This document shows positions 1-29,577 of a DNA stretch of 29,577 bases, piece after piece (position 1 is the stretch's first letter; each line of letters begins with the position of its first letter). The position numbers and the translations under genes are program-made. This stretch comes from an uncultured cyanobacterium. GTDB lineage: Bacteria > Cyanobacteriota > Cyanobacteriia > Leptolyngbyales > Leptolyngbyaceae. The notes below the pieces were generated by a model that saw only the letters and a program-made list of their open reading frames with translations, did no database searches and was not told where the DNA came from. The stretch lies in NCBI GenBank assembly GCA_963766075.1, contig CAVYAN010000066.1:1-29577 (forward strand), written 5' to 3'.

Positions 1-3000
1 GCCGAGGCGGGGGTGCAGGCTCCGGATTGGGAGGGGATTCGGGCGTTGTTGGAGCGGGCGATCGCGCGGTTTGAGGGGTTGCAGCGGTTGGAGTTGGTGG
101 GGAGCTGTATTCCGCTGTTGGAGCGGGTGTTGCAGAAGTTGAAGGTGTGGGCAGCCGCTGGAGGCGATCGCGCGGCGGGGGCTGGAGCTGCACGCGGGGG
201 CGGGCAACCGGACGCGGTTGTCCCAGGACTCTGGCTTTTTGGCGCGGGCGTTGCTGGAGCAGGGGCGGTGGGAACCGGCGCGGGAGGCGGCGCAGCGGGC
301 GTTGGCGGAGTTGGCGGGGGAACCGGCGGACTTGGATTGGCTGCGGGGGATGTATCGCTGTTTTGCGGCGGAGGCGGAGCGGGGGTTGGGGAATTTGCCG
401 GAGGCGATCGCGCTGCTGACGGCGGCGAATGCCCAGGTGGTGAGCGATTTGGGCTATCCCAAGCCCGCGATTCGGATTTTGGCGGTTCTGCGGGAGGTGC
501 ATTTGGCGCTGGGGCAGTACTGGGAGGCCTTTGAGGCGAAGCAGGCGCGGTTGTCGGTGGAGCAGCAGTATGGGCTGCGGGCGTTTGTGGGGGCGGGGCG
601 GTTGCAGGCGCAGCGGCAGGCGGTGGAGCGGGAGTTTGCGATGCCGACGGGGGGGCAGGTGGCTCCGGAGATTGCGGCAGCGGGACGGCAGCAGGATTTG
701 GCGCGGTTGGTGGAGCGGGTGGAGCGGCGGGATAATCGGCTGAATGTGATTCATGGTGGCTCGGGGGTGGGGAAGAGTTCGCTGGTGAATGCGGGGTTGG
801 TGCCAATGTTGCGGCAGGGGCCGATCGCGGCGCGGGATAATTTGCCGGTGGTGGTGCGGACCTATACGCAGTGGGTGGATGAACTGTCGCAGCAGTTGCA
901 TCGGGGGCTGGTGGCGATCGGTCGGCGATCGGCGGAGCCCGGTTTGACGGGCGACCCTGCTGGTTCTGCATCCGCAGTTGCCAGTGCCAGTCTTGTCTCT
1001 GGCCCTGCCGAACGGGCAATTTCTACCGCTGACCCCCAAGTTTCCAGTTCTGACCCCCAAGTTTCCAGTTCTGAGCCACACCCGTCTCACGCTGAACCAC
1101 ACCCATCTCACTCTGAACCACACCCGTCTCGCTCTGAGCCACAACGCGTCTCCCTCTGAACCGCATCCGTCTCGCCCTGAGCAACAACGGTCTCCCTCTG
1201 AACCGCATCCGTCTCACTCTGAGCCGCAACGGTCTCCCTCTGAACCGCACCCGTCTCGCTCTGAGCCGCAACAGCCGAGTTCTGAACCCGAAGTTTCCAA
1301 TTCTGAACCACAACTTCCGACTCCGGACTCCCGACTCCCGACTTCCGACTTTAAAGCGCGCGCGTTGTTGGCGCAATTGCGGCAATTGGATCAGCAAGGC
1401 TTGCGATCGGTGCTGATTTTTGACCAGTTTGAGGAGTTCTTTTTTGTCTATCCCCGGCCGGAGGATCGGCGGCCGTTTTTTGAGTTTCTGGTGAAGTGTC
1501 TAGAAATTTTGTCGGTGAAGGTGTTTCTGTCGCTGCGGGAGGATTACCTGCATTATTTGCTGGAGTTGGGCCAGTTGGCGGGGATGCGGGCCACGGGGAT
1601 TGATCTGCTGAGTCAGAATGTGCGGTATGGGTTGGGCAATTTTGAGCCGCCGGATGCGACGGCGATTATTCAGAGTTTGACGCGGCGGGCGCGCTACTAT
1701 CTGGAACCGGCGCTGGTGGAGCGGTTGGTGGCGGATTTGGCGCGGGAGCTGGGGACGGTACGGCCGATTGAGTTGCAGGTGGTGGGGGCGCAGGTGCAGG
1801 CGGAGGGGATTCGGACGCTGGCGGCGTATGAGGCGTTGGGGGCGGAGCCGAAGCTGGCGCTGGTGCAGCGGTATGTGGCGGCGGTGGTGGGGGACTGTGG
1901 GGCGGCGCAGCAGCGGTTGGCGGAGTTGGGGCTATGGCTATTGACGGATGAGCGGGGGACGCGGCCGCTGAAGACGCGGCTGGAGCTGGAACTGGGGTTG
2001 CGGGAGTTGGGGGTGGATGGCGGAGCAGACGGTGCCGGGGGGGCGCTGGATTTGGTGTTGGGGATTTTGGTGGGGTCGGGGTTGGTGGTGGTGGTACCGG
2101 AGGTGCCGGTGGATCGGTATCAGTTGGTGCATGACTATTTGGCGGCGTTTATTCGGGCGCAGCAGGAGCCGCGATTGCAGCAGGTGATGGCGGAGTTGGA
2201 GGCGGAGCGGGAGAAGACTCGGCAGTTGCAGACGCAGTTTCAGGTGACGGAGCAGGAGTTGACCCAGGCGCAGCAGACGTTGACGCTGACGCAGCGGCGG
2301 ACGCGGCGGCAGGTGACGGTGGGGCTGGCGGCGATGGGGATTGCTGCGTTGGTGGCGACCAGTATTGCGGGAAGTACAGTGAGCAATGCGCGGCAGGATG
2401 CTAGCCGAAAGATTGAAGCGGCGAATCAGCAGGCGCGGACTAAAACCCAGCAGGCGGATCGCCGGGTTGAGAAGCGACGTCAGCAGGAACGGAGCAGAGA
2501 TCGGAGTTGAAACAGCAAGGGCACGGTCAAGACGGCGGAGCTGAAAGTGAAGGAACACATGAGATTACCTGCCGATTGTGAGCAGGTTTGTGGCAAAGGT
2601 ATTACGATTGCGCATCAACAGGTGGCACAGTCGAATGCCGCGCTGGAGCGGGTTAATCGGAAAAGTAAGGGGCAACAGCAGAAAAGCCCAGGCAGAAAAG
2701 GCAAAAGTCGTGGCAGAGCCACAAGTCAACGATGCTAACTGAATTTTGCAGGCGGTCGAACCGATGCAAGTGGATCTAGACAAGGCCCAGACCGAAGGCA
2801 GGCAGGACGGCGACTTTGCTGGGTAGGTCGCAGATCTTGGATGCGCGCGTGATTTCCAAGCAAGTATCGCAGCTTACGGCAGATGCCAAGGGCCTCAGTA
2901 AAAAGCGCCACCAGAAAGCGTGGAAGCCAAACTGCAGAACGCAAGATGCCTTAAGCAACGTCTGGAGCGTCCAAGAACGCAACAGCCCCAAAGCCAATCA

Positions 3001-3208
3001 AGGCAGTGTCTGGAGCGTGAATTTCAGTCCCGATGGCAAAACCATTGTCTCCGGCAGCTCTGACGGCACCGTCAAGATCTTCGCTTGGGATGTTGAGCAG
3101 TTGCTCCACCTGGCCTGCGCCTGGGCCAACGACTATCTGCGCACCAACCCGGATGTGAGTGATGGCGATCGAGCGATCTGTGGCATTCCTGCGCGGCCGC
3201 GGCAATAG
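1..3208 (+). pseudogene. 5'-partial, multiply frameshifted large STAND-family protein: helical/TPR-like region, nSTAND1-type P-loop NTPase, TM helix, coiled coil, single WD40 repeat and C-terminal cap (pseudogene or sequencing errors)
   Basis: ORFs 13-534, 218-1159, 978-2510 and 2816-3208 join into one protein. Walker A GGSGVGKS at 755-778 and Walker B VLIFDQFEE at 1410-1436, followed by LSLREDYL, RPIELQVVG and YQLVHDYL motifs. Hydrophobic VTVGLAAMGIAALVATSIAG. WD40 QGSVWSVNFSPDGKTIVSGSSDGTVKI, then LACAWANDYLRTNP. Frameshifts at ~150 (extra G), 1147 (extra C) and several in 2470-2940. Confidence 0.85.
1029..1350 (+). repeat. Coding 21-bp tandem repeat (~14 units, SEPHPSR/SEPQRSP) followed by CCCGACT-like heptamers
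   Basis: Units such as CTGAACCACACCCGTCTCGCT, CTGAGCCGCAACGGTCTCCCT and CTGACCCCCAAGTTTCCAGTT, ending in ccgact-ccggact-cccgact-cccgact-tccgact. Confidence 0.92.
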
Positions 3209-3246
3209 GCTCCACTGAGAAGCCGGGGGTCTGGTCTGGCTTGTCT

Positions 3247-3443
3247 GACCCCGTAGGTCTCAGAAACCGGGGTTCTTTCGTGGTCTTGGGTAGATTGCCA
3301 GCCGCCTCGCTAGAACCCCGGTTTCTTGGCCAGGGCGATCGCATTCGTTTTGGCAATTCAGAGGAGATCGCGGATGGAGGGGAGAGATCGCGTTCCCTAA
3401 TTTTGGCAATCCAAGGGCAAGAAAGAAGCGAGGGTGCGATCGC
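3247..3443. repeat. Composite intergenic repeat: 65-bp hairpin A (3262-3326), then HIP1-B1-HIP1*-B2-HIP1*-C-HIP1
   Basis: AGAAACCGGGGTTCT-N35-AGAACCCCGGTTTCT. GCGATCGC at 3335 and 3436, GAGATCGC at 3364 and 3384. 3250-3391 is nearly identical to 6177-6318. Confidence 0.93.
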
Positions 3444-3559
3444 GCTCTCCGCAACCACATCCCCACCCACCCGTAATCTCAGAAACCGGGGTTCTTTCAT
3501 GGCCTCGGGTAGCTTGCCAGCCATCTTGGCAGAACCCCGGTTTCTTGGCGTCCCCCTAC
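3444..3559. repeat. Second copy of hairpin module A (stem 3481-3545) with its ATCCCCACCC leader
   Basis: Identical 15-bp inverted arms and a 35-nt diverged interior; the leader matches 6166-6188. Confidence 0.9.
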
Positions 3560-3656
3560 CGGTTCAGACGGGGCCACCCATCCAGGGCCGCGGATTGGCG
3601 CGATCGGACGGATCCTTTAGAATAGACAGAGTGCTGTACAACAAGAGGCTGTGCAA

Positions 3657-3929
3657 GTGGACATCATTAGCCTGAATACATTCAAAGAATCATTAAAAGA
3701 GTATGTTGAGCAAATCACCCAGCAACATACCCCCATGAAAGTGACCAACCACCAGGGGCAAGACTTCGTCGTCATCAGTCTTGAAGATTGGGAACAGGAA
3801 CAAGAAACCCTATACATTCTGCAAAACAACAGCCTGATGCAACAAATCGTAGACTCAACAACAACCCACACCCAGCAGCAAGGATATCGCCCATCCAACC
3901 CAGAAATCGATGAGATCCTTAGTCTTTGA
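3657..3929 (+). CDS. yefM: Type II TA antitoxin, Phd/YefM family
   Basis: MDIISLNTFKESLKEYVEQI...PMKVT...DFVVISLEDWEQEQETLYILQN is a YefM pattern. AAGAGG lies 8 nt before GTG 3657 (ORF track starts at 3651). Overlaps the toxin gene. Confidence 0.88.
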   Translation: MDIISLNTFKESLKEYVEQITQQHTPMKVTNHQGQDFVVISLEDWEQEQETLYILQNNSLMQQIVDSTTTHTQQQGYRPSNPEIDEILSL

Positions 3930-4179
3930 AGGAAATACCTGGGCGGCCTATGAGCAATTAAGAACGCAGGATCAGAAATTGCATCGCAACCTCTGCAAAC
4001 TGCTGAAGGAAATGTTGCGAGAGGATCCGACCAAAGGGCTGGGCAAACCCGAACCACTCAAACACAATCTATCGGGTCTATGGTCCCGTCGGATTTCCCA
4101 AAAAGATCGGGTCGTCTACAAGTTCGATGATGACTATGTTTACATCTTTGCGATTGGCGGACACTACGACAGTTTTTAG
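3910..4179 (+). CDS. yoeB: Type II TA toxin, Txe/YoeB family mRNA interferase
   Basis: GLGKPEPLKHNLSGLWSRRISQKDRVVY...IGGHY signature; downstream of and overlapping yefM. Confidence 0.93.
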   Translation: MRSLVFEGNTWAAYEQLRTQDQKLHRNLCKLLKEMLREDPTKGLGKPEPLKHNLSGLWSRRISQKDRVVYKFDDDYVYIFAIGGHYDSF

Positions 4180-4223
4180 AGTTGCCTCCACTCCATTCAG
4201 TCACCTATTAAGCCAACAGACCC

Positions 4224-4283
4224 GCGATCGCGTTCCCTAATTTTGGCAATCCAAGAGCGAGAAAGAAGCGAGGGTGCGATCGC
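4224..4283. repeat. HIP1-C-HIP1 module (60 bp), direct repeat of 3384-3443
   Basis: GCGATCGC-GTTCCCTAATTTTGGCAATCCAAGAGCGAGAAAGAAGCGAGGGT-GCGATCGC; 3 mismatches versus 3384-3443. Confidence 0.95.
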
Positions 4284-4310
4284 TCAAAAGACCCAATCAG
4301 GCGGATGAAT

Positions 4311-4553
4311 TCATAAGGGCATTGACTCTGGCTCCGCCGCCAAGCCAATCTGAGGCTTACAGTCCGTAAACGTCAAAGATTCGGAGTCCAGAAAGTCCGC
4401 CAGCGCCATTTCCAGCACGAGTTCTGTCGTATAGCCAATCTGTTTGGCATAGTTAATATAGGCATTGCGGATATGTTCCGGTAGCACGGCTAGGAGCATG
4501 ACGGCGGCATCGTGGCTGAGATGCTGTGGGCTAGTTTGTGGCAAAGTTTGCAT
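4311..4553 (-). CDS. Small hypothetical protein (80 aa)
   Basis: Protein-like helical ORF; AAGGTGG upstream of the ATG; starts 8 nt after the GIY-YIG stop. Confidence 0.7.
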   Translation of the reverse strand: MQTLPQTSPQHLSHDAAVMLLAVLPEHIRNAYINYAKQIGYTTELVLEMALADFLDSESLTFTDCKPQIGLAAEPESMPL

Positions 4554-4561
4554 AACCACCT

Positions 4562-4818
4562 TCAGTCTCTATAAGGATATTGGGCGTTGTATGGCGGCCG
4601 CGTAGCACGGATCAAAATACTTTCTAGCGCATCTCCCAATTTTAGAGCATCGACCATCGACAGCGGTGCAAAAGCGATCGCGACATCTTGATGATCGTAA
4701 TCATCGAGCCATGACCAGGTGCAGGCTTTGTGTCCCCCACGAAAGCGCTCTCGCAGCTTCTTGGCTTTTCCGATGTAAAGTAGCCCCCCTTGCCGATGTC
4801 TCACGGCGTATAAACTCG
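4562..4818 (-). pseudogene. GIY-YIG nuclease family protein, 5'-truncated
   Basis: Frame reads (P)SLYAVRHRQGGLLYIGKAKKLRERF...LESILIRATRPPYN, with both Tyr motifs plus R, E and N. No own start; upstream sequence belongs to another gene. Confidence 0.75.
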
Positions 4819-5021
4819 GTTGAGTCCTCTGCGCCCAACGGCATCACACCCACCAGACTTTGCGTCCAAGGATCCAGATCCGCGATCGCGCTCAAATTAG
4901 AGATGGGAAAAACCGATGGTTGCGTTTCCTGCTGAATCGAAGTCAAAACAGCCTGCACTAAACGCCAGCGATCGCCAATCGGTAATTGCAAGATCTGCTG
5001 TTCCAATTCTGGTAACGTCAT
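4701..5021 (-). pseudogene. Antitoxin-like small protein, 3' end apparently replaced by out-of-frame GIY-YIG sequence
   Basis: MTLPELEQQILQLPIGDRWRLVQAVLTSI...LDPWTQSLVGVMPL resembles cyanobacterial TA antitoxins (recognition, not a search). After DSTE (~4815) the ORF runs through the GIY-YIG coding sequence in another frame. Confidence 0.55.
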
Positions 5022-5130
5022 CGGCATCCTCTCCACCTAGGGGCATAGGCCTATTGTCAACGGCGATCTCGCTGTGTAAGTAAGAAAGTTCTTTGACGCT
5101 TGGGTAGGTGCTAGCGTCTGCAGACCGGTC

Positions 5131-5192
5131 GGCCAGGGCGTCCGTTCGTTTTGGCAATTCAGAGGCGATCGCGGGTGGAGAGGAGCGATCGC
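5131..5192. repeat. Degenerate HIP1-B1-HIP1-B2-HIP1 module
   Basis: GGCCAGG-GCGTCC-GTTCGTTTTGGCAATTCAGAG-GCGATCGC-GGGTGGAGAGGA-GCGATCGC; matches 3328-3391 and 6255-6318. Confidence 0.92.
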
Positions 5193-5240
5193 GCCACTCA
5201 AATCAAGGAGGGGCGATGGTTGCCAAACCGACGTCACTGA

Positions 5241-6082
5241 TCATCCCCCCGCAACCACACTCCCAAACTCCTGAAGCCCCGTAAAATCCAACAACGCCTT
5301 GCTCAGAGACTCCAATTGCTCCAGGGATAGAGCGTGAATGGCCGTGATTAAGCGATTAAATGGGCCCACGCGACGAGATAACTGCCGAAGAACGAGCGAT
5401 CGGTCTCCTTGTTGCTGTCCTCTAGCCTCTCCCTTCTCCGCCTCTTCCCGCAGCACCCGCGACTCCGACAAATTCAGTCCCAACATTGCTTCAATCTCCT
5501 CTCGACTCAATGTGCTCAGCCTGTAAACCATGTATTGTCGTCACTAAATCCATTATCGCTGATTCTCAGCCGGATCAGCCCGCGCCTGCTCCAGCAGAGC
5601 TTTAGCCTGGGCTACCGCCTGGGTTTCCGGAGCCATCATCAACTGCATCAGTTGCACCCCCAAAGAGTCTTGTTCAGAAGCATGCAGCTCATCGAGATAA
5701 ATCTGTTGGACCTGAGAGCCACTCAGCAATGAACGATGCAAGGTGGCATTACTGGGCTCTAACCGTCGAGATGCGAAAAAATCAGCACCCCGCGCCAGTC
5801 ACTGTAACGACCTTCAGCCCGACGCAAAAAGTAAGCAATTTCGGCAAAGAATCGGTCCTACAGTGCTTCATCCTTTTGCAACTGGACTTCAGCAAAACAC
5901 ACAACCTGAAATGCAGCCGTAGCCAGGGGGAGAAAGACACCATCGATGCGAAAAGCCGTTTCTTTGACTTCAACCGATTCAAATTGATAGCCCCCAGAGT
6001 CGGGGGGTGGCTCAGCCATCAGCTCAAACAAAAGTCCTGGGAACTGAGAAAACAATTTGTAAAAGAGAGTGTCGCGACGCAT
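5241..6082 (-). pseudogene. Rpn-family (DUF2887 + C-terminal DUF4351-like) PD-(D/E)XK protein, fragmented
   Basis: 5858-6082 MRRDTLFYKLF...YQFESVEVKETAFRIDGVFLP...FAEVQ; 5553-5741 QVQQIYLDEL...LGVQLMQL; 5241-5531 LSREEIEAMLG...LVLRQLSRRVG...LSLEQLESLSKALLDF. Broken by stops and frameshifts. Confidence 0.85.
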
Positions 6083-6142
6083 CGGATAGCCAGAAGCAAA
6101 TCAGTTCAATTGTACCATAATACAACCAAGCACCTCTAAACC

Positions 6143-6354
6143 GCGATCGCCACATCTGCGACGATATCCCCACCCGCCCGTAGGTCTCAGAAACCGGGGT
6201 TCTTTCGTGGTCTTGGGTAGATTGCCAGCCGCCCTGCCAGAACCCCGGTTTCTTGGCCAGGGCGATCGCGTTCATTTTGGCAATTCAGAGGCGATCGCGG
6301 ATGGGGAGGAGCGATCGCACCTCTCAGTTTCAACAACATGACCACCGCGATCGC
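6143..6354. repeat. Composite repeat HIP1-A(hairpin 6189-6253)-HIP1-B1-HIP1-B2-HIP1-28nt-HIP1
   Basis: Perfect GCGATCGC at 6143, 6262, 6291, 6311 and 6347; modules match the copies at 3250-3391, 3459-3545 and 5131-5192. Confidence 0.93.
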
Positions 6355-6392
6355 GCCATAATAATGACATCTCTGTCTCAGCGTGAGCGATT

Positions 6393-6689
6393 ATGACCCT
6401 CGAACAAGTTGTCCTAGCCCGACTCCGCACCTTGCCACCAGCAACCCAGCAGGAAGTGCTTAACTTTGTCGAATTTCTCGCCAACCGCCAACCTCAGGCC
6501 CAACCCGCCGATCTATCCACCCATCCCGGCCTCATGCATCAACTCCGTACTGCTGGATTCATCGCGATCGCCACCGCCGCCCCAGCCAATGCCCTTTCCG
6601 ACCAAGCCCTAGAAGCATTCGTCAAAACCTTACCGCCCACCCCAATTCCCACCTCTCAAATCATCATTGAGGAACGCGGTGAATGGTAG
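6393..6689 (+). CDS. DUF2281-like antitoxin
   Basis: MTLEQVVLARLRTLPPATQQEVLNFVEFL N-terminus and PTSQIIIEERG C-terminus; stop overlaps the PIN toxin start. Confidence 0.75.
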   Translation: MTLEQVVLARLRTLPPATQQEVLNFVEFLANRQPQAQPADLSTHPGLMHQLRTAGFIAIATAAPANALSDQALEAFVKTLPPTPIPTSQIIIEERGEW

Positions 6690-7148
6690 TCGCCTACTTC
6701 TTGGACACCAGTGCCCTCGTCAAGCGCTACGTTCCAGAAAAAGGGACCGCTTGGATACAAGCCCTCACCGCCCATCCTCCGAAATATTTTGCTGGTTGCC
6801 CGAATCACAGCCGTTGAAATCATCAGCGCGATTGCCCGTCGCCAACGAGAAGCCAGCCTCACAACCAACCAAGCCCAACAACTCCGCCTCGTTGTGCAGC
6901 AGCACTTCACAACCCAATACCAAATCGTTGAACTCACACCCAGCATCGCTGCTCTGGCTGGTGAATTATGCGATCGACAACCGTTGCGAGCCTATGATGC
7001 CGCACAGCTTGCCTCCGCCATCAGTATTCTGCCGATCATTGCCCAATCGTCAGAAACGAGCCTGACCTTTCTAAGCGCAGACGATCGCCTACTCAATTCT
7101 GCGAAATTAGAGCACCTGCAAACGGCAAATCCCAACTCTCATTCCTAG
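6683..7148 (+). CDS. vapC: VapC/PIN-domain toxin, one frameshift at ~6770-6780
   Basis: From ATG 6683: MVVAYFLDTSALVKRYVPEKGTAWIQ. Continues in the next frame: ILLVARITAVEIISAIARR...LRAYDAAQLASA...FLSADDRL. The break lies in short C runs. Confidence 0.85.
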
Positions 7149-7222
7149 AGTCCCAAGAACCAATCGAGATCATGGCTAGAGGGAGCGATCGTGGTCGGAG
7201 GAACAGGCGATCGGTCGCTGCA

Positions 7223-7849
7223 TTACAGAGGGTCGTGACTCGAAGCATAGCCATCCACAGGCACAAAGCGCTGCGTTTCCGGTCGATAACTCCAACTAAT
7301 TTGCGCCGGATCTTTTCCCCGGCTCCATTCGCTCCAATCCGGCAAATGCTTGCGCCGTCGAATCGTGTCCGGAGAGACACCGAAACGCTGGGCAAGCTGA
7401 GTTTGGTTGAGCGGCAGAACCTCGGTCACAGTCATTGGACCTCGATCTTGAAATTCCGCCTCCGGCAGTTGCAAGGTCGGAAAAACGTAGAAAATATCCC
7501 CCGTTTGGGTCACTTCATAGCGAGCCGAAAACTCGCGAGCCTTGGTGTCGAGGTATTCCTGGGCGATGGCAGCGGGCTGTTGAGCCGCGATCGCAAAATC
7601 CAGCACCATCATGCGTCCCTGATGTTGCTGCAGCAAGTCATAGAAAACCCCATCTAACGCCACCCGAGCCTGACGGTGATGGCGCTGATACCGCCACCAC
7701 ACCCAACCCCCGCAGCCCAACGGCACCAACAGCGGCAACAGCGGCGTAATCACCCGCGCCACAGTCACACTCACCGAGAGCGCGGCGATCGCCCCACCCA
7801 CATACAGCCAAGATCTCAGGGCACCGTCACTCGGCGATGGGCGCGCCAT
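7223..7849 (-). CDS. Hypothetical membrane protein with possible C-terminal HTH
   Basis: Two N-terminal hydrophobic segments and LNQTQLAQRFGVSPDTIRRRK near the C-terminus. Confidence 0.75.
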   Translation of the reverse strand: MARPSPSDGALRSWLYVGGAIAALSVSVTVARVITPLLPLLVPLGCGGWVWWRYQRHHRQARVALDGVFYDLLQQHQGRMMVLDFAIAAQQPAAIAQEYLDTKAREFSARYEVTQTGDIFYVFPTLQLPEAEFQDRGPMTVTEVLPLNQTQLAQRFGVSPDTIRRRKHLPDWSEWSRGKDPAQISWSYRPETQRFVPVDGYASSHDPL

Positions 7850-7944
7850 ACCTCCACCCCCCAACTAAAACCCGCAAGCAACCATGGGCTAATAATACAT
7901 ACGATCTAATTTCATCGCAATCCCCTGTCATCCTCTGCTTTGAT

Positions 7945-8119
7945 GTGGATTTCGACTCTGCTCAATTCACCTTCGGCTCCGCTCAATCCACAGACCGACG
8001 CATACAGGCAGAGCAACGTGGATTTCGACTCACCTAAAGCATTCTCAGTCAACTTGCGCCCTTCGACTTCGCTCAGGGCACATGCTTAGTCAAATGCGCC
8101 CTTCGACTTCGCTCGGGGC
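7945..8119. repeat. REP-like TTCGACT(T/C)CGCTCA hairpin repeats between convergent/adjacent genes
   Basis: GCCCTTCGACTTCGCTCAGGGC at 8058-8079 and a near copy at 8098-8119; variants TTCGACTCTGCTCA (7951) and TTCGGCTCCGCTCA (7972). Confidence 0.8.
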
Positions 8120-8131
8120 CCCAATCCACAA

Positions 8132-9850
8132 TCAGGCCTCTATCGGCGGCAACTCGCCCAAGATCCGAAAGCGCACATGGTTAATCGCCAGCTCGCCAAT
8201 GGAGAACCCCACGGAATTATTCGCCGTACGCACCGTCTCAAAGGGAATACCTTTGCCAATTTCCGCATGATACCAGGGCAACCCCATGAAAAAGCGGGTC
8301 GGGTAGGGACCCCGTTCCACAATGTCATCCGGGTTAGACTCCATGGGCAGCCAGCCATAGCCGGGAATGTAGAACTCCAGCCACACATGGTTATAGTCCG
8401 GTTGCAGGGGCACATGGTGCTGCTCGGCATGGGCCGGACATTTATAGCGGCCCACCGTGCGACAGGCAATGCCATTCAGCCGAGTCAAGGCCAGCAGCAA
8501 GCCCACATATTCCCCACAGGAACCAATCCCGCGCTCTAGGACAACATCCGGGGCCGCGATCGACGCTGTCAGCCGATAGGACAGTTTGTCATAGACGTAA
8601 TTGCGAATTTTCAGCATCCGCCGCAGCAGGTTGGTTTCAGTGCCGATCGCTTCTCGCGCTGCCTGCTTAATAATCGGCGTATCCATGGCCAATTCATCAT
8701 CATCGATCAAATAGCGCGCCTGGTGGCTAGGGGACAAGGGCGGAATGCCATCGGCGTTTTCGGGTTGCAGCAGATATTTAATGCCGCGCACCTCGATCAG
8801 GGCTTTCCAGCCAAATACATGGCGGCTTTGGTGGGTGAGTTGGTCAAACTTGAAGACAGCCACCCGCTCACCATCATCTAGTTCTTCTGTAAAGGGATGC
8901 CCGATCGCCTCAATCCGACGAATTTTTTGGCGATGGGTTTCAGCGGGCAGAGCAATGCGCCACTCCACACCATTGAGCGTAAAGTCCTCCAGCGGCTGTA
9001 ACTCTTCCACATAGGACATCTCCACCAAATAGCCATTGGAGAGGGCGTAGTGCTCCTGGGTATTGTGATAAATATGCAGCGGATGGATAAAGGTGCGATC
9101 GCGATAGGTCAGTTCAAACGGATCTTCCGCGTTGGGATTATCGCGAATATAGGCTTCTTCCCCGGCATAGGCGACGTAAAGGGTGGCGCTGTCACTGGAT
9201 CCTGGATCCGTCGCTACAGTGGGATAAAAAGCAAGGCCCGTTGGCTGTTCAAAAGGAGTCAGGACGCAAAACTTCTGCTCCCCCGTGGCCCGGTCGAGAC
9301 AATACACCGTTTGCTCAATGCGATCGCTCACCCACAGATCCTCACCCTGCACCATCAAGCTTTCTGGACCCACCCCCGGCGCAGCAAATTGGGTAATCAA
9401 GCGCTTCATCGTCCGTTCGTAGATCATGATGTAGCCCTTTTTTTGGCTACTGACATACACCGTGGACTCCCACACGCCCACACCATCCACCGGGTAGGGC
9501 AGCGTCACAAAGGGATGGGGAATAAAATCCGTCATACTGCACTGGTAAACGGTGTTATCCCGCGCAAACCAGAGGCTATCCTCCCACACCGCCAAACCCG
9601 TCGCATCCACAAACGGCTCTGTGTTTTGGCTGTTCAAAATGACGGTGCTCTCCGTCAGGGGATCCACATGCAGTAGATAGCCACGGATCGCATCCAATGC
9701 GAGCAGTTGGCCGTGCCACAGGGCCAGTCCCTGAATGGCATAGGCGCAAAACGGATAGATAGTGCGATGGGGATCGGCTTGTCGGGAAGGTAACACGGTC
9801 ATCTCAGGTAACTTGCCCGTGATTGGTTGGCTGTGGTCTAGTTGCATCAT
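8132..9850 (-). CDS. Transglutaminase-like domain protein with N-terminal beta-propeller
   Basis: GSCGEY, YNHVWLEFYIPGYGWLPMESNPD catalytic motifs; repeated GLAxW/GVGVW blades. Start 9850 or 9801. Confidence 0.88.
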   Translation of the reverse strand: MMQLDHSQPITGKLPEMTVLPSRQADPHRTIYPFCAYAIQGLALWHGQLLALDAIRGYLLHVDPLTESTVILNSQNTEPFVDATGLAVWEDSLWFARDNTVYQCSMTDFIPHPFVTLPYPVDGVGVWESTVYVSSQKKGYIMIYERTMKRLITQFAAPGVGPESLMVQGEDLWVSDRIEQTVYCLDRATGEQKFCVLTPFEQPTGLAFYPTVATDPGSSDSATLYVAYAGEEAYIRDNPNAEDPFELTYRDRTFIHPLHIYHNTQEHYALSNGYLVEMSYVEELQPLEDFTLNGVEWRIALPAETHRQKIRRIEAIGHPFTEELDDGERVAVFKFDQLTHQSRHVFGWKALIEVRGIKYLLQPENADGIPPLSPSHQARYLIDDDELAMDTPIIKQAAREAIGTETNLLRRMLKIRNYVYDKLSYRLTASIAAPDVVLERGIGSCGEYVGLLLALTRLNGIACRTVGRYKCPAHAEQHHVPLQPDYNHVWLEFYIPGYGWLPMESNPDDIVERGPYPTRFFMGLPWYHAEIGKGIPFETVRTANNSVGFSIGELAINHVRFRILGELPPIEA

Positions 9851-10259
9851 GCGCGATCGCCCGGAAAGTCCTCACAAATCATAGTCAACCGTTGTATTCA
9901 ATATCTGTATCAAAAGGAGAAGAAGGCTGGAAAAGATTCTGGAAATTTCGCGATCGCCTAGAATCCTCCAGGCCAACCTTACTAAAATTAACCCGGTTCA
10001 AGTATGCCGTCCAATCCAGTGACTTGGCGTCGTCAAGGCCATTCCCAGGGGCTGTATCACTGCTGGCAACAGTGTGCGGCGCTCAGACCTATCAGTGTTG
10101 AGCGTGCTTTATCGCGTGTTGCTTTATTATTTTATTTATCGCGTGTGCTTCCTTTTATAAGGATGATCTCTGGTACTGGAACGCAAAACTGGCTACATTG
10201 AGAGTACCATTGCTGGCTCGATGTTTTCTGGAATGGATGTTTTACGGGATGACTGTTCT

Positions 10260-10895
10260 ATGACTGTCGCTCAACCGCTGAACCCGACTCAATCGCCGTT
10301 TGAATCCCACGCCGTTCCCACCCCCAAGCGATTCTCCGTGGATGAGTATCACCGACTCACGAAACTGGGATTTTTGGCAGCGGGCGATCGCATTGAACTG
10401 ATTCGCGGGGAATTGATTTCGATGGCAGCTAAAGGCACCCCCCACGTTTTTTGTACGACGCGCTTGGGGCGGCAGTTTGATCGGCGGCTAGGAGATCGCG
10501 CGGTGGTGCGCTGTCAGGATCCCATCACTCTGGCCCCACAAAGTGAACCCGAACCTGACGTGGTGTTGGCGCGGGGCGATGAGGCGGACTATATGGCCCA
10601 CCACCCCTATCCCGAGGATATTCTGCTGGTGGTGGAAGTTGCGGATTCGACGGTGGCTTACGATCGCACCGTCAAGCTTTCCCTCTATGCCGAAGCGGGG
10701 ATTGCAGACTACTGGATCGTTGATTTAACGACCCGCCGTTTGGAACACTACAACGAACCCTATCAAACCAGCCAAGGCGAATTTGGCTACCGTCACACCC
10801 AAATTTTCTTACCCGACCAGTGCGTCACCATTCCTAGCTTTGCCGAAGTCAGCGTGGATTTGAGCCAAATTTTTCCAGAACCCATCAGTCGATAG
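10260..10895 (+). CDS. Uma2 (DUF820) family endonuclease
   Basis: RFSVDEYHRL, RIELIRGELI, SEPEPD, LLVVEVADST, KLSLYAEAGIADYWIVDL. Confidence 0.92.
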   Translation: MTVAQPLNPTQSPFESHAVPTPKRFSVDEYHRLTKLGFLAAGDRIELIRGELISMAAKGTPHVFCTTRLGRQFDRRLGDRAVVRCQDPITLAPQSEPEPDVVLARGDEADYMAHHPYPEDILLVVEVADSTVAYDRTVKLSLYAEAGIADYWIVDLTTRRLEHYNEPYQTSQGEFGYRHTQIFLPDQCVTIPSFAEVSVDLSQIFPEPISR

Positions 10896-10973
10896 ATCCA
10901 AGGTCTAAGATCCCCCTGCGTTAGCACGATCCGCTGCTTCTAACCAATTCACAGCGGACAGACATCCAAACCT

Positions 10974-12269
10974 CTACCGTTCCGGCACAAACTCCGTCAC
11001 CACTCGCCCCCCCGTACCGCCACCATCCACCACAATCGACGCTTGGTCCTGCATCCGCCCCCGCGCTCTCGGGCCTGCTAAGTTCAACATCGGACTCGCC
11101 TGCTGATAAACCACATGGCCTTCCGCCAGGAAATCCTGGGTCGCCAGGTTAACATCGAGGCGATCCGTGGTGAGGCTGGAGGGATTGCGATCGCTCACTC
11201 CGCGCACATCGCCCGTCAGATAGGCCATATTCGTCTTCAAATCCAATCGTCCGGCATTCGCGACGAGGTTGATCTGCTGTTTTTGGCTCACAATCGTCAC
11301 GCCCCCGAGTAGATTGGCGGTATTGGCCTGCAAATCCATCGTGCCACTGTTCCCCGTCAAGGTCAGCTGCTGCTCCCGGTTAACGACGGTCAAGGGTTGA
11401 TCGGAGGTCACGGTTTGGCGCTCCAGATTCCAAACTAGGGCCGCGCTGGCAATCTGCATTGCTGGCTTGGCAAAGGAAACCTGAGCATTTTGCTTCAGGG
11501 TCGCAATTTTGGTTTTCAGATCAAAGCTGAGGCGATCGCTCTGGGCCTGGTCCGTCGGCTTTTTATCCTTGTACTGGACAATTTGGATGGGACTCTGTGC
11601 CCCGGCAAAACTCTCCACCTGCTTTTTCTGGATTAGCCACACCAAGCGATCGCCCTTAAATTGAACCGCCGGATCCGTCGCCATAGCGGTCACATTGCCT
11701 TTGAGTTCTACACGCCGCGATCGGCTGAGAAATTTCGCTTCCTGGGCAGACAAATTCATTTCACGATGGCTACCCGTCAACTTATCCCGCAGAATCAGCG
11801 TATCTTTGCGCGGCTCCCATTCCAATTCGTTACCCTTCAGCGTCAGCCCATCCCGCGTATCGATCGCGGTGATGTCGCCTCGGAGCAGAATTTTCTGCCC
11901 ATCTTGCTGCACCTCACCGCCCTTGGCCACCACCTTCAAAATGGGCTTACCATCCTGAAAAAACTCGCCATGGGGTTCCTCAATGCGAGCCACTTTCTTA
12001 TCTTTGCTATAGCTAGCTTGTTTCGCCTTCACCTGCCACCACAGCCGCCCTTTATCGTCAAACTCTTCCAGAGTCACCGCATTAAAGGTCAGACTGTTGT
12101 CAAAATCTTCAATCTGCTGGGTATCTTGGGCAATTTTTTTGGCGGCTCTGGTGCCCCCCTCACAGGCACCCATCAGCACCAACAAACCGCCCAGCAGGCA
12201 GAGTGATCCCCACTGGCTGGTTTTTCTGGCAAAACGGGACAATTGGGACAGCATCAAAAAATCGGACAT
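10974..12269 (-). CDS. lptC: LPS export ABC transporter periplasmic protein LptC (long cyanobacterial form)
   Basis: Lipobox-like LMGAC, LTFNAVTLEE..KGRLWWQVKAKQASY, repeated beta-jellyroll segments; metG-NYN-lptC gene order. Confidence 0.8.
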   Translation of the reverse strand: MSDFLMLSQLSRFARKTSQWGSLCLLGGLLVLMGACEGGTRAAKKIAQDTQQIEDFDNSLTFNAVTLEEFDDKGRLWWQVKAKQASYSKDKKVARIEEPHGEFFQDGKPILKVVAKGGEVQQDGQKILLRGDITAIDTRDGLTLKGNELEWEPRKDTLILRDKLTGSHREMNLSAQEAKFLSRSRRVELKGNVTAMATDPAVQFKGDRLVWLIQKKQVESFAGAQSPIQIVQYKDKKPTDQAQSDRLSFDLKTKIATLKQNAQVSFAKPAMQIASAALVWNLERQTVTSDQPLTVVNREQQLTLTGNSGTMDLQANTANLLGGVTIVSQKQQINLVANAGRLDLKTNMAYLTGDVRGVSDRNPSSLTTDRLDVNLATQDFLAEGHVVYQQASPMLNLAGPRARGRMQDQASIVVDGGGTGGRVVTEFVPER

Positions 12270-12413
12270 AAGCCCTAGAACACGATAGAAACTTTCCCCT
12301 CACTCTAGCGCCTAGACGCCACAAGCTAGCGGAAAGTTGCGATCCCCCGGCAAAAGGATGCTCTAACGGGGATCGCCCTAACTGGGCTACCTTGAGGCTC
12401 TATTCGTGATGCT

Positions 12414-13028
12414 CTATTCGTGATGCTGGTGCGTGGATTCGTCGGCAACACCCACCGTCGCCAGAGGGCGATAGGTATAACTGCGAGGCGTTTTCTGGAT
12501 ATCTTCCTTAATGCCATCCAGATCGATGTAGCGATCGGCAACATTGATCAAGCTGTCACTGGTCATCGATCGCAGGCTGACAACCTCCACGCGCACACCC
12601 CGATAGCTAACCGCATTCACGGCATAGGCCAAGTCACCATCCCCACTCACCAACACAGCCGTGTCGTAGGAACCCACCAGCGACATCATATCCACAGCAA
12701 TTTCTACATCCAGATTGGCCTTCTTAGAGCCATCGGGCAATTGCACCAAGTCCTTGGAAATGACCCGATAGCCATTGCGCCGCATCCAGAGTAAAAAGCC
12801 CTGCTGCTTTTCATTGGTGCGATCGACACCGGTATAGAAAAAAGAACGTAATAGCCGGGAGCCCGCTGTCAATCGGCACAGCAACTTCGTGTAATCAATT
12901 TCAATCCCCAACTGCAACGCCGCGTAAAACAAATTCGAGCCATCAATAAAGATTGCCACCCGCCCCCGATTTTCCAAGACTTGTTCCGGAGTAAAGACGG
13001 TTTCGTTTTCTATGTTGCTATGTAACAT
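12414..13028 (-). CDS. NYN domain protein (LabA/DUF88 family)
   Basis: IFIDGSNLFY, KKANLDVEIAVDM, LVSGDGDL, VADRYIDL. Confidence 0.92.
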   Translation of the reverse strand: MLHSNIENETVFTPEQVLENRGRVAIFIDGSNLFYAALQLGIEIDYTKLLCRLTAGSRLLRSFFYTGVDRTNEKQQGFLLWMRRNGYRVISKDLVQLPDGSKKANLDVEIAVDMMSLVGSYDTAVLVSGDGDLAYAVNAVSYRGVRVEVVSLRSMTSDSLINVADRYIDLDGIKEDIQKTPRSYTYRPLATVGVADESTHQHHE

Positions 13029-13155
13029 GTAGTACCACACTTTTTTATGAATAAGGTTGATGGTTTTATAGAGCGTCAGTCAGTTGAATATCTAAGGAAG
13101 CCTAATTGCCAAATTGGACTATGGAGGGGACTGAACGAATCAGACAAAGCATGCT

Positions 13156-14883
13156 TTAAGACAACGATGTATCAGACGCTTCTAAACGTTGAAAAACGGG
13201 CTTGGGTTCACCCAGAGGTTGCCCAGGAGGCAACCGTCCCCAAATCGCGTGTTGATCAAAGGTCGGTAGGCAGGCCACCTGCGCAGGATCATCAAAACGA
13301 AGGTCAAACCCAAGCTGTTGATAAATGGCAGTACTGAGCTTGGGGGTAATCGGCGAGAGAAGATAGGCAGATAGCCGAACCGCTTCCAAGACGGTATAAA
13401 GGACTTCTTCAACACGCTGCTGTTGCCCCTGTTTATAGAGCGTCCAGGGAGCTTGCTCATCAATGAACTTGTTCCCGGCCCGAGCCAGCGTGAGAATGGC
13501 CTCACACGCTGAGCTGAAGGCAAGCTCCTCATAAAACTGAGCAACCCGATCTCCCAGATCCCGCCCCATAGCAGCCAAGGGATTATCCGACTGGGGGCTG
13601 GTGTCGGGCATGGCTGGATCGCTCCCTAAGGCTACAGGGGATGTCGCAATGGTCGGCACTGTCGCACCACAGTACTTCAAGACCATTTTCAGAGTCCGAT
13701 TCAGCAAATTGCCTAAATCGTTCGCCAAATCGGCGTTAAGAATATTAACGAACCGTACCTCATTAAAATCCCCATCCCGCCCAAACTCGATTTCCTTAAG
13801 AAAGTAATAACGAACGGCATCGGAGCCGTAGCGATCGACAAGGGCAACCGGGTCCAAAACATTGCCCAGGCTCTTGCCCATTTTCTGGCCATCTTTCGTT
13901 AAAAAGCCATGTCCAAAGACGTGATCTGGCAAAGGTAACCCCGCAGACATCAGCATGGCAGGCCAGTAGACCGCATGGAACCGCAGAATATCTTTGCCAA
14001 TTAAATGGAGGTTGAAGGGATACCACTGAGCCACGGCATTGGCTAGGGTCGGCTCAGCCTCGGGGTCTAGGAGCGCGGTAATATATCCCACCAGTGCGTC
14101 AAACCAAACATACAGAGTATGGCTGGGATCAGCCGGTACAGGAATGCCCCAATCCAAATTGACCCGTGAGATTGAAAAGTCCTGCAACCCTTGGCCAACA
14201 AAACTGAGGACTTCGTTGCGGCGGGCATCCGGCTGAATAAAATCCGGGTTGGCCTGGTACAGCGCCTCTAATTTGCCCTGGTAGTCGGAAAGTCGGAAAA
14301 AATAGTTCTGCTCATCCCGCCATTCCACAGCTTTGTTGGTGTGAATGGGGCAGTATTTTTCCGGCGGTTTCGAGGCTACTGGACCAGCGATCGCTGGGTC
14401 GATGATCGCTGGCTCAGGTGCTGACTTGGAGCCAGATTTGCCCTCGATCAAATCCCGCTCTTCCTTAAATTCTTCACAGGCCACGCAGTACCAGCCCTTT
14501 TGCTGCCCGAGGTAAATATCGCCGTGATCCCAAACCCGCTGAAAAAATTCTTTGACAATGGCCTCATGGTTGGGATGGGTGGTGCGAATGAAGCGATCCG
14601 GATGGATGCCCAGTTGATCCCAAAGGGCGGTAAAGCCGATGACAATCTGGTCGCAATGCTCCTGGGGCGATCGCCCCACAGCCTCGGCAGTACGCTGAAT
14701 TTTCTGCCCATGCTCGTCCACCCCCGTCACCAGGAGGGCGGCCTTGCCCCGCAACCGCTGAAACCGGACAATGACGTCAGCCGCAATCGTCGTATATGCG
14801 CTGCCCACATGGGGCAAGTCGTTAACGTAATAAAGCGGAGTCGTAATAGCAAAGGATTCAGCAGGAGCAGTTTTTAATGTCAT
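13156..14883 (-). CDS. metG: Methionine--tRNA ligase
   Basis: TTPLYYVNDLPHVGSAY, GVDEHGQKI, YCVACEEF, YVWFDAL, IGKDILRFH, KMGKS. Confidence 0.97.
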   Translation of the reverse strand: MTLKTAPAESFAITTPLYYVNDLPHVGSAYTTIAADVIVRFQRLRGKAALLVTGVDEHGQKIQRTAEAVGRSPQEHCDQIVIGFTALWDQLGIHPDRFIRTTHPNHEAIVKEFFQRVWDHGDIYLGQQKGWYCVACEEFKEERDLIEGKSGSKSAPEPAIIDPAIAGPVASKPPEKYCPIHTNKAVEWRDEQNYFFRLSDYQGKLEALYQANPDFIQPDARRNEVLSFVGQGLQDFSISRVNLDWGIPVPADPSHTLYVWFDALVGYITALLDPEAEPTLANAVAQWYPFNLHLIGKDILRFHAVYWPAMLMSAGLPLPDHVFGHGFLTKDGQKMGKSLGNVLDPVALVDRYGSDAVRYYFLKEIEFGRDGDFNEVRFVNILNADLANDLGNLLNRTLKMVLKYCGATVPTIATSPVALGSDPAMPDTSPQSDNPLAAMGRDLGDRVAQFYEELAFSSACEAILTLARAGNKFIDEQAPWTLYKQGQQQRVEEVLYTVLEAVRLSAYLLSPITPKLSTAIYQQLGFDLRFDDPAQVACLPTFDQHAIWGRLPPGQPLGEPKPVFQRLEASDTSLS

Positions 14884-15347
14884 AGAAATATATAAAGAAA
14901 GCCCAGAAAATCTACGTAAATGTTCACATAAATCTTTCAGATTTAAACTTTTTAGTGAATTATGTAATAATCGCGGCAGTTAATTGAGTCACTGTAACAA
15001 TAATCTACGGGCCGCATCTGCAAAATCCAAAAGAGTCCGCATCAAAAATCACCCCCCAGAGGATCATGCGTTGATCATTCCGCTCAGAGCAGACCTGCGC
15101 AATAAGCCGTGGATCCCTTACCACTGGCCGATTCTCTCAAGCTGGCCCTGATAAACTTAGGAACTAGGCCTTAACGACTATGATCCATCTTAGCTACAAA
15201 TTTTTACTCGAGTACAGCGCAAATCTTAAATTCGTTAGTGGATCAGCCGAAATAAATTCCCCCCGATCCACACTCAGCCCGCACTCTTGGCCCATACCCC
15301 TCTCCCAATAGTTATAAAAGCCCGTATATAAAAGCCCGTAGTTATGT

Positions 15348-15401
15348 AAAAAGCAAATCTCCCGCCTCTTCCCTTTGCAGCAGGAGGCAGGAGATTACTT
15401 T
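15348..15401 (-). terminator. Intrinsic terminator-like hairpin, possibly bidirectional
   Basis: Minus strand AATCTCCTGCCTC...GAGGCGGGAGATT then TGCTTTTT, ~110 nt downstream of the DUF1815 gene. Confidence 0.7.
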
Positions 15402-15512
15402 AGGTTTAGATTTAAATCCGACCCTTAGCCTAACCCTTCTCGTAATCGGCCTAGTACTTGTGGTCCTACGCTAGCTATTCTGATTCAAGGAGAGGGAGTA
15501 AGTAGGCACTTA

Positions 15513-15866
15513 CTAGTTGTACTGCTCAATGACCAATGCCGTGGGGCGATAGTCCGCTGGCTTAATTTGATGCTTCACCAGGGTTGCCAACTCCTGAAGC
15601 TGGCTGATGGCCTCAGCCCCCTCCAACTTCATTAGTTCCCGATCATCCCGCATTTCGGTCCACGTGATGCCATAGTCGGACACCAAAAACCGGATCAAAT
15701 GGTTGTCGCCTAAACTCACCATAAACGAGGCGCTATTCATTTGGCCACCGCAGGTGTAGCAGGAGGCGAGATAGCCTCGCCGCTCTAGCACAATCGCCAA
15801 AGCTTGGAGATTCATGACCAGGTCTTGAACGAACTGTCGGTGTTGTTCCGCTAATCTAGTGAACAC
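15513..15866 (-). CDS. DUF1815 family protein
   Basis: MFTRLAEQHRQFVQDLVMNLQALA...GYLASCYTCG...IRFLVSDYGITWTE; GGGAGG before the GTG start. Confidence 0.85.
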   Translation of the reverse strand: MFTRLAEQHRQFVQDLVMNLQALAIVLERRGYLASCYTCGGQMNSASFMVSLGDNHLIRFLVSDYGITWTEMRDDRELMKLEGAEAISQLQELATLVKHQIKPADYRPTALVIEQYN

Positions 15867-16295
15867 GGTTGCCCTCCCATCACCACATGTGGGTAATAAT
15901 CTTCAGAATCTTTTAAGATTTCTAAAGTCTAGTCTACAGCCCTATATATTTTTTTATCGTTTGAAAAATCGGTTGTAAGTTTTTCGATAGCCTGTCAACC
16001 GGAGACGCAAAAGGTTCATGGTACTACCAAATGCTGAACCCTTCTGCCTAAGCGTAGCGAACTATTTCAAAAATAAAGTATCGATCTAGACAATCCTGGA
16101 ATATTTCAGCCATTTGGCGGATAGACAGTCCGTCGGTATTTTGTGTCTTAAACGCTTGCAGCTTCGGATTTTAGGATGGATTTACTGTAAGGTACACGGC
16201 GATCGCCGCCCATTCCGCACAAAATCAGGGGATCGCTGTAAAAGTTATCAAAATCCGCCGAGTCTGCCGGACCAATCACCCCGGACCAATCACCC

Positions 16296-17168
16296 ATGCC
16301 TTGGACACCCCACCCCACCCACGATGGTTCTTTCACATTTTTCTCGGAGGAATTTGGCGAAACCTTCCACAGCCTCCAGGGTGCGCGGTCTGAAGCCTTT
16401 CAAAAGTTTGCCGTGGCCACCCATTTGCCCCAGCGGGCTGCTCAATCATCCCTGACGCTACTTGATATTTGCTATGGGCTGGGCTACAACACCGCAGCGG
16501 CTCTAGAAGCCATCTGGGCAGTAAATCCTGATTGCCGGGTCTTAGTGCACGGGTTGGAGATTGATGCCACGGTGCCTCAGGGGGCGCTGCGGCCAGAGAT
16601 GTTGGCCGGATGGTCACCCCAAGTGCAACAAATTTTGGGCCAGTTGGCAGAGGCACAGCACTGTCAACTGGCCCAATTAGAGGCGCACTTGTGGTTGGGA
16701 GATGCCCGTCAAACTTTACCAGAGCTTGGGCGCCGAGGATTTCAGGCGGACGCCATTTTTCTGGATCCCTTTTCGCCACGATGCTGCCCACAACTGTGGA
16801 CGGTGGAATTTTTACAGCAGGTGGGGAGTTGTCTGGCCCCGACAGGAACATTAGCGACCTATTCGAGATCGGCAGCGGTGCGATCGGCACTCCTGCAGGC
16901 GGGCCTGGGTTTGGGCACGATCCCCATCGGGACCAGTGCCCTACCCCATGAATGGTCTCAGGGGACAGTTGCCGCCTGGGATCCCACCGCCCTGCTGCCG
17001 CTATCTCCGTTAGAAATGGAGCACCTACAGACTCGGGCCTCGGTGCCTTACCGCGATCCCAGTCTGAGGGATACCGCCGCCGTGATTCTAGAACGGCATC
17101 GGCAAGAGCAAGCGACCTGCGGGCTGGAATCGACCTCCAGTTGGCGGCGGCGCTGGGGAATCCGATAG
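16296..17168 (+). CDS. MnmC/MnmD-type tRNA U34 SAM-dependent methyltransferase
   Basis: THDGSFTFFSEEFGETFHS, LDICYGLGYN, IFLDPFSPRCCPQLWT, LATYS. Confidence 0.88.
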   Translation: MPWTPHPTHDGSFTFFSEEFGETFHSLQGARSEAFQKFAVATHLPQRAAQSSLTLLDICYGLGYNTAAALEAIWAVNPDCRVLVHGLEIDATVPQGALRPEMLAGWSPQVQQILGQLAEAQHCQLAQLEAHLWLGDARQTLPELGRRGFQADAIFLDPFSPRCCPQLWTVEFLQQVGSCLAPTGTLATYSRSAAVRSALLQAGLGLGTIPIGTSALPHEWSQGTVAAWDPTALLPLSPLEMEHLQTRASVPYRDPSLRDTAAVILERHRQEQATCGLESTSSWRRRWGIR

Positions 17169-17169
17169 C

Positions 17170-17865
17170 TTATTCTGGGGTGGCCACGGTCTGGGGGGCG
17201 GGCGGGAGCATGGCCGATGGTCCGGAAACCGACTGGAGGCTGTTGTCGATTTTATCGGCGATCGCAGCAATCCAGATTTCATCCTGCCGGGTATAACTGC
17301 GGGGCGCATTCGCTCCCAGAATCATGACGCCTCGACCGCCTAGGGGTTGGCAAATCACACCCTGAGTATTTTCGGGAAGATAATTAAATTCCAGTCGTCC
17401 AGGATAGAGTTTCAGGGAAACCAGGTAGACGGGTTTTTGCTGGGTCAGGACGCGATCGAGGATAGGTCCGGGCTGAACCGTGCTTTCCGGGGGCAATATC
17501 CCACGCCGCAGCAGCACCTTGCCGTCGTACCACAGAACGATCACCCGCGTGGCGGTGTTGGTCAGCAGCAGGTGAGAGGCCCAGGCCAATTCAACTTGAA
17601 TCGCGTCCGGCAGGCTGGAATCCATCTCAAATCCCGGACTGCCACTCAGAGCAACACTTTCGGGTAGGCGGGGTTGGACCTGCTGCCAAAGGAGACCCGT
17701 CAGGATCAGGACGGCGCTAATAATGACGCCTAGGGCGTCAGACCGGGCCTGGGAGGCGGTAATCTCTGGCGTGAGCACGCGGTTGATCAAGAACAGGGTG
17801 CCAGCAATCGCGCCCACCCCGAGGGGTAATAGCCGAAGCAGGCGATGGGGATCAGAATTTGCCAT
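17170..17865 (-). CDS. Cofactor assembly of complex C subunit B (CCB2/CCB4 family)
   Basis: Two TM helices, SQARSDALG, ELAWASHLLLTNT, YPGRLEFNYLPENTQGVICQP, PRSYTRQDEIWI. Confidence 0.82.
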   Translation of the reverse strand: MANSDPHRLLRLLPLGVGAIAGTLFLINRVLTPEITASQARSDALGVIISAVLILTGLLWQQVQPRLPESVALSGSPGFEMDSSLPDAIQVELAWASHLLLTNTATRVIVLWYDGKVLLRRGILPPESTVQPGPILDRVLTQQKPVYLVSLKLYPGRLEFNYLPENTQGVICQPLGGRGVMILGANAPRSYTRQDEIWIAAIADKIDNSLQSVSGPSAMLPPAPQTVATPE

Positions 17866-17968
17866 TGGGAGAGAGAGAAATAAAAAAAGGAGAAGAATTT
17901 GACAACCGATGATTTGACAATCGCTGCGGCGGACAGCTCAAGGACCATCGATACACATCCGGCATACC

Positions 17969-18019
17969 CACGTTGCACAAAGAAACACGTTGCACAAAGA
18001 AACACGTTGCACAGAGGAA
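17969..18019. repeat. 17-bp tandem repeat x3
   Basis: CACGTTGCACAAAGAAA x2 plus CACGTTGCACAGAGGAA. Confidence 0.9.
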
Positions 18020-18209
18020 GAAAATGCCACTTCTAGGGCTGGAAACAGGAGACTGCCCTTAATATCTTATCTAGGCAGATGTCAGGCCACCTGAATTGCT
18101 GGCGGCAGTGTGGGAACTGACGGTGCGCACGACTGATGGGCACACGATTATCGAAATTCCCGTTGCTTAGAGATTGAGTAGAGATTTAGATCCAGATTGG
18201 GAGGCAGGG

Positions 18210-19529
18210 TTGCTGGAATTTGTGAGTGGGGGGATCATTTCCCTCTGGCTAAATATGGCGGGATATACGCCCCTTCTGAGTTGGACGCAGTTTTTACCCT
18301 CGCTAGATGTACCGTGGCAAATCACCCCTGGACCGGTGGAACCGGAGGCCGAGACAATCCTGGCCACCTATTTAAAAACCCTGAAGAGCCAGGGGTTAGA
18401 GAATAACTTGCAAGGGCTATGGCTGCAAACGGGAACCCAGTTTTTGGCCATGAATCAGGGGAGTCAGCCCCTCCCCGCCGCATCCTTGACAAAGGTGGCA
18501 ACATCCTGGGCAGCCTTGCAAACCTGGGGAGTGGACCACCGATTTGACACCCTGATTTTGACAACGGGCCCCATTCAGGCCGGAGTGCTGACCGGGGACC
18601 TGGTGATTGTGGGAGGAGGGGATCCAGCCCTGGTGGCAGAAGAAGCGATCGCCCTGGGCAACCGCCTCAACCAATTGGGCATTCGTCAGGTCACGGGCGG
18701 ACTGGCGATCGCGGGCAACTTTTGGGTAGATTTTCAGACCGATGTCAAACAATCGGGCGAAACCTTTAAACAGTTGATTAACGCCAAAACATGGTCCGAC
18801 GAGACGGAATCCATTTTTCAGAAATTACCCCAGGGCACGCCCCGCCCTGAGGTGGCGATCGCGGGTCCCGTTGCCGTTCTGCCCCAGAGTGCCATTCCCG
18901 TGGACCTGCCCAAAATACTGCAACACCCGTCCCTGACTGTAATGCAGTTGCTAAAGCTCATGAATACCTACAGCAATAATTTTCTAGCCCAATCCCTGGC
19001 CTCAAATTTAGGGGGTGTTGGCCCAATTATGGCGGCAGCAACGGAGGGCGCAGGAGTCGCGTCCGAGGAAATTCAACTCCAAAACGGTTCCGGCTTGGGC
19101 ACTGCCAATCAGCTTTCGGCCCGAGCTGTCTGTGTCCTGTTTGCGGCGATACAGCACTATCTGCAACCGCGTCACCTGAGCCTTGGCAATATCTTTCCCG
19201 TAGCAGGACGAGACCTCGGCACCCTAGAGAGCCGGACGATTCCCAAGACGGCGGTGGTCAAAACCGGTACCCTCAACCATGTCAGCGCCCTCGCCGGGAT
19301 TCTGCCGACCCGCGATCGCGGCCTCGTCTGGTTTGCTATCCTCAACCAGGGATCCGACATTGGGGGTTTGCGCCATCAGCAAGATCGCTTTTTACAGACC
19401 TTGACCCAACAGTGGGGAAACACCACCACGGCCACTCTCATCACCCCACTTGCGCCCCCAAACTCCGACCAGCAAGCACGGCAGGACTGGGTAAAAGCTG
19501 CCGTTGACTTTAATTCACAACAGCAGTAA
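18210..19529 (+). CDS. dacB: D-alanyl-D-alanine carboxypeptidase/endopeptidase (peptidase S13, PBP4-like)
   Basis: PAASLTK (SxxK), GGGDP, SNN (SxN), NGSGL, KTGTL; GGAGG before TTG 18210 (ORF track 18174). Confidence 0.88.
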   Translation: MLEFVSGGIISLWLNMAGYTPLLSWTQFLPSLDVPWQITPGPVEPEAETILATYLKTLKSQGLENNLQGLWLQTGTQFLAMNQGSQPLPAASLTKVATSWAALQTWGVDHRFDTLILTTGPIQAGVLTGDLVIVGGGDPALVAEEAIALGNRLNQLGIRQVTGGLAIAGNFWVDFQTDVKQSGETFKQLINAKTWSDETESIFQKLPQGTPRPEVAIAGPVAVLPQSAIPVDLPKILQHPSLTVMQLLKLMNTYSNNFLAQSLASNLGGVGPIMAAATEGAGVASEEIQLQNGSGLGTANQLSARAVCVLFAAIQHYLQPRHLSLGNIFPVAGRDLGTLESRTIPKTAVVKTGTLNHVSALAGILPTRDRGLVWFAILNQGSDIGGLRHQQDRFLQTLTQQWGNTTTATLITPLAPPNSDQQARQDWVKAAVDFNSQQQ

Positions 19530-19642
19530 CGCACAGCAGCAATCACTCATCACAACAGCCGTGCCATAACTCAACCCTAGCCGCTACCTCCTAGGGACGC
19601 CAAACTGCCCCTCTTTAATCAAACACCCCAAATCATCGCAAA

Positions 19643-19689
19643 TAATTCTTAACCAAGATTAATCTTAACCAAGATTAATTCTTAACCAA
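19643..19689. repeat. 15-16-bp tandem repeat x3 covering the comB stop codon
   Basis: TAATTCTTAACCAAGAT-TAATCTTAACCAAGAT-TAATTCTTAACCAA. Confidence 0.85.
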
Positions 19690-20409
19690 CACCCCCACCT
19701 CCCGCTGAATCGGCAGGGTGTTGAGCACATCCGTCTGGGCACAGTATTGCAAGTCAGTATGCGCCTCTAAGCGCAGTAGGCGTTTGCCATGGCTGGCATG
19801 GTGGAACAACCCCAACAGATCATGCTGCCACGCTTCGTACAGCGTAACGGCTCCAGTCACTTCGTCGTTGTCCGCCAATTCATCCAGGGGAATGCCCAAA
19901 GCTAAGTGCAAACTGTGGGCGATCGCCCCTGCACAGACCGTATCCTCCAGGGCAAAGCTCCCTTCCCAACCCGAATTAACAATCCATACCGTTTCAGGAT
20001 TTTTCTCCAGTACATGCTGCACCACCGCCGCGCGGTTAATCAACGCCGCCGCCAGCACTGTCGGAGCCGCCTCAATGCATTGCAGTGCCCGCGTGCCATT
20101 GGTCGTACTCATAAATAACCGCCGCCCCGTCATCAATGCAGGCGTACAGTCCAAGGGAGAATTGCCAAAGTCAAATCCGTCAACTTTACCGCCACCCCGT
20201 TCCCCCGCCCGAATGCGCTTCGCAGGATCCCAGTCAGCACTCACCTGCAGCAACTTATCTAGATCGCTAAAGACCTGCACTGCCTCAGCTCCAGCACTCA
20301 GGGCGGTCACAATTGTGCTCGTAGCTCTTAGCACATCAACGGCGATCGCACAATCCGCTGTAGTTTTCGCAGGAGTCAGTTCAGGCGTATGAAAAATAGA
20401 CAGCTTCAT
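19675..20409 (-). CDS. comB: 2-phosphosulfolactate phosphatase family protein
   Basis: [37 protein letters not shown]. Confidence 0.92.
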
Positions 20410-20447
20410 AAATGGCGCAAGGGTGGATTAGGGGGTGATTCAGAAAC

Positions 20448-20591
20448 AAGTAATGCCAGCAACGCAAGGAGTCATGCCAGCAGCACAATGCCGAGAGCGT
20501 AGCCAAAGATACAGTTTTATGACGTAGCCAAAGATACGGTTTATAGTCATTGATTCTACGGGCCAGTCTAGGATTCTACGGGCCAGTCTAG
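20448..20591. repeat. Three consecutive short tandem duplications in the comB/prk intergenic region
   Basis: AGT(A/C)ATGCCAGCA x2; CGTAGCCAAAGATAC(A/G)GTTT x2 (20498, 20523); GATTCTACGGGCCAGTCTAG x2 (20552, 20572). Confidence 0.85.
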
Positions 20592-20732
20592 AGCCTAGGG
20601 AAATAGCGGTGAGCAGGTAACATTTCATGTACCCGCACCCACAGCGCGCCCCCAATCCTTAATAAAATACAACCACCTGTACCCCCTGAGGGATTGAATC
20701 GCTTCGAGATTACCTATTGAATAGGAGAGCAC

Positions 20733-21659
20733 ATGACCCGTCCGATTATCCTTGGCATTGTCGGCGATAGTGCCGCAGGCAAAACCACCCTTACCCGTGG
20801 CATTGCTCAATTTCTCGGTCCTGAAAACGTGACGGTAATTTGTACCGATGACTACCATCGCTACGATCGCCAGCAGCGTGCCGAAAAAGGCATTACCGCC
20901 CTCCATCCCGACTGCAACTACCTCGACATCATGCAGCAGCATCTATCGCTGCTGCGCACTGGGCAGCCCATCCTCAAACCCATTTATAACCACCACAGCG
21001 GCACCTTCGATCCCCCCGAATACATCAAACCCAACCAGTTCATCATCGTTGAAGGGCTGCTGGGCTATTCCACACGGGTGGCCCGTGATGCCTACGATGT
21101 CAAGGTTTACCTGGCCCCACCGGAAGAAGTTCGGGCCCAATGGAAAATTAAGCGCGACACCCAAAAGCGAGGCTACACCGAGGAGCAAGTCCGGGCAGAA
21201 ATGGCCAAGCGGGAACCGGATTCTGAGCAATATATTCGTCCCCAACGCCAATGGGCGGACCTGGTTGTCTCCTTCTATCCCCCGGCAGAGGGGCCCAGTG
21301 CCAGCAACCTCAACGTGCGCTTGGTGCTGCGTCCCAACATTCCCCATCCCAACCTGACCAAGGTGGCTAGCCTGGATGGCAAAAATGCCCATGCTGCCAT
21401 CCGCCTGGGCCTAGACCGCGACATGGGTAAGCCCGTCGATGTTCTAGAAATTGATGGCCATGCCACCAGTGAGCAAGTGGCTGAACTGGAGCACTTTATC
21501 TGTGGTGCCAGTCCCCATTTACTGAATATCTGCAACCGGGAAATGAACCCTGAGCTAGGCAAAGTCACGGGCACCACCGGAGAAACGCTGCAAAGCTATC
21601 CCTTGGCCATTACGCAACTGTTGGTGGCGTATCACATGCTGAAGGCCAAAGGATTATAA
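20733..21659 (+). CDS. Phosphoribulokinase/uridine kinase family protein (PRK paralog)
   Basis: GIVGDSAAGKTT, ICTDDYHRYDR, KPIYNHHSG, IVEGL, WKIKRD, YIRPQRQWAD; AGGAG RBS. Confidence 0.88.
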   Translation: MTRPIILGIVGDSAAGKTTLTRGIAQFLGPENVTVICTDDYHRYDRQQRAEKGITALHPDCNYLDIMQQHLSLLRTGQPILKPIYNHHSGTFDPPEYIKPNQFIIVEGLLGYSTRVARDAYDVKVYLAPPEEVRAQWKIKRDTQKRGYTEEQVRAEMAKREPDSEQYIRPQRQWADLVVSFYPPAEGPSASNLNVRLVLRPNIPHPNLTKVASLDGKNAHAAIRLGLDRDMGKPVDVLEIDGHATSEQVAELEHFICGASPHLLNICNREMNPELGKVTGTTGETLQSYPLAITQLLVAYHMLKAKGL

Positions 21660-21687
21660 GCCTCTGAGGGAAAAAACAGGAAAAAAA

Positions 21688-21770
21688 CGGAGAGGGCGGG
21701 ATTCGAACCCGCGAGGCTTGCACCTGCTCGATTTCAAGTCGAGTGCATTCGACCACTCTGCCACCTCTCC
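21688..21770 (-). tRNA. tRNA-Ser(UGA)
   Basis: GGAGAGGTGGCAGAGTGGTCGAATGCA-CTCGA-CTTGAAA-TCGAG, long variable arm, GCGGGTTCGAATCCCGC-CCTCTCC-G; no encoded CCA; T run follows. Confidence 0.96.
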
Positions 21771-22043
21771 AGATTAGAGAATCCAAACCACTTAAGCGCC
21801 GATTTTGGGACTCTGTGACGGGTGCTCTGTGCTTATTGTATAAGCAAGTTTGGTGATTGCGCAATCGCCCACAACAATCCCTCTGGGATTTTAAGCCCTT
21901 GACCTCTAGCTCCCTGGAGTTCTCTCTAGTGCTTTGGGGTACTGAAGCATCGCCCAAAGGGCCGGATACCTAGGCTGCTCAAATCCAAACAAGACTGGTA
22001 AAATCCAAACTGGATAGAACCCCGAATCTTGGGATGGAACCTT

Positions 22044-22634
22044 GTGACTGAGCGATCGCCTTCTCCTCCCGACCTTGAACCCCTAACCCGCAGCCAAATT
22101 CTAATCGGCATGGGGTGCACCGCGGTATTTCTCATGCTGGCCTCCAAGCTGTGGATGCACTGGGGCGCAGTTGCCCTGTTCCCCACCGTGCTGTCAGTAG
22201 AATCCCTCGGCGTGGGACTGGGCCTAGGACTAGCCATCACTGGGGCCAGTTCCGTGATGTATCGCCTATGGGGAGCCTATCGCCGCAATGCTGATTACTA
22301 TCTCCGTTTAGTTCTAGAACCCTTGGTCTGGAGTGACTTGCTGTGGCTGGGGTTATTGCCTGGAATGAGTGAGGAACTGTTGTTTCGGGGGGTGATGCTA
22401 CCCGCCTTTGGCATGGATTGGCAGGCTGTGCTCCTATCCAGCATCTGTTTTGGCGTATTGCATTTAAGCAGTCCTAAACAGTGGGCCTATGTGATCTGGG
22501 CCATGATCATTGGTAGCGTGCTGGGTGCCAGCGCATTAGTCACTGGCAACTTATTGGTGCCAATTATTGCCCATATTTTTACAAATATCCTATCCAGCGT
22601 TATGTGGAAATGGGATGAACGGGTTCTGGAATAA
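22044..22634 (+). CDS. CPBP (CAAX/Abi) family intramembrane metalloprotease
   Basis: PGMSEELLFRG, FGVLH, PIIAHIFTN, several TM helices; start uncertain (22029-22044). Confidence 0.9.
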   Translation: MTERSPSPPDLEPLTRSQILIGMGCTAVFLMLASKLWMHWGAVALFPTVLSVESLGVGLGLGLAITGASSVMYRLWGAYRRNADYYLRLVLEPLVWSDLLWLGLLPGMSEELLFRGVMLPAFGMDWQAVLLSSICFGVLHLSSPKQWAYVIWAMIIGSVLGASALVTGNLLVPIIAHIFTNILSSVMWKWDERVLE

Positions 22635-22679
22635 ATCGTGGACCTGGAATAAACCGTAGACCTGGAATAAACCGTAGAC
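22626..22679. repeat. 18-bp tandem repeat x3 covering the CPBP stop codon
   Basis: CTGGAATAAATCGTGGAC-CTGGAATAAACCGTAGAC-CTGGAATAAACCGTAGAC. Confidence 0.92.
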
Positions 22680-22726
22680 TTTGTGGGGACATGGCGTCGA
22701 AACGGCATCGCCTTAGAACAACCGCG

Positions 22727-23980
22727 TTACGCGATCGCCTTGGCCAAATTGGCATACCCCACGACTTTATCAAAAGCGCCCAAGGCATAATGCGCACTTT
22801 TGAGGCGACTCAGAGTTTGGGCTTCGATCCGCGTATCTTGCATCTTGCGCGCCACGGTGAGGCGGCTTTCATAGCAACTAATCGCTTCATCGTATTTGCC
22901 CAGGGCCTCGTAGGCAATCCCCATTGTGCTGAGGGCCTGTTCTTCACCCCGCAGATCGTCCAAATTATGAGCAACGACCCATCGTTGCTGGCTGCAATCG
23001 AGCGCCCGGTCATACTCCCCTAAGGCCGCATAGGTATTACTCAAATTGCTCAGGACCTGACCTTCGGTGCGGCAATTGCCCAATTCCCGCGCTAATACCA
23101 GTCGTTGGTGATAATAGCCCACCGCTCTTCTATAGTCACGCACTGCGTAGCAGGCATTGCCCAAATTGCGAAGAATTTGCTCCTCTAGATAATCGTCCTG
23201 GAGCTCGCGGGCGATCGCTAAACTCTGGACCTGGTAGTGAATGGCGGTTTGGGGATCACCCTGGGTTTTGTAAGTCAAACCCAAATTATTCAAAGCTGCC
23301 ATCTCACCCCGGAGGTCTTGGGTGGCCCGAGCCGACTCCAGGCTCTGATTTTGATAGACAATCGCCTGTTCAAGATCATCCAGATGGCGATAGGCATTCC
23401 CCAGATTGGCCAAAATCTTAGTGATGTGGCGACGATCCGAAAGCGGTTGAGCCAGTGCTAATGCGCGTTGCGAATAGTCAACAGCCGTCGCATAGCGTTG
23501 CAGGCAATAGTACGCCAAACCCATACTGCTCAAGGCTTTTGCCTGCCCACCTAAATCCTGAATACAGTGGTAAATGGCATGGGCAGCCTCAAAGGAACGT
23601 AGCGCCTCTGGGTACTGACTCGCCTGCTGCTGGTCACTGCCCTGGCGCAAGAGGCGATGGGCAGAGTCTTGGGGAGTAGCGCCTGAAATCGGAATTGGGC
23701 CTAATCGGGGGCTGGCCGTCGAGTTCTGGGCAGTGGCTAAAGGCAGCATTGTGGCCGGAGGGGGACTTGCTTCCCATGCGGACAAGTCACCCCGCAGGCA
23801 ATCTTCGGACAGCCTCCCGTTTTCTGGGGCAATCACCCCTCTGCCTTCTGGGGCAATCACCCCTCTGCCTTCTGGAGCAATCATCCCTCTGCTTTCTGGG
23901 GCAACCACAGTATCGAGCAAGGCCAGGTTAGAGAGGGCGGTGTTGGCGATAAGGTTGGAGTACTCGGTTGGGCTAAACAT
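22727..23980 (-). CDS. Tetratricopeptide repeat protein with low-complexity N-terminus
   Basis: About seven 40-aa repeats of the type ALNNLGLTYKTQGDPQTAIHYQVQSLAIARELQD; GAGGGG upstream of ATG 23980. Confidence 0.88.
   Translation of the reverse strand: MFSPTEYSNLIANTALSNLALLDTVVAPESRGMIAPEGRGVIAPEGRGVIAPENGRLSEDCLRGDLSAWEASPPPATMLPLATAQNSTASPRLGPIPISGATPQDSAHRLLRQGSDQQQASQYPEALRSFEAAHAIYHCIQDLGGQAKALSSMGLAYYCLQRYATAVDYSQRALALAQPLSDRRHITKILANLGNAYRHLDDLEQAIVYQNQSLESARATQDLRGEMAALNNLGLTYKTQGDPQTAIHYQVQSLAIARELQDDYLEEQILRNLGNACYAVRDYRRAVGYYHQRLVLARELGNCRTEGQVLSNLSNTYAALGEYDRALDCSQQRWVVAHNLDDLRGEEQALSTMGIAYEALGKYDEAISCYESRLTVARKMQDTRIEAQTLSRLKSAHYALGAFDKVVGYANLAKAIA
23822..23908 (-). repeat. 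Coding 24-bp tandem repeat (~3.5 units, APEGRGVI)
   Basis: TTCTGGGGCAATCACCCCTCTGCC units on the + strand. Confidence 0.9.
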
Positions 23981-24281
23981 GGGTGCATCTCCCCTCAAAA
24001 TGAATTCGCCGAAGGTATACGGACGAATTTCGGTATAAATTATTAACAAGATTTAAGCGGGCTTCTGGAATAGATAGCTGCCAAGTTGTTACTACTAGAC
24101 TGCATCCCTCTATACAACCTAACGCTTAGAAGACCGTTAAGCACTCGGTGATTCTGGATTATTTGCGATCGGAATCGATGAAGACATAGAAAAGAAAATC
24201 AGTGTTATCACTGACTTCAACGTCTATTTTGTGGCACATCGAAAACTGTCCTCAAACGTCGCTCCCACTCAGATTGAGGGA

Positions 24282-25610
24282 TTATTTGGCGATCGCCGCC
24301 CCTACGACCTGCGCTGGACCCACCAGGGAAATATACGGATCGGCAAAATGGCGCACCGCAGCCTCCTGGATAGCCGACGCACTCAGGGCCGCAATGTTCT
24401 CCTGAAAGCGATCGTCAAAGTCAATGCTGAGATTGAGGGTTTCATACCAGCCAAAGGTTTGGGCGATTTGGGCATTCGTTTGCTTGCCCAGGGCATACTG
24501 ACCCAGAATTTTATTCTTGGCGGCTTGGAGGGTTTCAGCATCCAGGGGCAGATCCCTGAGGCGATCGACTTCAGCTTGCAAGCCAGCAATGGCAATTTCT
24601 GTATTTTCTGGAGCTGTACCCATGTACACCACAAACTGGGCCACATCGAGCCGGGTGGGATAAAAGGCAGAGACCTCATAGGCCAGACCGCGCTTTTCCC
24701 GGAGTTCGACAAACAGGCGGCTAGACAAACCGTTGCCAAGATAGCTATTCAGCAGCTTGAGGGCCATGTAATCAGCGGAGTCGGCAGCCTCCGTTAACTT
24801 CGGGGTTTGGGAGAGGGCCGGGGCTAGCGGCGTCACGGCAGGGGCCAGGTAGCCCAGCATCACAATGGCTTGCTGAGTGTCTTGGGCGATCGCGGCCCGC
24901 TGCGGCTGCGAACTGATCGGGAACGAGTCCAAGATGGGGAGGGGAGTAGTGGGGGCTTGCCAATCACCCAGGATGCGGGCAATCAACTCAGTAGCCGCCT
25001 CTGGGGCAATTCGTCCGGAAAGGCTGATCACCAAATTGTCGGGGCGGAAATGGGTGCGGTGAAACTGCTGCAAATCCTGCTGAGTTAGCTGAGACACGGT
25101 AGCCTCGGTGCCTAAGCCAGACTGGGCATAGGGGTGATTGCCATACATGATCTGCCGCAATTGATCGAAGGCGAGGGTAAAAGGCTGTTCTTGTTGCGAG
25201 CGGATGGCTTGCAGGGTAAGGCGGCGCTCCAGTTCCAATTCGTGGCTGGGGAAAGTGGGCGATCGCAGCAGTTCGCTAGCCAGTTGCAACATGGCGGGAA
25301 AGTCGGCGGCCACCGTCTTTAAACTCACCAAGAAATAGTCTGTGGAAGAATCCGTGCCTAAACTCGCCCCCAGGGATTCCACCTGTTCGGCAATTTCCAT
25401 GGAAGACAAATTCGCTGTGCCTTTGGTCATCAGAGCGGCCATTAGATGGGATAACCCAGCAGTTTGGGCCGTTTCCCAGCGGCTCCCGGCCCGGATGAAC
25501 AGACGGGCCGCAATAATATCGGCGGCGGGGTTTTCCTTGGCTAAAACCACAATGCCATTCGGCAAAATAGTGCGATGAATAAAGGATGACGGACTCAGGG
25601 TGGGGCACAT
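24282..25610 (-). CDS. M16 family peptidase, non-catalytic-type subunit
   Basis: M16 fold motifs (AGSRWE, SSRLFVELREKRGLAYEV); HxxEH is degenerate (HLMAA). Confidence 0.88.
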   Translation of the reverse strand: MCPTLSPSSFIHRTILPNGIVVLAKENPAADIIAARLFIRAGSRWETAQTAGLSHLMAALMTKGTANLSSMEIAEQVESLGASLGTDSSTDYFLVSLKTVAADFPAMLQLASELLRSPTFPSHELELERRLTLQAIRSQQEQPFTLAFDQLRQIMYGNHPYAQSGLGTEATVSQLTQQDLQQFHRTHFRPDNLVISLSGRIAPEAATELIARILGDWQAPTTPLPILDSFPISSQPQRAAIAQDTQQAIVMLGYLAPAVTPLAPALSQTPKLTEAADSADYMALKLLNSYLGNGLSSRLFVELREKRGLAYEVSAFYPTRLDVAQFVVYMGTAPENTEIAIAGLQAEVDRLRDLPLDAETLQAAKNKILGQYALGKQTNAQIAQTFGWYETLNLSIDFDDRFQENIAALSASAIQEAAVRHFADPYISLVGPAQVVGAAIAK

Positions 25611-25625
25611 GGGCAAAAAATCAGC

Positions 25626-26954
25626 TTACAGGGGTCTAACAATCGTGGCGGCGTAGTGGCAGGGAGACAGGTATTGGGTCGCGAGGGTTTGCAGGTAATC
25701 CGCTTCTAGGGTTTGGATGCGATCGGGGTAGGTGAGGGCAATGTCGGGGCGGGCCAGGATGCTGTAGTAGCCGTAGAGTCCGGCCAGTTGGCAGGGGGTT
25801 TCCGTGGAAAACGCGTGGTCATTGCACAACAGGCGTTTGCAGCGGGCAAGTTCTGCCGGAGTGATGGGATGGCTGAGCAGTTCGGCTAGGCGATCGCAAA
25901 TAATTGCTTCTACGCGCTCAAGATGCTCTGGCTCTAACCAGGCAGAAATCGTGAACAAGCCGGATTCCTTTTGCAGCGCAAAGCCACTGCTAATGCCCTG
26001 AACCAGTTGCCGTTCTTCACGCAATTCTTTAACAAGGCGGGAGGTCCGGCCCTCAGCCAAGACAATGGAGAGCACATCTAGCCCGTAGGCAGCTTGGACT
26101 TGCTGATCAATGCTTTGCAGGGGCGAGTCGATACCGGGACCGTGCCATGCCAGCATGAGGCGGGCTTGTTCGAGGCGGGGGAGGCCCAGTTCCTGACGCC
26201 GAATGGTGGGGATCGGGGGTTCGGCGTCGGACTGATGATGGGGGCTATGGCCTCGATCAGGGAAGTGGCTAAAGTGCTGACTTACGAGATCTAGGGCTTG
26301 GGCCTCGGGAATGTTGCCCACCACCACCACGGTCATGTTTTCGGGCTGGTAATGGGTATGGTGGAATTGCCGCATTTCAGCGGGCGATCGCCGCCGCAAA
26401 ATCTCCTCTGTCCCCAGAATCGGTCGCCCGTAGGCGTGCCGCTGATAGACCAGTTCGCTGAGGGCCTGGAAGGCCAGCCAGTCGGGATTATCGGCAGCTT
26501 GGCGAATTTCTTCCAGAACGACATCGCGTTCCCGATCAAATTCATCATCGGGAATGGCCGCGTGCAGCAGGATTTCCGCCAGGTAGGGCAGGGTGGCGGG
26601 CAAATGCTGCGTGGCGGTGGTGATGAAAAAGTGGGCGTAATCGTGACCAGTGGCGGCGTTGGTACTGCCGCCATACTGTTCTATGGCAGCGTCGAATTGT
26701 CCGGGGGGCAATTGGTCGGAGCCTTTGAAAATCATGTGCTCGAGGAAGTGGGCCATGCCAATCCAGTCGTCGGGCTCGGCGATCGCACCGGCTTTGACCC
26801 AGACATCCACAGCCGCAACGCTGGTGGTGGGCATATAGTGGTGAATGACCGTCAAGCCGTTGGTGAGGCGATGGCAGGTGACGGGGCCGGCGAGGGCGGG
26901 CAGGGAGGGGGAAATCACTCGGTTCAAGAGATGGTCCGCCAGATAAGGGGTCAC
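25626..26954 (-). CDS. M16 family zinc peptidase, catalytic subunit
   Basis: GMAHFLEHMIFKG, NAATGHD, ERDVVLEEI. Confidence 0.92.
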   Translation of the reverse strand: MTPYLADHLLNRVISPSLPALAGPVTCHRLTNGLTVIHHYMPTTSVAAVDVWVKAGAIAEPDDWIGMAHFLEHMIFKGSDQLPPGQFDAAIEQYGGSTNAATGHDYAHFFITTATQHLPATLPYLAEILLHAAIPDDEFDRERDVVLEEIRQAADNPDWLAFQALSELVYQRHAYGRPILGTEEILRRRSPAEMRQFHHTHYQPENMTVVVVGNIPEAQALDLVSQHFSHFPDRGHSPHHQSDAEPPIPTIRRQELGLPRLEQARLMLAWHGPGIDSPLQSIDQQVQAAYGLDVLSIVLAEGRTSRLVKELREERQLVQGISSGFALQKESGLFTISAWLEPEHLERVEAIICDRLAELLSHPITPAELARCKRLLCNDHAFSTETPCQLAGLYGYYSILARPDIALTYPDRIQTLEADYLQTLATQYLSPCHYAATIVRPL

Positions 26955-27265
26955 ATAAAAGGGCTGTTTAGAGAAATTATAGTGAAGTTAGAGGACAGAT
27001 AACCATCGCTTAACATTACGGACCGTGGTGTTCTACGAAGGGATGTGTGCTGAATCAAGCAAAACTTCATAGAGATCCCGTGGAGACTTCATACGGGCTT
27101 TATATTTTCCACGGTAAAATTCCGGAATCTAAATCCGCTGGCGAAAAGATGGGTCAGGGGAAACACAGTCCCGTAGAGTAAAGGAGCAAGAGTAAAGGAG
27201 CATCTGCTGCTTGACGGCGGCTTGATTGTCCGACGCGCCATGACTCAACGCCATGACGAAAAGCC

Positions 27266-28246
27266 ATGACTAAAGTGATTATTCAAATCCCTTGCTATAA
27301 CGAGGAAGCAACTCTGGGCTTAACCCTGTCGGAACTGCCGCGCCAACTACCAGGAGTGGATCGGGTGGAGTGGCTAATTATTAATGACGGCAGTGTGGAT
27401 CGCACCGTCGAAGTCGCCCGCACGAATGGGGTGGATCATGTGGTCAATTTTGAATACAACCAGGGCTTGGCCAAAGCCTTTATGGCGGGATTGGAGGCGG
27501 CGCTGAAGGCGGGGGCAGATATTATCGTCAATACGGATGCGGACAATCAGTACTGTGCGGCAGATATTCCGCTGCTGATCGAACCGATTTTACGCGGCGA
27601 GGCGGAAATTGTGATTGGAGCCCGCCCGATCGCCAATATCAAGCACTTCTCTCCGATTAAGAAATTTCTGCAAAAGCTGGGCAGTTGGGTGGTGCGCCTT
27701 GCCAGTGGCACCACCATTCCCGATGCGCCCAGCGGGTTTCGGGCGATTAGTCGGAATGCGGCCCTGCAACTGAATGTGTTTAATCCCTACACCTATACTC
27801 TGGAAACGATTATCCAGGCGGGGCAGAAGGGCATGGCCATGACTTCAGTACCGATTCGGACCAATGGCTTTTTGCGGCCTTCGCGGTTGGTGAAGAGTAT
27901 TCCATCCTATGTGCAGCGATCGATCCTCACGATTGTGCGCATTTTCATGACCTATCAGCCGCTGAAGTTCTTTTTTTTGCTGGGCAGCTTTCCCTTTGGG
28001 CTGGGGATGTTGCTAGGCCTGCGGTGGCTGTGGCTGTTTTTGCTGGTGGATGGGGCGACGCGATCGCGGGTACCCAGTTTGGTCCTGGCGGCAATCCTGA
28101 TTCTCATCGGCTTTCAACTGTGGATGCTGGGACTAATTGCCGATGTCCTAGCGGTGAATCGGAAGCTGTTGGAGGACGTGCAACTGCGGCTGCGACGGGC
28201 CGAGGTGGACAAAATGCGGGCGGAAATCGGGAAAAAAGCGCCATGA
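27266..28246 (+). CDS. Glycosyltransferase family 2 with C-terminal TM helices
   Basis: IPCYNEE, INDGSVD, NTDADNQY, DAPSGFRA. Confidence 0.92.
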   Translation: MTKVIIQIPCYNEEATLGLTLSELPRQLPGVDRVEWLIINDGSVDRTVEVARTNGVDHVVNFEYNQGLAKAFMAGLEAALKAGADIIVNTDADNQYCAADIPLLIEPILRGEAEIVIGARPIANIKHFSPIKKFLQKLGSWVVRLASGTTIPDAPSGFRAISRNAALQLNVFNPYTYTLETIIQAGQKGMAMTSVPIRTNGFLRPSRLVKSIPSYVQRSILTIVRIFMTYQPLKFFFLLGSFPFGLGMLLGLRWLWLFLLVDGATRSRVPSLVLAAILILIGFQLWMLGLIADVLAVNRKLLEDVQLRLRRAEVDKMRAEIGKKAP

Positions 28247-29577
28247 GTCATCGTGATCTGTTTGCCAGCGAGGCGATCGCCCAAATCCCCAAGATTTTGA
28301 CGTTGATGGATCGCAACGTCCATAGCCCGACCTATGGCTGCTGCGATCGCAATTTTTGGCAATACAAAATTATTGATTTTCCCAGTGGCATGGCCCAGGA
28401 GTTTGTGCTGCCCTTGGCCTTGGCCTACGGTACGGCGACCGCCGGGAATCCGTTTTACCAACAGGCCGTAGTGCGGGATTGGGTCGAGGCCGGGATTGTC
28501 TACGCGGCCCGCAGTGCCCATCCCGACGGCTCCTGTGATGACTATTTCCCCTTCGAGCGGGCGGGCGGGGCGGCGGCCTTTTCCCTATTGGCCTGTATTG
28601 ACAGCTATCGACTGTTGGGACTGAAAAATGAGGAAGTGCTGCGGTTTTTTGTGCAGCGGGCCGATTGGCTGGCCCACCACAATGAAAGTGGCCAGTTGAC
28701 CAACCACCAGGCACTGATTGTCCTATGTCTAGAATTGCTGGGGCACCTCCTAGGATCGGCCCGCTGGGATCGCCCTCGGGTCCAGCGATTGGAACGAGTG
28801 CTGAGCTGGCAGAACCCGGAGGGTTGGTTCCAAGAGTATGAGGGGTGTGATCCGGGCTATCACACCTTGACGATTTCCTGCTTGGCCCGGATTGAGCAAT
28901 TGCGGCCCGATCCCCGCATCCGTGAGGCGTTAGTCAAGGCCGTGGCGTTGGCGGCGGAGTTTATCCATCCCGATGGCTCCTACGGCGGAGAATATGCCAG
29001 CCGCAATACCTATAACTTTTTCCCTCACGGGTTTGAACTGGTGGGGCAATGGCTCCCGGCGGCCCTGGGAATTAATGATCAGTTTTTGGTGGGGATCGCG
29101 AAGGGCTTGGGGCCTTGCTATGCCGACGATCACATTATTGGCCACCACACCTGGAATTATTTACTAGCGTGGCGAGATTTTGTCCCCCAGCGCCCACCGC
29201 TGCCGCCACGGCCAACGGGCCGCGTCTGGCTGCCGAATGCGCAGTTGCTGATCGATCGCCGCGACACCACCCAACTCTACCTCGCCTTAAACAAGGGCGG
29301 CGTATTTAAATGCTTTCGAGATGGCAAATTAATCGCTTCCGACACCCAGTTTTCCGTACAGATGCCCCAGGCGGGGGGATGGAAAAAGGAACCTTGAAAA
29401 CGGCAGTAGCCCACTTGGTCGGCCAGTACGAGAGGCAGCTCGGGGCGGATGCGATCTCCATTTCTGGTGACCTCGGCTGGGCCAAACAAACCCAAATGAC
29501 ACCACTGAATCTGATGATCCTGCGCATCGTCATGCTCACCGTCGGGCGATTTTTCCCCGACCTGATTCGCAAGCTGT
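28243..29577 (+). CDS. Hypothetical protein (helical repeat, possibly alpha/alpha-toroid), 3'-partial, frameshift at ~29373-29388
   Basis: ATGA overlap with the GT2 stop. Repeated HPDGS/NPEGW motifs. After the stop at 29397 another frame continues open to the window end (TLKTAVAHLVG...LIRKL). Confidence 0.75.

What the first reader, a model, noticed from the sequence alone, without database searches (positions are those of the whole stretch)
3247..7148. Array of TA/nuclease cassettes whose spacers are built from HIP1-delimited, shuffled DNA modules
Seen: four spacer regions are combinations of the same parts joined at HIP1 octamers. Parts: A (hairpin unit), B1 (21 nt), B2 (12 nt), C (44 nt). 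Layouts: 3247-3545 = A|B1|B2|C|A; 4224-4283 = |C|; 5138-5192 = |B1|B2|; 6143-6354 = |A|B1|B2|x|. Similarity between copies starts or stops at a HIP1 at 4224, 4283, 5192 and 6318. The A leader lies exactly 15 nt after a HIP1 in two copies. All modules are in the same orientation, while the genes between them (yefM-yoeB, GIY-YIG pair, Rpn, DUF2281-vapC) point both ways. Known: HIP1 is over-represented in cyanobacteria, its role is unresolved, and small dispersed repeats associated with HIP1 have been described. Inference: an integron-like, exchangeable defence-cassette platform using HIP1 as crossover point; no recombinase is encoded in the window.
Basis: partly seen in the sequence, partly recalled or inferred. 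Interest (0 to 1): 0.85.

Follow-up and report, generated by a model that had tools for sequence, protein, structure and literature searches.

The report
HIP1-jointed toxin-antitoxin cassette array
In this cyanobacterium and others, small toxin-antitoxin gene cassettes sit between short repeated spacers whose joints often fall at the long-unexplained HIP1 palindrome, and relatives show the cassettes being gained, lost and reordered with no recombinase gene alongside, which hints that HIP1 marks natural recombination joints.

Summary
The repeats are real, but there are two parts, not four: C is a paralogue of B1+B2 and A is a dispersed REP-doublet hairpin. Contigs from four other studies join the same cassettes and parts differently, mostly at HIP1. 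In the host genome, direct-repeat ends fall on HIP1 at 9 of 52 loci, all 9 carrying toxin-antitoxin or Rpn genes. Other cyanobacteria show the same architecture with other repeats: a filled/empty pair whose duplication starts at HIP1, and one genus with 162 co-oriented repeats, 148 with HIP1, separating shuffled cassettes, where recent exchanges map mostly to the HIP1 core. It is not an integron: no attC-like sites, and arrays occur in genomes without IntI. HIP1 is not required: 5 of 14 toxin-antitoxin loci lack such edges. Best reading: homologous recombination, probably after natural transformation, with HIP1 the favoured joint; addiction retains cassettes. Defence is unshown. The scan noted a similar footprint before in a Chloroflexota genome (e1-4122619). 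Interest 0.7.

The parts
218..3208 (+). Left neighbour: TPR/nSTAND1/WD40 gene in several frames, most WD40 repeats missing
3262..3326 (.). A1: REP-doublet hairpin, 15-bp perfect inverted arms
3335..3391 (+). Repeat unit R, B variant (HIP1|B1|near-HIP1|B2|near-HIP1)
3384..3443 (+). Repeat unit R, C variant (near-HIP1|C|HIP1)
3444..3549 (+). Leader and A2 hairpin (arms 3481-3545)
3595..3623 (+). Promoter-like site spanning a near-HIP1 (3600), ahead of yefM
   Evidence: consensus match only, 2 sites found against 2.7 expected
3651..4179 (+). Cassette 1: yefM-yoeB toxin-antitoxin pair, intact
4224..4283 (+). Repeat unit R, C variant, exact HIP1 at both ends; with 3384-3443 it brackets cassette 1
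4311..5036 (-). Cassette 2: small ORF remnant (4816-5036), GIY-YIG remnant (4562-4815) and 82-aa cyanobacterial hypothetical protein (4311-4559); 180 nt missing at 4815/4816 relative to relatives
5131..5192 (+). Decayed A tail plus repeat unit R, B variant; left octamer is not HIP1
5241..6082 (-). Cassette 3: Rpn-like gene (DUF2887 + DUF4351), broken by a stop and frameshifts
6143..6261 (+). HIP1, leader and A3 hairpin (arms 6189-6253)
6262..6354 (+). Repeat unit R, B variant (three exact HIP1), a unique 28 nt and a further HIP1 inside a promoter-like site (6338-6365)
6393..7148 (+). Cassette 4: DUF2281 antitoxin (6393-6689) and frameshifted PIN/VapC-like toxin (6683-7148)
7185..7214 (+). Two near-HIP1 octamers closing the array
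7223..7864 (-). Right neighbour, about 200 aa, no confident family

Best explanation
A recombinase-less cassette chain. Each cassette (toxin-antitoxin pair, Rpn, GIY-YIG unit) runs from a HIP1 or near-HIP1 through its own -10-like box to its genes, so it works in either orientation (sequence shown; promoter use inferred). Cassettes lie between direct copies of 55-140 nt of local spacer DNA whose ends often sit on HIP1 (shown). Cassettes and spacer parts are gained, lost and reordered between lineages (shown by comparison). Inferred mechanism: DNA from a relative, most likely taken up by natural transformation, is anchored by homology on one side and joined at a shared HIP1 on the other, which duplicates the spacer; RecA-type crossovers between spacer copies then insert, excise and reorder cassettes, most often in the HIP1-containing stretch of perfect identity but not only there. 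Addiction explains why the cassettes that stay between deletion-prone repeats are mostly toxin-antitoxin pairs (inferred). Each lineage and locus uses its own repeat; in genus g29 one repeat has become a genus-wide platform directly upstream of each cassette's start codon.
For: Window: contigs about 98% identical over the GIY-YIG unit carry C on its far side (joint at 5057 in 4 of 4 runs, four studies); other joints give A|C, A|B1, A|10 nt|C and B2|C at HIP1 (tables 5, 5c, 8). Genome: repeat ends on exact HIP1 16 of 76 at 14 toxin-antitoxin/Rpn loci, 0 of 110 at 38 other loci, background 0.75% per position; all 9 loci with such an edge carry Pfam-confirmed toxin-antitoxin or Rpn genes. Other genomes: bracketing repeats at 3 of 22 YoeB and 4 of 26 DUF2281 loci (2 and 2 with HIP1), 0 of 25 thioredoxin loci. 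G076 has repeat-yefM-yoeB-repeat where G002 has one copy, and the duplicated stretch begins at HIP1. G024 spacers read a|b|c|d and e|a|c|b|c between HIP1-like octamers. Genus g29: 162 repeats in 41 loci of 34 genomes, one orientation per locus, 148 with HIP1, 115 different neighbour pairs among 128 usable; among recent exchanges linkage to the right cassette is 0.51 (0.32-0.72) just right of HIP1 and 0.14 (-0.17 to 0.51) just left, to the left cassette 0.28 (0.15-0.50) just left and -0.04 (-0.18 to 0.13) just right. No tyrosine or serine recombinase family among 70 flanking proteins; arrays occur in genomes without an IntI match, including single-contig G190. G000 encodes ComEC. HIP1 in homology arms raised integration up to 7-fold, over 100-fold when methylated (10.1101/2024.09.10.611283, abstract).
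Against: 5 of 14 toxin-antitoxin loci have no HIP1 edge; C38 has 0 of 14 ends and C72:220-223 kb 1 of 18. Two joints are not at HIP1 (yoeB to A leader in X4; inside A in X2), and the 5057 joint diverges 5-11 nt inside the HIP1. Joints at likeness 82 may come from other loci or organisms. In g29 each half keeps only part of its linkage (0.28-0.67 in recent pairs; 8% and 14% of the possible gain over all pairs), pairs are not independent, and the HIP1 core is also the longest invariant stretch, which recombination would favour anyway. 41 of 48 toxin-antitoxin loci elsewhere are not bracketed. The g29 repeat is not detectably homologous to the window's parts, so it is an analogue. The 14 loci were chosen after seeing the repeats and most of the 38 others were not scanned with Pfam. 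No recombination, circle or transformation was observed.
Confidence: 0.6

Rival explanations
1. A dedicated HIP1-directed pathway (an unknown nuclease or recombinase acting in trans, perhaps reading HIP1 methylation) cuts or crosses over at HIP1 and shuffles the cassettes: a cyanobacterial counterpart of integrons.
For: Step in linkage at the HIP1 core; a step model beat a uniform-crossover model by 18 and 36 composite log units at two thresholds (not a formal test); 12-21-nt modules reordered between HIP1-like octamers, too short for efficient RecA pairing (established knowledge); passages report HIP1 site-specific recombination in PCC 7002, SDR5 insertion inside HIP1 (PMC4390886) and a HIP1-flanked 352-bp excision (PMC13756078).
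Against: HIP1 occurs 6947 times in G000, so it cannot be a sufficient site; arrays without HIP1 edges exist; linkage of repeat halves is only partial; no recombinase gene beside the arrays; the title of Robinson 1997, seen only in a reference list, reports similar HIP1 excision rates in E. coli and Synechococcus.
Confidence: 0.22
2. Passive relics: local duplications, slippage and deletions between abundant HIP1 copies and REP hairpins in a decaying junk region; toxin-antitoxin genes collect there by unrelated routes and HIP1 edges reflect deletion at micro-homology.
For: Three of four cassettes and the left neighbour are broken; B and C are private to this locus; A is a dispersed repeat that also lies beside housekeeping genes elsewhere.
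Against: Same cassettes with other neighbours in four studies; a clean filled/empty pair; a conserved, co-oriented repeat with 115 of 128 distinct junctions in g29; 0 of 25 control loci bracketed.
Confidence: 0.13
3. A CALIN: an integron cassette cluster served in trans by the host's integron integrase, with A as attC.
For: G000 has an intact IntI elsewhere (C41; TIGR02249 465 bits, cut-off 265); A carries AAC and GTT near its ends; CALINs and cyanobacterial integrons are described (PMC4889954, passages).
Against: A is a perfect 15-bp inverted repeat without bulged bases or unpaired spacer; an attC-geometry scan found 0 sites in 3100-7400 but 2 at the C65 integron remnant; cassettes are bounded by unstructured B or by C, not by A; g29 repeats do not fold and occur without IntI.
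Confidence: 0.04

Closest known systems
Integrons and CALINs (PMC4889954, passages read)
   Same: Arrays of small cassettes, toxin-antitoxin pairs among them, separated by related sites and reordered between strains; in g29 232 of 249 ORFs between repeats are co-oriented.
   Different: No attC geometry, no linked intI, repeats differ by locus and lineage, window cassettes face both ways, crossovers spread beyond one position.
pdif (dif) modules of Acinetobacter plasmids (PMC13141974, abstract read)
   Same: Shuffled modules rich in toxin-antitoxin genes, no recombinase in the array, host machinery in trans.
   Different: pdif sites are XerC/XerD binding sites (recalled: 28 bp, alternating orientation); here chromosomal direct repeats of 55-140 nt built around HIP1.
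Minimal mobile elements of Neisseria (definition in PMC8627216, passage read)
   Same: Variable content at a fixed place, moved by homologous recombination only.
   Different: MMEs swap one block between conserved flanking genes; here internal direct repeats let single cassettes be chained, excised and reordered, with a palindrome at the joints.
HIP1-linked recombination: smtB excision, PCC 7002 plasmid recombination, SDR5 insertion, Chi-like boost of transformation (PMC13756078, PMC4390886, PMC5861425 passages; 10.1101/2024.09.10.611283 abstract)
   Same: HIP1 at recombination joints.
   Different: Those are single deletions, laboratory constructs or 21-27-nt elements (size recalled); none of the passages describes natural multi-cassette arrays or population-scale crossover mapping.
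REP doublets (REPINs) and RAYT transposases (recalled)
   Same: A has two short inverted arms around a 30-40-nt variable loop and is dispersed in other genomes.
   Different: No Y1 transposase on this contig and no A arms beside the four Y1 genes of G000; A is a passenger, not the cassette boundary.

Membership tests
Integron / CALIN | attC sites (AAC...GTT boxes, bulged L boxes, unpaired spacer; features recalled) between cassettes | tested here: not met
   Own geometry scan: 0 in 3100-7400, 2 at the C65 integron remnant, background 4 in 172 kb; a first, stricter scan missed the positive control and was discarded. IntegronFinder's model was not available.
Integron / CALIN | Integron integrase linked to the array or present in the genome | tested here: inconclusive
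   None on C66; intact IntI on C41. In g29, 21 of 48 genomes have no match at E 1e-40, some with arrays.
Integron / CALIN | Co-oriented, mostly promoterless cassettes | tested here: not met
   Window cassettes +,-,-,+ with -10-like boxes of their own; co-orientation is met in g29 (232 of 249).
pdif modules | XerC/XerD binding sites flanking each module | not tested
   No scan for dif-like sites was run; the repeats are direct and of other lengths.
Minimal mobile element | Different content between two conserved flanking genes, no mobility genes | tested here: inconclusive
   Met for G076/G002; no second genome of this genus is held and no contig spans the window's array.
REPIN / RAYT | Inverted pair of short arms with variable loop, dispersed in intergenic DNA | tested here: met
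   35 stretches in GTDB genomes, most in one cyanobacterial MAG, some in Chloroflexota; related arms at C10, C61, C119.
REPIN / RAYT | Cognate RAYT gene flanked by the same repeats | tested here: not met
   Four Y1 genes in G000, one with a sub-threshold RAYT score; no A arm with at most one mismatch near them.
SDR5 | Small element inserted inside a HIP1 site, Nostocaceae | not testable with these tools
   SDR5 sequence not available in the passages read; the window's parts are not dispersed.
CRISPR-like acquisition with repeat duplication | Each insertion copies the target repeat, so neighbours are identical | tested here: not met
   g29: 0 of 87 adjacent pairs identical; adjacent halves 0.675 and 0.674 alike against 0.658 and 0.637 between genomes.
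Anti-phage defence island | Known defence systems among the cassettes | tested here: inconclusive
   0 of 13 proteins hit PADLOC; restriction-modification genes adjoin some g29 arrays; toxin-antitoxin pairs can defend (established knowledge) but this was not tested.

The most novel reading that the evidence does not exclude
Cyanobacteria have a phylum-wide, integrase-free counterpart of integrons: a host pathway recognises (methylated) HIP1 inside short homologous repeats and directs crossovers there, so any HIP1-bounded spacer can grow into a cassette array; genus g29 has fixed one such repeat, with promoter parts, as a genus-wide platform for toxin-antitoxin and restriction genes. This would give HIP1 a natural function readable from population data.
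Probability: 0.25. Interest if true: 0.9.

Novelty: new variant of a known kind. Interest (0 to 1): 0.7.

Why it matters
HIP1's role has stayed open for three decades (PMC5861425, PMC13756078, passages). These arrays give natural, countable recombination junctions in which HIP1 is the favoured joint, and a ready 67-nt substrate with polymorphic halves for measuring HIP1, methylation and RecA dependence. They also show a route to integron-like cassette shuffling without an integrase, and may explain how cyanobacteria pile up toxin-antitoxin genes. Seven searches of the held library (listings only) showed no paper describing such arrays; most subscription journals are not held, and no supplements were read.

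Tried and rejected
Metagenome scan with a B/C motif: 2 hits, both chance matches inside a coding gene. Viral-contig scans with the A and g29 motifs: 0 and 0. Same-genus relatives: none held; 89 same-family genomes gave only weak short matches to the parts. secA as anchor of the g29 array: rejected, synteny not kept and no repeat copy in 19 of 19 regions fetched. Empty-site searches in genera g25 and g20: synteny breaks, inconclusive. First attC scan failed its positive control. g29 repeat profile against G000: best E 0.019, no C66 hit among the rows printed. Rfam: one sub-threshold miRNA-hairpin hit on A2, chance. Promoter scan: 2 sites against 2.7 expected, so only a hint. Lack of cover over the PIN cassette in runs X1 and X4 and unequal contig depths were not used as evidence of absence. 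My first g29 reading (crossovers not tied to HIP1, all pairs) was revised after restricting to recent exchanges. Three C26/C8-type HIP1-bounded duplicates proved to be paralogous coding sequence or the like. Look-ups of earlier findings by place and by a second word set returned nothing.
Full report
Setting. The window is the whole contig C66 of a 5.05-Mb, 85%-complete genome with 6947 HIP1 sites; HIP1 abundance and gene content mark it as a cyanobacterium (inference). No other genome of its genus is held.

Observation. The repeats, lengths and layouts are as reported. Corrections: two octamers in the first spacer have one mismatch, the left edge at 5138 is not a HIP1, C is a paralogue of B1+B2 (0 of 2000 shuffles reach the score), and the 15-nt spacing is homology (7 of 15). 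So the spacers consist of a hairpin A with leader and tail, and one unit R in two variants. Pfam and NCBIfam confirm yefM-yoeB, a GIY-YIG remnant, an Rpn-like gene and DUF2281 plus PIN; only yefM-yoeB is intact. Each cassette begins with a HIP1 or near-HIP1 followed within about 30 nt by a -10-like box (read from sequence); the only two promoter-like sites found span such octamers, but two is the chance number.

Is it an artefact, and does it move? The source reads were not found. Contigs of four runs from four studies were laid at likeness 82 (4 of 14 holders). They bridge four of the window's junctions, so the layout is not a mis-assembly. They also show other joins. In X1, X2 and X4 the GIY-YIG unit (8-12 differences in 556-587 nt) has 180 more letters, and in 4 of 4 runs it is followed at 5057 by a 10-13-nt linker and C, where the window has a different spacer. 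Other joints read A|C (X2), A|B1 (X3), A|short part|C and B2|C (X4, X1), all at HIP1. Two are not at HIP1: yoeB to the A leader (X4) and a switch inside A (X2). These short contigs may come from other loci or related organisms, and none spans the array.

The genome. B and C occur only at this locus. A-type arms occur at C10, C61 and C119; exact A-type doublets were found in 35 stretches of GTDB genomes, often beside ordinary genes, so A is a dispersed REP-doublet (family name recalled). With my own gene caller I listed 93 intergenic direct-repeat pairs 250-5000 nt apart, in 52 loci. Pfam on 120 of 126 ORFs from 20 selected regions showed toxin-antitoxin or Rpn genes at most of them. Repeat ends within 3 nt of an exact HIP1: 16 of 76 at 14 toxin-antitoxin/Rpn loci, 0 of 110 at the 38 others, background 0.75% per position. 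Read without my grouping: 9 of 52 loci have a HIP1 edge and all 9 carry such genes. Against: 5 of the 14 have none, and the two largest arrays use other repeats, one apparently the 3' end of a protein gene.

Other cyanobacteria. Around the best YoeB match, 3 of 22 loci are bracketed by a direct repeat (2 with HIP1); DUF2281 4 of 26 (2 with HIP1); thioredoxin 0 of 25 (7, 3 and 5 short loci dropped, one own-genome locus left out). G076 has repeat-yefM-yoeB-repeat where congener G002 has a single copy, and the duplicated stretch begins at HIP1 and ends about 13 nt past the last one.

A genus-wide version. One DUF2281 locus led to genus g29 (48 genomes; I suspect Pseudanabaena, a guess from no call). 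A 67-nt unstructured repeat with a central HIP1 occurs 162 times in the 41 loci fetched from 34 genomes, in one orientation per locus, 148 with intact HIP1; 128 usable copies give 115 different neighbour pairs. 232 of 249 ORFs between repeats are co-oriented and 125 of 162 repeats are followed within 200 nt by a start codon, median 37 nt. Cassettes scanned are DUF433, DUF5615, PIN-DUF2281 and nucleotidyltransferase types, with restriction-modification genes adjoining. The repeat was found in 10 of 10 g29 genomes and 1 of 141 others sampled and is not detectably related to the window's parts: an analogue.

Where do crossovers fall? Over all pairs, repeat polymorphisms keep little linkage to neighbours (8% and 14% of the possible gain, flanks about two thirds). 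Among recent exchanges (flank at least 97% alike; 56 and 39 pairs in 13 and 12 cassette groups) 18 of 56 same-left pairs share the whole left half and 0 the right; 9 of 39 same-right pairs share the whole right half (baselines 6.9% and 0.7%). Linkage steps at the invariant core holding HIP1 (0.51 just right against 0.14 just left; 0.28 just left against -0.04 just right), and a step model fits better than uniform crossovers (pairs not independent). Retention well below 1 means further exchange elsewhere in the repeat. Adjacent copies are no more alike than others (0 of 87 identical), which rules out copying of the target repeat at each insertion.

Machinery. No tyrosine recombinase or Y1 transposase on C66. 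G000 has a true IntI on another contig, but the array lacks attC geometry while an integron remnant has it. In g29, none of 70 flanking proteins (70 of 89 listed; the rest were repeats of the common neighbours or scanned) matched a tyrosine or serine recombinase family, 8 matched IS transposase families, and arrays occur in genomes with no IntI match. ComEC is present in G000.

Mechanism. Shown: architecture, HIP1 enrichment at ends, exchange between lineages, lack of attC and linked recombinase. Inferred: uptake of relatives' DNA, a first join at HIP1 micro-homology that duplicates the spacer, then RecA-type crossovers favoured at HIP1, with addiction as the filter (0.6). This fits the reported homology- and methylation-dependent gain from HIP1 in transformation (10.1101/2024.09.10.611283, abstract). 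A dedicated HIP1-directed pathway remains open (0.22); reports of HIP1 site-specific recombination and excision were seen only as cited in PMC4390886 and PMC13756078 (passages). Passive relics 0.13, CALIN 0.04.

Comparison and novelty. It works like an integron or pdif array (PMC4889954 passages; PMC13141974 abstract) but is not an integron; mechanistically it is nearer a minimal mobile element (PMC8627216 passage). PMC5861425 (passages) calls HIP1's role unresolved; PMC3184786 (passages) links REPs to a variable toxin-antitoxin locus in E. coli. Searches listed no description of HIP1-jointed cassette arrays; the library lacks most subscription journals. Verdict: real; new variant of a known kind; interest 0.7, carried mainly by the generality and the g29 arrays, since the window's own array is largely decayed.

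Noticed in passing
G000:C41:95200-96165 (L043); deleted copies at C31, C65, C17: Intact integron integrase (TIGR02249 465 bits) and three internally deleted copies; attC-like sites at C65:44589-44675 and 48666-48750.
   Followed up: partly
G000, 16 sites, e.g. C41:94877, C8:68339, C17:164304, C31:37499: Dispersed 280-900-nt element matching the DNA downstream of intI, with a HIP1-18/20 nt-HIP1 core and a 75-105-aa ORF. Origin unexplained; possibly a MITE-like relic of the integron end.
   Followed up: partly
Genus g29, e.g. L157:5684-9635, L183, L184, L191-L193: Genus-wide 67-nt HIP1-centred repeat arrays of toxin-antitoxin cassettes, often next to a three-gene block (about 212 aa unknown, about 640-aa P-loop ATPase, DUF1802/Mrr-like protein) of unknown function. 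Deserves its own study.
   Followed up: yes
G000:C72:220443-223140 (L024), C38:38237-42693 (L023), C27 (L262): Toxin-antitoxin chains whose spacers are 55-160-nt repeats with few or no HIP1 edges, at C72 and C27 apparently copies of a gene's 3' end.
   Followed up: partly
window 218-3208: STAND/WD40 gene with 21-nt tandem repeats (1001-1314) and a heavily frameshifted stretch near 2500-3000; decay or assembly error unresolved.
   Followed up: no
window 10221-10895: Uma2 putative endonuclease, one of 39 matches in G000, outside the array.
   Followed up: no
G000:C26:26751-28474 and C48:84708-89388: Repeat pairs that look like CRISPR arrays (by eye, not tested).
   Followed up: no
L223-L257: The A doublet has many exact-armed copies in one cyanobacterial MAG and also occurs in Chloroflexota genomes; L249 shares A plus the adjoining HIP1 module with G000:C119.
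   Followed up: partly
L158:6400-7999 (G021): Tandem DUF2281-PIN pairs separated by 43-228-nt repeats with HIP1, a duplication-type array.
   Followed up: no
window 23822-23908: 24-nt tandem repeat inside a TPR protein gene.
   Followed up: no
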